A stretch of DNA of 62,635 bases, counting the filler, from Globobulimina sp. (taxonomy: Eukaryota): NCBI GenBank assembly GCA_003354225.1. It is 37 parts of 37 records of this genome, joined end to end, with 100 filler letters (N's around TTAATTAATTAA, not from the genome) between each part and the next. Parts side by side here need not be neighbours in the genome. Positions count along the whole stretch, not along the records: positions 35,618 to 37,212 come from PIVH01014356.1; positions 37,313 to 38,907 come from PIVH01014357.1; 35 more parts are not named here. The stretch is one strand, 5' to 3'. This document shows positions 1 through 62,635 of the stretch, one piece after another. Made by a program: the position numbers and the translations under genes. Within the stretch, counting starts at the first letter, position 1. Each line of letters opens with the position of its first letter. The notes under the pieces are model-generated. The model was not told where the DNA came from, made no database searches, and was given only the letters and a program-made list of their open reading frames with translations.

Positions 1-149
1 TTGCATCACTGAAAACAATATTAAATATTGTTCTCCGTTTGATGCTTATATTTAGATCGCTCAAAAGTTTGAGTTATGATAACAAGTTCAAGACCACTGA
101 ACAGTTCACACTCACGTCAAGGTACGTGTACTGGAGGCCCAACGATGAC

Positions 150-237
150 ACAATGTGAGCTTATCGGCAAGAAAACATGTTCATACTTGTTTCAAACATG
201 TTCATCAATACGTGGTAACAATGTGAGCTTATCGGCA
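150..237. repeat. 20-bp direct repeat ACAATGTGAGCTTATCGGCA
   Basis: Exact copies at 150-169 and 218-237, with AAACATGTTCAT twice between them. Confidence 0.85.
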
Positions 238-506
238 TTAGACTAGATCCAACTAAGTTAGCTAACGTAACATGTTCCAAAAATTTTTTGTTTACTACCG
301 AAGGGCTTTAGCTGCAAGCGTTCCAAAAAGTGATTCTTGTCCCTTTGGAACATCAAGGAGATGTTTTGATGATGTTTTGATGATCTGCGTTTAACGAATT
401 TTGCTTTGATCTACCACTAAAATTATTTAAGTGTTTTTTTTCCTTTCTTGATGGCATAATGTCACGATAGACTGGAAATTAACTTGTCTTTTGTATTAAA
501 CGAAGA

Positions 507-1597
507 ATGTGTGATCGAATATTAGCGTATGTCTTATTTTAACAACGATTTGAAGTTTGAACTTATCGCTTTGTTATTTTAATTTGTTAAATATGAATTT
601 TATACAGTGAATCAGGAAAAGAATGTGAATATTTTACCAATTTTTATGATGATGATTTTATAGAACGTTCATCCATTGGTTATTATCAATATTTTCATTC
701 GTCATTATCTTCGAATTCTTTATTTTCTCATCCAAATAACAGCGATCATTCAAATAAACCATTATTACCCTCAATAAACGACATAAACGATATAAACGAT
801 GGCGATGTGGAGCAAGATGATGATGACGGTTCAATACATCACAATAATAACATATATCAACATCCATTTTGGCCCTCACAATCGTATATAAACAGGTTAA
901 TACCGGACAAAAAAGACAAAGACAAAGAAGAGAAAGATAACAGCAATGCTTACAAAAACAACAGCAATAATAACAACGATAAGAATATTGGATATTTAGT
1001 GCCAACCAAAGGCACCATATCCGGTAAAAATTCCACCATTCCACGTTCAATAAATGAATTAATCAGTGACAATTTTATGTTATTGCCCTCCGAATACATT
1101 CCTAAATATGATAATTTTTATAAAATAAACGGATTTGAATCCAACCACTTGAAATTAATGGGCAATTATGATGCTATGAATGTGTTACGGCATAGATTTT
1201 TACGCTGTTCCTTTACCGCCAAACACAAAATCAATGAATTTATGCAAAAATTACCCAATTCTTCCAATCTAAATATTCAATATTCCTCCAAATGGAATTC
1301 AATTGTTTTATTAAACCAACACAATAAAACCTTACGATATGAGAATGGATGGAATAGTTTATGGGTACAGCCCCTATTAAACATCACGAATGATCCAAAT
1401 ATTAAATTTAATGTCATAAAAATTGTCAATAAATTATTATTAACTTCGCATTTATACTGCTTATCCTACGAATCACCACAAATCATCAACACCTTAAAAC
1501 AATGGTTGTCGCAATTATTGACCACTATGACACAGAAAACAGATAAAATGACCATTGCCTCCACCTTACTAAATCTCACCATTCACACCGGATCCAT
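507..1597 (+). CDS. Hypothetical protein, 3' partial (putative intron 527-607)
   Basis: Frame is open from ~597 to the contig end; GT..TATACAG intron joins MCDRILA to ESGKECEY; terminal STLLNLTIHTGS weakly recalls the LLxLAxxRGSL motif of giant HERC/HECT ligases. Confidence 0.45.
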
Positions 1598-1697
1598 NNN
1601 NNNNNNNNNNNNNNNNNNNNNNNNNNNNNNNNNNNNNNNNNTTAATTAATTAANNNNNNNNNNNNNNNNNNNNNNNNNNNNNNNNNNNNNNNNNNNN
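1598..1697. other. Artificial contig spacer (N44-TTAATTAATTAA-N44); 36 such spacers occur, the last at 60942-61041
   Basis: Identical 100-nt block with stops in all six frames, recurring every ~1695 nt; the intervening contigs decrease in length from 1597 to 1594. Confidence 0.99.
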
Positions 1698-2687
1698 TAT
1701 TGGTGAATATAAGTTATGTCTCCAACTCATCGAAGACCAATTATTAGTGGGTTACCCTTTTTTTTGTGATGATAAATCTGAAATTCCATTTTTATTGACA
1801 GTTCAATATAAATGCAAAGCCGACGGTTTTTGTCTATGCAAAATATTTTGTACGCAAATGAAAGAATTAATAAATTGTTGCTATGTAAAGCAATCGCCGA
1901 GATATATTTGTTTTAATGACAAAATTATATTAAAAATATATTCTCCATTAATGGCAACATCATTTAGTTGGAAAATGGCACAAACAAAAGATTTTCGAGA
2001 GAAATTTTCATAAAAATGGCATTGGATAAAATTGAACGATATTTATGTGCACGTTGCTATTCTAAAGGTTTTGATTTAGAACAATGGTTATTTTGGTATT
2101 TATTTGCTCGTTTTATGCATCTTATTGCATTGGATTATAAACGAGCTAAATATTTGTATAAATTGGCAAGAAATGCAAATAAATTTGACTCTTCAACATA
2201 TTTAATGTATAGTATATTAATGAAAGATTATGGAGATTTACGATTATCATTAAAATATTATAAAAAATCACAAAAATTAAATAATAAAATAACGTATTTA
2301 CTCGTTGATAATGAATCATTAAAGAAACATAAATATTTAATGGATTCTGTGGATACGGATTCATTTAAAGTGGGTCATGGACGAAATGGAGTGAATATAT
2401 TTGATGAATGTAATTGGTGCAATAAAAAAGGATTTACATTTAAGAAATGTAGCCGTTGTAAACTATTTTTTTATTGTTCAAAAAAATGCCAAAAATTGGA
2501 CTGGAAACATGGAATTCATAAAAGCATTTGTATTGCAGCTCCAATGCATGCAAAAACAAATACACATTTAAAACTGAAGGTATATTTAAAAAGACATTTT
2601 ATGATTTTCCAAAGGGAGTGTCCTTCTTTTTACGAAATGCTTAAAAATCATGAAATGGAATTTTTACTCGATTCACTGGGGTTCTAG
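1698..2687 (+). pseudogene. TPR-like + MYND zinc-finger protein, 5' partial, apparent frameshift near 1985
   Basis: CNWC..CSRC..FYCSKKCQKLDWKHGIHKSIC is a zf-MYND; the upstream ORF (to 2013) overlaps in another frame with no intron signal at the switch. Confidence 0.7.
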
Positions 2688-2726
2688 TTGAAAAAATAAA
2701 AGTCCATCCAAAGGAAATGACCACTT

Positions 2727-3248
2727 TTACTCAAAGTGTGCCGACATCGGATACTTTGAATTATTAATTAAAATTTTAATCTGTTTACGTCTGAAAAATG
2801 CGTGAACAGTCGGCACGTCTACAAACTTCATACACTGTGGCTGCAATCCATCAGATTCATATTCAAACATAAACTTTCTCGAACTTTCCTCCTCTTCAAC
2901 TTCCATAATAGATGTATATGGATCCGCTAATCCGAGCTGACCATGATCATTATTTCCAAATACATATAAACAATTTCCTTTATTCAAGCATAAGTTATGA
3001 TCGTTTCCACAGCAAATCGCTATAATATCATATAAAAAATGGATGTTTGCTGCGAAGTTTTTAATTTTGCCCATTGTTTTAATTGTTATTTTATGATGAT
3101 GTTTCAATGCAAACTCACCATAGAGATTTCTTCCTATTCCGTAGACTTCATATTTGCTTCCATAGAATGATAAAATCAAATAATTCACATCGTGTGGAAT
3201 AATAACGCGAACGTAGCCATCAACCAAAAAACGTTTTTTTGTTGCCAT
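2727..3248 (-). CDS. Truncated RCC1-repeat protein with N-terminal 'GYVR..IPxDV..LI..FY' motif
   Basis: ICCGNDHNLCL..LYVFGNNDHGQLG RCC1 repeat; only ~2 repeats, so probably degenerate. Confidence 0.65.
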   Translation of the reverse strand: MATKKRFLVDGYVRVIIPHDVNYLILSFYGSKYEVYGIGRNLYGEFALKHHHKITIKTMGKIKNFAANIHFLYDIIAICCGNDHNLCLNKGNCLYVFGNNDHGQLGLADPYTSIMEVEEEESSRKFMFEYESDGLQPQCMKFVDVPTVHAFFRRKQIKILINNSKYPMSAHFE

Positions 3249-3394
3249 TGATTTTTGTGTTCAAAAAAATTCCAAAGTGTATGGATTTTTCAAANNNNNN
3301 NNNNNNNNNNNNNNNNNNNNNNNNNNNNNNNNNNNNNNTTAATTAATTAANNNNNNNNNNNNNNNNNNNNNNNNNNNNNNNNNNNNNNNNNNNN

Positions 3395-4299
3395 GATTTT
3401 GCAGTGCCATATTCCAAAAACGAAAGTATCATCCAATACACATTAAATATAGCATTTAAGCCAAAATCATAAAATTGTGTTGCATTGATATCACTGATAA
3501 ATTCATTCACAATCCACACCATAAAAGATTGAATATATTCATTATTATATTGAGACCAATATTTGGATTTGTTTAATAAATATCCATTGCGTAATATTTG
3601 AGTCCCAAAAAGCAATATTGCTCTGTACGAACCTTGCACCATTTCTGTGTTATAAATATTTCGATGACACTTATACTGTGAATGTAGCTCACAGAGCCCA
3701 ACAAAAGTACTCATGACCTCATTCCAGAGATATTTACGTTTTATATAATACATTGCCAATGATGGATATTGTAATATCACTGTAAATAAAAGGGCCATCA
3801 TATTCAGTGCATCTCCGTCGCTTTTTTTATATTTTTTTAAAACTCTTAAAAATACTGGCAATTCAATAGCGAGATGAAAAGCACATAATTGGCAAATTCC
3901 ATCACATGTTAAGCCACAAATATCATCAAACATTGGTCCGGTATAATCATCCAATTTGTAAACTGTTTTATTGCATGTTTTGGTTGGTTGGAATAATACG
4001 TTGATAATGTGTGATACAAAGGTTTTTGGAGTATTATCAAATCTGCTCTGATGATGTGTACATCTGAATGCAATGTTGGACATTCTAGATTTTTCATGAA
4101 GATATCCATGTGATACTAGACTGAATGGAGCAGTTAAATGTATCATATGGTATGGTACTGGCGACAATGCATCGATTTTGTTACAATTCCCATCACATCG
4201 TGCATCTGGGTCGTCATAACTAAGCATTTTAGCCAGTTTATTCGCCCATTCCACGGTTATAAAACCACGTGGTATTGGCTGACCTTTTGGTTGCGTCAT
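3395..4299 (-). CDS. Hypothetical protein, 3' partial
   Basis: ~300-codon ORF from ATG 4299 to the contig end; no motif recognised. Confidence 0.6.
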
Positions 4300-4348
4300 G
4301 TTTCTAAGTCAAGAATAAAAAAACTGTACGTGTTGTTTGTTTAATTGT

Positions 4349-4991
4349 TTATAACGGATGTTGAAAAAACAGTTTCTGATCACCAAACGTAGATGCTACG
4401 AAATCCGATATTGCATAAATCTCACCAATTTTTGAACTTACATCCACATTTTCAGCGTAAACATCAAACACTTTGGTATCTTTACCTTTTTTATTCAAAA
4501 TATTCCTAAAATCCGTAGTATCAATATCTTGTCCATCCGCAATATACACAGATTTAATATCGTCGCTACCAACACAAACTATTGAATGCGGCGCCTTATA
4601 TTCCTTCTCCATATTCGATGCCTTAGCCATTGGATCCAAAGACAACCAGCTCGGATCTGTATCTTTTGAACATGCAAACCAATTATTCTGTGCTAAATAC
4701 TTTGCCATTCTTTGTTTATATTAATAGTCAAAATTGTAACAAATTCATAAAACAAATTTCAAATTACAAAACCTGAAGGATTGCGCGCCAATTTTTAATG
4801 CAGTCGAGGTTGGCTCAGGTACTTTATTGCTATAATTATATTTAAATAAATCATATGTATGTTGCGCTTCCAATGAATGCATAGCAAAGAAGTTGACCGA
4901 TGGACGATTATCCAATAAACATTTCATAGCAAATCCATATAATACACTCACAGCCACAGCGCCATCATTAATATTAATGGCTGGTGTTGCA
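4349..4991 (-). CDS. Catalase-like superfamily protein, C-terminal part (intron 4710-4772)
   Basis: GFAMKCLLDNRPSVNFFAMHSLEAQ..F..NYSN and KIGEI..ISDFVASTFGDQKLFFQH resemble short catalase-like proteins of protists and bacteria; a 63-nt GT-AG intron joins the two ORFs in frame. Confidence 0.5.
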
Positions 4992-5091
4992 NNNNNNNNN
5001 NNNNNNNNNNNNNNNNNNNNNNNNNNNNNNNNNNNTTAATTAATTAANNNNNNNNNNNNNNNNNNNNNNNNNNNNNNNNNNNNNNNNNNNN

Positions 5092-5578
5092 GGATGATGA
5101 TGGGGATATTGGTATTTTTTTGCATGATTTGAATAGATTACCGATAAAATACGAAACAACTGATTGGATATTTAGACGCAACCCAAACATAAATAATCTC
5201 TTTTATGATTCACGTAATACAGTTCGTGCGAGATTTATATCTAAAATCAATGGCGTATTTATTGATTTTTACCCATATTCTGTGGTTTATAATGTTGAAA
5301 ATAATAAGAGATATCTGTATAATTCGTGGTCATTGAATAACTTTGATTTTTGGCAGGTATTGGATGATTTGTTGCCAATCAATGAGAGTGGTATTTTTTT
5401 AAAGAATCATACATTTAATGTTCCACATAATACAGAGAAGTGGTTATTGAATGAATATGACACATTGGAGCCACCAATCGATATGTTATGGATTTATGAT
5501 GATAACTATACATTTGATGATAATTATTGGTTTAATAGCTATGATGATTATGAATCGTCTGATCCTGTACCTTTTTAA
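5092..5578 (+). CDS. LicD/fukutin-family nucleotidyltransferase, C-terminal part
   Basis: DDDGDIGI at contig start, ARFIS..GVFIDFYP, LLP...F...FNVPHNTEKWLLNEY. Confidence 0.75.
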
Positions 5579-5805
5579 CACTTTCGTAATTTTCACACTT
5601 TTCATACTTTTTAACACTTTCATCATTTTTAGCCCTTTTGCTACTTTTAGACAAAATAAAAAGGGTACATCATTTCAAAAACCATAATAACATTGGAAAC
5701 GGCACCTTCTCTGAAACAAGAAGTGTTTTTTTTGTTGAACTACTTGAATATAATTTAATTTAATACTTATTAAAATTACAACTGTTTATAAATATGTGTT
5801 AATTG

Positions 5806-6688
5806 TTAAACACATAAATTCCATCCCGGCATACAAACCGGCTCATTAAATGGCCACTCACTTTGCAATGCTTGAATATAAACCATAGGCATTGCGAAAT
5901 TGCCTTGAAACATGGAATATCCTTCATTGCTGTCATAGATTCGCGTCGCATTGATATTATGCCAATTTACTGTCCATAATAAAAATTGCTTTGCTCTCCA
6001 TACAGCTTCATTGCTTAATTCCGTCTCACCCATTTGCTTTAAAAAATAGCCAGCTTCCCAAAACATATTAATATTTCCCCCAATTCCATGACAAAACATC
6101 GTCCCTTTCACTAACAACCCTCGATCCCACGAACTGTTCATTGCCGCAACCCCAGACTCGAAATATTTATCCGCTGCGCTTGCATCATATTTCCTAAATA
6201 AAATACTCGACTCCAAAAATATACCAATAAAGCCAGGTGCTCCTAAATATTATTATCGCCACATACAATCAACAGAACATACAAATTAAAATATTAATAC
6301 CATGACACCATTGTACTCGCGCATCATTATCAGAACCATAATGACTTTGACAGCCACCCGCTACATTGGTCGGTATATTGCCGTCTTGGAGTTGTATCGA
6401 CGAATAGAAATCAATGGTATTTTTCAAAGCAATATAATATTTAGACGACGTATTAAAAAGTTGCGCTAATTGTGTTGGATACATATCGTACGCGGTAAAC
6501 ACCGATTTAACAATGCCTGAATTACCATGGCCCGGACCCCATAAATAACAGTTTGGAAATGATAAATATTGAATGTAATTTGAATTCAAACCTTGTCCGG
6601 TTACAATACCAATATCTAAGATATGGTATAATATGGTTGATATTATAGAGACGTCAATAACATCCGAGCCAAAATGCGAATTAATTAA
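5806..6688 (-). CDS. LANCL: LanC-like protein (lanthionine synthetase C-like), 5' partial (intron 6243-6300)
   Basis: WGPGHGNSGI, VQWCHG|APG across a 58-nt intron, GLLVKG..FCHGIGGN, YSMFQG; Zn ligands and catalytic His present. Confidence 0.85.
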
Positions 6689-6818
6689 NNNNNNNNNNNN
6701 NNNNNNNNNNNNNNNNNNNNNNNNNNNNNNNNTTAATTAATTAANNNNNNNNNNNNNNNNNNNNNNNNNNNNNNNNNNNNNNNNNNNNTGAACAAAAACC
6801 TCTCTCACCCACTCACTC

Positions 6819-6954
6819 TAAAAGAAGAAGGTGATGTAAGGAACTGACCTTTTATCCTAAATCCTCTTGATTTATTGTATCTAACTTATTAGGTACTCCT
6901 TACTTTACTTAAAAACCCTTAGTTCAACCCTAGAACCAGGCTCGACCTACTACA
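6819..6954 (+). mobile_element. Possible polypurine tract plus short LTR (TGTA...TACA, 6835-6954)
   Basis: Purine run AAAAGAAGAAGGTGA is followed immediately by TGTAAGG; a TACA 120 nt later gives TG..CA termini. Confidence 0.3.
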
Positions 6955-7283
6955 GTGTTATCATTGATTCTGGAATTGTTTGGGATAACAACTTGTCAAT
7001 ATCATTGATGTAGCGGCAGACGAGCAATCCCATGTGTTCCACATTTTGTAGCAATTGTGTCATGCGAGCTAAGAAGTTTTTTAATTTTTTATTTTCTGCG
7101 TTTAAAAATAATATTAACAAAAACGATGTACAAAAGAGAATAAAAACAGTTTAAAATAAACTGCACAAACACACGGGTCGAGAAAAAACGACCGTTTACA
7201 CAAATCAAAAAAATACAGCACTCATATTGCGTCATGTATTATTTATTGCACACTTTACAAATATATTTGATTATTATTATAAA

Positions 7284-8308
7284 TTACAAAACAGAAACAC
7301 CGATATCTCGTCTCTTTTCAGCCTCATTTCCAGCATCATTCACTTTAATCTTATCCACGATTACTTTGCCTAAAAACCCAAAAACACCACCAAACACAAA
7401 ACACAACGCAGCCATTAAACACACCACCAACACCATACCAACCGCCACCACACCAACAGCAAACCCATCATAACCAACACCGCCATCTCCAACTACATTA
7501 CCTTGATAATGATAACCCGAACCTAAACAACCACGAAAATATAATATTTAAGTTAATTGCGAATGTGCATACCTTGAGACACCAATGCATTTTGCTGAGG
7601 ATAACCTGCAAATACATCATCATAATCATATTCATATTGGTCATAAGCAGCATACCCATCATACAAATTACTATATGCATCGTGTGCTGACGTGACTATT
7701 GTTCCCGTCGACAAAGCCACATTCAATTTAAATACGCCTACATCTCCAGTGTCGGTCTTAATTGTACGGTAATTTTTTTTCCCCTTAAACACAAAGGAGA
7801 CGGTTCCAGCTTTGCTTTTTATTTTTACGGTCTCATCAACCGCATATTTTTTTACTGTGCCAGCGCTATCTTTTACAATCAACTCAGTTTCCGTCAATTT
7901 ATAGTTCTCCCACGAACCTAATTCAACCGCTAATTCTGGCCCACTCTCTTTGGCAATGCGTTTTTTTTGCGCAGCCAATTCTAACTGCAGCTGCTTTCGC
8001 GGCGCTTCTTCGAGTTTGGGACTTATTTCTTGTTTAATTGCATCAATTTGGCGATCGAAATCCTGGAGTTTGCCTGCATTCTTTTTCAAATATTTTATCA
8101 TAGCGTCCTTTGACCCTTGTTGTGCTGCTTCTTTCCTAAAAGCCATAATGTCATAAAAAAGATTTTCGGTCATTGTGGAGCGATGTTCAATGTTGAGCCA
8201 TTGTGCACGTCCCCATATGTCCCATAATGATTTGAGTTGAGCCTCGTCCGTAGCCACACCAACTAAAACCTCCGTTTCTTCCTCTGGTAAATCCCGAAGA
8301 ATTTTCAT
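7284..8308 (-). CDS. C-terminally membrane-anchored protein with Tyr/Asp-rich linker (intron 7523-7572)
   Basis: ORF 7553-8329 splices via a 50-nt GT-AG intron to GSGYHYQGNVVGDGG..AVGVVAVGMVLVVCLMAALCFVFGGVFGFLG..VSVL* (stop 7284-7286). Confidence 0.7.
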
Positions 8309-8385
8309 TTTTTTTCCCCTTAAACACAAAGGAGACGGTTCCAGCTTTGCTTTTTATTTTTACGGTCTCATCAACCGCATATTTT
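7772..8385. repeat. ~78-bp direct repeat: the contig end (8308-8385) duplicates 7772-7850
   Basis: Identical TTTTTTTTCCCCTTAAACACAAAGGAGACGG...CCGCATATTTT at both sites, out of frame with the ORF at the second copy. Confidence 0.9.
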
Positions 8386-8485
8386 NNNNNNNNNNNNNNN
8401 NNNNNNNNNNNNNNNNNNNNNNNNNNNNNTTAATTAATTAANNNNNNNNNNNNNNNNNNNNNNNNNNNNNNNNNNNNNNNNNNNN

Positions 8486-9604
8486 AATATATGAATATTA
8501 TTGTTAGAAGCTTTGTCTGTGGTGGAAGTTGATGGATCATTTACTATTAACCCGTTGCATGAATTTTCACCACTACATATTATGTTACATTCTTTCTTTC
8601 TTATTGCAGCGCATACAAACTCCACACCGCTGCAGGTATTATTCCCTCTGCAGATTAAATTACAAGCAGCAAATAAATCATATGGAAAAGGACCCGACGT
8701 ATCGAGTTCTTCGCATATTAGCAAAGTGGTACCGTTCAGATCATCATCATGATCAACTATAAAAGATTCACGATGGTCGCCAAAATAAGTTTGATCGCTG
8801 CACGGTGAGGTCGGATCCTTGTTTTTTTTTAATGAGATTGAGATACTGTCCACAATTAAAATGTTTACGTATACACTAAACTTTGCAATCCCATAAACCA
8901 TATTCAATTTCACAACTATAGCCATCGGGTGCATCGCCTTCAAAAAAGCTGGACCAGGAATCCTCTCCGCCACAATGAAAGCTGCCACCCTCAACATATG
9001 CATTATAATCAACAAAGCCAACATCAGCCCATCCATTTGGTCCATAAATATTAAAATCCGTATGAATATCATATAATTCATCGCCGTTTCCATGGATTTC
9101 ACATCCCCAATAACTTGGTCCTGAAGCCGGACAATGAAGATCAATATTATGACATGATTGATATGCATTGCAGTTTACAGTGACACCTGAGTTTGCTGAG
9201 GAAGCTGTACCTCTAATGATTGCATTTAAACAGGAATTGCTGCCATCACAAATAATGTGGCATGAACCACCCGGCCGACAATTTATTGTTGCCGATTCTA
9301 ATGCATTTTCTCCGTACCCCTCAACACGAACGGCATTTGAGATATTTGCAGATGGACATGAATTATTTACCGAACATTTTACAGCCAATGTTGTTGGGGT
9401 TTCCACTCTCATAATTGTATTTTGACAAACATTTGGTGCATTGCATTCAATATGGCAGGATCCATCAAACATACAAACTATTTCTTTTCCAGAACAATCA
9501 TTTTGTGCATCACATACATAAAACTGCGATGTCATATTTATTCTTTGTGTTTTTAACATCGGAACTAAGATAATAAACTGGATTAAAATAACAAACTGAT
9601 TCAT
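8486..9604 (-). CDS. Secreted Cys-rich repeat protein, 3' partial (intron 8818-8881)
   Basis: Hydrophobic N-terminus; recurring C-x-I-x-C-x-G-xx-SC motifs; a 64-nt intron joins WDCK to DPTSPC. Confidence 0.75.
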
Positions 9605-9799
9605 CGGTATAGTTGATGGTTTTATTGCTTACAGTTGTGAAGAGATTAAAGATTAAAGTTCAGAGTTTTTTTTGGTACGGAAAAAGGGAAATAAATAAAG
9701 TGAAGAATAAACTATTTATATTTGGATATCCCCGACTGATATTTCTCTTTTTTTTTTTTGCTCAAACAGCTTAAAAGAGTTTTTTTTTTGCTCAAACTG

Positions 9800-10082
9800 A
9801 TGTCACATTCAATCACTGGTTCATTGCGATTATTATTATCGTTATTCATCACAATTACAAATTCATTAAATTTTAAGTACAATACATCATATGTGACAGT
9901 ATCAGGTGGTTCATCTGGCGCATGTGTAGCAGTGCAGTATGCGGTCATATATTCTAGTTACGTCCAAGGCGTGTCAGTGTTAGCAGGCGTACCGTATTAT
10001 TGTGCGCATTACTATTTGAACCCAGTGGGTGACTTATCCTGTTCCATTCATCCATCCGCCATCAATATAGACAAATTCGCAG
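9800..10082 (+). CDS. Secreted poly(3-hydroxybutyrate) depolymerase-like esterase, N-terminus
   Basis: Signal peptide then VTVSGGSSGACVAVQYAVIYSS..GVSVLAGVPYYCA (G-x-S-x-G lipase box, AGxPYYCA motif). Confidence 0.8.
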
Positions 10083-10182
10083 NNNNNNNNNNNNNNNNNN
10101 NNNNNNNNNNNNNNNNNNNNNNNNNNTTAATTAATTAANNNNNNNNNNNNNNNNNNNNNNNNNNNNNNNNNNNNNNNNNNNN

Positions 10183-10307
10183 ACACTACTGTACTAGGTA
10201 TGACTACACTGTACGGCGGTACTCTGTATGACTACTTAGTTAGTTGACTACTATGTCCCTGTAGGACTACACTGTGCGACGGCACTGTGTACGACTACTA
10301 TGTATGA
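10183..10307. repeat. Degenerate low-complexity array of GACTAC/ACTGT/GTATGAC words
   Basis: GACTAC recurs about five times with ACACTGT and TATGACT variants; it abuts a coding fragment. Confidence 0.6.
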
Positions 10308-10760
10308 CTGAACCGCGACGGATATTGTACTGCATGTTCCTGTCCATACACTGCTCATCAAAATAAGAGTTATGAATATGTGATGCAAAATAATCGAGTC
10401 CGTAAATCAAACTGGGACAATAACAGCAATCTGAGAGATAGTCATAACAATGCCAAGAATGCATTGTCTGCTTCGCAACGAATGTTAAATGGCATTGAAA
10501 ATGATTTGAAAACAATTGAGCAGGATGTAAAGGGGAAAATTGCTTCCTGCCAAAAGTTAAGGAATGAGTTAGAACGAATTGCGTTGCGTCCACAATTGAG
10601 TACGGTCGGAGATTATATTGATCAATTAATTGAAAACGAAAACGATTCGGTTTATAGAGATGCTGAGAAAATTAAGATGTTGAAGGACTTGAAGAAACAG
10701 GAACTTATGATTGCTAAAATACAGTCAAATGTGTCGGCACAGGATATGATGGTATTTTGA
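10308..10760 (+). CDS. C-terminal Cys motif + coiled coil typical of septin/AIG1-like GTPase-domain proteins
   Basis: GYCTACSCPYTAHQNKSYEY, then LERIALRPQLSTVGDYIDQLIENE. Confidence 0.55.
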   Translation: MNRDGYCTACSCPYTAHQNKSYEYVMQNNRVRKSNWDNNSNLRDSHNNAKNALSASQRMLNGIENDLKTIEQDVKGKIASCQKLRNELERIALRPQLSTVGDYIDQLIENENDSVYRDAEKIKMLKDLKKQELMIAKIQSNVSAQDMMVF

Positions 10761-11133
10761 GGGGGGAATTTAAATGAATATTGTCAATTATTTTGCTTTT
10801 TATTCCATGAAATAATGACATACGAATTTTATCAAAATATATATGTTTGGTATCATTTGTAGTGTGTTTCGAATAGCTTTTAATTATTTTTATTTTATAC
10901 AATATTCGAATTCTAATTCTTGACATTAATACAGCGACTAACTAAAGATATGCAAATACTTGAAATATTGAATAATTGCTAACCGAAGTTTACAGTTTTG
11001 ATTACTAACATTACGGTTTTATCTTTCTAGCTTTAGTTTCATAATCCAAGCATTACCTCAAAAGTGAAAACTATTTATTGTGTCCAAAAGCAATCGCTAT
11101 AATAACAATCAATAGATCAACCTTGACCAGATT

Positions 11134-11414
11134 ATGGCCAACGCCGCAGGACCTCCGCCGATTAAATTTCAACAATTATTACAGGTAATTTCCAAATGAT
11201 GTGTTAATTTTTTTCAAACTTAATCTTCATCCACATATAACTACACAGCTAACTCAATTAGGAATTGACCAAAATGCCATCAAATTTACAAACATTACAA
11301 TCGAATCTGACCGCTGTGTCGTAGTACGTGAAGACAACAAGATATCCATCGTAAACACGTCCACTCGCAACGTCACCCCCTTGAACGTCACCGTAGACTC
11401 CGCCATCATGAACC
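11134..11414 (+). CDS. CLTC: Clathrin heavy chain N-terminus (intron 11185-11248), truncated by a chimeric junction
   Basis: MANAAGPPPIKFQQLLQ|LTQLGIDQNAIKFTNITIESDRCVVVRE...VDSAIMN matches the clathrin terminal domain start. Confidence 0.9.
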
Positions 11415-11779
11415 AGGCCACGGAATGGGCGTCGCTCCGAGCAGCTCAAGCCATCGTCTACCTGGAGCAGGCGAGGAAGCATCTCGTCGTCAACCACGGC
11501 TTCTCCCTGGTGCAGGCTGCGCGGGATGTCATCGGTCCAGTCGTGGTCAAGCGGGCAAGGATGATCCCGGCCCTGTTGGACCTCTGGCACCGTGAAATGG
11601 CCTGTAGCGCCACCCTCTCAAGGGCGATGATGAACATCGACGCGGAGGCATCCCACGAGGCCCTGTGCCTGCGTATGACCGGCGGCGAGTGCGATTGCTG
11701 GGTCAGGCACATCCCCGAGGACATGCGGGTGCGTCTCAATGGAGAGGGTGGGGTCTCGTGAACAAGCCATCGGACGAAG
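11415..11779 (+). other. GC-rich foreign (prokaryotic/phage-like) segment joined to clathrin exon 2
   Basis: Abrupt GC rise; ORF ends at 11761 with a GTGA stop/start overlap preceded by a purine-rich tract. Confidence 0.75.
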
Positions 11780-11879
11780 NNNNNNNNNNNNNNNNNNNNN
11801 NNNNNNNNNNNNNNNNNNNNNNNTTAATTAATTAANNNNNNNNNNNNNNNNNNNNNNNNNNNNNNNNNNNNNNNNNNNN

Positions 11880-13117
11880 CCAAGATACATATCCATAAGT
11901 TCATAATTATTTCCAAAATATTTATCCGGATTAAACATCGTTGGTTCAAACACTTTTCTATTGTTAAAAACTAAACATTCATTAAAATCATTATTTCCCC
12001 ACAAATAATACTCATTTTCAATTGATTTTGCCATACTATGATACAGCCCACATTTTATGTCAGTTATTTCAATATTTCCCAATTTCGATATCAAATATGG
12101 TTTATTCTCCAGCAATGAATAGTTACCTGTTCCACATTGATATTCTGTGTTTTGTCCAAAACTATAAACATCGCCACTGTCATCTAAACATAAACTATGA
12201 TACGCACCACACCGTATTTCAACAATTTTAACAATTGGACCATTTGGAAATGCTATTTTTACCGGATTCATATTATTAAAAAAAGTATATACGCGATGAA
12301 GAATATTTGTGTCGGTAATACCAAACGAATATACACAGCCTCGGTCATTCAATATTAAACAATGTGAATTGCCGCATGATATTTCCGTAATAAACTGATA
12401 TTTTAATGTTTTTATCTGAATAAAATCCGAATAATCGCCATCAATCCAGGTCGAAAACACTTTGCCATTATTCTTCAGACAAACTGAAAACGTTTCTGTA
12501 GTTTCGACCTGTTTGATATTATCCAAACCATTCACTTTGGTCCATTCTCGAATATTTGCATTATAATTTTTAAAAATGCCTAATTTACCATTGTCATTAT
12601 TGCCGGTTACATATATTTCATTATTTGAGGTTAATATAAATCGATGGCTTGAATGAATACCACGTGATATATATTTTACTTTGAGATTTTTACAAATATG
12701 AATCGGAATTCTACATTCATTTTGCAGTTGTATTGCATCAATAAACTGTGCCATTACGACAATAATGTCCGTTGGCAAATTGTTATCGATTTTGAGTGTG
12801 TTAAACCAATGTTGAATAATGGCATGGATAAGTTCTGTAATATATTTATCTGAAATTCCAAGTTGACCTTCTTTGTTACATCCGGCGACCAACAGTTTAT
12901 TGTCTTTACATAAAATATACAATGATCCATTTTTACCATGTTGGATGGCATTAATATGAATATTTTTTGCCAATATACTCATCATTTTCAATTTAATTGT
13001 GGTACTAACTCCTTCAGTAACACTATGATTTTCGCTATTGCTCCAACACTGGTGGTATATTTTTGAATATGTTGCATTGGAAGGAAATTGTTGTGCTGAC
13101 GGTGAAGAAGTTGCCAT
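11880..13117 (-). CDS. RCC1-repeat protein, 3' partial
   Basis: Multiple ISCGNSHCLIL / IRCGAYHSLCL..VYSFGQN / IKCGLYHSMA..WGNN repeats. Confidence 0.9.
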
Positions 13118-13189
13118 GGTCTGACGTGTAGAATTAATTAAAGATTTTTGCTGTTTTTTATCGTGGACTTTGACCTAGCTCTCCAAACC

Positions 13190-13475
13190 ATGCAACCCCA
13201 ACAAAAAAGGAAAGCAAAAAAGAGAGTGAGTTTTGCCAACCATGCATTTGTAACAGAATTTGGAACAGAAGAACCAACAGTGAAGATACAATATAATGCA
13301 CAAACGCAAGCTGCATTATCAGGCTCTTTTTTGCATGCAGATGATCATGAATTACCCGCACCAAATTATTCACAAATGGCCGCACCAATATCACAAACCC
13401 AAAATAGAAGGCCATCTATGGAATCAATTGCGAGCACTAACAACGATGACCAATTCCTTCAAAATACATTTGATA
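13190..13475 (+). CDS. Hypothetical protein N-terminus with RVSF (PP1-docking) motif
   Basis: MQPQQKRKAKKRVSFANH; open to the contig end. Confidence 0.5.
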
Positions 13476-13575
13476 NNNNNNNNNNNNNNNNNNNNNNNNN
13501 NNNNNNNNNNNNNNNNNNNTTAATTAATTAANNNNNNNNNNNNNNNNNNNNNNNNNNNNNNNNNNNNNNNNNNNN

Positions 13576-14823
13576 GGAAATCGAGCCAGTCAACAATATC
13601 TCCAGTGCCGATGGCCCACTCTGTTGATGCTGACATGCAAATCCATCATTGACCCCTCCTTGCTTTGCTCTGTAATCTTTGATTGTATTATAAACTGCTA
13701 AGTCGACTCCGGCGTACGGTATAATGCCAATAACCGAGGCACCCAAACCGTTATACAACGCACCAAATCCATGTTTAGTAATAATGCTTTTCAAACATCC
13801 AACAATTCCGTTATATTCGCCTGCCGAAGCCAACGCCAATCTGGTTTTTGCAATCTCCAATGGATATATTGCCGTTTGAGAGACAGCGCCGGCTAAGCCA
13901 CCTACAAATATGCCACTCCATTCCATGCAAAATAGCAAAACTACAGAAAATTATATACCTGCAATAAATCTTTCGTATATTTGTGGGTTATCAGGACATT
14001 TGCATATCAACTTGTTTTTTTTTAGAATCTCGTATGACATGAACTTAAACGCCGATTCTGGAGCAATTTTCAGCACATTCGTGCCATTGCCGCGCCAAAA
14101 TGATTTAATCCCCCCTTCGTTGGAGATATTGCATATTGTTTCAAATATTGTGGCTTCTTTCTCCAAGGCACCACTTTGAAACATTACCTTTACGCGATCT
14201 GCCGGAGCCGTTACAGTACGCGACACGGCGCCGCATATTGCGCCGGATGCGAAGATGTTCAATTTTGAGTATTCATGTCGGCTTAGTTCAGTTTGGGCAG
14301 CGGGCACTGTAAAATCTTCACCAATGTCGATGGATAATGATGGCCGATATGCTTCATAGATATATCTCGTATTAATGGCAGGTAATAAGAGCACTTTATC
14401 GCGGAAGTTATGGAACAGTATCTCGTGTTTATCGGCTTGAGCAATGTTGGAAAATTGTTGGATGAAACTCTTTAATTCGACACTGGAGATTTCTAAGTTT
14501 AGTTGAGATTGTAAGGCTGTACGGATTTCAGTTGCTGACAATGTGTGGTCTTTGTTGATGTCCAAAGAGGCAAAAGTATGACGTATTTTTGCATCTTGAC
14601 GCAATGCGAAGTGCTTGAATTCATGCAGAGATATTTTGCCATCTTTATTTGTGTCAATGATATGAACAATATTTGTAATATCGGTGCGGGATAATGGCAG
14701 TTTTAGTCTTTTCACTCCTTTTTCAAATTCATCCATTGTGATGCAGCCTGAATTGTCAATGTCGAATTCATTGAATGTTTTGATGATATCGGTATCTTGC
14801 AACACTGGTAGCTCATCAGACAT
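13576..14823 (-). CDS. Calcium-binding mitochondrial ATP-Mg/Pi carrier (SCaMC, SLC25A23/24/25 family), 3' partial (intron 13902-13958)
   Basis: EF-hands DIDNSGCI, DTNKDGKI, DINKDHTL; carrier motifs PADRVK, WRGNGTNVLKIAPESA, YPLEIAKTRL, GIIPYAGVDLAVY. Confidence 0.93.
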
Positions 14824-14939
14824 GTTTAGGTAAAGTAACTAAAGTTTTATAGAGGGAAAAACGATTAACTATTTGACTTTGGCTACAGAGGATGTCTGAG
14901 TGAGCAGACGGAACTCCTTATCGCACTTTACATTATATT

Positions 14940-15171
14940 ATGGATAACACCAAATCAGATGTTAATTTAAGTAAAAAAACACAAAAGAAAAATCCGAAAA
15001 TGGACATATTTAAAGCACTTCAAATGGTTCACGATTACCGTAAAAACAAAGCATTATTCAAAATAAATAAAAAAAAAGCAATTAATGAAACAGAGTGCGT
15101 TCAACGAATGATTTTCATCTTAAGGATTTATGCGAAATGGATTGAATTGAAGCAAGACACTGAAAATTCAA
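14940..15171 (+). CDS. Hypothetical protein N-terminus
   Basis: ATG-initiated ORF open to the contig end, divergent from SCaMC. Confidence 0.4.
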
Positions 15172-15434
15172 NNNNNNNNNNNNNNNNNNNNNNNNNNNNN
15201 NNNNNNNNNNNNNNNTTAATTAATTAANNNNNNNNNNNNNNNNNNNNNNNNNNNNNNNNNNNNNNNNNNNNGGAATATAAATCTAATAAATGGAACGAAA
15301 TATTCACTTTCCATCGAGAGTTGTTGCAGCATCCAAATGTTTGTGATTGCCACTGATATAATACAATGAGCATTTTTTCTTGTTGTTGATAATTTTGTAA
15401 GTTTTCGTTCAAAAACAAGCAGTGGATTTGGAAA

Positions 15435-16373
15435 ATGCAAAATTACAATCAAAACCAATATGGGAATTCAGGACAACAACACAACAATAATCAATATGGC
15501 AATCAAGCTGGAAATTGGCAGCCTCCGCCGGATCAATATCAGCAATATGCAAATAATCAATATGGTAATCAGGGAGGAAACTGGCAACCGCCACCTCAAA
15601 ATCAGCAATATGGAAACAATCAATACGGCAATGACGGTGGAAACAATCAAGGGGGAAACTGGCAACCTCCACCGAATCAGCAACAATATAAACAACATAA
15701 TAAGCAAGAATGGCAAAATGAGCCCACAACCAAAGTCACACAAAAAGGGAATATGACAGTCACAGAAACCACTCAATCTGGCGGAGGCAAAAGTAGCTCC
15801 AATGTGGAATTTGCTGGACCTTCACATTTTGGTCCAGGAAGGATTCATTCTTCAGGGCCATATCAACCAAGTAATCAGCAAGAACAATGCGATTATTTTA
15901 GATAGAAATTGTATGAATCATCATGTTGTTGTGGTTGTGGTGGATGTGATGGGAATTCATGTTTAAACTTATGGATATGGGCAATATTTTGGTTGATTAT
16001 ATTTATGTTTAATGGTTTAATGAATCTGATTGCTTCGCTAGCTCGTCTTTCAAGATCTGATGCAGCTGGAACTTATACAGTTATTTCGATGATAATTATT
16101 ATAGCTTCATTGGGTGTAAATGTTGCTGCGTTATATGGATTATTTAAATTAAAACCTGTTACTTTTTTAGTTCAAATCATTTTTTTCATAATATTTTTAT
16201 TATTGGTGATTATTGGATTATTTGTGTATCCATTAAGCTTTGGATTTGTTGCGATGAATATATTATTCATTGTTTGTGATGTTTGGGCATTATATATGTT
16301 TTGGAGAGTTTATCAATGGGCCAAATATTTCAAATCAGGAGGTAAGTACGATCCAAATGAGAGTACTGTATGA
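15435..16373 (+). pseudogene. Q/N/G/Y-rich repeat + four-TM membrane protein with one in-frame TAG (15903-15905)
   Basis: ORFs 15435-15905 and 15909-16373 share a frame; three GNWQPPP repeats, then CCCGC and four hydrophobic helices; no intron found that removes the stop in frame. Confidence 0.7.
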
Positions 16374-16476
16374 TAGGCATATCTAGGATGCAATTTGTTT
16401 ATTAATGTGTTTTATTATTTAGCTCAGTAACAAGTTTTCACGAATCAGGGATCTATTAAGTGCTTAACCAGTCAAC

Positions 16477-16867
16477 ATGTCAAGCATACTGGTTCAAACT
16501 TTGACGGGTGCCTCTTATAATTTTGATATTGGATCATCAACGACTCAAATTCGTCAAAGAATTAAAAGGAATGATGTTGAAGCAAAATCATTGAATCTCC
16601 AAGATTCAGAGATGACATTTTATTCCGCATCATCGAAACAAGCGATTTCTGATACAAACAATATTATGACAGAGGGACTAATCCAAGCACTATTTACGAG
16701 ATATCCATCTGTTGTTCGATTATTTTCATCCGATATGTGGTATTTCTCTATTTTATGGGGAGTAATCGGTGCATTTTGGATTGCAATGTGGGCGCAAGCT
16801 TCCTTTAATTCACCCAAATGGTGGTCAGATGCGATAGATTCGTCGACTTCAATTCCCATTACATTCC
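16477..16867 (+). CDS. Hypothetical membrane protein with ubiquitin-like start, 3' partial
   Basis: MSSILVQTLTG resembles a Ubl first strand; hydrophobic helix downstream. Confidence 0.45.
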
Positions 16868-16967
16868 NNNNNNNNNNNNNNNNNNNNNNNNNNNNNNNNN
16901 NNNNNNNNNNNTTAATTAATTAANNNNNNNNNNNNNNNNNNNNNNNNNNNNNNNNNNNNNNNNNNNN

Positions 16968-17499
16968 ATTTATAATGGACATGATGGATAAAGATGATAA
17001 CGAAATGATTCATGTCATTCAAGCTTCAAATATTCCACAATCTGCGATTATTACAGATGAACAATCATCGACTGATGATAAAATGTGCTGGGATATTGAC
17101 AAAAAATTGTATGCAGCAAAAATTAAAGCACACAAATTATATAATAAATACATAAAAGTCAGTTCTGAATTTGAGATCAATATATCATCAAAAATGCGAA
17201 AAAGAATGCGTAATATTTTGGAGGATGAAAAGAAATTACTTGCAGATGATATCGATTTGGCTGCTTTGATGAAGTTATTTGAAAAACCAAAATATGAAAT
17301 GCATCAATTTCTAAGTACTTCATATTTGAGATTTAAGACTCAACCTGAATTTGAACAAATTGTTGCCATGCATATGTTTCCAGATATTATGCAACAAAGA
17401 ACTGCCCAGAAAAGGAATGATCAGCAAATTGAAATTGAGATTGTGTATAAAGATCCAGAAATACGAGTTTTATATATAGATAATCTAATACACTTTTAA
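16968..17499 (+). CDS. RGS-domain protein, C-terminal part
   Basis: AHKLYNKYIKVSSEFEINISSKMR..LFE...EMHQFLSTSYLRFK. Confidence 0.85.
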
Positions 17500-17671
17500 T
17501 TTTGTAATATAATAAACTTATTTCCCAGTCGTTATATTTATAATTTATTCAACTGATTATACAGTTTCGCTGTGTGTGTGTTATTTGTTATCTTAATTTT
17601 AAAAAATGTGTTATTTGTGTGTTATTTGTGTTATTTGTTATGTGTTATGTGTAAAATTTTTTACTCAGGTC

Positions 17672-18563
17672 ATGAAAGCTCCGAAGCTAAAAGATGTCGT
17701 CGAAGAGAAGCAACAATCCTCAGGCTTTCCGGTTAGGCAAATGTCGTTACCCGGACAAGCCACTACATTGAAAACAAACATCTGTTGCAACTGTTCTGTT
17801 ACAACCCGCTCGTTCAATATTACATGGATTACATTTTTCTGGTGCTATTTCGCATGGTTTTCTACAACAAATATATTCACCCAACTCGCCAAAGACATTG
17901 ATTTAAAACTACCCGCCCAACAATTAGCGCTCTCACTATCCATCACATCAAACATTTTATTTTGTATTCTCATCGCAAAATTATGCCCAAAATATGGCTC
18001 CCGCGTCAGTTACATCGTAGTTTTGTTGTGTACCGTGTTGTCGTTAGGGGCTTTAGCATCCGTTCAATCCTCGTCCGCCTATATCATTTGCCACGTATTA
18101 TTGGGCATTGCCGGCGCCTCCTTCGTAGTGACACAGTACCACACCACAGGTTTATTTGCAAAGAGAATCGTCGGAGCCGCGCAGGCTGTCACTGCGGGAT
18201 TTGGCGTTTTCGGTGCAGGCGTTTCTAATTTTATCGCTCCAGTATTTGTATACGGTTTTGGTGGCTCATGGAGGATATTTTTAGTTATTGTCATTATCAT
18301 CTTATCCCTGCTATGCTTTGTGTATTATTTTGGCACCAAAGACAATGCCCAGGCCTCTGCATCGGCGTCGTTGATAAATTTAAGCAGTGCCACACCGATG
18401 CGCTTAGATCGAGGCACGAACCGCGACCATGACATCAATGTTGGTGGCTTTTTTGCAGACGCTTTCTATGATTATCGTACTTGGGTTTTATTCGCGTGCT
18501 ACGGTGCGTGCTGTGGTGTGGAACTCACTTTTTATGTGGTCGCAGCTCAATATTTCCAGGATG
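17672..18563 (+). CDS. NRT2: NRT2/NarK-family (MFS) nitrate/nitrite transporter homolog, divergent, 3' partial
   Basis: RSFNITWITFF..FAWF, LCPKYGSR, GIAGASFVVTQYHTTGLFAKRIVGAAQAVTAGFG, YRTWVLFACYGACCGVELT. Confidence 0.85.
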
Positions 18564-18663
18564 NNNNNNNNNNNNNNNNNNNNNNNNNNNNNNNNNNNNN
18601 NNNNNNNTTAATTAATTAANNNNNNNNNNNNNNNNNNNNNNNNNNNNNNNNNNNNNNNNNNNN

Positions 18664-19222
18664 TATCTCCGTTTTTATTTATTACATTTACAACACTCCG
18701 TTCGTATAAATTATCGTTTGCATTTTCTGTGTAACCTTCAATTCTGTCGGCTGCTGCTAATTTTTTATTGAATATATTTGCATCATTCCAGGACATTATT
18801 CTTCCATTTATATAATCGGATTTATTATTTGTTTTCACCGCAAATGGATAATTTACATCTTTTGCTTTGTATAATTTATAGGAATATAATATTCCAGGCT
18901 CTGTGGTGCAATTTAAAGCCCAATGGTTTGTCTGTGTTGCACGGCTATCACCATACACAAAAAAAGATGTTATATCAGTTGTCGGTGTGTATAGTATTGT
19001 TATTTTAGTCAAAGGGATGGTTATTGTACCATAGGGTAAGTTGATTGAAATCATATTTTTATTGTTATTTTCAAATATATTTGCAATCCTTCCGTGCTTT
19101 ATATGTAATTGCACGTTATCTATATCTTCAGGTTCTGAATTATATGCGATGCTATCACCAATATTCCAGTTTCGATGCAGTAATTCATCTCCGTTGATGT
19201 AGTGCTGTTTTGAAGGTATCAT
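18664..19222 (-). CDS. Gamma-glutamylcyclotransferase (AIG2-like) domain protein, 3' partial
   Basis: FFVYGD, YPFAV, INGRIM, ADRIEGY..LYERSVVNV. Confidence 0.75.
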
Positions 19223-19413
19223 TATTTTGTGAGCTACGATACTGTGTTGTCAAAAAATTGCAATTTGACGCTTGTCAAAACAAATTCATTTGGATTACAA
19301 AATAAAAAGATTATTAAAGCAACTAACAAATGGATATCATATATTTATAAAATGTTCAAACTAAACAAAAAACAAAATCAGAAAATTGCTTTAATAAAAT
19401 AAAAGGAAATAGT

Positions 19414-20259
19414 CTACAAATTAATAACTTTGCCATCACAATGAATCCCGTTAAAGACATAAGTATGATTATAGGGATAAAACTGTTTTAATAATATTTT
19501 CATGATTCCCTGGGCCGCCACACCACCAACAAAAGCACCAATATTATGCATCTCGCATCCACCGAATCGCACCATCTCTTCCAAGCATTCTTTAACAATC
19601 TCCTTCTCCGCCAACCCATTCTCATCATACAATTTCGTTTCAATCTCCACCAATTCCTTGATGTCATCCTCCATATTTTCTTTTAGATTTCCAGGCATTC
19701 TCTGTTGTTTATCATAAAACACATCCAATGCTCGAAAAGCCCAATACCAATTCACCATTAATGGCTCAAATGGCTTTTCTTCATCGGATTTCTCTTCGAA
19801 CATTGACATATCCAGATATAATTCGTCATATTCATCCCTATTTGGTGCGGTATACTCTTCTTCGACGGATCGGGTCCGCACTACTTTTAAGCTGCGCGCA
19901 TTCTTAAATATAAGTATAAGAAATCATATTTCTGTTTGTCAATAATTTGTGCATAACAATACCTTAACAAATCTATCAATCAATTCATCCGAAATAGAGG
20001 CGGAGTCTCTGTTTACTTCATTTAATCGTTTTAATACATATCGGCGAATTAAATTTAAATCTCTGTCTGCTCTCAATTTATAAATGTTTTTCAAATTGAC
20101 ATAAGATTCACTGTCCATTGTCAAATCAGGGATGTTTGTAGAACACGGCAAGAAACCACCACCTTCATTCTCCAGAAAATCTTTTAATCCGCGCACTAAA
20201 ACCCAAAAATCTGGGGATTTCTCGTCCAATTTATCTGCTTTGGGGTCGTTCAAAACTTC
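19414..20259 (-). CDS. NAE1: NEDD8-activating enzyme E1 regulatory subunit, C-terminal part (intron 19903-19962)
   Basis: FWVLVRGLKDFLENEG..LP...IPDLTMDSESYVNLKNIY; EMVRFGGCEMHNIGAFVGGVAAQ..K...QFYPYNHTYVFNGI. Confidence 0.92.
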
Positions 20260-20691
20260 NNNNNNNNNNNNNNNNNNNNNNNNNNNNNNNNNNNNNNNNN
20301 NNNTTAATTAATTAANNNNNNNNNNNNNNNNNNNNNNNNNNNNNNNNNNNNNNNNNNNNGAAGATGTAATACAGCACCGGTTAATGATAATATTATTGAC
20401 TTATTTTTGATATTTATTGTATGTGTTTGATAGCTATCAGGTCCACGACGATATAAATAAGGTTCTAAATCTCCTAATTTCTGAACAAATATATTTTATT
20501 CGTTTTTGTGTTTTTTATTCGTTTTTGGAAAATGAAATGGATTTTTCTTACCTGCAGTGTACCAGATTTAATCTGTAATGCGTTTAATAATTCAAGATTT
20601 TGTAATTTAACACATTGTAATAATAAAGAGATTCCACACATATTATGACGCGTGATGTTGCAAATTAAAATTTTATTGTCAGTCAAAGACA

Positions 20692-21729
20692 ATGGCGTAT
20701 TCAAGTGCCAGTTACACAGATTTTGTATGTTTTCAATTATACACTCAGATATTACAAAACTCATTGAAAAGTGTTGACTCATTACAACTGGAAGCATCAT
20801 ATAAATATGCATGTGTTGCTGCCATTCTCCGTTTAAATTCTAATTACAAACATGAGCCAAATAAGCAGCTGAATCCAATGGATATATTATACATTCGAAG
20901 AGCCATTAAAAAGGGTGATGTATGGAGTGGACATATTGCTTTTCCGGGCGGGAGACATGAAAACAATGAATCTTTACAATGTACCGTAGAGAGGGAAGTA
21001 ATGGAAGAGATTGGTTTGGATATTTCACCAAAAAGTAGAAATTATAAATGTTTGGGATATGTCCATTGTATGGATTTGAACAGAATTCGTAAAACTTTTC
21101 GAGTGATTGTTTGGATTTACATCCAATGTATTGAGACAACACCAACATTGACATTATGTCATGATGAAGTTGCTGATGTGTCGTGGTTTAATTTACAACA
21201 ATTTGCTCACATTCCGCTCCATATCGAATCGGAACCTATGTTTAATGAAAAAATATGGCAATACGAAGCTGATAAACAGTCAGATTCAGAAACAACTGGT
21301 TCTCGCCATGGATGGACCAATATGAATATAGCCGTATTAAGGAGAAATATGAGAAATATAGCATCGGAAATTACGAATCATGTTGATTTGGAGCTGGTAT
21401 ATTCATACCGAGTGTTGCCAGCAATTGCAACTTCGGTTAAATATCCAGGACTGGTTTTGCATAAAAATGAAGGAAATGAGGATGATTTTTGGTTACTATG
21501 GGGAATGACCTATAGATTTACTGGATATGTGTTGGATGCATTGCGAATGAGACATTATTTGAGATATAAACGTCGGAATGCATTGCAAGGAACACTTAGA
21601 ATGAGAAATGCAGTGTTGTATTATGCTAGAATTTTCAAGTTCAATTTGAATGTTGTTACATCAGGAATTGTTCCATATTTTTCCAAACACAAATATGACA
21701 TTGACAAACACACCAAAGCAAAATTATAA
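20692..21729 (+). CDS. Nudix hydrolase, CoA-pyrophosphatase-like
   Basis: WSGHIAFPGGRHENNESLQCTVEREVMEEIGL Nudix box; LWGMT motif. Confidence 0.88.
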   Translation: MAYSSASYTDFVCFQLYTQILQNSLKSVDSLQLEASYKYACVAAILRLNSNYKHEPNKQLNPMDILYIRRAIKKGDVWSGHIAFPGGRHENNESLQCTVEREVMEEIGLDISPKSRNYKCLGYVHCMDLNRIRKTFRVIVWIYIQCIETTPTLTLCHDEVADVSWFNLQQFAHIPLHIESEPMFNEKIWQYEADKQSDSETTGSRHGWTNMNIAVLRRNMRNIASEITNHVDLELVYSYRVLPAIATSVKYPGLVLHKNEGNEDDFWLLWGMTYRFTGYVLDALRMRHYLRYKRRNALQGTLRMRNAVLYYARIFKFNLNVVTSGIVPYFSKHKYDIDKHTKAKL

Positions 21730-22055
21730 ATCAAATGTTTATACAAATTATTTAAATTTAAATGTCGCTCAGTTTCTTTTCATAATCATTGCCGTTTTTT
21801 AGGAATTCCAGGACTTTAGAACTTTGCGTCTGTTCAGAAATGAATTGCTGGGTGATCGACAAAAACGTTATATGATGGTAACAAATGCGTTGCTGTTTGA
21901 CAGAAAAACCTGCTCAAAACCTTGAGAAACGTTTCTATCTGCAGCGGGACGGAAGNNNNNNNNNNNNNNNNNNNNNNNNNNNNNNNNNNNNNNNNNNNNT
22001 TAATTAATTAANNNNNNNNNNNNNNNNNNNNNNNNNNNNNNNNNNNNNNNNNNNN

Positions 22056-23319
22056 AACCAAAACAAACAAAAAAAAAGCTAGCAAGAAGCCATGGTACAA
22101 AAACAAAGACACACGCATCAGTATTCTAGTGGCACTCGCAGTGTTTGCATTTGTGGTCATCTTTGTGGCTTCAGTTAATTTATTATCCCTTGGCAACAAA
22201 ATAGCATATAATGATATAACACGTCAGTTGGAAATACGAATGAACGCACCTGTGATCCTAATGACCGCGCACGATTATCGCAATATAGTTGCATTCAATG
22301 CCAACACCGGAGCCTTTATATCCACGCAGCTGTTGGACTTATCCTCATTGGAAAAGCAGTTAAATTTAGATTTGACCAAAATCGAGTTCAGATCTGTGAT
22401 CACCAGAAACTACAATCAAATAACAGTAGTGAATGGGCGTCATTCCACCCCATTCTTTGCGACCTTTGATTGCAACAATGTGCCGGGATGGAAACTGAAT
22501 GCCTCCTTTGGACTGAATGACAAATCTCTGGCACATCCTTATGGACTCACATGGTACGCGGCAAACAGATGGTGGATATTCACCACGCAGGACACCTCTT
22601 CGTTGTTCATCTTCAGCGAAGAAGGAAAAGCTCTGTCTCTGCCTGGAATGCGGCAACATTTCCCCGGCGCTGTGTTTACTTTGATAAACCAGACCGGCGG
22701 CATCTTTATGGATACCTATATAGCACATCCTGTGCATACTGCATTCAATGAGCATTTGAAAGCGAACGGGCCCACATCTGGGCTCCGTGGCGTCGCCATT
22801 GACGCTCACTATGGCCTAATTTTTGTGGCTGCGGAAGTGTTGGGTAAGATTCTGGTGTTTGATATGAACAAAAATCTGAGCAATACGTATAATATAAGCT
22901 GCGGAGCGGTGGAGCAAGTTTCACCGATCAGTGTTCTAAATGGAGCTCCGTACTTTGTGGACACGCTGTTTATAACGGAAAGACAGCACAACAATGGAGT
23001 CTGTGCGGTTAATTATACTCAAACTGGATATAGGATATGGTGGAGAGCAGAGTCAGTGCCACGTTTGCAACATGCCACTGGCATTGCGTTGGCAGCGGAT
23101 TCGCTGTTTGTTTTGTCACAGGACACGCATTCTATTTTGCGATATTCGCCGTATTCCGGACATTATCTAGGTTTGTTTGTTGATTTTAGCAATGATGATG
23201 TTTCTGGAATAATAACGCATAAAGGAATTGGCAAAGTGGACAATCCTGTCGAAAGTAGGAGAACTTTGGGGGAACAATTGCTGTATATTCCATCTGGCAA
23301 AGTTTGCACTGTCACTTGA
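22056..23319 (+). CDS. Type II membrane protein with NHL/beta-propeller-like ectodomain, 5' partial
   Basis: Basic cytosolic tail, one TM, then LAHPYGLTW, LRGVAID, LQHATGIALA blade motifs. Confidence 0.65.
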
Positions 23320-23507
23320 TGCTTGCCAGTGACATGAATAATAATATATATATTTTTAGGATATCAGTCAGTGCAAGGATTTAAGTAACATTTTTTAGTA
23401 CAAAGTTTTTTGCATTGTTGTGATAGTAAGGTTTTTTCTCTCAGTTTACAGATCTGTCCCCAAAAATACTGAGGTGAGAACCAGGTTTCATTATATAATT
23501 ATTGCAG

Positions 23508-23651
23508 ATGATACGCAATGATGTGGTAAATGGTGTATTTGCTGAAGAATTTGTCGCAAAAGGTACACCAATCTGGAAATTAAAAGATTCCAAAAAAGCT
23601 AGAAAAGTATAACACAAAAGAAGATCTTGTGAAAAAATTAAAATCATTTGA
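23508..23651 (+). pseudogene. SET-domain-like N-terminal fragment
   Basis: NGVFAEEFVAKGTPIW matches the SET GVFA..I.KG..I motif; frame breaks in an A-run. Confidence 0.3.
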
Positions 23652-23911
23652 NNNNNNNNNNNNNNNNNNNNNNNNNNNNNNNNNNNNNNNNNNNNTTAAT
23701 TAATTAANNNNNNNNNNNNNNNNNNNNNNNNNNNNNNNNNNNNNNNNNNNNATTGATTGATTCTATTTTGACTTAATTTTCTTTTATAATTATTAAATAA
23801 TACAATATTTCAATACACGTACTATAATTTTATTACATTTTTTGTAAAAATAAATTAAATAAAGGCGTACACTAGAAAGTTTTTTACTGCTTGCAAGACT
23901 TTGCTGCGTAA

Positions 23912-25347
23912 ATGTTCAATCAGCCACAACAAGTTAAACACACATTGCCGACCATAACAATCCAAGACGGTCGGACAGGTCGCACAGTGACATGGCGCAC
24001 GTCTCAACCAGTCCAAATATGGTCGGTGGGTGCCACTAAATGGTGTCCCGGTGAAATATCATATATTACACAAGATGCAGATGGATATTGTTTAGATGTG
24101 CGATATTGGGCCAAACCGCAACTCCCGAAAGCCAAATATTTAGCGCCTTTATCAGAATGTCTACGTCCAATATCCTCGGATTTTACGTGTAGAACTGACT
24201 GGACCTCTGGCTCGAAAGTGGAATGTTTCAGTAATTCACAGAAAAGATGGTACAAAGCCACTGTAGTTGACGTTATACGCTATCCCGATGACAAAGAAGA
24301 TTGGTTAAAAATACAATGGTCTTTGGATATTTCCTACAATTATGCCAATACACCGACTTGCACCAACTCAAATACACCGCAAATTATGTCAAAAGAAGTG
24401 GGAAGATCTTCCATATGGATCAGGCACAGATATCCTTCATTTAAAAACCAATCAGTTTTGTCTTCAAATAATATATCAAAATATATCCTCGCACTCGATT
24501 TCAAACTGAAATTAAAACAGTCCGCATTCGCCCCAGTTTCAAACTAAATTAATTTTTTAGTTTGAAACTAATTTGCTTCAGTTTGAATCTTGCCAATTTT
24601 CCATATGCTGCAATTTCACAGCCACCAAATATGGACAACCAAACACCAAAACAAATCTCCATAACCACGCCAAATAACCAACGCAGAAAAGCCAGATCAA
24701 AAAAGAAATTCAAACGCGAAAAAGACATAATCGGAGTGCCTCAAATCCAATCTCGAACCAGTAATGATAGCAATCGATCGAAAATCAAGATGGATGAGAT
24801 GATGGATAGCATAATATCGTCGCTTCCGAGTCGGGGCCCACCATCCAAAGAGGTTTCATATTCAATGCCCGATCCATATCAAAGTAATATGATCCGTAAA
24901 TTTGATGCACAATCGCAAAATAACTCATTTATAAATGAAGAAGATGACAATCAACATAAGTATGGCGGTCCTTCCATCTCTTCCAAATCAAAGAAAGTGA
25001 GTTCAACCTCGCAGCATTGTGGCCATTTAACACCGCAATTTGAAGCTGTGAGTGGCAAAAATAAACAGGAAGAAGCCATGTTTGATTACATTTTGGATAA
25101 AATGCCGAAACATAATGAAAACAATATGAATGATGATAATAAAGAGGGCGATGCACTGAATGAGCATAAGAATGCATCGCCAGAGTTAGAGTTTGGTGCA
25201 GAATTTAAACCCAATGATTACAAACAAAAAGCAAATGTGCAAGAGATGGATCTGGAAATGGAGAAGGCATTTATGCAAAGTGATAGTAGTGAGAGTGGAC
25301 AAGAAAGCGAGTTTGACAGTGAATTTAATTCAAATGACGGTGGCGGC
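23912..25347 (+). CDS. Protein with two Tudor/Agenet-like repeats and a disordered region (probably spliced), 3' partial
   Basis: WRTSQPVQIWS..KWCPGEI and WTSGSKVECFS..RWYKATVVDV repeats; second ORF 24562-end is low complexity; linkage of the two ORFs is inferred. Confidence 0.55.
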
Positions 25348-25786
25348 NNNNNNNNNNNNNNNNNNNNNNNNNNNNNNNNNNNNNNNNNNNNTTAATTAAT
25401 TAANNNNNNNNNNNNNNNNNNNNNNNNNNNNNNNNNNNNNNNNNNNNCTTTGTTTTTGGAAATGAAACAATGTTTTTAGTGCATTTAAATGTAGCCATTC
25501 ATCGCTTTGTTTTGACAAATCATTCAATTTAATGTTTGTTGGGAGATATTCCATTGTTTGGAGATATATGGTTTAATTAATTTATATTTAATTATTGAAT
25601 CTGGAAATCTCATAATTCAATGAAAACTCGCGAGCGACATACTTGCTGTCATTTGTAAACTTGCTGTCATTTTAATATTCGAATTCTTGTGCTACAAAGT
25701 TTAAATTACAAACTTCTTAAAATAATTAGAGACATGTTTAATTTTTCCATTTATAAAAAAACCGTCAACGCTCAGCCTCCGTCATC

Positions 25787-26967
25787 ATGTCCACAGAAAC
25801 TAAACAGGCTCCGTTGCCATCAGACGTAAAAATTGATATTAATGCCAGAGAATCACTCCCGGTGGCACCCGAACTGAAACAATCCGATAAAACAGCTGAA
25901 ATTGAAAATAAATTACAGAAAGAATTTGTGGATGATGTTGAAACCGCCAATAAAAAAATAACTCAATTTGTGCAGCAATTACAAAAATCAAAATTTACAG
26001 TAGTTTTCTCCGGAGCTGGAATATCTACAAACACCAAACGTTTGGCAGACTTCCGTGGGGATAACGGTCTGATATCAAATAGGCCGCCATTGGTCCAAAT
26101 GGGCATTGCAGAAACAAAAATGGGTATATTTATATTTGAAATAATTTTGAAAATTAAACTCCATTTTATTGCATCCATAATTCCATTTATACAGATTCCA
26201 TAATGCCGACATTTACGCATTTTTGTATACAAATATTGAAAGACGCTGGATTTGTGGATAAAATTATCACTTCAAATCATGATGGTTTGCACAATAAAAC
26301 AAACATTCCAAACGGAGATATTATCGATTTATTTGGAAACGTTTATGTTGAAAAGTGCAGAAAATGTAAAACAAGATACGTTCGAAAGTCTGTAGTCTCT
26401 CATTTACATCGCAAATGCGATAAATATCCGCAATGCAAAGGCAAACTACAGAGAGAGAAATGTGATATGGGCAATACCGTAAACGCAAAATATTTACGAA
26501 AGGCAGAAGAGATTGCGGCCGAATCTACGTTGTCATTGGTTTTAGGGAGTTCGATGACAATTTTTCCATTTTGCGACTTGCCGCCAAAAGCAAGACATTA
26601 TGTTTTGGTCACTCGGCAAGAAACGGATTATGATAAATGGGCGTTGCTATGCATTCATATGGATGTTGATGAGTTTTTGTTTGGTGTTATGAAGGAATTA
26701 AAGTTAGATACAGATTGTAAACGGTTTGTATATAAACAAGTATTTGAGTGCGGTGTGACTGTTATTTCTAGCAATGATATGATTCGATTTGAGTTAAAAT
26801 CGCAGCAAATAAATGAAGGATTACCATTCATTCAAAGTGGTTGTATTCAAATTGTAAAAGAAAAAGAAAATAATGAGATCAAAGAAAATGTAGAGAATAA
26901 CTTAAGAGGGTACGAGACCCTGGAACCCTTGGGAAAAAACGTTCTGCAAATGCGAGTGCAAAGATAA
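25787..26967 (+). CDS. Sirtuin (SIR2 family, SIRT6/7-like) lacking the canonical catalytic His (intron 26124-26194)
   Basis: SGAGIST..ADFRG.NG, PTFTH, TSNHDGLH, DLFGN..EKCRKC..CDKYPQC, LVLGSSM. Confidence 0.88.
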
Positions 26968-27142
26968 AAATAAAAAACTGAAAGTAAGTACTAACTCAAA
27001 AACTTCAAAATTGAATGGCTGTTATCTTTTGCAAAAAATAAGNNNNNNNNNNNNNNNNNNNNNNNNNNNNNNNNNNNNNNNNNNNNTTAATTAATTAANN
27101 NNNNNNNNNNNNNNNNNNNNNNNNNNNNNNNNNNNNNNNNNN

Positions 27143-28705
27143 CGCGCAAATCATCAAATATCGTCAATTTCTGTATCGATTTATAATCACTTAAAGCATC
27201 ATCTTCTTTCTTTCGGTTAAATTGTGGCAAATTTAACACTGCTTTCACATCAAATAATTTTCTATTATCCTTCAAATTATTTGGATTCTCAATCAATTTC
27301 ATACCATTATCTCCGCCCAATAAAACGAGTAAATCCGGCTGCAAATATCGAATAATATCCGCATTGCCTGAAGCTAAGACAAAATTACTTGTTTTATTGT
27401 TATATTTGCTCTTAAATTTCCTGATACATTTACTTGCCGCAGCACTCATACATCGCGCATTGGTCCTATCCAATACAGAGGTAAACTCATCCATTAATAT
27501 GATGCCATTTGGTTTACTGATACTTTCTTGCAATAATCTCGCAAAAGTTGACTTATATCTTTCGCCGGCACTCAAAATATGGTAAGGTTTCAACCACGTT
27601 CTGATATTATTTAATCCGATACTGCTCATAATATCCATTGCTGTCTCAATGGGAATGCCATCAAATTCAGATATTACACATTTATTGCGATGCCAGTGTA
27701 GATGGTCGGGGTTTTTAAACGTAATTAAAGATGGATTTTGTGCTTGTAATGATTTCAACAATGTCGATTTACCGCTTCCTGACGGTCCTACTATTAAAAT
27801 TAATGGATATTTCTCAATTTGCTGTAAGTTTAATTGACGCAAAGGTGCTTGCAATACATTTTCGGGAACCGCAGATAACTTACAATATGCTAATAATTCT
27901 GCGGTTGTGTTGGAATAATTTGGTATGACTCGATCCATTGACATGTCACTGTTATTATCAATGTCTGCATTAAAATATCTTGAATTTAACGGCGCAGATT
28001 CTTTAATGACAGTTTTTGCACCAAATTCATTTTTCTTTTTGACTTTTTCTCTTCTTTTTGCCACCAAATATCTGGAGTACTTGAATATTTTTGCTCTGTC
28101 AAACTTTATATGTTTTCGTTTGCCAATTTCTGTACAGAGTTTGACCAAATATTTATTAGTTGTAATCACTTCACCTCTCCGCACAGTGATGATAGATTTC
28201 GCAGATTTTGAATCTTTTACTTTGACAGTGACCCATTCATTATCTAATGAGCGTACATTGGTAACATCCTTACTCAGTCTTTGTGTGATTGTGGCGTCAT
28301 TATAGGCCCATAAAATATATTTGATATCAATGTTGGATAAGATAATATTTGTATGCTTTCTTGTTGTGTTTTTCTGACAGAGCCAGATATCTCCAGTTTC
28401 CTCATTGTTTACGCTGACTGGAATATATGTCTTCCAATACTTTGAGCCATTTGGTTTAATATAAAGATATGGTTTGTGCGCATGCGTTGAATTACAGATT
28501 GCGGTCAATGAGGTTCCATTTGTGCCAAAGTCGTAATTAATATTAATGTTGTCATTGTTTTCAGATTTAAGGGAGGCAAATAATACACATTTTGCAGAGT
28601 GATGACAATCTGATATTAGTATTGTAATTAATATGTGAATTCCGATAAAAACATAAAAAAAAAAAAAAAAAATAACGTTAACCAAAAACGAACAGAACTA
28701 GATTT
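27143..28705 (-). CDS. Multidomain protein containing a COG2401-like soluble ABC-ATPase; both ends partial (intron 28610-28682, 23-nt micro-exon 28683-28705)
   Basis: GPSGSGKST (27762-27788), SIGLNNIRTWLKPYHILSAGERY..FAR, MDEFTSVLDR..A, DIIRYLQPD; no TM domain. Confidence 0.8.
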
Positions 28706-28859
28706 CTTTAAATATTTTTTTATAAACAAAAAAAATANNNNNNNNNNNNNNNNNNNNNNNNNNNNNNNNNNNNNNNNNNNNTTAATTAATTAANNNNNNN
28801 NNNNNNNNNNNNNNNNNNNNNNNNNNNNNNNNNNNNNACACTCTTACAGTGCAGTGCCG

Positions 28860-28992
28860 CGTCACTGCTGTGTCAGAACCAGAAGGTCGTATGTCAAGAT
28901 TAACGGTCAACATTAAAATAGTCCTAATAAAGTGTTTTATAAAGTAATTTTGAAATATAATGTACATACGACCTTCTGGCACAGCAGTGACG
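28860..28992. repeat. Imperfect inverted repeat (MITE-like)
   Basis: CGTCACTGCTGTG..CCAGAAGGTCGTATGT (28860-28894) is the reverse complement of ACATACGACCTTCTGGCACAGCAGTGACG (28964-28992) apart from a short indel. Confidence 0.65.
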
Positions 28993-28995
28993 ATA

Positions 28996-29523
28996 TATAT
29001 GGTAATAGCTAACTGGATATCAAACAGCGGCACTTGTCAATACCATCATGCAGATTATAGCTTATTAATTATTATATTATATTGCTTCATGATTCTTAAG
29101 CCCGGTTCTCACCACGGAATAAGGAATAGGAATAAGTATGATTAACACTTTTACTACCATATAAAAACACTTTTCTTATTCCGTAGTGTTTTAACTTCCT
29201 TATTCCGTGGTGTGAACCGGGCTTGACTGAGCTGCATGCTTCATTGCTTCGTTTAAATCGTTTAACCGAAAATCGTCAAATTCTTTCAAAAACAGCCATA
29301 CTTAGGCCAAAATAACAATTTATGGTAACAGTTACCATATATGGTAACAGCTAACTGGATATCAAACAGCAGCACTTGTCAATTACCATCATGCATATTA
29401 CTATTACTAGCTTATTAGATTATATTGCTTCATGATTCTTACAGAGCTGCATGCTTCATTTAAATCGTTTAACCGAAAATCGTAAAATTCTTTCGAAAAC
29501 AGCCATATTTAGGCCAAAATAAC
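28996..29523. repeat. Diverged tandem duplication of a ~190-bp unit
   Basis: TATATGGTAA.AGCTAACTGGATATCAAACAGC...AAACAGCCATA.TTAGGCCAAAATAAC occurs twice; the first copy carries a MITE. Confidence 0.9.
29099..29223. mobile_element. 125-bp MITE, PIF/Harbinger-like
   Basis: 28-bp TIRs AGCCCGGTTC(T/A)CACCACGGAATAAGGAA with one mismatch; 3-bp TSD TTA/TGA; empty site GATTCTTACAGAGCTGC in the neighbouring duplicate. Confidence 0.9.
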
Positions 29524-30073
29524 TATTTTGGGTTTCGAACAATTTGCATTTTGTTGAGCATGTATAAGTAACTCGATTTCCCAACTATGTAATTAGCAAT
29601 GAACCCTGAAGACAGATGAAGCAATCAAACATACAGCTCAAATCAGAACTCGTACCAGAGCAATTATAAATTCATGCCTTATGCACAGCACAAACAACCA
29701 CAGCAAAGCAACAATGCAAGTTACACTTACTCGTTTTCTGCAGAAACCAACATTCCGCAATTGACCTGCTGGGCAACACTGACCATGGATGGTTGATGAG
29801 GGGCGACACAACAGCAGAACTTTGAAATAAGAGCTCCCATAATAATAATTAATCAATAATCAATAATAAATCTGAAACAGTTCACTGAAAAACAATTTAA
29901 TCTCGGGTGACAGCAAAGTAGACAATTTATAAGGATTCGAACCGATTAAAATAAAGCAAAATTATTGACAATTATCGTTTACTTGTTTATTTATTACTGT
30001 TGAAAATGCATGGTAGACAAAGCACTAGATAAATGAATATGATAAAGGAATCATCGCATCCATGTTAATAAAA

Positions 30074-30145
30074 CAATAAAATAATAGTCTCTGGGAACAA
30101 GGATCAAATTAATTCAATAAAATAATAGTCTCTGGGAACAAGGAT
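30074..30145. repeat. 31-bp direct repeat
   Basis: CAATAAAATAATAGTCTCTGGGAACAAGGAT at 30074-30104 and 30115-30145. Confidence 0.9.
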
Positions 30146-30532
30146 ATAATACATAAATGAAAACTAAACTATGTAATACATGTATCTATATTTTCAAACT
30201 TACATACATACATACCATAAATGCAGCGGGGTCCGAACAAGGGGTAGGTAAATCGGTAACTTTTTTACCCCTCTTGGTAACCCCTAAGTTTTTTTGGGGG
30301 GATGGGCGTGTGATGGGCGATTTTTGGGGGTGTTTTTTATAATAAAATAGCCTTAAAAATTTCCTTGGCAGGGTGACGGTCAGGATTTTGGCAAGTCCGG
30401 CTGCAAGTTGGTCTGGCTGAGGCCTGGGGATANNNNNNNNNNNNNNNNNNNNNNNNNNNNNNNNNNNNNNNNNNNNTTAATTAATTAANNNNNNNNNNNN
30501 NNNNNNNNNNNNNNNNNNNNNNNNNNNNNNNN

Positions 30533-32127
30533 CGACATCGTCGATGATATAAATACGGTAAAACCACATAAAAGGTATTTGTTTCTCCGATTTGTGTTTC
30601 TCAGAAACGTTTTTCTGTGTTTTCACTTTTCAGATATATACTTATTAAATATACAGCTTTCAATATGGATTTACAATGACATCATTGGAGAGAAACTATA
30701 CGTTTGCCACTGCGGATAAAAACGATATGAATCACTGGTTTGAGATCATAAAAAAAATGAGAATTGAGGTACTGGCCGAGATCGCAGAGGATGAGAACAA
30801 CAATGACGAGTCATCCGACATGGATGAATATAATGAGGATATGGACAGTAGTGACACAGATAGCGATTCTGATACACACGCAAGGTATCCCATGCTGGCT
30901 ATCACCGAGTTGGTATTGCATAAGAATAGCGGTTCACCCTCGGTTGAAAAGATTGATATGCCACCGATAGGAAAGGGAGCACAAAAGCAATCACATACGT
31001 ACAGTGTATCTGAGCTACAAGCGGATGAATTAGAATTTGATTTCGATCCAAATCAATTGGAATGGTTGAAAGAACACAATATGTTACATACGGGGCATTT
31101 GTCTGCGAGGAAGAATCGGTCATTGTATGGGCATGGTATACAGCCATGGCAGCCACCGACGGCAATCAATATGGAAATAAAGGATGATACTAATTTTAGT
31201 GTGCGGCCATGGTCGCCGTGGAGCACTGTTACGACTGTCACTGTTGCTGAGAATGGGAATGGCAACGGTCGAATGAGTGGGAAACCTCAAGCACCATCAA
31301 AACCGAATGATATTCACATGTTTAAGGTGCAGGGAACGGATAAATATGCGAATAAAATATTACCCAAACCACCACCTAGAAAAGTACCAAAACCACCGCC
31401 TAGAAAGGATAACTGCGATAAATATAAGAATAATAATAAAGTATTGGGTGTGGTTGAGGAGAATGTACAGATTGAAATAAAATCCAATGATATAAAAGCG
31501 AAGAATGTAAATACTGGTAAGATTGTGGGAAAATGTGAAATGAAAACGAAGCAAAAATACACAAATATGGGGATTGGTGAAAGTAAAAATATAACACTGA
31601 AGAGCATAAATCCTGGTAAAAGCCCGAAAAAATCCAAAACGAAAACAAAGCAAAAACGCCAAATTGAGATTGATCGCAAGAATAAAAAATCCGATCGCAA
31701 AATGGGAACGAATCAAATTAAAAAAATAAATAAGGGTAAAATTACAAAGAAATCCGAAATGAAAACGAATGGAGTTAAGAAACTAAAAGGAAGATCCAAC
31801 TCAATTAAGCCTAGAAAAAAGGATAAATCTACATTTAAAATGGTTTGTGTTGATGGAAAAAAAGAACATAAAAGATCAAGTTCAATAAATTCGATTAAAA
31901 AACAGAGTAAATCTGCATTTAAAGCGCCAAAAGGAGTACACGTAGATATAAAATATAAACCAGTTGCAAATAAAAGATCTAATTCTATCACACCTAAAAA
32001 GAAAAATAAATCAACATTTAAGACACCAAATATTAACGCAAAGAGAACGAGTCTGCCATCGTTAAAACCGAAAAGGAAGAAAAATAAAAATATTAATGTG
32101 ATAAAAAAAATAACACCAAAAAAAAAA
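30533..32127 (+). CDS. PH-domain end followed by long acidic, Pro-rich and Lys-rich disordered tail; partial
   Basis: ERNYTFATADKNDMNHWFEII is typical of a PH C-terminal strand and helix; PKPPPRK twice. Confidence 0.7.
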
Positions 32128-32227
32128 NNNNNNNNNNNNNNNNNNNNNNNNNNNNNNNNNNNNNNNNNNNNTTAATTAATTAANNNNNNNNNNNNNNNNN
32201 NNNNNNNNNNNNNNNNNNNNNNNNNNN

Positions 32228-33822
32228 AATTACGGCGAAAGTTATAACGTGGAAGTAATGACCGAAGTTATTCTTAGATTACAAAATAAGGACAACGCAT
32301 TAAAAGCAAAACGAAATGCATCCCCTCCCCGATGTCCATGTGGTTTGTATTTAAAAAAACTGCCGGCCTCAGGCTGTTACACCGGATCTAATGGCGTTTT
32401 ATGCAATGAATGTCGAGCTGGAGTAAGTGGAGACAATTTTGTGTATCATTGTTCTGCGCAAAAAATCGCAGTACATGAACTTGGATACGATTTGTGTCTA
32501 AATTGCGCCAATAAAGCCTCGGGATGGAGGCATCAATCTGTTGACGAATGGAGCTGTCAAGAGTTACAAGCGTGGATCATCAGTCTCTGCATAGGCAACG
32601 AAAATGAGAAAAAATTGCTTGCTGCCATATCAGAACAGGAAATAGGTGGCGCAGAGTTTAACTCTATCGAAGAAGTGTCGGATGTTATGGATGCTTTTGA
32701 AATTAAATATCGCCCGGCATCTAAAGTATATATGGCATTGCAACGAATCAGAACCAATCACAATGCACTGGATTTAGAATTAAATTTATTAGCAAACGAT
32801 GTCGCAGAGACCAAACAAGACAATGCAAATAATAATAGTACAGGCACTGGTATCAATGGCTGGGGTTGTAATAAGTTGCAAGCGTGGATATTGAAATTGG
32901 GAGTGGATAAAGTGTGGATCAGTGGTGACGCCAAGAAAGTTGCTGATGCTATACACGAGCAGGCGATAACTGGCGAAGACTTCAATTCTATGGAAGAGGT
33001 GTCTGAGATAATGGATTCCTTTGAGATTAGCGAATTTGCTGCGAAAATAATATTCACTGCGTTGGAAAAGCTAAGAGGTAATGTAACGAATAATAACGAT
33101 AATAACTCGAATATGAATAATAAGAATGACAATGTTGAGACTGAGACATTAATAATAAGAGACATTGTTGTTACTAGAGATATTGCCGAAAATGCAACGG
33201 ATCAAAATAAAAATGACGAAATTGTTGCAGTGCCGGATAAAAAAAATACGAAAACGCAGAAATCAGCAGCACCGCCACAGAGAGCAAAACATAAAATGAG
33301 AGGAAGGTTAGCGGCAAAATTTGGTCATTTAAATATTGATCCTACAAAAATGAAAGTTGGTGCCGCTCCGCCAAAGCGCAAAAAACCTAAACAGCAAAAC
33401 ATGGATCAATCGGCAGTATTAAATAAAGCAACAGTCAGTAAAAAAGGACGAAGGAAACGGACTAAAAAAAGAGTGGAAATTGAAGAAAATGGGCAAGAGC
33501 CAGCTGTGACAGTGACACAGGTAGTGGCAAAGAACAGTGCTCCGATCGCGAATGGATCGTATAAAAATAAGCAAGTTAAGAGTTGGAATAACAAGGACTT
33601 ATTAGATTGGATAAAAACTATCGGTTTGCAAGCACAGTGGTTACCGGTGATGGAGGAAATAGTCGAATCAAAGGGCTGTACTGGAAATGATTGGTTTGCA
33701 GTTAAAAGTTTTAAAGAGTTTGCAAAGAAATTCAATATCAAACAACCAATGTTAGCAAATAGGGTGCTTAGGGAATTCAACAAAGCAAAACGAAACCAAG
33801 TGGACGCCAGTATTGATGATTA
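32228..33822 (+). CDS. Zn-finger + three SAM-like repeats protein, partial
   Basis: CPCG..CNEC..YHC..H..GYDLCLNC; WSCQELQAWI, WGCNKLQAWI, WNNKDLLDWI repeats. Confidence 0.75.
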
Positions 33823-34110
33823 NNNNNNNNNNNNNNNNNNNNNNNNNNNNNNNNNNNNNNNNNNNNTTAATTAATTAANNNNNNNNNNNNNNNNNNNNNN
33901 NNNNNNNNNNNNNNNNNNNNNNATCACCGATATAAAATGTTTCCAATGTAGAAAATGTTATTTATGCGGATTTATACTCATTTTACGAGCATAATACGAT
34001 TCCAACAGTTACATTCAATTTAATATGACTTCCAATTTAATTCTTTTTGCTACACACGCGTTATTTTAGAATTAAACTTTGAAAACATTTTCATTTTTAA
34101 AAAACTTCAG

Positions 34111-34826
34111 CTTGGGCAGCCCCAATCAGAAAGGAAACGCATGGCCACAGAGACGGGGTTCGTGCTTGGATCCCCCTCGAAGACATCCCGTACAATAATT
34201 CGCCGCCAATTGTAGTGCCCGGCTCTCATAATTGGTGCGAAGAATGCTTTATGGGGCACGGGCCGTGCGCCCTATGCTTCGCCAGCAGTCTACGAAAAAC
34301 ACCTAAATGTCCGTGTAACAATGAGCTATTAACTAATGTTTCCAAATGGAATACCAAAGTATTGGCAGATTTGAAGCAGGGAGATGTTGTTTTTATTAAT
34401 CCCAAAGCTCTGCATTCGACGGGCGGTCCAAATGATACTGACACACCACGTTTAGGCTTACGATTACATCTAAAAACAGCCGGTGTTTTGCAGGATTATA
34501 TGCGTTCGCAGAGATATACAAAAGTGCAGACAAATGGTGGTTGGTACAAAATGTTGTTACGTGGCTGGTCGCCATCGCATCCACGCGTTTTGGACGGAGT
34601 CACTGCTCCACAAATATGGCCGGTCGTGGCTGAGGATAGGGATTGTTTGTTATGGCCGAGAGAGGAGCCATGTTTCTCGGATTGCATTATCTTTGCGGTC
34701 GGATCTGCTGCGCGTTGGTTGGTTTGGTATGCTGTTGGATCGAGGCAAGTATTGCAACCACCACAGGATAATATGGATGATGGTGATATGGCAACATCTG
34801 GATTGGCTGACAAAATGATAATGTGA
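34111..34826 (+). CDS. PhyH-like Fe(II)/2-oxoglutarate dioxygenase, last exon
   Basis: WHRDG..AWIPLED..VVPGSH, LKQGDVVFI...LHSTGGPN.TDTPRLGL; acceptor TTCAG ends at 34110. Confidence 0.82.
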
Positions 34827-34920
34827 TAGATTGTGTTTGTTTGTATTTTTGTATTTGCTTTGAGATAAATTGAGTACTTTGTAAGGTTTTTTGAGAGAAA
34901 AAACTTTCTCAAATATTAAA

Positions 34921-35517
34921 ATGGACACAAATGACGAAGAGTTGGAAGCCAATTTGCGTAAATTGCCGTTGACAAAATTAAAAAGACGGTGTAAAATATT
35001 GAAGCTGTCGCCAGAAGGAAGCAAACTCGACATAATCAAACGTATTCTGGAACGCGTCAAAATCTCTCGCGATGCCACTAAGTTAACCCCAACAAACAAT
35101 ACACAGTGAGACACTGAAGAAGAGCAGTCAAACTATCGATATTTGCCATCATTGTCCAGTGGCGTATATGGTTCGTATCCTTCCACCGTATACCGTCAAT
35201 ATGAGCGTTCCTACGAACCACAACCAACTGCACCCACAACGCCACCACAACACAACAAGAGCTCCAAGCAATGGATTTACCATCCAACCCAAGGCTATAT
35301 TTGTATAACCGACTCAGAATTGGACAATTCCAACATCATAAACCTCAACGCAATCAACCAATTGTTACACAACGAAACCAATCAAGATCGCGCTGTGCAT
35401 ACATTAGCATTGCGATTACCATTCACACCCACAACGAATCGCATTCTCTCCGCCAACATGATCAGCGATCTAATATCCTCCCAAAAGCTCGCATTTTCAC
35501 AGTCTACGCCGGCACAG
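34921..35517 (+). pseudogene. SAP-domain protein with an in-frame TGA (35107-35109), 3' partial
   Basis: LRKLPLTKLKRRCKILKLSPEGSKLDIIKRILE SAP motif; the same frame continues after the stop to the contig end. Confidence 0.6.
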
Positions 35518-35617
35518 NNNNNNNNNNNNNNNNNNNNNNNNNNNNNNNNNNNNNNNNNNNNTTAATTAATTAANNNNNNNNNNNNNNNNNNNNNNNNNNN
35601 NNNNNNNNNNNNNNNNN

Positions 35618-36013
35618 AACCCAGAAAATCCAAGACATAAATTAATCGTATTAGATATTGAAGATAAAATCTCAAAAGAAGAAATCTTATTATATTTCAC
35701 ACAAGGTGCTATGGAATGGTATAGTCAAGGATTAAAAAATGTCCCAGAGAAAATCAAAAACTACAATAAAGAATTCAAGAGTTCTTGTAATAAGTTCAAA
35801 CAATTCTTAAAAATCTCAGCGATTATTGTAGAAGAAAACCAACCGGCATTCACATCATTCAGAGAATTATACGAAGCATACTGTACATTCGCTCATCCAA
35901 ATAAAATCAATATTAATGATTTCAAAACTATGGTTGAAAAGAATGGATACAAAGAAATCATTGAGGATGATATTAGTGGTTATGCTATCAAATTAAAGGA
36001 AGAAATCTACTAA
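35618..36013 (+). CDS. C-terminus of a D5/P4-type primase-helicase (viral type)
   Basis: Open from contig start: NPENPRHK..DIEDKISKEEILLYFTQGAMEWYSQGLKNVPEKI...F, then a winged-helix-like FRELYEAYCTF..FKTMVEKNGY. Confidence 0.7.
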   Translation, partial: NPENPRHKLIVLDIEDKISKEEILLYFTQGAMEWYSQGLKNVPEKIKNYNKEFKSSCNKFKQFLKISAIIVEENQPAFTSFRELYEAYCTFAHPNKININDFKTMVEKNGYKEIIEDDISGYAIKLKEEIY

Positions 36014-36036
36014 ATGATAAATTAAAAGAAAATATC

Positions 36037-36067
36037 TATGAAATATTAAATATATTTCATAAATATA
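36037..36067 (+). terminator. AT-rich intergenic hairpin with conserved 23-nt motif
   Basis: TATGAAATAT-TAAAT-ATATTTCATA 10-bp stem (36037-36061); motif ATTAAATATATTTCATAAATATA at 36045-36067. Confidence 0.6.
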
Positions 36068-36096
36068 ATATTTTATAAATTAAAATTTATTTATTT

Positions 36097-37159
36097 ATGT
36101 CTAATATACATTGTATGGAAGAACGGATTTGTTCAAATTGTGATAAATTAAAAAAACTTTATCAATTTAAAAAAAATGGAAAAATATGTAAAAATTGTAG
36201 AGATAAATGTGAACATGGTAAACGAAAAAATAGATGTAAAGATTGTAATGGTAGCCAAACATGTAAACATAGTAATGATAAATATAATTGTAAAGAATGT
36301 GGTGGAACTGGGATTTGTAAACATGGAGTAAGAAAAACTATTTGTAAGGAATGTGGTGGTAATTCAATTTGTGAACATGGAAAAAATAAAATATATTGTA
36401 AAAAATGTGGTGGTAGTAGATTATGTAAACATAATAAAGATAAATCACAATGTAAAGAATGTGGTGGTAATTCTATTTGTAAACATAATACATATAAACA
36501 AAGATGTCCAAAATGTGGTGGTTCAGCTCTTTGTAATAATTGTAAACAAATGAGAAAAAATAAAAAATACGGTGAAGGTCAAAATTGTTTTGGTTGTTAT
36601 ATTTCTTTAAATCCAGATAGTGAAGTTGCTAAAAAAAATAGAGTTTTAAAACAAGATTTAATAGATAATATATACTCAATGATGTATCCGGATTTTATTT
36701 GGGAAAGTAAAGATAAATCACAACCAAATAATTGTGGTATTAAAAGAAGGCCTGACTATTTTTTAGATTATGGAACTCATATTCTAATTTTAGAAATAGA
36801 TGAGAACCAACATAAATATTATAATAAACAATGTGAAATTGGAAGATTGAATGAAATTAGTGAAATGGTAAATGATAAACCAACTATATATATTAGATTT
36901 AATCCCGATAATTATAAAGATATTAGTGGAAATAAAGTAGAAGGTTGTTTTTATAATACTATGAATAAGTTAAATATTCACGAAGATATGATTAAAGAAA
37001 GATTAAAAGTTGTTCATCAAGAAGTTTTAAAACACATTGATTTTAATAATATTAAAGAGAATACTGAATGGAGATTTAGTTAGTCAAGTATATTTATTTT
37101 TTGATGAAAATGAAGATGTTGAAGAAATTGACGAAGAATTAAGAGAAGAAGAACAATAA
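36097..37159 (+). CDS. Zn-ribbon-repeat PD-(D/E)XK-like endonuclease of large-DNA-virus type; apparent frameshift near 37060
   Basis: Six 18-aa CxHxxxKxxCxxCGG repeats (36208-36531); RPDYFLD..LILEIDENQH..CE..RLNEI..IYIRFNPDNY; family-like tail VYLFFD lies in another frame ending TAA 37157-37159. Confidence 0.82.
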
Positions 37160-37188
37160 TTAAATATATTTCATAAATATATATTTAA
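37159..37188 (+). terminator. Second AT-rich hairpin with the same 23-nt motif
   Basis: TTAAATATAT..ATATATTTAA 10-bp stem (37160-37188); motif at 37159-37181; next ATG at 37190. Confidence 0.6.
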
Positions 37189-37902
37189 CATGAATAAAGA
37201 AAAACTTGACATNNNNNNNNNNNNNNNNNNNNNNNNNNNNNNNNNNNNNNNNNNNNTTAATTAATTAANNNNNNNNNNNNNNNNNNNNNNNNNNNNNNNN
37301 NNNNNNNNNNNNTGCAGCACCAGCTTGTGCAGGTAATGTAATTATATAAATATATTTTCCCCTTCCTTTTCTTTGCAAACAATGTTATTTTATTATGACA
37401 TCATCATACAATCGAAGATGTATAAATACTGCTTGTTTATATGGCAACGTCCATAAAGTCGATACACCATTCGTGATTTTTTGTTGTATATCGAGCATAA
37501 AGAAAGAGCTGCAAAATATGGATCTCTACTAGAAGCAAATAACATACCATACGCGGCAAGAATTGCCTTTACATAATGTATTATAGCTCATATTTTGAGC
37601 TATTTTGCGCTATTTTGCGTATTCTGCGATTGTATAGATCTTGAGATATGATCCCATCAATCTGGCAGAGTCTTAAAATGTTTTTTTTTAAATCATATTT
37701 CTGTAGTTTTATAATTTGAGAAAGACAAAGAATTATAAGCACAGGATAGCAATTGATGTGCAGATATAGGATTCGCGATCACACTGCAATTAAAATGGCC
37801 AGTTTAAAACGTTCATTGGAGTCTCAAGGTTTAAATACTCACGACAACGTGTTAGCCATTGATTGAAGAATCGAAATAATATTAGCACATTTCAAAAGTA
37901 AG

Positions 37903-38114
37903 GGAAGGAAAATAGGTTAATAATAAAATGTTAAAGGTAACATTTAACTTTTTGCTTTTCAGTTTGAAATTACTGTTTTTTACTGTAAACTCTTTGAATT
38001 TACAGTTTTTTAAAGATTATTCAAAATAAAAACATTGAAAGTCAAAATTGAATTGTTAAAGGTTGTGTTTCATCGGGAACCATTAACATTTTATTATTAA
38101 CATATTTTCCTTCC
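37903..38114. mobile_element. 212-bp MITE with 36-bp TIRs and 8-bp TSD
   Basis: GGAAGGAAAATAGGTTAATAATAAAATGTTAAAGGT ... ACCATTAACATTTTATTATTAACATATTTTCCTTCC (two mismatches); AAAGTAAG at 37895-37902 and 38115-38122. Confidence 0.88.
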
Positions 38115-39345
38115 AAAGTAAGGCTGTTCAAAAAGATACGTGTACAAGGGTTTGTATACCCGTTATCTTTCAACCTATTTCTGTAGGTTTTATACCTTAG
38201 AAATCGATGTAGATTGATTGTATCATCTTTGTATGAAGATAAGGTTTGCAGTTTTTCTCGAATTTAATTTAATTTAACTTAGGTTTGCAGTTTTTCTCGA
38301 AAAAAAAAATCAGCATATTCTTTCAAAAGTTCTCACGTGATGTGGATTGTTAAATGACTAAAAGTTTTGAGCTTAAAGTAAATCCTAATTATTAAAAGTG
38401 TTTACAAACATGAGCTACTTTTCGTTAAACCAAAGCGTGTCAAATGCCAATTATATACATGGAAGAAAAGATGATGAAATTGGTATATAATGAATTGGTA
38501 AGAGGATGAAAATGAATTGGTAGTAATTTGGTACATATAAAAGGATGCATGAATTTGTGCATCAAAGAGGATAAAAATGAATTTGAATTTGAAAATTGGA
38601 TGATTTGAGATTAAAAAATCTGATTTGGATTTGGAATCAATTCGTTTAATTGTAGAAAAATGAAATGATATGATATGATATGTACACAGGAAGTGATGGT
38701 GAGGCACTTTTGCTTGAATATTAATTATTGTCTCGTTGCAAGGATCGATAGTTCGATTCATACTAATTGATTGCATTCATCTTTGCGCATAAATGCTCCA
38801 ATTGTTTAATATATCCTTGAAGATAAATGTTGCAATTTTTTCAATAAATCCTTGCACCTTAGTACCTAACAAAAAAATATGCAGAATTTATGCGCAAAGA
38901 TGAATGCNNNNNNNNNNNNNNNNNNNNNNNNNNNNNNNNNNNNNNNNNNNNTTAATTAATTAANNNNNNNNNNNNNNNNNNNNNNNNNNNNNNNNNNNNN
39001 NNNNNNNTTACTCCACTCCTTTTGAGCCGTTTACCCCACTTAGTGAGTAGTGGAGTAAAATAGAAACGAAACACAAAATCCAAATTATCACCACACCAAC
39101 TATGTCGTCATGGATATTTCAGAAATTGTGAAAATGAAATTATTTTTGTTTTGTTTGTTTCTCAGATTGTACTGTATCATATTGAAGAAAGGTTTGTTAG
39201 CATGTTAATCGAAAGAATTATCAAGCAAAACTGCAAAACCTGGATAACTTGGCAACTTTGTATTTAAGTAAATAATATCATATTAAAACATCGTTAACTA
39301 TACAGCAAATTAAACAAAGAAAAGAAAAAAAAAGAACGTTAATTA

Positions 39346-40602
39346 TTATTCCGTTTCATCATCACATTCCTTGGTAACTCTGCCAATATTATCAATTAAC
39401 ACAGTTCTTGATTCAATTCCTAACCCAACATATTTTAAAAATAAATCGCATTTTAAATCATGTAATGATTGTCCAGTAATTGCAGATTTATTTAACATTC
39501 TTCTGAATTTATTATATTTACGATTTGATGAAAATCGTTGATTATCAATCATCATAATCCATGAAATTGCATCTTGTTTATTCCATTTTTTATACTCTTT
39601 TTCGCATTCTTTTAATTTTTCTACACGCAATTTATTCAAAGTACTCTTATTTTGCGAGTAGTATCTATTTAATATATACGTAGATTTATGAATATTTCCA
39701 ACACATTCGGATTGTTTCTCCACTAAACGCTTCATCTCATAATTACTAGTTATCTTTGTAGCTTTTAGCTCTTTTAACACATTTATAATATCTTTCTTTC
39801 TTATTTTTAATTGGTTTTGCTGTTCAATTAATTCATTTATTTGTTTTTGGTTTTCATCAATCAAATTATTAACATTTGCCATAGCATCATATTGTTTGTT
39901 TGTAGAATTTCTAAATTTTCTTTGCTTTGCGGATTTTAAATATTTTATATAATGCCCCAATGTCATTGAATTTGTGGTGGCATTTTGTTGCCTTTTTGAT
40001 AGTTTCTTGAACGAAATATTTAATTTGTGAGTAAATTGTTGATATTGGCATAATAATTTACTCGTTGATGAACATTGTAAAATTTCATTTTGCGTAATTT
40101 CAAAATCTTGATTAAATTTATCCGCTGAGTTGTTTGCATCGCCTATATTGTATACGATATATTTAAATAACATATTATTTATAATCTCATTAAAATTTGT
40201 TGTGTACGCATTGTATAAATGTATTGGTTCATCATAAGAATAATTAGTTTGTGCGCCATATGCCGCAATCCGATGGTTTTTATCTTTGCATTCTTTGACG
40301 CATTGACAAATTATTCTAATTATTTGGAATATTTCATTGCAATTTTTTATCCATTTCGATTTTATACCATTTTGTACTTGAAATTCAATATGAAGCGCAT
40401 ATCCATTTTGTGCTTTTACTGTACCTCTGTACCATTCAACATCATGCAATATGTCCAATTTATCATTTAGAGCAAACCAGCTTTTATTATAGTTTGTATA
40501 ATTTATGGTTAGGTCCCCTTTGTGTGTACCTGCGATCTCGACACTATTTCTTGTCTGAGATTGTTTATTAATTGATACTATTTCTTCTTTAATATCATCA
40601 TC
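39346..40602 (-). CDS. Tudor-like + coiled-coil + C-terminal SAM-like protein, 5' partial
   Basis: LNDKLDILHDVEWYRGTVK; long heptad region; KKWNKQDAISWI..ITGQSL. Confidence 0.6.
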   Translation of the reverse strand, partial: DDDIKEEIVSINKQSQTRNSVEIAGTHKGDLTINYTNYNKSWFALNDKLDILHDVEWYRGTVKAQNGYALHIEFQVQNGIKSKWIKNCNEIFQIIRIICQCVKECKDKNHRIAAYGAQTNYSYDEPIHLYNAYTTNFNEIINNMLFKYIVYNIGDANNSADKFNQDFEITQNEILQCSSTSKLLCQYQQFTHKLNISFKKLSKRQQNATTNSMTLGHYIKYLKSAKQRKFRNSTNKQYDAMANVNNLIDENQKQINELIEQQNQLKIRKKDIINVLKELKATKITSNYEMKRLVEKQSECVGNIHKSTYILNRYYSQNKSTLNKLRVEKLKECEKEYKKWNKQDAISWIMMIDNQRFSSNRKYNKFRRMLNKSAITGQSLHDLKCDLFLKYVGLGIESRTVLIDNIGRVTKECDDETE

Positions 40603-41022
40603 NNNNNNNNNNNNNNNNNNNNNNNNNNNNNNNNNNNNNNNNNNNNTTAATTAATTAANNNNNNNNNNNNNNNNNNNNNNNNNNNNNNNNNNNNNNNNNN
40701 NNTAATTTTGTAAAAGGAATTGTTGAAAATATTCATAACTCGAATAAAACATTTGATAATGGACTAAAATCAAAAAAAATATATGATGATACCAGGAAAT
40801 ATTCAAAAATATTGGCAGAATATAGTCCATGTCAAATGTTACAATATGATGATGGAAATGTTCGGAACAGCACAACTGAAATGTTTAATACTTCATTAAA
40901 TGTACCATCTACATTGGAACTCAAGGAAAATATCTTTGATAATTGTGAGTATGTTGCTCAGAAATTCAAATAATGTATTTCCAGCTTGTCATCATTTCTG
41001 CACTGAAAACTCTACTTCAAAA

Positions 41023-42297
41023 ATGTCCACAATCACAAGCTTGAACAACCACCTGACGACTCTCGAGACCCAATTAGCATCTCCATCCAGAGCAGGCAAA
41101 CCCAAACCGTCCACACCAATCCCAAACACCAAACAACACATCGAACGTCGTCCTTATCATCGCTGGCAGGGAAACAACACAATTTGCTGCAATGGTCGTA
41201 TCATCGGTGGTCCTCAAAAACAAAATTTTGCCATCACATTAATATTAATCATAGTGCCATCTATATTTTTTATAGGATTTGTGTCTGTTAATTATATCTC
41301 AGAATATAATTATTATTACGTATTAATAATCTATATACTCTTATTAATAATTAGTGTAATATCCTTTGCGCTGACTGCCTTTATCGATCCTGGTATAATC
41401 CCTCGCGGCATACTGCCATTAGAGAGCGGCTACAAAGGCCCCACGCAATTAAGACAAACCATGTGCATCTCGGGCAAATTAGTTGAGATCAAATGGTGTG
41501 GCACCTGTCATATATTTCGCCCGCCGAGGTCTTTCCATTGCTATATTTGCAATAATTGCGTGGAGCGATTCGACCATCATTGCCCATGGATTGGTAATTG
41601 TATTGGTATCAGAAACTATGCCTATTTCTCCATATTTGTCAATTCCTTGCAATTGTTATGTTTTTGGGCTTTATTCCATTGCGTTTATATCCTATATTTA
41701 AGGACTAATCATCATAAAATACAGAATAAATCTTCATGGAAACAGTTTACGTATGCATTGAAATATGAATATATGGCATTTGGCACTGGCATCTATGTGT
41801 TCATCGGTATGTGGTTCGTCATTGGCTTGACGTGGTTTCATTGGTTCTTAGTCTTTGTTGGCAAAACTACAAATGAACAGGTTATCTGCTTACTGCTTGC
41901 ATATATTTGTAATCTTATCCTTGCACTCAGTCACTCACATATTTGTTTTTTGCGCTATATACAGCTTCGTAACTTGCATCCGTCCGGCTCGCCATTCAAG
42001 AGGTCGTGTTTTGGCAATATAATGGATCATTGTTGCCAATTCCCGGCGACCTCGGTGCATTTACACCATGTGACTCCCAAAACGAGTTATAATGAAACAT
42101 ATGTAAATAAACAAAAAGTTATATTTTTAGATAATGAGCAAGTTAAAAAACATCATAAACACATACATTCTATGCATATTGATAATAATTCTCCATTCAA
42201 AGCTTGTATAATTAATAAAACCAAAACCAAAACAAATGCAATCGTCAATGGAGTGGATAATAATACGTTGATGACAGGCAATAATAATAAATATAAA
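41023..42297 (+). CDS. DHHC palmitoyltransferase (ERF2/ZDHHC9-like), 3' partial (in-frame intron 41881-41964)
   Basis: DPGIIPR, KWCGTCHIFRPPRSFHC..CNNCVERFDHHCPWIGNCIG.RNY, KTTNEQ. Confidence 0.95.
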
Positions 42298-42545
42298 NNN
42301 NNNNNNNNNNNNNNNNNNNNNNNNNNNNNNNNNNNNNNNNNTTAATTAATTAANNNNNNNNNNNNNNNNNNNNNNNNNNNNNNNNNNNNNNNNNNNNATT
42401 CACTGCACTTGATTTGAATGCCTTGAATCAAAATTTGGTTGACTAACCACAGTTGTTTTGACACCCTTGGTATACTACAAATAATGCAAATTGCAAATAA
42501 ATACAGCATAAAAGAAAATACAATTTCTGTACTGGACTGTAAATT

Positions 42546-42646
42546 GTAAATTTCAGGGACCGTGAATTGTAAATTTCAAGGACCGTGAATTGCAAATTTC
42601 AGGGACCGTGAATTCATCAACTAATAAATTCAAGGACCGTAAATTC
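42546..42646. repeat. Minisatellite, 23-bp unit GTAAATTTCAGGGACCGTGAATT
   Basis: Three adjacent copies plus one separated degenerate copy. Confidence 0.9.
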
Positions 42647-43018
42647 ACTTTACAGCAATTTAGGCACAAGACAGACTGTTTAATTTCTGCAATTCAATGT
42701 GTACTTTGATACAAACCATCAAATTCCACAGTATAGATAATAGGTGGGTTTGTAGTTTGTAAGTTTGAATCAGCAAATTGCTAGTTTAACCGTTATGGTC
42801 CCACTGCAAGAGCGAGTACACGGTATAGATGTGAATAGAGAAAAGCAAAAAAGAAAATAAACTAATCTGACAGTAACAGGTGTTTGGTGTCTTCTTTACA
42901 AAATGATGGACACTTGAAAAGGGATGTTTGGTCTTCGGTCGGTCACCATATTTTCGTTGGTTGTGTTCTTCCAGTAAAAGTGGATTTTTAACAATAAAAT
43001 AAGGGGATTTGGGAGCAC

Positions 43019-43992
43019 TGTTTAGATCGCAACGCAGCTAATCCACAGTAATACAGGATGATACATACAAGAAACAAAAAGGTCAAGAAGAGTGCTGATA
43101 GACTTGAGCTTAACTAAAGAACCAAAGAATATAATATATTTATTATTTCTTGGGCCAGTAAATCGTATAGTAACGTCACAAATTAGTAAAGCACATCAAG
43201 TTCTATATTGGCAACACTGATTAGACATCTGAGGTCGGACCGTTGTTAACTTAAAGTCATCTTAACTGGTTTAAACTGGTTATCAACCAATCAAAAGGCT
43301 AGCGCCAGGTCTTTGAATTATAAGATGGCAGGCAGGCATGTACGTAGCCTTTTGATCAATACACTACACAGCGGTTAAGTAAAGGAAACTGCACGTACAC
43401 TAAAATAATCAATTACATTACGTACAGATAAACACATCACTGCATATATACGTACTATGTATAGAAACGATGCCAATTGTATTGTTAGACAACTAATGCA
43501 TTTAAACAAGTTTTAGTATAAACTCAATATACATAATTTGAGAAATATCGCGCTATTCGCGACACTCCCCACAAGAAAGTTTTAATAAATACAAAACTTG
43601 TGTTAATGTCATGTTGACCACATCCATATGTTTTGAACACATCATCACCTCATTTGCATTCAGCCATACGGAAGGGCAAGGCAATCGTTTGCACTGATTG
43701 TTGAGAACTCGTTTGATTAGCAGCCAAATTCTAAATTGAATTGTACTGAAAAAAGAATAGTGTTAAAATATATCAGCACAATGTTGGACACTAATCAGAA
43801 CGGAACAACTTAACTTGTGATAATCATGTTAATCTTCAGCAAATTGTAATCCGACCATCTCTCTGACCCATCTTTGCACATTTACACGACCTTGAACAGC
43901 GGCGGCGCGACGTGGGCGGAGTGGCATAGGTTCATCAGCTACTGCGTGATCCGTTGCACTATCAATTTCAGGTTGAGTGTCCACAGTATTCT
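43019..43992 (-). mobile_element. 3' end of a BEL/Pao-like LTR retrotransposon (pol tail, PPT, 3' LTR)
   Basis: Minus-strand ORF tail ..LRPRRAAAVQGR..* (stop 43829-43831); GTGGGGAG then TGTC (LTR start 43564); LTR end not certain (possible AACA at 43019). Confidence 0.6.
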
Positions 43993-44580
43993 NNNNNNNN
44001 NNNNNNNNNNNNNNNNNNNNNNNNNNNNNNNNNNNNTTAATTAATTAANNNNNNNNNNNNNNNNNNNNNNNNNNNNNNNNNNNNNNNNNNNNATGTGTTC
44101 GCAAAATAGGTTTTGCTTTCAAATTGCCCATTTCAGTTGTTTTTGATTTTTTGAAACTTCACTAGATTAAGTTTTTTATTATACTTATCTTGGATTCAAG
44201 CAACATATTCAATTTTTATACAGCAACCAACAGTACGAATAAGTTGTATTTGTAGCAAAACTATTTTTTAAGCAACATTCATTTATTTTAGGCGAGACAA
44301 AAAAACTTGCAATTAAATTGAAAATAAAATTAGTTTAAAACCAACACATAAAAGTTCAATAAAACAAGCACGGCAAAGCGCAATACACAGTTTAAAACTT
44401 TACAAATAAAAGAATACAAAAAAAAAACAAAAAAGAACACATTTTTTTTATACTTTAGAGATCGTTGGTAAAACACAAACCAAATTCTAAATCCTCAAAA
44501 ACCACAATTGCAATTTTGCAAAAAAAGAAAATAGATAATATAGGTTATAGGTACAACGTACACACAAAATAGCTGAAAAT

Positions 44581-45687
44581 TTAAAAGTCTTCCTCATCGC
44601 CATCCTCTTCCTCCTCATCTCCATCTTCATCCTCATCTCCATCTCCATCTTCGTCCTCATCTTCGTCATCATCATCTTCATCGTCATCCTCTTCCTCCAA
44701 ATCGACCACAGCGTCCTGTTTATCCTGATACTCTGTAATCAAATCACGTACATTTTTGTCCGCCTCTTGAAATTCCATCTCGTCCATTCCTTCGCCTTTA
44801 TACCAATGCAAAAACGCCTTTCTTTTATACATCTTGGCGAACTGCGCAGAAATCCTCTGGAATACGCCTTTGATGGCAGTCGTGTTCGCCACAAACGTGC
44901 CAGACATCGTAGTGCCCACCGGAGGGATGCCGATAATGGACGATTTAATATTGTTTGGGATCCAAGTCACGAAATCATCGGCCATCTTCTGTTGGATTTT
45001 CGCCACTTCGTCGTCCACTTCTTGCGTGGCGATGGAGCCTCGATAACCACACGAAGCGGTCAAATATTTGCCGTCTTCGGCTTTGACGTTGGATAAAAAG
45101 TTGCGAGAACTCCACATTTGGTCCGTCAATTCTTGCACAGTCAATTTCACTTTGGAGCCCTGTCCAGGCGCAAATAATGGCGCTTGTGCCAATAAAAAGA
45201 AATGTAAACGCGGGAAAGGCACTAAATTGACACCCATTTTACGCAAATCTCCATTTAATTTGCCACTGAAACGTAACGACGCAGTGATTCCAGACATAAC
45301 CATCGAAATAACCCAATTCAAGTCGGCATATTTGGGCTCTTTTTGCTTTAATACGTTGTGCGAGATACTGAACAATGCCTCGTTGTCAATCACGAAGGTC
45401 TCGTCTGAATTTTCTAATAATTGATGGATGGATAAAGTGGCGTTATATGGCTCGACCACCACATCTGACACTTTTGGGGAAGGATAGACACTGAACGTCG
45501 CAGTGATGCGGTCGGGATAATTATCTCTGATTTTTAGTAATAACAAGGTTCCCATACCACTGCCGGTACCGCCACCGATGGATTGCGTCAATTGAAAGCC
45601 TTGCGGACAATCACAGCCTTCAGTTTCGCGACGGATAATGTCTACGGCTTCATCGATTAATTCAGCCCCTTCGGTATAATGCCCTTT
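44581..45687 (-). CDS. TUBB: Divergent beta-tubulin (Retaria beta-2 type), 5' partial
   Basis: [65 protein letters not shown], very long acidic tail. Confidence 0.96.
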
Positions 45688-45787
45688 NNNNNNNNNNNNN
45701 NNNNNNNNNNNNNNNNNNNNNNNNNNNNNNNTTAATTAATTAANNNNNNNNNNNNNNNNNNNNNNNNNNNNNNNNNNNNNNNNNNNN

Positions 45788-46580
45788 TGTGTCCGTTGTT
45801 GTATTTGGTTCGGTGCTTGGCGTTTATGTTGATGTTGATTTGGATGTTGCTATTCTTGTTGGTAAAGGTAATGTTGTATTTGTCACACAAAATGTACTTT
45901 CATCAATAATTGTTCCATTTTGATAACATTTATTCATACGAACATAGATGTTTGCGGGAGATAATGTTTTAAAGGAAGTACATTGATTATCATACGTTGA
46001 GCTGTCCACAGTATCACTTATATTTGCCGGGGTACATCCGGATCCATCTGCGGCTGCACTGTTGTAGCTATACCTCGATGTAATACCATTTGCAGTGCAT
46101 GTGGCCATCGAATATGTATATAATGCATTCTCAGCATTCATATAACATACATTTGTTGCCATATTTGAAAGAGTATATGATTTGCCACAGCAAGTGTCAT
46201 CATTTTGGAATATATTTATTTCTGCATAATTGTCTTCACCTACACAATTGAAGGAATATAAATCACCTAAACAAAAACATATATATTAAATTAATTAATT
46301 ATATAAAATGATATCATAATGTAATATTAATTTATACCTGTTTTATTAAATGAATCCAATCCATATATTGTATCAACAGTGCCAGATGATGCGCATTTTG
46401 CATCTGAACCATATTTTATCATTGTTATTTCATCATTGTTTGAGTTGCATATAAATTTTGCATATTTATAAGTTACTTTGAACAAACCAACTCTTGAGAT
46501 ATCATAATTGACACAAACGTCCAATGGATATGGTACATTTTTGATTGGGTCAAATGGATTCGTCAACGTGTAAACAAAAT
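45788..46580 (-). pseudogene. Cys-containing surface protein with Thr/Pro stalk, spliced, in-frame TAA at 45824-45826
   Basis: PYPLDVC..AKFICN and MATNVCY..MATCT repeats; the Thr-rich frame continues TPSTEPNTTTDT after the stop. Confidence 0.5.
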
Positions 46581-46874
46581 AACGGGAAGAACTTTCGGTC
46601 TATGATTTTGTAGCTATTTTTTGTATATATATACAATAGATGATAAAAATTGATATGTGATAACTGTAGATAAGATTGCAAGGATTGCAAAGATTGATAT
46701 CAGTCTCATTTCACTGTGCAAGGATTACAGTAAAGCTAAAACTGACAAAACTTAGAATTTTCCTGTTAAATCATGGCACTCGATTCGGCAGATGATTTGA
46801 CGTAAGTAGCGATATATACATATATATAAATTTAGATAATAATGTAAACACTAAACAGAGACACAACTGTCAGT

Positions 46875-47382
46875 GAGATCGAGTTAAAAAAGGCGTCATC
46901 TAGTTACGTACACAAAGCATTAAAAGAAGCCACAGGATTTGGATTAACGCAATCAATCACAAAATGGCTAATTATTGAAGAAAATGAACAATTATTATCT
47001 GCAAAATTTATTTGTATTCGTTGGTCTCAAACAAAAGGTTTTATTGTGTTAAAAAACGAAAATAAAGATGATGAGTTTATATTATATGTTGATTTATTGG
47101 GTGCTATGAATTCATTGTTACAGTCACAAAACAATGGTGTCAATGATTGGTTAACCAACAATTTTACATTGCATACAAAAAAAAAAGAAAGTGACGATGA
47201 AAAAGAAAAAGGAAAAGGAAGTCGCGAATCGCATAAAATAATTAAATTGAAACAGTTATATGATATTTTATCGAGTAACTGGGAACCGCAATGTATCAAA
47301 GTTGCAGATCATAAAACAGCAAATGGTGTTATTGAATGGAGAGTTGTGAGTACAAAAAAGAAACGTAATAATTTCTATCAAT
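46875..47382 (+). CDS. Hypothetical protein fragment
   Basis: Open frame of ~170 codons to the contig end. Confidence 0.35.
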
Positions 47383-47630
47383 NNNNNNNNNNNNNNNNNN
47401 NNNNNNNNNNNNNNNNNNNNNNNNNNTTAATTAATTAANNNNNNNNNNNNNNNNNNNNNNNNNNNNNNNNNNNNNNNNNNNNTGTCAGTGTCCTGCGGCC
47501 CGAACGAGCTAAAACCTTTATTGCGGACCTTGCGACAGTACGCGATTTCCTCATGAGCAAACCAAACAAAAGATAACAAGTCCGACGTTACAAAGGAAAC
47601 TATCCGTGTCCAGACGCATCGCGATCATTT

Positions 47631-47972
47631 TCATCCTGCCACTGCTTGTTGCGGTGTTAAATTTGCCCGAGATTTATGATTTGGTTCGTTAAATCCTAAT
47701 ATGGTGGTTGTACCCGCCGGGACAGATAATGATTGGCCCCACCAACCCCAAACCATTGGAATAAATTCTGCTTTGGGCCTGGTATTTGACGGACAATTCA
47801 TTCCAGAAAAAGTGGTATCTGTAGCCCAATTATAATACCACACGGGTCCATTCAACACATTTAAATCAGTGCAATTGCAACCAGATGCCTGTGGTGATAT
47901 AGATGCTCCAATTTTCGATGATTTCCCAACAACAGCTACAATAATCAAAGACGACACAAAAAGCGAAATCAT
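47631..47972 (-). CDS. Secreted GH128-like (Asl1/Glyco_hydro_cc) beta-glucanase, truncated
   Basis: Signal peptide, WYYNW, EFIPMVWG, ILGFNEPN..ANLTPQQA; stops where Trp is expected, next to an apparent junction. Confidence 0.82.
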   Translation of the reverse strand: MISLFVSSLIIVAVVGKSSKIGASISPQASGCNCTDLNVLNGPVWYYNWATDTTFSGMNCPSNTRPKAEFIPMVWGWWGQSLSVPAGTTTILGFNEPNHKSRANLTPQQAVAG

Positions 47973-48159
47973 CGTTATTATTTTTACAGTTTTTCAGTGC
48001 AAATCTAAGCATAAAAAACGTTTAACATTTTAGCATATTGCCAATTTTGCAGTCTCCATTAATTAATTCAAAACAAATCAAAGCAAAGCAAAAACGAGCG
48101 AATATGTTTTAAGTTAACAATCATGCAAAACGAATCTAAAATGAATGATCGAATATAAA

Positions 48160-49077
48160 TCAAAAATCAAGTGTTTTGCCAGAAATAATCTCAATCATCA
48201 TTCTTTCCCGAAAATACGACATATCTTGCTGAGAATAGTCAGGATACAAATCATCTGAAATCCAATCAGCACATTTTGAGGTAAACACACCGCAATCCAC
48301 ACCATTCTCCTGTTGGGGGTATTTGTTACAGTTATTATCATCGACCCACTCATCCAAATTCAACTCATATTTCGCCACATCGCTTTTCAACTTATCCTTC
48401 CATTCGTCCATCAAATACAGTCGAATCATCCGGAAAAACTTAGCCGAGCGCCCATTCATAGAATCATAATATTCAAACTTCTTCTCCTTAAAATTTATAC
48501 ATCCGCAGCACCAATGGATATTATTCACATGCACAGGAAACACAAACTTATCTAATTCAAATATATTATTCAAATTTGCCAGTCCCTTTTTCGCAAATTT
48601 CGCCTTTTTTGTCCATCGTTTCACAGCTTTATAATTATAGGAATTGGAGCATAGTTTGGTGAAAAAGAATGTATTCATAAACAGTGCACTGATATTATTC
48701 GAATCCTGTTTGATTCTTTTTAAATTTCTATCTTGCAACAAAGCCATATAAAAATTCAGTACTTCGTCGTTGAGCCATTGCCCCTCTTCCAAAGTAGCCA
48801 AGTCTTTGACAGTCACTTCAATGTTACTTTGCTTGTGCTCACCGACTGTTTGATGGGGTGGCAAATTAAATATTTCTTCAATTAACGCATGATCGGAGTC
48901 TTCGAAGTCTTTGAATTTCAAATCTCGTAATAAAACATCGTTTTGTTCTTCTTTTGCGTCCATTTCTTGCTGTAATCGCTCTGCTTCTTTCCGTTTCAGT
49001 TCCTCTTCTTTGCGCTTTTGCCATTCTTCCACACACAATTTGGCCCGTTTTGCTCGTGCACACATGAAAACACACAC
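48160..49077 (-). CDS. Ulp1/SENP SUMO protease, catalytic C-terminus
   Basis: WLNDEVLNFY, HWCCGCI, YYDSM, PQQENGVDCGVF. Confidence 0.95.
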   Translation of the reverse strand: MCVFMCARAKRAKLCVEEWQKRKEEELKRKEAERLQQEMDAKEEQNDVLLRDLKFKDFEDSDHALIEEIFNLPPHQTVGEHKQSNIEVTVKDLATLEEGQWLNDEVLNFYMALLQDRNLKRIKQDSNNISALFMNTFFFTKLCSNSYNYKAVKRWTKKAKFAKKGLANLNNIFELDKFVFPVHVNNIHWCCGCINFKEKKFEYYDSMNGRSAKFFRMIRLYLMDEWKDKLKSDVAKYELNLDEWVDDNNCNKYPQQENGVDCGVFTSKCADWISDDLYPDYSQQDMSYFRERMMIEIISGKTLDF

Positions 49078-49177
49078 NNNNNNNNNNNNNNNNNNNNNNN
49101 NNNNNNNNNNNNNNNNNNNNNTTAATTAATTAANNNNNNNNNNNNNNNNNNNNNNNNNNNNNNNNNNNNNNNNNNNN

Positions 49178-50772
49178 ACTTTGATTCTCATCTTCTTGGT
49201 TCTGTATAAACTTATTCTGTACATCAGACACATTGGGTACACTGGTATCAATTTTGCAAACTCAATCACCGAGAAAACAGTACATAGCAATCTAGAAATT
49301 GAGAGCAAAGAGAAAATTAAATCCGTGCAAAACATCGACCGGTCGATTGTGAAAAAGCCGCGGATTAAGGATACATCGTTAACATTGCGATTAAGTTTTG
49401 ATTTTCGGCAATTGTTTATAAATTTAAATAAACCGCATTTAAATCGACAGATTGTAGAGTTTGGATTATCTAAAACACACATTACGTTTAAATTATATCG
49501 TGATTTTTCCTGTGATTTGCATGGTCGGATTGGCAATTTAACGGCAAAGGAGCTGACGTTTGAAGGGCTGTATGCAGCAAAAATGTTGAATAATTTAGAT
49601 TGTTCGATATTAGGTTTAAGAGACGCAAACTCAAAAACATTGTTAGATTTTAAATACAGTACCAATTTAATTGACGGTATACACCACAGATACAGACAGG
49701 AATTAAAAGTCACTCTCTCCTCTGTGAAATTTAAATATTATCAGTTATTGGTGATGGAAATTGTGGATTATATCAATATGGGTATATTAGGAATGATATA
49801 TACTGAGCCGAACCAACAGGAAACCAAAGAAGAGAAAAAGCAACAACCTGATCCGGAACAGTTAAGTGCTGTCATTGTTTGCTTTCAAATTGAAATAAAA
49901 GTCAATAATATTTAGGAAAATAGCAGCGGCAGACTTTGCCAATGATGTCGAGACGAAATTATTTTATACAGTGGCAATTGACAAACCTGTGATCGTCTTC
50001 CCATATTCGCGCGGAAATGAAAACTCATTAGATTTTGATTTGGGATCCATAAATATTTCAAATAAAATTAAACAAATACCATTCGGTAACAAGGACCATG
50101 CGCATAAGCTCATATTAGTGGAAGACATTAATGTCCGCGCCAAGGATATGCAGATTATTGGCAGCCACAATCGTAGCTTACGAATGGTCAAAGTCTCATT
50201 GAATATCGATGTACGACGCGGCGTCGATTGCAAAATCGAGTTAGAACCAAATATGCAAATAAATTTACAATTTGATAAGTTTCAAATCAAAATGACTCAG
50301 CAACATTATAAAGACATATTAAATATGTTAAATGGAAATATCTGGGCCAATCCAAACAATATACGCATATCCACCGCGTCTATCGGCGACGAGAAAATGG
50401 AATATTTATCATTTTATACCAAAACTGCGAAGCAAATCTATACGAAATACAATAAAAACTCACATAAAGATGACTTGAAAAAAGCAATCATTCAAATCAA
50501 TGATTTAATTAAAAACAGTGGCAAAGCCACGACAGCCACCATTGAAGCGCCCCACGCCACATTATCGCCATCTAAATCCGCTTTCATCCCAATAAAAGTC
50601 AAACCGATACGGCGTGGCCTGTCCGTGGATGTAGACTCTAAAATAGATAATAACAGTGATCGGCATACCTTCGTGGATGATTTGATGAAACTACGCGTAT
50701 TATATGAACAATATCTATTTAATTATGCCATACACAAATCGGAATTAGATAAAGTTTTGTCTGCGCTAAATC
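49178..50772 (+). CDS. VPS13: VPS13-family lipid-transfer protein, internal fragment (intron near 49860-49915)
   Basis: GRIGNLT..L, ILGL....LLDFKY, LSSVKFKY, PVIVFP......LDFDLGSINISN repeat motif. Confidence 0.75.
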
Positions 50773-51024
50773 NNNNNNNNNNNNNNNNNNNNNNNNNNNN
50801 NNNNNNNNNNNNNNNNTTAATTAATTAANNNNNNNNNNNNNNNNNNNNNNNNNNNNNNNNNNNNNNNNNNNNAGTAATGCATATGAAACCAGATGGTATC
50901 ACGGAATACCCATTGTATTCATTTTAAGTGTTTCTACATTTATATTTAATTGAACTATGTATCCTTGCACAGAAAGCGCCAGTTTTTTGATGAGCTAATC
51001 ACAAAGTTTTTTTTACCTCAAACA

Positions 51025-52107
51025 ATGGCGTTAAAATATACTTTACCCACTTGGTTGAAACGAATATGTTCTTTTAGCATAGTTTTAAGTGTTTGCCCAG
51101 TTGAAGTTCAAGATTTGAATGTAACCAGAGGTCAATTTGATTCGTCTGAAGAGATGCAAAAATTCTTTGAAATATTAAATGAATGTCAACATAATCAAAC
51201 AGAAGGATTATATGTTGACAAATCAATGAATGCGTACGCAAATTGGATAAATAGAATGTATTATTTGCAAACGGATTCCAATCAGAAGAAATTAATGAAA
51301 ATGCAATCGAAATTAGAAAAGATATGCGCACTCTATCGAGATAAAGAAATGTTATCATCGGAGATTGATGATTTTTATTGGGAATATTATAAAACATTAT
51401 CAATACCAAACCGGTCAATGAATTGCTCAATATTTGGCGTAAATAAATTTGTTGAATTTGTATTACTGGAACAATATAAAGAGAACAAAGAATTAAATAT
51501 AAAAAATGAGAAATTAGACATATTGGATATTGGATGCGGCATCGGATTGGTTGGAATGAGTTTGATTCGAAGCGTGAACAAATTAAAAATAAATCAACAT
51601 TTTGAATTAAATATTGAAGGATTTGATCATTCGGATATTGCACTGCAATATGGCCAAAATAAAAAATATTGGAATTATTTGAACGTTTATGATAAAGTGT
51701 GGAAACAGGATTTATTTGATATGGTTGCTGAGAGAAAATATGATGTGGTATTTGCCAGTGACATATTGTATCAATTACCAGTTTGTGGCTGTGTTGGTGT
51801 GAATGCTGTAAAGCAGTCATTTAAGTATGTGCAAAATGGCGGGTATTTGGTGATTATAAATCCAATCCAAGTGTCAACGCCATGTATTCAAGAAAGTTAT
51901 GAGAGGCTATTGGAAGAATTTTATAATGAAAATAATATCGTTTGTGTATTGAATGGAATTGTTGACACTATTGATCACGATAAAGATTATCAAAGATTGG
52001 ATGCTGTCTATGTTCATATACGGATATTATACAAAGGGTTTGATGAAAGTATTCATGGCGATCATTTTTGTCATGTTGAAAGACCGTGTGTTAATTTGAT
52101 GAAATAA
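51025..52107 (+). CDS. Class I SAM-dependent methyltransferase
   Basis: ILDIGCGIGLVG motif I, EGFDHS, KYDVVFASD, VQNGGYLVI. Confidence 0.85.
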   Translation: MALKYTLPTWLKRICSFSIVLSVCPVEVQDLNVTRGQFDSSEEMQKFFEILNECQHNQTEGLYVDKSMNAYANWINRMYYLQTDSNQKKLMKMQSKLEKICALYRDKEMLSSEIDDFYWEYYKTLSIPNRSMNCSIFGVNKFVEFVLLEQYKENKELNIKNEKLDILDIGCGIGLVGMSLIRSVNKLKINQHFELNIEGFDHSDIALQYGQNKKYWNYLNVYDKVWKQDLFDMVAERKYDVVFASDILYQLPVCGCVGVNAVKQSFKYVQNGGYLVIINPIQVSTPCIQESYERLLEEFYNENNIVCVLNGIVDTIDHDKDYQRLDAVYVHIRILYKGFDESIHGDHFCHVERPCVNLMK

Positions 52108-52270
52108 TTTCCATCACATTCTACATTACTTTTTATGTTTTCTAGCTTGTATATACTAATTATTATACAACAAAGTCCGCATATTTGTGCATTTCTAAAC
52201 AAATGATTGATTTCTTAGTGTTTTGAAGAAGACTTTTTTTTAAGGTATAAAAACGTATTGCAATAAAATC

Positions 52271-52400
52271 ATGGGAAATAAACAAGCAAAATCGAAAAAA
52301 AAGAAAAAAGGCGTCGACGATGATAGTAAAAAGCCAGAAGAAGCCAAGGAAGGGACACCACCGTTGCCAGATGAAGTCATCACCAAGACTTCCGAGATCT
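52271..52400 (+). CDS. N-terminus of a putatively myristoylated protein, cut by a junction to GC-rich DNA
   Basis: MGNKQAKSKKKKKG; GC jumps after ~52400. Confidence 0.5.
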
Positions 52401-53206
52401 ACGCGCGCCGCCGGGATCAGCGCGGCGGCCTCGCTTCTGCGGCCGCTGCGGCTCCTTTGGGCTCGGCNNNNNNNNNNNNNNNNNNNNNNNNNNNNNNNNN
52501 NNNNNNNNNNNTTAATTAATTAANNNNNNNNNNNNNNNNNNNNNNNNNNNNNNNNNNNNNNNNNNNNTGATGTTTTTGCGTCTTTATGGTAAAGCATCAA
52601 CTAACAACGTAACGGTGTTTCCAACAATTCAAAATATAATGTCATGTCATTTACGTATTTTACATAATAATATTTTAAGCTAGCAAATTAAATTAAAATC
52701 TGTTTTTTCTGTACTTTTCTTTTTTATGTTTATAAGATTGTTTGTTTGTTTCTGCGTTTTCGATATAAAATGCATACACTGTTTGTCATTTTTGTTTGTT
52801 TTGGTCAAAGGTGATGTATTGATGTAATTCTATTTTTTTGATTCCAGCTGCGACAATGCGTTGGCACTTGAAATGAAAATAGCTCTGATCACATCATCAC
52901 AACCAAAACAAAAAAAATGTATTTTGCTGTTTTTTTTTACAATTTGTTTGTCTTTTTAACTATTTTGCTGTTTTTTAAATTATACTTTTAACATTGTGCA
53001 AGGATATTGCGCTATTACTTTGAAAATATTATAACAGCTAAAACATTATCAAATAAAAAGTCCGATATAATTTTATAAAAACGGCTGGTAAATATTAAGA
53101 AACAGTTTTCATCTAAAAAAAAAGGATTAATTTTCTTTTCTTTTTGTGTGCGTCTGATTTATATTCATTTGTGCCGGGTTTAAAAACCAATGAAACAATA
53201 AACAAT

Positions 53207-54162
53207 TTAAATAAATGGAGGTTTTTTATTCAATTTGAAATGATTGACAGAATCCGGATCAATTTTGGACAATGATTGCTTAAATGGTTTCAATTTATTG
53301 TCAAACTGCGTGGGTAATATTTTGAGACCAGTTTCAAACTCCGCTTTATTCAAATCATAACAAAATTGCTGCAATTCTTTCAAATCATACACAAAGTCCG
53401 CAAATGTCTGATAATGTTTATCGTGAACTTTCTGTCTGATTTCATACAGCGCCAAGGGCACATTTTCTTGATTCAATTGCAATGCACTCAGACTATTGAA
53501 CGACGACTTGAATGCATCCAAAGTCGGCGCATCCAATATGCCATTAATCAGCTTATTTAATATCGGCTGCAAATCAAATGTCATATAAGTTGCGTTAACC
53601 TCCGCGTCCAAGGACTCTATCACCACTTTGTACTGCCTCTGCATTGAAGTCACCTGTTCCACGATGGTCGATGCCAAATGTGTGAAATTGGAGGAGACGC
53701 CGTTGAACTTCGCCGAATTACTATGCAATAATTTGATGTCTGCTTTGAAGGCCTCAAATGTTTTATATTCCTTTTTATCCGGTTTGCCCGCACCGCGCAC
53801 AATATCTATTTTCGGCAAATCCATCAAATTATTCTGCGACAATGCAGCTTTGTACGGCGCTTTGATGCATTCCTCCGTATATTGGATGTTTTGCTGAATC
53901 CAGTCCAAACACATCGGCTCTGACACCCTCGAAATGTATCCATCCAATCGGGTCGGATCCAACTTAAATGTCACCGAACCATTCACATTCTTGGCTTTCT
54001 CCATAATGTGTTTCAACACAGCCACCAGATTCAAGCGAGGATCATTGATCCCGTCGTTATTGTCGCCAATTTTGTATTTCTTCTTTTTGCCTTTCTTGTG
54101 GCCCTTTCCTTGCATAAAGGCACTGCGATAGCTTTTGTGTTTCTTATCGATGGCTCGCTCAA
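53207..54162 (-). CDS. Tandem bromodomain protein C-terminus (TAF1-like)
   Basis: GYISRVSEPMCL..I..N, YKTFEAFKADIKLLHSNSAKFNG; second degenerate copy PLALYEIRQKV...YQTFADFVYDL. Confidence 0.7.
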
Positions 54163-54303
54163 NNNNNNNNNNNNNNNNNNNNNNNNNNNNNNNNNNNNNN
54201 NNNNNNTTAATTAATTAANNNNNNNNNNNNNNNNNNNNNNNNNNNNNNNNNNNNNNNNNNNNAATAATATAATAATCTCCATAGAATCCATATCCATTCC
54301 ATC

Positions 54304-54385
54304 TCATCACCGTATGATTCGAACCTACGGGCATTTGGTTTGCTTTCCATTCAAACCAATGCTCTGCCAATTGAGCTATGTGCTC
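54304..54385 (-). tRNA. Degenerate tRNA-like sequence (possibly Phe-GAA derived; pseudogene)
   Basis: TAGCTCAATTGGCAGAGC D-arm/A-box, TTGGT..ACCAA anticodon stem with 15-nt loop, GGTTCGAAT T-loop/B-box; acceptor stem has three mismatches. Confidence 0.55.
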
Positions 54386-55957
54386 ACGAGCATTATCTAA
54401 TTCATCTGTGGAGAACTATTTTTCAAATGAATTATAAATTTTATAATCTAGTCAGGGGAGGAGTGGGATGAGTACTTTTAATTAATCACGCTCCCAGCAG
54501 GATAAATTATAAACAACTACCTTGCAACAACAAGTTTATAATATAATTGTTCTTTCTATTATAAAAAGTCTCAGCTGCAGTTATTCCACCACCTTTGATC
54601 CAATTCACATTGAGTTGAATATCCCAATATCATGTTCACGAAAATGTTACTTTTTGGTAATAACAATGATTTATTTTTATCTCCATCAATAATGATGATA
54701 TTGAGCTAAGATTTTTTTTGTGATCTAATATGACCAAACAGTTTATCAGGATTTTTTTTTTTCGTTTGCGACTACCTAACCATGATTTCCCAATTTTGTG
54801 ATCCTGCATGATCCTGCATTTTCTACTTACTAGCTATATACTTACTCTTTCATCACCATGTCGTTTGCAGGCCTCTTGCAGACTGCATTGGACAGAAGAG
54901 GAGTAGCGAGGATTGATGCAGAACAGTACATTTTAAAAAGTCGAATCGCAAGGATTGCAGAATGGAAAAATCAATTAAAATTGGAAACACGAATGTTTTG
55001 CTGGCATCAATTGGATGTACTTCTCTTGGGAATTGTACCTATATGTCAATATATACATACACAATAACACAACACAACACAATCAAACTTTATATAATTT
55101 ACTGCCAGGAGTCCCAGAACCCAAAAGGTAATGGAAGTTATCAGTTACACGTGCCCAAAATATATTCCGCACATATGACTATGGTTTGGTCGAGCGAGTC
55201 CTCTAAGCTACTTTTTTACACTCCGAGTTAGACTATGATATGAACAAAATATGTCTGATTTACACACCAAAATACGTGTATGATAATATTCTGATCATAT
55301 TTTGATCATATTGATCATACCATGATCATACCAAAAAAATAAAAAAATAAAAAAAAAATTGTATGGAAAAGTTCGTCCAGTAATATTTGATCATATCAAT
55401 ATTTTGATCACACCGTCTTCATCTTATCCGATACATCACTGTATCTAATCATATGCGTATATCTTATCGGGAACACTCTTACCTAAAATTATTATACTCA
55501 TAAACACCCATTAAAAGCATCAGAAATCCCATAATAGTGATAATACAGCATCATAAATTCCATGTTATAATTTTTGTTTGATTTTTATATAAAATTACAA
55601 AGTATACAAACATATACAACAGAAACACAAACAAAAAACAGAAATTAAATAACAAAAATAATAAAATGTGATGATTGGGATTGGCACCCAAATCTTCTTT
55701 ATCTGGACACCAGGCTTTCCTGGGATTATCATGTTGAACAGATGATTCTTAAATGTACTTACACCTATCGTGGTTTAAATAAGAATTTGTCAAAGATATC
55801 GAGGGTAAACAACACCACGGCAATTCGGTTACTTGATGCTTGTGTTGTCACTTGGATNNNNNNNNNNNNNNNNNNNNNNNNNNNNNNNNNNNNNNNNNNN
55901 NTTAATTAATTAANNNNNNNNNNNNNNNNNNNNNNNNNNNNNNNNNNNNNNNNNNNN

Positions 55958-57304
55958 TATAGTTATAGTGACAGTGTTGAATGGATTGTCCAATTTATCG
56001 CAGAAGGCAAACCTCCCGCTACTAAACTATCAAAACCTACACCCATTAAATGCAAAAGTAAAAAACAGAAAAAAAAGGGAAAAAAAGAATGCAATATAAT
56101 TGAAATTAAAAGTAAAACACAGACAAGAAACCAAAAACGAAAAATCAAAATCAAGCTCAGAAAAACAAAAAAAAAGAGAGAATTTCAAACTGTAATTGTT
56201 GATACTCCGCATGGCTCTAATTTGACAGTTAAATATCTGACAAATATTAAATTATGGGATAAGTATAAATGTCTTATATTTGGATTGCAATTTGAAGAGA
56301 AACAAATTTTATTTATTAATAATTTAGCCTCGAAAGAATGGTTTGGAAAATTTGGTAATATCTTAAATATTTTTATGCTTAAAAATAGTAACTGTGTAGA
56401 AATAGAATTTGAAAATGAATATTCAACATTAAACGCGATTTCTTATTGCAATAAGGATTCGAGTACAAGATTAAGAGCACGTTATCAAATAACTAAGTAT
56501 TGTAAAATATTTTTAATGCACGCAAATCAGCAAAAAAAAATAACAAAATGTTTTAATAAATGCTGTCGTGACATACATTCATGGCAGACTCCAAATGATG
56601 TCGTATCGGAAAAACAATTTTCAAAAATTAATACAAAGGACCTTCACACTTTCAAATTGAAAACAACAATGTATCATAATAATGAATGTAAAAATGTTGC
56701 TGAAAATGACGTGAAGCAATCTGAACAACTTCAGGTAAAATGTCAACAACAAAGACAAGAAATAATGCATTTAAAAACAGAATTATGTAAATATTTGCAA
56801 GAGATTGAACATTATAAACAAAAATGTGATATGCTACAAACGGAAATTAGTAAAAATATTAATAATTTATGCGAAGAAAAGTTTAAATGTTGGTTGTGTG
56901 AAGTGGTGGGATTGAAAGAATATTTATCAATATTTGTAAACAATGAATATAATGATATTACAATGATTGAATATATTGATCAGGATGTAATTGTAAATGA
57001 ATTGGGGATCACTAATAAAAGGCATATACAATTATTAGTGACTCATGTTGAAGAATTTAAACATATGAGACAAAAATTTAATGCATTAATGACAAGAAAT
57101 AAAATTTTAAAACAATTTGAACAAAACTTGATTGAAAATGGTATATTAACAATTAATGATTTAAAGAAAGATATAAACTCTAAAGCAGATACAAAACGAA
57201 TATTAAAAATAAATAATCAAAACGAAATACAACACATTTTAAGTATCATTAAACTTATTGAATTGTCGTCAAATGTTAATGATAACAAGTCCGTACTTAG
57301 TTGA
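55958..57304 (+). CDS. NOT4-like RRM + CCCH finger fused to coiled coil and SAM domains, 5' partial
   Basis: KEWFGKFGNI, LRARYQITKYCKIFL..KCFNKCCRDIH; WLCEVVGLKEYLSIF..ELGITNKRH. Confidence 0.7.
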   Translation, partial: YSYSDSVEWIVQFIAEGKPPATKLSKPTPIKCKSKKQKKKGKKECNIIEIKSKTQTRNQKRKIKIKLRKTKKKREFQTVIVDTPHGSNLTVKYLTNIKLWDKYKCLIFGLQFEEKQILFINNLASKEWFGKFGNILNIFMLKNSNCVEIEFENEYSTLNAISYCNKDSSTRLRARYQITKYCKIFLMHANQQKKITKCFNKCCRDIHSWQTPNDVVSEKQFSKINTKDLHTFKLKTTMYHNNECKNVAENDVKQSEQLQVKCQQQRQEIMHLKTELCKYLQEIEHYKQKCDMLQTEISKNINNLCEEKFKCWLCEVVGLKEYLSIFVNNEYNDITMIEYIDQDVIVNELGITNKRHIQLLVTHVEEFKHMRQKFNALMTRNKILKQFEQNLIENGILTINDLKKDINSKADTKRILKINNQNEIQHILSIIKLIELSSNVNDNKSVLS

Positions 57305-57774
57305 ATTATTTAACATACTTTTCCTCTGTCAAAAATCTTAATATAAATACTTTTCGTTAAGCAAAGATATATCCAACTCACTTTGTAACAGCACACGCAC
57401 CACAACACTGACAGTGCAGCAGTATGATAAGCTATTACAAAATCGAAAGAGTGGATAGTAATTTGGCAAAAAAGAAGCAATATAGGTATCTTTGATCATG
57501 AATCAGACACTGAGATTTTGTTGCGGTCTTTGCCAGCGGTCATTATGTCTTTNNNNNNNNNNNNNNNNNNNNNNNNNNNNNNNNNNNNNNNNNNNNTTAA
57601 TTAATTAANNNNNNNNNNNNNNNNNNNNNNNNNNNNNNNNNNNNNNNNNNNNTCAAAAAAGCACTGGAAGACAGGGGTGTTGAAATTCGAGGTTGCGGGA
57701 AGACTGCACGTATTATCGACGTCATACCGGCATCCGAAAAAGATTGGAAAACCGAATACCTGGATCTCATTATT

Positions 57775-59247
57775 TCAATAAAGATCGTCGAAAACTTTGA
57801 AGAAGCCGTTTATCACATCAATCGCATTCAGCGCATTGGCATAAAACTCCATCTGTCCGTCGGTCGCCAATGCCTCCACTCGGACATACGCCATTGGTAT
57901 CAACTTGCCATAGATACTGAAGTTAGTATAATTGGTCGGATACGGCCTGTCCATGGCGACGAACCTAATATTTATCTGATAATTGTGCCAATTACGGAAC
58001 ACAATGCCCGACTTTGCATCCACATCCTGCACAACACAAAAGAAACAAATTCCTCATTTCAGACTGTCAGTACCTATACTGTTCAAAATATACAGTATAT
58101 ACTTAACAAAATATTGATCATCCTCCTCGTCACTGGGCATCGGTAAACCGAACGCTTCGTTCGTACTGTTCAGAAAATACGGAGCGTCCAAGAACCGGCC
58201 CTTGGACAAAAACGACGGTGAGCCGCGCAAATTGGTCAAATTCCACACCCCGTCCTCCCAAAACTGATAATATTTACAGTTTGCACTCTCGTCCACAATG
58301 CTGCCGTTTTCGTACTCGTACTCGCAGGCTTTGCCTTCATTGTCGTCCAGGCGGAACCGCAGCAAATCCACGCCTTTGTACACCACATCGCTATGGTACA
58401 AATAGTCGGTGGCGCGAAATTTCTCCAAGCTCCAAATGGTCAGCGCTCGCTCTTTGTTAATCCAGTTTTTTGGAGGAAAGTTGCGTGTTTCTCGCGAACC
58501 GGACACCGTTTCCGTATGATCCATCCATAAGTCGCCACCGCCATATTTCCAAGAATTGGTCTCCGGGACGCTCCAATTGCGAAATTCCTCCAATTGAGCC
58601 ACTTTGGTTAGATTTGCTTTGCCCGTATGCTGAACCACGCTGTTTTTGCCACTGGCGATGAGGTGGTAGAATGTGTTGGGTTTGATGAGGGTCCATAGGA
58701 ACTCTGCAGCGCAGTACTCGTCCAAGCGGAGCACCCACGGATCTGTGAGACCGCGGGTTAGATTCTGGATGGTGGTGTGGTAAAATACAGAGTGTCCGGG
58801 GTATTCACCCAAGGCTTGGTCTACGCAGTCGAGGATGAATGGGCCGGAGCCGAATGTGTTTATATTGCTAAATAAACCTTGGACTGCGCTGTATTTCGTG
58901 TGTAATTACATCAGTTTCGGACCTTTATTTTATAATTTTGAGAGGGAACAGACCCGGAAATGACATAAACCATATCATCCAATGAGGTGTTATCAGTGGA
59001 GCTGTCGGGTTGGAACTCAAATGTGTATAAATAGTCATATTCCACTGTGGTTTCGTTGGCTTCTTCGAAGAATATCGGTTCTTGGTCAGGCTCGTCGGGC
59101 GCTGTCCGGCGTTCGTACCGTCTGTACGTGAATGGACCGAGTAGGTCGAAGGTGGGATAGGCGCCGTTTGGTACATCGTATGGATTTGTTACGTTATATA
59201 TCCAATATTCGAACAATTGTAGCGGTGCATCAGAGTTGTTGTTGCTT
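57775..59247 (-). CDS. CD36/SCARB scavenger-receptor family protein, spliced, partial
   Basis: YWIYNVTNP..LGPFTYR, YKGVDLLRFRL, GVWNLT...GSPSFLSKGRFLDA, DVDAKSGIVF. Confidence 0.85.
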
Positions 59248-59347
59248 NNNNNNNNNNNNNNNNNNNNNNNNNNNNNNNNNNNNNNNNNNNNTTAATTAAT
59301 TAANNNNNNNNNNNNNNNNNNNNNNNNNNNNNNNNNNNNNNNNNNNN

Positions 59348-60867
59348 AGGCCAAGCCGGTTCCAGCTCGACCTTTGCCGCCTCCACAATGTACCAATACA
59401 GCTTTATTCCGTACAAATATGCACTGCTCCGCTCGTTTTATAAATCTTTCAACATCAAACAATTTCGGTGCTTTATAATTTGCTGTTTTCAAGTGAATGC
59501 ATTTTAGATTCTCGCTGTTAATCGTTTTTAAAATATGGCTTGGCAATGCATCATGAAACAGGGTGACAATAAGACCAATATTCATGCTTTCAAATGTTTT
59601 TAATTGCTCCCCATGTTTGGGTATGGAACATGCACAAAGCCAGCCATCCACTAACCAGCTGAAGTTGCGCGGCAATACTGTTTCATGCCAGGTTAGATTT
59701 TCTGGGATTTCGCCATTGTGTATGCTGTCGGTTGCATATTTTATGGATATTCTGATGCGTGGACTCAATGCAACGCATAATATTTCTTTTCGACATTTCT
59801 CAATACCTTTTTTCATCCGTTCAAGCCATATTTTCTCTTTTTCACCAAACAATGATGACAATCTTTGCTGTGCAAACTGCACATTCCCATCACCTTTGGC
59901 ATTCCAATACAAATTTAGTATTTTTTCACTTAAACGAAATAGTTCCGACGCTTCTCTGTGGTGATTATTTTTTTTTTTTATTTACTTCACTGAAAACTGT
60001 AAATTAATCACTTAACAATGGCCTCTTCATAGCCAGCAAAGCAATGCCTTGCGATATTAGAGCTGGTACATAAAATTCATCCATTTTTAATATTTGTAAA
60101 CAGTCATTTAAACAATCATTAAATTGTTGGTTTAGTCCGAATACAGTTGTTCGAAATAATAACACTTTACATAACATTCCGTTTTTGTTTATAGATTCGA
60201 CATTCATTAACTGAGAGATTAATAATTCCAATATGTGCAGTAAAATTTGAGTATCTTTTTTTATCGAATATTTTTTGGTAATTTCAAACAAGGCAACACA
60301 GTGAAGATAATCTGTTTGTTTTGGCAATATTGTTTCTATGGATTTATTTACATTTAAATGCAAATCCTTTGGATGGAAAGCAAGCGTAATATGTGGATAA
60401 AATGCATTGTTTGATAATTTTAAATTGCGTCTCAATCGAAATGTTTGTGGAGCTAATATGACACAGTAATACGCCGTTGATTTTTGTTTTTGTCTTTTAC
60501 CAACGCCCATATTAAGTAAATCAATGTTTTTTATATTTAAAATTTTATTTGCTTTGGATATGATATGATCAATCTTTTTATCTTTTGAATTGAATGATAA
60601 TTCAGGTATCACCTTTTCCATCTCATCTTTTGTAAGCAGAGTGAGATGGAATTGATCGCCATCACGCTTTGTTCTATTGTTGAGAAAATGTTGTGGGATC
60701 ACAGTGCTCTGTGTATTGGTTGCATGATGTTGCAAATATATAAGTCAAACAAGGGGATATTAAACTTTTATGGATTGTTTTGCAATATCATCTATTTTAC
60801 ATCCTTTGATCATAAGGCATCCCTGACAATAAGTTATTGATGCTTCTGCTTTTAATTCTTGTGCCAT
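59348..60867 (-). CDS. 2H phosphoesterase + TPR + dual-specificity phosphatase ('Swiss Army knife' RNA-repair-like), 3' partial (introns 60709-60765, 59956-60016)
   Basis: RDGDQFHLTLL and YPHITLAF (two HxT), TPR-like helices, LPRNFSWLV..ACSIP, VLVHCGGGKGRAGT. Confidence 0.82.
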
Positions 60868-61041
60868 GTTTTAGTAATAAATGTTGCGTTAATTGCGGGT
60901 GAAGCTGTGAAGTGACAGTAGCAGTGAAAACTGTCGCATTTNNNNNNNNNNNNNNNNNNNNNNNNNNNNNNNNNNNNNNNNNNNNTTAATTAATTAANNN
61001 NNNNNNNNNNNNNNNNNNNNNNNNNNNNNNNNNNNNNNNNN

Positions 61042-62635
61042 TATTCAGCATCTGCTTCTTTAGTTTCTTCTGTTTCTTGGGTTTCTTGTTTTTCTTCTTT
61101 TGGGCTTTGCTCTACTTTTTTAATCTCTTCTTGTGTGAATGTATACAATTTATATGCCGAATCTACAAATTCATATAACAGTGTAATAATAAGTGCTAAC
61201 CCTTCATTTCCGATTTCTTGAGCAACAATTCCATTCAATAATTTTTCAAATAATGCAACGTCAAAAGAGTCTGTCTCTGATGGTTTATATTCATTTACTT
61301 TATTTTCCGATGTTATTTGCTTCAAACAACTTATACATTCATCCCATTGCCACATATGTGTGCCATCACTAATTGCATTTACATTTACATTTACATCAAA
61401 TAATTTAATAAACGCTGCAATAATTCTGCAAAATGAAGATTGTTGCGGCTTCATTGTATGATCACAAAGCAATGACCAAATTGACTCTGTTGCTTCGATT
61501 ACACTACAAAAAGAAACAAATATATCAAAACAAAAAAAGAAAACAAATGCCGAAACTATTGATTTTTTTTGAATGATTTTATTTGTTCAGCATTTGACTC
61601 GTTTTCTTTTTCAATCTCTGCTAATTTTGTATCAATTTCAGCTTTTATTTTTTCTTCATATTCATCTAATTTATTTTTTAAATTTTTTTCAAATTCTCTT
61701 TGTTTTAAATATTGGTTTACATCAATTTTCATTAAAATATCTTCAAATTTTGCGATATTGGCATCAACAAATTGAATCGTATCCGTGCTGTATAATTGTG
61801 AACTGCCCAAAGTATCCATTGATATTACATATTTTACGATTATTTGTGGTGGTTCAGCTGCCAACTCTTTTTCTTCTGTTTCTTCTTTTTCTTCTCCACA
61901 TATCTCTGGAATAGGATGTGGCCAATTCGGTCTTACTGTGATTAAATTCTTTAAAAATAACAAAATAATACAAACAAATATATATAACAAATATGGATAC
62001 ACTGTGCTTGAATTGCCTCATTATTTAAATATGATTTGACTGACGATTCAAATGATAGAAATGAGCCAACTTTTGGATATTTAAAAAAATGTAATTTATC
62101 TTTGTATGGGTTGGGTAATAATACATTTTTAATATGAATTTTTTTTCTTTGTTTTGGTGCTTGTGTTTCATTTTCATTTTCATTTTGTTCTGACTGTATT
62201 CAACATGCAATGCGTGGTTAAAATTGAACATAAATGCATAACATAACAGAACTTCTTTTAAAAGAAGAAAAACAATGCCTTTGCTTTCTGTCTCAATAAA
62301 CGTTGTATTCATTAAAAATTGATCCTGTTTTGAAGAGACAGCATTGTATAATAAACCATTTACATCTTCTTCATCTTTTTTTAATTGATATGGCGAACCA
62401 ATATAAACAGATACTGATTTTGTTTTATTTTCAATATATTGAGCCCATAATTCCATTGCATTTGATTTATTTTCGCATTTTGCAAGTTGTGCATAAAACT
62501 CTTCGTCATTTAATATATTCATTTTTGCTTCTTCTTCAATTTTGTGTCTCTCCAATTCTTTTTCTTGACGTTTTAATTCTAACTCTCCATCTTTTTTAAC
62601 CCAAAGAGCATTAATCTCTTTTTTCCATAATTATA
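61042..62635 (-). CDS. Multi-exon hypothetical Glu/Lys-rich protein, internal fragment
   Basis: Three successive minus-strand ORFs separated by short AT-rich intron-like gaps. Confidence 0.55.

Follow-up and report, generated by a model that had tools for sequence, protein, structure and literature searches.

A nuclear exon of Globobulimina sp. encodes a phage-type ABC ATPase from a predicted tandem-ABC and GNAT protein

Phages and prokaryotes encode a family of proteins in which an ABC-type ATPase is joined to a GNAT acetyltransferase, and this family was reportedly first described by Iyer et al. in 2013 in Nucleic Acids Research. The core family is present in 68 phage records. Mu-like phages have the ABC-GNAT gene behind their tail-fibre genes, where it overlaps a gene for a formyltransferase, and mom sits in a similar place in phage Mu. 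In actinophages, the gene follows a ParB-like or DNA-binding gene, and in one instance precedes an aspartate decarboxylase gene. Iyer et al. (2021, PMC7824862) state that, by prediction, a GNAT coupled with an ABC ATPase places an acyl modification of uncharacterised type on a DNA base. Our literature search on the ABC-ATPase and GNAT family returned only the 2021 jumbo-phage paper as relevant, and no experimentally tested member was found. Mom of phage Mu is also a GNAT, and uses Gly-tRNA as the glycine donor for modification of N6 of adenine in DNA (PMC13219725).

We analysed a 62,635-nucleotide stretch of DNA (hereafter called the "window") from the Globobulimina sp. assembly GCA_003354225.1. 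The window consists of 37 unrelated contigs of about 1.6 kb joined by artificial spacers, and therefore the surroundings of a gene in it are not its genomic neighbours. The contig at 27143–28737 (PIVH01014351.1) carries a single large exon from the nuclear genome of a eukaryote, and this exon encodes the middle of a multidomain protein. The exon holds the end of a Cys-rich finger, an N-domain, a first ABC domain (ABC1) and a linker, while the second ABC domain (ABC2) and the GNAT domain lie off the contig. A tblastn search of five relatives (P0028, P0029, P0030, P0034, and P0035) against the window contigs matched this contig only. An Rfam scan of the window found one tRNA on another contig and nothing within 27143–28737.

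The exon and its domains

The minus-strand frame from 28697 to 27144 is open for 518 codons, and 489 codons without a stop lie downstream of the splice acceptor described below. The frame is still open where it exits the contig at 27143, and the highest 19-residue Kyte-Doolittle mean over the whole frame is 0.93, indicating that the encoded protein has no membrane helix. Both points agree with the initial annotation, which had described a reading frame that runs off the contig and lacks a transmembrane domain. No in-frame ATG occurs in the first ~220 codons, which is explained if the upstream exons supply it.

ABC1 occupies 27321..27863 on the minus strand and carries the ABC superfamily motifs in order. 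The Walker A motif GPSGSGKST is located at 27762-27788, the stretch GLNNIRTWLKPYHILSAGE at 27561-27617 (with the signature LSAGE at 27561-27575), and the Walker B/D-loop DEFTSVLDR at 27465-27491. In the column alignment, the H-loop position (27363-27365) is occupied by Asn instead of His, and LQPD follows at 27333-27344. The four motifs read from the sequence at the outset, namely Walker A, GLNNIRTWLKPYHILSAGE, DEFTSVLDR, and LQPD, are thus all located on this strand.

ABC1 matches the phage protein family phrog_11143 with E=4e-36 (125.7 bits; residues 262-423 on positions 41-182 of the 357-position profile). BLASTP aligns it with the phage-type protein P0004 at 40% identity over 163 amino acids (E=2e-30), and phrog_11143 covers both the ABC and GNAT parts of P0004 across its full length (E=6e-108). 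The initial assignment to a phage/prokaryote class of ABC-ATPases fused to a GNAT is borne out by these matches. The sole protein found with the reverse order, GNAT and then ABC (P0032), matches only with E=7e-5. A PADLOC search returned mad3 of the MADS defence system with E=5e-11, over the P-loop only (residues 262-287 on positions 15-41 of the 374-position profile) and not over the full length. The match to mad8 is likewise at the level of the P-loop only, and an identity with either protein was rejected.

The segment at 27144..27320 (minus strand) aligns with the linker between ABC1 and ABC2 in P0028, P0029, P0030, and P0035, and leads toward the missing ABC2. The frame stays open across this linker to the contig end, and the contigs of sequencing runs X2, X6, and X8 extend 443, 1504, and 395 nucleotides past 27143, respectively. 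Two X6 contigs, 2888 and 1695 nucleotides long, adjoin 27143 and 28609. On the other side of ABC1, the motif E-S-A-P-L-N-S-R-Y-F (27972..28001, minus strand) lies after a Lys-rich linker and directly before the ATPase domain. Its residues E204, A206, P207, N209, S210, R211, and F213 are invariant in all four aligned relatives.

The N-domain is common only to P0028, P0029, and P0034 besides the window protein, and its model suggests two small folds. The first half (28287..28478, minus strand; residues ~45-108 of P0001) is a five-stranded small barrel of the SH3/Tudor/Sm-like type in the AlphaFold2 model, with a block pLDDT of 67-83. The VIA-align matches of this half are weak, and include the Tudor domain of RDM15 (Z 5.4) and Hfq (Z ~5). 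The second half (28104..28286, minus strand; residues ~109-169) consists of three strands and a helix, and is chromodomain-like in the model. Its best VIA-align matches are the Rhino chromodomain (Z 6.8), SUV39H1 (Z 6.6), and Oxpecker (Z 6.6), which are also weak, lying under the tool's caution line of Z 8. By our own count, chromo or chromoshadow proteins make up 26 of the 50 VIA-align rows for the N-domain. The model as a whole has a pLDDT of 62.9 and was built on an alignment of four sequences. The N-domain had no match in Pfam. A Foldseek search of the model against the PDB gave nothing at E<=1e-3, its weak rows being tandem Agenet/Tudor proteins, and the top score in the ESM Atlas was 0.77, under the useful range. 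The model is thus weakly suggestive of a Tudor/chromo-like fold.

Where does the exon begin? The first residues of the exon, C-H-H-S-A-K-C-V-L-F (28578..28609, minus strand), are the last residues of a zinc-finger-like Cys-rich segment, and align with ...CPYCIHSAQCVLF in P0029 and ...CPWCCHTAHCVLF in P0034. The remaining part of the finger must reside in an upstream exon. The similarity to P0029 and P0034 begins at 28607, in the middle of the finger of both proteins. An AG lies at 28611-28610, just ahead of which is a run of about 20 T, and the matches of the contigs from runs X2 and X6 to the window end exactly at 28609. The AG is therefore a credible 3′ splice site, with the cut between 28610 and 28609. 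The AT-rich segment at 28610..28737 (minus strand) would be the 3′ part of the intron, the 5′ end of which lies beyond the contig.

The initial annotation had proposed a 73-nt GT-AG intron preceded by a 23-nt micro-exon. Both stretches exist, the former with its GT at 28682-28681 and its AG at 28611-28610, and the latter at 28705-28683, and the 3′ splice site is supported. The micro-exon was rejected, and the 73-nt length is not supported. The micro-exon would encode N-L-V-L-F-V-F at the place where the relatives have ...EDWFCP(Y/W), and no joint from 28609 to 28683 is listed among the contigs of the other runs, a weak observation by itself because the 23-letter side could have been missed. 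None of the sequencing runs recorded as RNA contained the gene stretch. With the micro-exon reading unsupported, the intron most likely extends beyond the contig end at 28737.

Full-length relatives and gene history

The closest full-length relatives have the order N-domain, ABC1, ABC2, GNAT, which in two of them is preceded by a Chromo domain and a Cys-rich finger. P0028 (from a metagenome) is 53% identical over 90% of the query, P0029 (source name MMETSP1385) is 41% identical over 99%, and P0030 (EukProt) is 45% identical over 58%. All three are colinear with the window exon, beyond which ABC2 and GNAT follow. Among fragments, P0035 is the closest, with 70% identity, and it reaches a second Walker A motif. 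P0003 (MMETSP) and P0006 (Durusdinium trenchii) are more distant protist proteins of the ABC1-ABC2-GNAT type. Since the identity of the protist relatives is only 41-56%, we found no same-species orthologue among them. A second ATPase domain and a GNAT, which the initial annotation had suggested looking for, follow ABC1 in all of the full-length relatives. Their presence in this gene is predicted from the relatives and from the length of the contigs of the other runs, and the architecture (Chromo, Cys-rich finger), N-domain, ABC1, ABC2, GNAT very probably applies here as well.

At its C-terminal end, P0028 is similar to the GNAT portion of phrog_11143 (E=9e-11). The model of the relatives' GNAT has a pLDDT of 91.5 and 326 GNAT-fold matches by Foldseek. 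Its residues Q72, G73, and G75 are invariant across 52 sequences, and the acyl-CoA loop Q-x-x-G-x-G is kept. In the PDB, a sequence search with the GNAT part gave nothing better than E=0.37. Judged by sequence comparison, the ABC and GNAT parts of this architecture are homologous to the phage proteins of phrog_11143, which contain a single ABC and a GNAT.

Chromo domains are present in P0029, P0030, and P0034. Among the 56 long forms scanned, five have reader domains over the Pfam cut-off (Chromo in three, WWE in one, and Tudor in one), and zf-CW and SAP appear under the cut-off.

In a tree of 214 ABC segments, the window domain groups with the first ABCs of the long forms (support 98). The first and second ABCs form clades with supports of 91 and 92, respectively, and 74 short forms make up a separate clade (support 90). 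The assignment of "long forms" to eukaryotes is an assumption for most of the representatives in this tree. The H-loop His is kept in 74/86 short forms, 14/38 first ABCs, and 31/37 second ABCs, and the neighbouring column is Cys in 77/86 short forms. The window ABC1, on the tandem-ABC branch, has Gly-Asn at these Cys-His columns. The initial annotation had regarded the gene as horizontally acquired. The tree gives no direction for a transfer, but the gene is not a recent capture: the family is old and duplicated (ABC1-ABC2), with reader-domain fusions in several protists.

Proposed activity and alternative explanations

How might such a protein work? ABC1 and ABC2 would form a head-to-tail pair inside a single chain, in the way expected for two molecules of the phage protein. 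The Walker A, Walker B, and signature motifs of ABC1 are intact, but because Asn replaces its H-loop His, only one of the two ATP sites is probably hydrolytic, while the other would be slow or regulatory. On binding ATP, the ABC pair would close around its substrate, either nucleic acid or chromatin, and present it to the GNAT, which would transfer an acyl group by means of its Q-x-x-G-x-G acyl-CoA loop. Targeting to marked chromatin would be the role of the Chromo, finger, and N-domain modules. For this statement as a whole, covering both the architecture and an ATP-gated transfer of acyl groups to DNA or chromatin, we consider the chances evenly balanced.

What would be acylated? The published prediction and the phage homologues make a DNA base a reasonable candidate acceptor, to which we give somewhat less than an even chance. 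A bolder form of this proposal is that, in foraminifera and several other protist lineages, a phage DNA-hypermodification enzyme has been turned into a chromatin-guided writer. Readers of histone marks (the Chromo domain, the Cys finger, and the Tudor/chromo-like N-domain) would steer an ATP-gated twin-ABC clamp, and the GNAT would acylate a base in nuclear DNA. We regard this full scenario as improbable.

A protein substrate fits as well as DNA, since the nearest folds of the GNAT model, among them RimI, IAA acetyltransferase, and GCN5, are those of protein and small-molecule acetyltransferases. With the same architecture, the GNAT may acylate histones or other chromatin proteins, as a reader-guided, ATP-gated protein acetyltransferase. 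Fusions with Chromo, Tudor, and WWE domains are typical of histone-modifying enzymes, and the fold matches to RimI and to the GCN5 histone acetyltransferase domain have E~1e-6. On the other hand, the core is common to proteins of phages, which lack histones; the phage neighbours are ParB-like or DNA-binding genes and small-molecule enzymes; and the one published prediction that our literature search returned names a DNA base (PMC7824862). None of these points is decisive, and we judge a protein acceptor rather unlikely.

RNA is a third conceivable acceptor. TmcA and NAT10 consist of a P-loop ATPase joined to a GNAT, and make N4-acetylcytidine. By analogy with this general logic, the present enzyme might acetylate tRNA or rRNA. 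However, its ATPase is an ABC protein rather than a helicase, Pfam finds neither a tRNA-binding nor a DUF1726 module, and the Chromo fusions point to chromatin, which together make an RNA acceptor a distinctly poor prospect. Acyl transfer to DNA or chromatin remains our preferred reading.

The above proposals presume a host gene. Phages carry the core family in abundance, the assembly is broken into many short contigs, and the G+C content of its contigs in the window ranges from 0.24 to 0.47, as might be expected if the gene contig were contaminating DNA, be it of giant-virus, phage, bacterial, or other origin. In an IMG/VR scan with lineage-specific patterns, a scope too narrow to bear on giant viruses, 68 pattern matches yielded no confirmed case. 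Nevertheless, the gene contig has a G+C content of 0.33, like most of the window contigs, and the splice acceptor coincides with the boundary of homology. Its nearest relatives come from protist transcriptomes and contain Chromo domains, and the tandem-ABC form lies apart from the short phage clade in the tree. Contamination is therefore very improbable, and the initial view of a nuclear, intron-containing gene holds, in that the gene is eukaryotic and has an intron whose acceptor falls where the homology begins. Elsewhere in the window, contigs encode tubulin, DHHC, mitochondrial carrier, RCC1, Ulp1, and bromodomain proteins. The window β-tubulin shares 89% identity with an Ammonia-labelled transcript, as compared to 58-59% with animal β-tubulins, and these contigs point to a foraminifer-like host.

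It is also very improbable that the gene is a decaying pseudogene or a dead copy of a repeated element. The lack of an in-frame ATG within the first ~220 codons would suit such a copy, and so would the other runs, in which there are partial copies of diverged sequence as well as a piece covering 27143-27310 at ten times the depth. Against this, all of the ATPase motifs are kept within the 489 open codons, and the differences from the relatives are concentrated on third codon positions, which hold 28 of the 40 listed differences (p=2e-6). Differences from a ~94% relative also lie mainly there. The sequence thus shows a nuclear gene with an intron that is conserved and kept under purifying selection in a protist of foraminifer-like type.

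Finally, the identity as an ordinary eukaryotic ABC protein (an ABCE/ABCF translation factor or a transporter nucleotide-binding domain), the grouping that would have contradicted the initial assignment, is refuted for practical purposes: Pfam ABC_tran (PF00005; 30.4 bits against a cut-off of 25, E=7e-7) and the best solved chains by sequence (ABCE1/RLI and ABCB6 at E~1e-4, the best only E=9.5e-5) do match, but ~30 orders of magnitude more weakly than phrog_11143; no NCBIfam model comes near its cut-off (best 42 bits vs 261; ABC-F 32.8 vs 380), no membrane segment is present, and the orthologues end in GNAT.

A tandem-ABC descendant of a predicted phage DNA-acylating enzyme is thus a conserved nuclear gene in a foraminifer-like protist, and its closest relatives combine the ABC-GNAT core with modules that read chromatin. 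With DNA as the substrate, eukaryotes would have a new base modification linked to histone marks, whereas with histones as the substrate the enzyme would represent a new class of histone acyltransferase gated by ATP. Should the chromatin-guided DNA writer be real, it would produce a so far unrecognised kind of eukaryotic epigenetic DNA mark.

Comparison with known systems

Mom resembles the present family in that it is a phage GNAT-fold enzyme acting, as the family is predicted to act, on DNA bases. In contrast, Mom has no ABC ATPase, while an ABC ATPase is attached in the window's family. The GNAT of the relatives has no Mom match in PHROGs, no Mom is among the Foldseek rows listed, the Q-x-x-G-x-G loop is kept, and the fold neighbours are generic GNATs. 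The suggestion of a Mom-like acetyltransferase is not supported.

ABCE1/RLI and the ABC-F proteins share the arrangement of two ABCs in one chain, the absence of a membrane part, and probably asymmetric ATP sites. The similarity to them is at the superfamily level only (E~3e-4), their FeS and linker domains are missing here, and the relatives have a terminal GNAT.

The phage proteins of phrog_11143 have the same type of ABC, with the motifs GPSGSGKS, GLN-S-P-W-KPY-LS-GE, DEFTS-DR, and LQPD, and the same GNAT as the relatives of the window protein. They contain one ABC and one GNAT in ~360-390 amino acids, whereas the window-type form has two tandem ABCs. In the window gene, moreover, the Cys-His of the H-loop is lost from ABC1, reader-type modules are added at the N-terminus, an intron is present, and the host is a eukaryote. 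The closest counterparts are the protist ABC1-ABC2-GNAT proteins (P0028, P0029, P0030, and P0034), which are colinear with the window protein over the whole exon.

The ATPase and the exon boundary

The gene lies on the contig at 27143–28737 (1595 bases, G+C 0.33), where the minus-strand frame from 28697 to 27144 is open for 518 codons up to the contig end. All four ATPase motifs named by the initial annotation are present in this frame, on the minus strand: GPSGSGKST (27762–27788), GLNNIRTWLKPYHILSAGE (27561–27617), DEFTSVLDR (27465–27491), and LQPD (27333–27344). Its reading of the protein as lacking a transmembrane domain is also borne out, as no hydrophobic segment is present and the highest 19-residue Kyte-Doolittle mean is 0.93. 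The frame is unclosed at the contig end, and thus, as had been stated, it leaves the contig before any partner domain.

Pfam detects no more than a weak, generic ABC domain (ABC_tran, 30.4 bits, E=7e-7), none of the NCBIfam ABC families is approached (top score 42 bits against a cut-off of 261), and among solved chains ABCB6 and ABCE1 match best by sequence (E~1e-4). The PHROG family phrog_11143, labelled ‘unknown function’, matches residues 262–423 with E=4e-36, and in this family an ABC domain precedes a GNAT acyltransferase. P0004, a phage-type ABC–GNAT protein of 357 residues, matches phrog_11143 over its whole length (E=6e-108), with Pfam GNAT matches at residues 214–292. The window's protein fragment is 40% identical to P0004 across 163 residues (E=2e-30). 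The proposed assignment to the phage-type ABC-ATPases of the GNAT-fused class is borne out by these matches and is retained, without the label COG2401.

Where does the coding sequence begin? A 73-nt GT-AG intron (28682–28610, minus strand) preceded by a 23-nt micro-exon (28705–28683, minus strand) had been proposed. The similarity to the two relatives extending further upstream begins at 28607, one codon past the AG, and it begins mid-way in their Cys-rich finger. After the acceptor, the window reads C-H-H-S-A-K-C-V-L-F, and the relatives P0029 and P0034 read ...W-F-C-P-Y-C-I-H-S-A-Q-C-V-L-F and ...W-F-C-P-W-C-C-H-T-A-H-C-V-L-F, respectively, at the same place. About 20 T lie ahead of the acceptor AG. 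Moreover, a contig of the sequencing run X2, with 3 differences from the window in 700 bases, ceases to match exactly at 28609, with 80 letters beyond, and a 1695-nt contig of the run X6 likewise ceases to match exactly at 28609. The homology boundary, the poly-T stretch, and the contig breaks argue for an intron-bearing eukaryotic gene with the 3′ splice site as proposed, while the proposed 5′ end is not supported. The micro-exon is rejected, as it would encode N-L-V-L-F-V-F where the relatives carry the finger, and finger-like coding sequence is absent from every frame of 28610–28737. No joint across the proposed intron was reported among the contigs of the other runs, a weak point since a 23-letter side could escape detection. 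Since none of the runs recorded as RNA contains the stretch, splicing is inferred rather than observed. The intron most likely extends past 28737, with the upstream exons located elsewhere, which would explain why the first ~220 codons of the frame contain no ATG.

The host and the other contigs

The window (1–62635) consists of 37 contigs of 1594–1597 bases, artificially joined in length order with a spacer of 44 N, TTAATTAATTAA, and 44 N. The neighbours of the gene's contig are therefore unrelated pieces of one assembly, and adjacency is no sign of linkage. Other contigs carry eukaryotic genes for tubulin, a DHHC palmitoyltransferase, an EF-hand mitochondrial carrier, RCC1, an Ulp1 protease, a bromodomain protein, VPS13, CD36, and SIR2. 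By sequence comparison, the divergent β-tubulin (44584–45687, minus strand) has 93–97% identity to metagenome proteins without names and 89% to the EukProt/MMETSP1384 transcript with the source name ‘Ammonia’, as compared to only 58–59% for animal and dinoflagellate β-tubulins. Foraminifera have such divergent β-tubulin. The closeness to the ‘Ammonia’-labelled transcript and the distance from animal β-tubulins point to a foraminifer or a close relative, and the host is treated as such.

The SIR2-family deacetylase gene (25757–26964, plus strand) lies in two overlapping frames (25757–26200 and 26158–26964) and probably contains a short intron. The contig following that of the gene (28838–29500) is without a long frame and resembles a small mobile element, with a direct repeat, ggtaacagctaactggatatcaaacagc...accatcatgca, in two occurrences and a long inverted repeat at ~29090–29230. 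A 2H phosphoesterase ‘Swiss Army Knife’ domain (60007–60744), the bromodomain protein (53210–54160), and a tRNA gene (54304–54385), all on the minus strand, are on separate contigs from that of the gene.

Architecture and evolution of the long forms

Three close relatives turned up among longer proteins: P0028, a metagenome protein of 940 aa that is 53% identical over 90% of the query; P0029 (1594 aa, source name MMETSP1385), at 41% identity over 99%; and P0030 (1233 aa, EukProt), at 45% over 58%. An exhaustive HMMER search of 1.84 billion representatives gave 1788 matches at E≤1e-3; of these, 515 reached E≤1e-10 and 16 reached E≤1e-30. Two more proteins came from this search. P0034 (891 aa) has the Cys finger and the N-domain (the region before the first ABC domain, ABC1) together with a Chromo domain and is cut off in ABC1, and P0035 (260 aa), 70% identical to residues 325–488, continues into a second Walker A. 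These relatives align colinearly with the window exon, which covers the end of the finger, the N-domain, a linker rich in Lys that carries the invariant motif E-S-A-P-L-N-S-R-Y-F, then ABC1, and a further linker. All of the full-length relatives then have a second ABC domain (ABC2) and a C-terminal GNAT. Their C-terminal part contains ...F-Q-G-I-G-F-G... and ...H-P-R-Y-G..., and in P0028 this part matches phrog_11143 over its GNAT half (E=9e-11). In other runs, contigs reach beyond 27143 by 443 nt (X2), 395 nt (X8), and 1504 nt (X6), and the last of these is as long as ABC2 plus GNAT would be. Durusdinium trenchii, a dinoflagellate, has a more distant tandem form (P0006), and another comes from an MMETSP transcript (P0003). 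The contig carries one exon of a large protist protein that, by its relatives, would have chromatin-type modules, then twin ABC domains, and then a GNAT.

The N-domain (residues ~45–170) occurs outside the window only in P0028, P0029, and P0034 and has no Pfam match. Modelled with AlphaFold2 from four sequences, it reached a mediocre mean pLDDT of 62.9 (67–83 in blocks over residues 40–160), and the model has a five-stranded barrel with three strands and a helix after it. Foldseek returned no match to the model at E≤1e-3; tandem Agenet and Tudor readers are among its weak top rows. In a Foldseek-independent search, residues ~109–169 matched the Rhino chromodomain (Z 6.8, rmsd 3.3, 57 aligned), SUV39H1 (Z 6.6), and Oxpecker (Z 6.6), and residues ~25–108 matched Tudor/Sm-like barrels (Z ~5). 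Chromo or chromoshadow proteins account for 26 of the 50 rows by hand count. As every one of these Z scores falls short of 8, the caution line of the tool, the chromo/Tudor likeness of the model is a lead rather than a result. We also scanned 56 long forms with Pfam (P0002, P0003, P0006, P0028–P0031, the GNAT-first P0032, and 47 others, the window fragment excluded). With P-loop and GNAT matches set aside, Chromo in P0029, P0030, and P0034, WWE in P0119, and a PTM/DIR17-type Tudor in P0154 exceed the cut-off, zf-CW in P0030 and SAP in P0003 fall below it, and a looser rescan of nine long forms added no domains. Therefore, the reader fusions occur in the window's nearest relatives and are not general.

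Among 177 proteins, the window's own included, motif counts distinguish a short class (~360–390 residues; one Walker A, with the GNAT loop ~225 residues further on) from a long class (600–1760 residues; Walker A twice, the GNAT loop once). We computed a FastTree phylogeny from 214 ABC segments, with 38 segments from an unrelated twin-ABC family as the root, and in it the window ABC groups with ABC1 of both P0028 and P0029 (support 98). The clade of first ABCs holds 57 rows (support 91) and that of second ABCs 39 (support 92); 74 short forms make up their own clade (support 90), and the node uniting both long-form clades has a support of only 60. This topology, from which the direction of transfer is not read, fits a single ABC duplication after the separation from the short forms. 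Because the library of representatives carries no source names, the equation of long form with eukaryote is an assumption for most rows.

The H-loop column contains His in 74 of 86 short forms (preceded by Cys in 77 of 86) and in 31 of 37 second ABCs, but in only 14 of 38 first ABCs, with Asn in 8 and Lys in 6. The window has Gly-Asn at this position, and its ABC1 still has Lys in Walker A, S and G in the signature, and Asp-Glu in Walker B. Many heterodimeric ABC proteins are asymmetric pairs with one impaired site, and ABC1 and ABC2 may likewise form a pair in which one ATP site is impaired.

X6 and X8 contigs match the exon at ~94% identity, and a 2888-nt X6 contig has 82 differences in 1384 bases. 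Among the 40 differences listed, with 59 further rows outside this count, 28 are at the third codon position, 10 at the first, and 2 at the second (binomial p=2e-6). This bias, together with the open frame and intact motifs, indicates purifying selection among related organisms. A 417-nt contig of the run X1 covers 27143–27310 at ten-fold depth (72.6 vs ~7), diverges from the window at 27310, and may be a paralogue or a repeat sharing the linker region. With the partial, more diverged copies in other runs, it suggests paralogues.

The acyltransferase and its candidate acceptors

The P0004 GNAT model, built from 52 sequences, is confident (pLDDT 91.5) and matches 326 solved chains at E≤1e-3; those listed are all ordinary GNATs, headed by IAA acetyltransferase, RimI, and the GCN5 acetyltransferase domain (TM ~0.6). 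The Q-G-x-G loop, which binds the pyrophosphate of acyl-CoA in GNATs, is invariant in the family. The partner had initially been described as Mom-like, but no Mom is among the listed fold matches, nor is there a Mom family in PHROGs for this GNAT. Mom was recently shown to use Gly-tRNA (PMC13219725). We therefore label the domain GNAT, not Mom-like, and the enzyme is probably acyl-CoA dependent.

A tblastn search with P0004 found the gene in 68 phage records, in 52 over at least 80% of the P0004 length. In the Mu-like Burkholderia phage phiE255 and Pseudomonas phage Komp_PAO1_1, the gene comes directly after the tail-fibre genes, and the formyltransferase (PurN-like) gene downstream overlaps it (L003 2501–4233 and L005 2393–4122). 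In Gordonia phage Jace (L001 2471–4550), it overlaps an upstream ParB-like gene, and the next gene encodes an aspartate decarboxylase, which hints at a β-alanine-type donor. The overlapping upstream gene in Arthrobacter phage EastWest is annotated as a ‘DNA binding protein’. Tenacibaculum phage pT24 is also among the 68 records; two separate ‘ABC transporter ATP-binding’ genes of 762 and 342 nt are annotated there (L002 2857–4029), and the gene may be split or mis-called. Across the five loci, such neighbours would fit an enzyme that acts on DNA and uses a donor other than acetyl. Iyer et al. (2021, PMC7824862) cite a prediction for the pairing of a GNAT with an ABC ATPase, namely an uncharacterised acyl modification on a base of DNA.

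What does the enzyme modify? We tentatively place a DNA base first as the acceptor; a histone or other protein is a more doubtful candidate, and RNA is improbable. No tandem-ABC form with both reader fusions and an intron appears in the literature searched, and the founding 2013 paper, outside that search, may mention eukaryotic forms. The core ABC–GNAT family to which the exon belongs is already known from computational work.

Follow-up and report, generated by a model that had tools for sequence, protein, structure and literature searches.

Gene content and layout of the contig

The window analysed here (62,635 nucleotides of Globobulimina sp., assembly GCA_003354225.1) is made of 37 contigs of 1594-1597 bp each, joined through N...TTAATTAATTAA...N spacers. 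Since these contigs are unrelated to one another, the sequence neighbouring positions 35618-37212 has no bearing on the findings reported below. We focused on the contig occupying these positions (1595 bp), whose GC content of 24.1 % is the lowest among the 37 (range 24.1-46.6 %). The remaining contigs are eukaryote-like, with RCC1, DHHC and SAM domains present, and the preliminary description of this contig as extremely AT-rich and unlike the rest is borne out. The contig contains three ORFs, all on the + strand and tightly packed, with measured gaps of 83 nt and 30 nt that agree with the spacing of 30-85 nt given previously. ORF1 (35618..36013, + strand, 131 codons plus stop) is open on its 5' side at the contig end and corresponds to the 3' end of a D5-type primase-helicase gene. 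ORF2 (36097..37083, + strand, frame A, 328 aa) encodes a Cys/His repeat array and a Vsr/DUF559-like PD-(D/E)xK domain, and is truncated by a frameshift. The third gene (37190..37212, + strand, MNKEKLD...) starts with the ATG already reported at 37190 and stays open for 7 codons up to the contig end. No Rfam family was found in the contig. Such a compact, intronless, AT-rich and host-distinct arrangement is the one expected of a Nucleocytoviricota fragment.

A 23-nt direct repeat (ATTAAATATATTTCATAAATATA), identical in both copies, stands on either side of ORF2, a point missed in the preliminary description. Exactly two copies are present in the window, and none of 100 shuffled windows contained two matches to it at up to 3 mismatches. 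Copy 1 (36045..36067, + strand) lies 29 nt upstream of the ORF2 ATG, and copy 2 (37159..37181, + strand) shares one base with the +1-frame stop codon of ORF2, the final one of that codon, and lies 8 nt upstream of the ATG of gene 3. An AT-rich hairpin with a 10-bp stem and a 5-nt loop (36036..36060, + strand) begins 22 nt past the ORF1 stop and has its 3' arm inside copy 1; its folding is weakly supported by comparison with shuffled sequences (z -1.97, equalled by 8 of 200 shuffles, and z -1.34).

ORF1 and its relatives

ORF1 matched PHROG DNA-primase families at the C-terminal ends of their profiles, the best being phrog_1156 (E 1.3e-7, profile positions 700-807 of 855). Its closest relatives are P0122, a metagenomic protein sharing 92 % identity across all 131 residues, and P0123 (841 aa), 53 % identical to the ORF1 tail. 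Full-length relatives measure 841-889 aa; D5_N is joined in them to an SF3 helicase domain and, in some, to an AEP primase as well. D5_N and DUF5906 were detected in all eight relatives scanned and AEP_C962R in three of the eight. The NCLDV D5-type primase-helicases (vaccinia D5 / ASFV C962R) combine AEP primase, PriCT-2, D5_N and SF3 helicase. The 131-residue tail resembles this type in aligning with the C-terminal end of the 841-889-aa proteins; it differs in that only the tail lies within the window, and in that P0122 and P0123 possess D5_N and DUF5906 without a significant AEP_C962R match. These alignments identify ORF1 as the end of a primase-helicase of the giant-virus D5 type, an NCLDV hallmark gene represented on this contig by 131 residues.

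When an alignment was used as query against IMG/VR, five of the 80 loci kept (L099-L103) matched nearly the whole D5 protein, at 29-39 % identity, and four of these five bear GVMAG names. In one of them (L099), TopoII, PCNA, RING and WLM genes surround D5. The other 75 loci matched the C-terminal half only, and neither the ORF1 tail nor P0123, used as single queries against viral contigs, gave a confirmed relative. No named virus was found among the close D5 relatives, all of which come from metagenomes.

A D5-like tail could also belong to a Polinton-like virus, a virophage or a bacterial prophage, as D5_N/SF3 helicase modules occur in phage and plasmid P4-type primases as well. The C-terminal half of P0123 is indeed matched by 937 phage records, and Streptomyces P4-family primases match at 23-28 % identity. 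However, phage primases reach a coverage of P0123 of at most about 51 %, at about 26 % identity, and none of the 937 matching records covers 80 % or more of it. Full-length D5 matches were restricted to giant-virus-type contigs, and the 21 closest proteins (841-867 aa, 34-56 % identity) stand far above the bacterial ones. The gene set typical of Polintons and virophages (pPolB or primase-helicase plus integrase, capsid pair, ATPase, protease) was not found on the contig. Taken with the distribution of ORF2 described below, this origin appears very improbable.

Structure of ORF2 and comparison with known systems

The N-terminal part of ORF2 is composed of tandem 54-nt (18-aa) C-x-H-x6-C-x2-C-G-G repeats (36208..36540, + strand), with six full units at residues 38-145; repeat analysis of the DNA returned a period of 54 nt and 5.1 copies at 36262-36536. 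The structure model has a pLDDT above 90 across residues 40-170. In an alignment of 121 sequences of the family, no variation was seen at D220, E233, D235, E236, H239, R267, N269 and D271, and almost none at E247. The RPD..E.DE.QH..IRFNPD pattern noticed earlier is genuine.

In fold searches, the nuclease domain matched the homing endonuclease I-Bth0305I (Z 6.8-7.0, 96 of 98 residues aligned), RAP domains (6.4-7.0), NGO0050 (6.1-6.2) and Vsr (5.5-6.2), Z-scores of 5.5-7 being middling on the search tool's own scale. At this middling level, the core alpha-beta nuclease fold of the Vsr-like / DUF559 / EDxHD branch is present, and no curated sequence model of this branch matched ORF2. Among the 121 members, Pfam, including any DUF559 model, gave no nuclease match at E≤0.1 with the exception of the Hjc model (E 0.048; two members). 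Foldseek against the PDB yielded no match at E≤1e-3, and sequence and profile searches of the PDB found nothing relevant.

Foldseek against BFVD, on the other hand, returned 27 matches at E≤1e-3, and every named one is a giant virus or a giant-virus MAG (Pithovirus-like LCPAC, Marseillevirus-like LCMAC, Faunusvirus, Cedratvirus). Several are entitled 'Endonuclease' and one 'DUF559 domain-containing protein' (Marseillevirus-like MAG, E 6.3e-7), labels that are database names only. These entries resemble ORF2 with E values of 1.3e-17 to 6.3e-7 and 21-36 % identity, some of them extending across the repeat array as well as the nuclease domain; ORF2 differs from them in being frameshifted and polymorphic for presence.

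The tandem C-x-H...C-x2-C units recall the cysteine-rich EsV-1-7 repeat (PF19114), which occurs in proteins of phaeoviruses and other giant viruses and of brown algae. According to PMC12477816, the PF19114 domain may be a zinc finger, and it is known chiefly from Nucleocytoviricota. ORF2 gave no hit to the Pfam model, which recognised one of the 121 family members, whereas in the ESM-Atlas clusters nearest to ORF2, which are 93-100 % viral and most commonly Nucleocytoviricota, PF19114 is found in 69-99 % of members. We conclude that ORF2 is predicted to consist of six EsV-1-7-like Cys/His zinc-binding repeats fused to a Vsr/DUF559-like nuclease domain, and the repeat array would bind DNA.

Among solved structures the best match to the nuclease domain is I-Bth0305I, which the relevant sections of PMC3239194 place among the EDxHD, Vsr-like homing endonucleases. 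Both proteins are modular, the Vsr-like nuclease at the C-terminus being preceded by a part presumed to bind DNA. The acidic/His spacing of ORF2 (D220-x18-H239-x7-E247) appears compatible with that of I-Bth0305I (D196-x16-H213-x8-D222), at an identity of 12-14 %. The two differ by their N-terminal part, a Cys/His repeat array in ORF2 and NUMOD/HTH in I-Bth0305I, and by their location, ORF2 being free-standing in an intergenic spacer of a presumed eukaryotic virus while the I-Bth0305I family resides in phage introns or inteins. A further parallel is offered by the free-standing homing endonucleases of T4-like phages (such as mobE; PMC2790892), whose genes also lie in spacers beside conserved DNA-metabolism genes and are carried by only part of the genomes in a population. 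Those enzymes have an HNH or GIY-YIG fold, as opposed to the Vsr-like fold of ORF2, and a flanking direct repeat such as the 23-nt element is not typical of them.

Distribution of the ORF2 family

At least 1907 homologues of ORF2 were found at E≤1e-3, among 2775 candidates. They include P0008 and P0027, 61-67 % identical to ORF2, and proteins of up to 546 aa with more than six of the 18-residue modules. Relatives sit on viral contigs of up to 548 kb, and one 548-kb contig contains ten dispersed copies, all open. NCLDV major capsid proteins account for 10 of the 125 immediate neighbour ORFs, and one locus (L001) contains RNR, A22 resolvase, FtsJ, an SNF2-type helicase and NUDIX. No match to ORF2 was obtained among 50,697 phage records. 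On the basis of these sequence comparisons, the family is considered abundant and multi-copy in giant viruses.

Two candidate traits of the family were rejected. Adjacency to D5 is not one of them, a D5-like gene being found in two of 98 loci of 20 kb and next to the family gene in neither. Flanking repeats are not one either: of the 83 family genes in related loci, not one has a shared flank of at least 15 nt, a feature seen in 22 of 974 control ORFs.

The contig had been attributed beforehand either to a large DNA virus or to a Polinton/virophage-like element, with a comparison of both proteins against viral and cellular sets proposed as a check. This comparison yielded giant-virus relatives for ORF1 and ORF2 alike, and no phage match for ORF2. 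The first attribution is retained, with D5 relatives on giant-virus contigs and the ORF2 family beside NCLDV capsid genes; the relatives of the two ORFs lie on contigs of 40-548 kb with NCLDV capsid, TopoII and PCNA genes. The second one is disfavoured, as no hallmark genes were seen and the contexts of the relatives are those of giant viruses.

Frameshift in ORF2

Frame A of ORF2 stops at 37083, while the conserved C-terminal motif (VYLFFD, then an acidic tail) is encoded in the +1 frame, at 37037-37159. By comparing the two translations with P0008 and P0027, the meeting place of the frames (a one-base shift, + strand) was delimited to 37057..37064, at about 37060-37061, where a long homopolymer is absent. 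The C-terminal strand and acidic tail occupy 37061..37159 (+ strand, +1 frame), with a stop at 37157-37159. A [LIVM][FY][FY] motif is kept 57-67 residues past RFNPD in 117 of the 120 best ORF2 homologues, and in the predicted structure of the intact relative P0008 this segment forms a beta-strand (residues 321-326; block mean pLDDT 92-94). The shift previously suspected near 37060 is accordingly present in the contig as assembled. It may be an assembly error, the Logan contigs leaving 36968-37075 uncovered in X1 and 36536-37021 in X2.

A variant lacking ORF2

X1 is a run from the likely source sample of the window contig; no RNA data set was among the runs listed for this contig. One of its Logan contigs (record 6, 459 nt, depth 46.3) matches 35903-36067, i.e. 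up to the end of repeat copy 1, and then diverges. The first 30 letters of its loose end align with 37184-37209 (23 of 26 identical, ungapped), a score attained by none of 500 shuffles. In this variant, the start of gene 3 directly follows the repeat, and the 1114-bp unit composed of ORF2 and one repeat copy (36068..37181, + strand) is missing. The empty-junction contig has a depth of 46.3, versus 3.8-4.1 over the unique part of ORF2. On this one Logan contig and its 30 letters of loose end, ORF2 displays a presence/absence polymorphism at a single locus, and the commoner variant in the same sample appears to lack it, which had escaped the preliminary description. Because the abundant variant runs from D5 through the repeat to gene 3, skipping 1114 bp, ORF2 is dispensable at the D5 locus and possibly mobile. 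For the variant contigs, the listing has no difference at 36030-36067, and positions 36010-36029 are variable.

The contig could instead be an assembly chimera formed at the 23-nt repeat, D5, ORF2 and gene 3 not being true neighbours. A repeat of this length could misdirect an assembler working with short k, ORF2 has a depth of only about 4x, and none of the Logan contigs listed bridges D5, repeat copy 1 and ORF2 with exactly the upstream sequence of the window. Against this, an X1 contig matching from 36043 carries AATGATA at the far end of its 30 loose letters; as AATGATA is also found just after the D5 stop in the window, this contig is probably a D5-linked variant. Downstream, small insertions are listed at 37182-37187, just past repeat copy 2, for another contig of X1 (depth 3.1). 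A chimera is in our view quite improbable.

The sample data also bear on whether the contig derives from a replicating or co-sampled virus, or from an endogenised, decaying giant-virus insertion in a protist nuclear genome. The latter would fit its assembly together with eukaryote-like contigs, the frameshift in ORF2, which was put forward earlier as a possible sign of decay, and the several divergent D5-tail copies held by a single sample. It fits less well with the absence of a host-virus junction from the contig, with the two other reading frames being intact and with a GC content of 24.1 % that sets it apart from the other 36 contigs. Moreover, a metagenomic protein of independent origin shares 92 % identity with the D5 tail, and two further studies of sediment yielded near-identical pieces of the tail in their metagenomes (X2, 60-127 nt with 0-2 differences; X3, 152 nt with 1 difference). 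None of these points is decisive, and we regard endogenisation as unlikely.

As a whole, the data are best explained by a Nucleocytoviricota genome fragment, sequenced along with a protist, with a dispensable, possibly mobile ORF2, a reading to which we assign a probability of roughly 0.7. Against it stands that the 1595 bp contain no capsid, PolB or A32 gene.

Gain or loss of ORF2

The difference of 1114 bp may have arisen by gain of ORF2 or by its loss. In the first case, a selfish gene resembling those of free-standing homing endonucleases would have invaded the spacer next to a conserved replication gene and become ORF2, bringing or duplicating the short upstream element. It would now be decaying, the one-base shift near 37060 removing the conserved terminal beta-strand. 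We place this scenario a little below even odds. It is weakened by the general lack of flanking direct repeats in the family (0/83 genes versus 22/974 control ORFs, at 15 nt or more), and the ten open copies on the 548-kb contig would fit a maintained gene family equally well.

In the second case, ORF2 would be an ordinary accessory gene, and the 23-nt element a promoter or terminator signal standing at many gene boundaries of the virus; recombination or replication slippage between the two copies would have removed the gene in the now-abundant lineage. The position of the repeat close upstream of both ATGs (29 nt and 8 nt) agrees with such a deletion, as do the lack of comparable flanks around family genes elsewhere, the intactness of all ten copies on one viral contig and the occurrence of shared intergenic flanks of at least 20 nt around 11 of the 974 control ORFs in giant-virus loci (about 1 %). 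The fold class of the ORF2 nuclease nevertheless includes a proven homing endonuclease, and ORF2 adjoins a replication gene that is conserved, while its frameshift is what a selfish gene would be expected to show late in its cycle. The 23-mer, for its part, had no exact match in viral contigs, and a search of 178 loci (1.85 Mb) that allowed 2 mismatches found none either, all of this being DNA of other viruses; the 17 matches at 3-4 mismatches in the same loci are read as AT-rich chance matches. A deletion is plausible but clearly short of an even chance. Regarding the element itself, it is most likely a gene-boundary signal, acting as a promoter before the ATG and/or as part of a 3'-end hairpin.

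More speculatively, the giant-virus proteins joining EsV-1-7-type repeats to a Vsr-like nuclease might all be free-standing homing endonucleases, forming a large class that has gone unrecognised in eukaryotic viruses and amounting to zinc-repeat nucleases made by nature. The number of modules, six here, would set the length of the DNA target, and the contig would be a decaying filled site beside an empty site of the same viral population. We hold this broader proposal to be rather doubtful.

Significance

Giant-virus fragments are common in protist assemblies, and for this reason the contig in itself is unremarkable. It nevertheless marks a giant-virus population in the sample, with several co-occurring haplotypes. 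Our literature search found no paper mentioning foraminifera and giant viruses together in title or abstract. A term search of the main text of Gallot-Lavallee and Blanc 2017 (PMC5294986) gave no mention of foraminifera, and that of a 2025 preprint on endogenous dsDNA viral elements (10.1101/2025.04.19.649669) none of foraminifera or Rhizaria. If the link to the host could be demonstrated, a protist group with little sampling would gain a virus-host pair. Finally, the filled and empty sites together make it possible to test, concretely and at low cost, whether a very abundant, uncurated giant-virus family of at least 1907 members is selfish and mobile, and whether its repeat array reads DNA sequence.

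Contig composition and gene layout

The window (1-62635) strings together 37 contigs sorted by length (1594-1597 bp), with spacers of 44 N, TTAATTAATTAA and 44 N between them, so that order or distance across a spacer carries no meaning for the findings reported here. The contig at 35618-37212 is exactly one of these 37 and its window neighbours are therefore unrelated to it. As the preliminary description had remarked, its composition is unlike the rest, its GC content (24.1%) being the lowest of the 37 (range 24.1-46.6%). In ten other contigs the longest ORFs were scanned; they encoded RCC1, DHHC palmitoyltransferase, SAM or lysine methyltransferase domains, all of eukaryote type, or no domain, and none showed a viral hallmark. 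The sole Rfam match in the window was a tRNA on an unrelated contig (54304-54385, minus strand; 29.7 bits vs a gathering score of 29). A 518-aa open frame (27144-28697, minus strand) fills its contig and gave weak P-loop ATPase matches (best ABC_tran, E 8.5e-7). Two further ORFs of 418 aa (39349-40602, minus strand) and 448 aa (55958-57301, plus strand) nearly fill AT-rich contigs (27-28% GC); the former had no Pfam match, the latter a SAM domain only, and no link to the virus was found for either contig.

The same-strand arrangement initially described was recovered as three reading frames, i.e. ORF1 (131 aa, 5'-open, ending at 36013), ORF2 (36097-37083, 328 aa) and gene 3, which starts with the ATG at 37190 and is cut off after seven codons. 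Intergenic gaps are 83 nt between ORF1 and ORF2 and 30 nt before the third gene. The 23-nt motif noticed earlier, ATTAAATATATTTCATAAATATA, forms an exact pair at 36045-36067 and 37159-37181, located 29 nt 5' of the ORF2 ATG and 8 nt 5' of the gene-3 ATG; two matches were obtained in 0 of 100 shuffles. AT-rich hairpins with differing partners overlap the repeat in both spacers, with weak statistics (z -1.97 and -1.34). Mimivirus transcript 3' ends are marked by AT-rich hairpins.

ORF1 is the tail of a giant-virus primase-helicase

ORF1 matched the C-terminal ends of PHROG DNA-primase profiles (best phrog_1156, E 1.3e-7, positions 700-807 of 855), and phmmer retrieved 17 proteins at E<=1e-3 from 1.84 billion representatives. 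It aligned to the extreme C-terminus of both P0122, a 420-aa fragment with 92% identity across all 131 residues, and P0123, an 841-aa protein with 53% identity. D5_N and DUF5906 (SF3 helicase region) were present in all eight relatives scanned, the AEP_C962R primase domain in three and PriCT-2 in four (one at E 0.001), in keeping with the primase-helicase-like tail first proposed.

Near-full-length matches to the 841 residues were found in five of the 80 IMG/VR viral loci kept (L099-L103, 29-39% identity), four of which bear GVMAG names; the remaining 75 matched the helicase half only, at 24-30% identity. In L099, the D5 gene is surrounded by genes for topoisomerase II, a RING protein, a WLM protease and PCNA. 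Phage primases aligned to half of P0123 only, at about 26% identity, and none of 937 records covered at least 80% of it. In a large protein collection, the closest 21 proteins were all metagenomic (34-56% identity, 841-867 aa), followed by bacterial P4-family primases at 23-28%; no named member occurred among the relatives examined of this lineage. Given the D5 architecture, the giant-virus-type loci and the half-length phage matches, we conclude that ORF1 is the tail of a giant-virus D5-type primase-helicase.

ORF2 family, neighbourhood and predicted fold

The Cys repeats and the conserved residue pattern of the preliminary description were borne out. ORF2 contains a tandem array with a 54-nt period, encoding six full 18-residue C-x-H-x6-C-x2-C-G-G units (residues 38-145), and D220, E233, D235, E236, H239, R267, N269 and D271 of its C-terminal half were invariant in 121 aligned sequences. 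Among 2775 candidates, 1907 were homologous at E<=1e-3, the closest being P0027 (67% identical, covering 74% of the query) and P0008 (61% identical, covering 95%), and no match was found among 50,697 phage records. In the 121 family members scanned, no Pfam model matched the nuclease half and PF19114 (EsV-1-7) matched a single member. The nearest ESM-Atlas clusters were 93-100% viral, most often Nucleocytoviricota, and several carried PF19114.

Viral contigs bearing ORF2 relatives reach 548 kb. The 548-kb contig, the IMG/VR record of locus L018 (G001, 548,097 bp), carries the nuclease domain ten times at scattered positions, each copy uninterrupted and in an open frame (397-546 aa). This makes for a sizeable set of paralogues in a single giant-virus genome. 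At locus L001, the family copy is surrounded by genes for RNR, an A22-type resolvase, an FtsJ methyltransferase, a SNF2-type helicase and a NUDIX protein. The ribonucleotide reductase large-subunit ORF there (L001:3-2247) ends 7 nt ahead of the family gene, and its Pfam match is limited to profile positions 175-312 of 523. Splitting of an RNR gene by a nuclease gene occurs with some phage homing endonucleases.

NCLDV major capsid proteins accounted for 10 of the 125 distinct ORFs directly flanking family members in L001-L098, a share that seems high. The rest were spread across 64 Pfam families, and the gene thus has no fixed neighbourhood. Two of the 125 were GIY-YIG/NUMOD homing-endonuclease-like and two more had EsV-1-7 repeats. 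A D5-like gene lay inside the fetched locus in 2 of 98 cases and adjacent to the family member in none.

The AlphaFold model of ORF2 (mean pLDDT 81.2) comprises a confident repeat array (residues 40-170) and an alpha-beta domain (about 180-324). Foldseek found nothing in the PDB at E<=1e-3; the weak hits at the head of its list were nearly all PD-(D/E)xK nucleases, i.e. the R2 retrotransposon endonuclease, bunyavirus and arenavirus cap-snatching endonucleases and a Cas4-family protein. A fold search independent of Foldseek, with matches lying over residues 182-324 or so, ranked the FASTKD4 RAP domain first (Z 7.0), followed by I-Bth0305I, a homing endonuclease (Z 6.8, 96 of 98 residues), Bax1 (6.5), NGO0050 (6.2) and Vsr (5.5). 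When the intact relative P0008 served as query, I-Bth0305I ranked first (Z 7.0; Vsr 6.2). This list is coherent, though its Z values are middling by the tool's calibration. BFVD adds sequence-aware support: among 27 matches at E<=1e-3, all named ones belonged to giant viruses or to MAGs of giant viruses, many being called 'Endonuclease', and a 'DUF559 domain-containing protein' of a Marseillevirus-like MAG matched at E 6.3e-7. Vsr-like EDxHD homing endonucleases were defined with I-Bth0305I, whose active site involves D196, H213 and D222 (PMC3239194). The ORF2 spacing D220-x18-H239-x7-E247 would be compatible with this active site, as judged from spacing rather than superposition.

A frameshift in ORF2

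The frameshift suspected near 37060 was located at about 37060-37061, where frame A and the +1 frame meet with a one-base shift. Frame A stops at 37083 (...IKENTEWRFS), and the +1 frame continues to ...LNGDLVSQVYLFFDENEDVEEIDEELREEEQ with a stop at 37157-37159; the closest relatives end in ...DNLIGQVYLFFDEYDD (P0008) and ...NNLIHQIYLFFDKIDY (P0027). An [LIVM][FY][FY] motif lies 57-67 residues past RFNPD in 117 of the 120 best homologues, and the equivalent of the +1-frame motif in the P0008 model is a beta-strand (321-326, blocks of mean pLDDT 92-94). Read-through across the shift restores the P0008 spacing. Since the site lies outside any long homopolymer, a simple sequencing error is less likely, and the shift is somewhat more likely than not a real mutation, at a position lying beyond the cover of the Logan contigs examined.

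An ORF2-less variant in run X1

The sequencing run X1, searched as Logan contigs, contained 64% of the sampled words of the contig and may be its source sample. Several variants covered the D5 tail at depths of 9-56, and the unique part of ORF2 had depths of 3.8-4.1. A 459-nt contig (depth 46.3) matched 35903-36067; the match stops with the final base of repeat copy 1 and unlike sequence follows. The first 30 letters of its loose end aligned best, ungapped and with 23 of 26 identities, to 37184-37209, directly past repeat copy 2 and spanning the gene-3 ATG (score 20; the highest of 500 shuffles reached 18). This variant would thus read D5, repeat, gene 3, lacking 36068-37181 (1114 bp, ORF2 plus one repeat copy). 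One contig and 30 letters therefore point to an empty site, the commoner variant in X1 apparently lacking ORF2.

Additional similarity breakpoints fell at the repeat edges (36043 and 37157). None of the X1 contigs listed bridged repeat copy 1 into ORF2 with the exact window upstream sequence. A contig of depth 3.1 (extent not given), with small insertions at 37182-37187, directly past repeat copy 2, probably supports the junction of ORF2, repeat and gene 3.

At least three D5-tail sequence variants (35618-36067, depths 9-56) occurred together in X1, including a 7-nt insertion behind 36029 and, in one variant, several small deletions close together at 35821-35834; this co-occurrence indicates viral microdiversity or several copies. 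No differences were listed at 36030-36067 among the variant contigs, and this invariance beside the variable 36010-36029 hints at constraint.

Origin of the polymorphism and of the contig

A nuclease-fold accessory gene thus sits in the spacer adjoining a core replication gene; its presence is polymorphic inside one sample, an exact 23-nt direct repeat flanks it, and it is frameshifted. We tentatively propose, with a probability of roughly 45%, that ORF2 would be a homing-endonuclease-like gene of the free-standing type that has reached the decay stage in its cycle. The main rival, which we hold somewhat less probable, is that ORF2 was deleted via recombination between two copies of the 23-nt element, which would then mark gene boundaries, as its placement upstream of both ATGs favours. 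Flanking repeats were ruled against as a family hallmark, a shared flank of at least 15 nt being found in 0 of 83 ORF2-family genes of related loci vs 22 of 974 control ORFs.

The large DNA virus origin initially proposed is upheld by the D5 tail and by the giant-virus context of the ORF2 family. The frameshift and co-assembly with a eukaryote speak for an endogenised copy, which we nevertheless consider unlikely, as the distinct GC content, the D5 tail, which is intact and shares 92% identity with a protein from an independent metagenome, the several haplotypes within one sample and the near-identical D5-tail pieces in sediment metagenomes of two other studies favour a free or co-sampled virus.

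Giant-virus fragments are a familiar find in protist assemblies, and the ORF2 family is already auto-named 'Endonuclease' in giant-virus MAGs. Within the incomplete literature covered, we found no account of this family as a giant-virus homing endonuclease; nor did any title or abstract there combine foraminifera and giant viruses. What is new is modest, i.e. a filled and empty site pair for the ORF2 family, and with it the suggestion that giant-virus nucleases combining Cys repeats with a Vsr-like domain are mobile.
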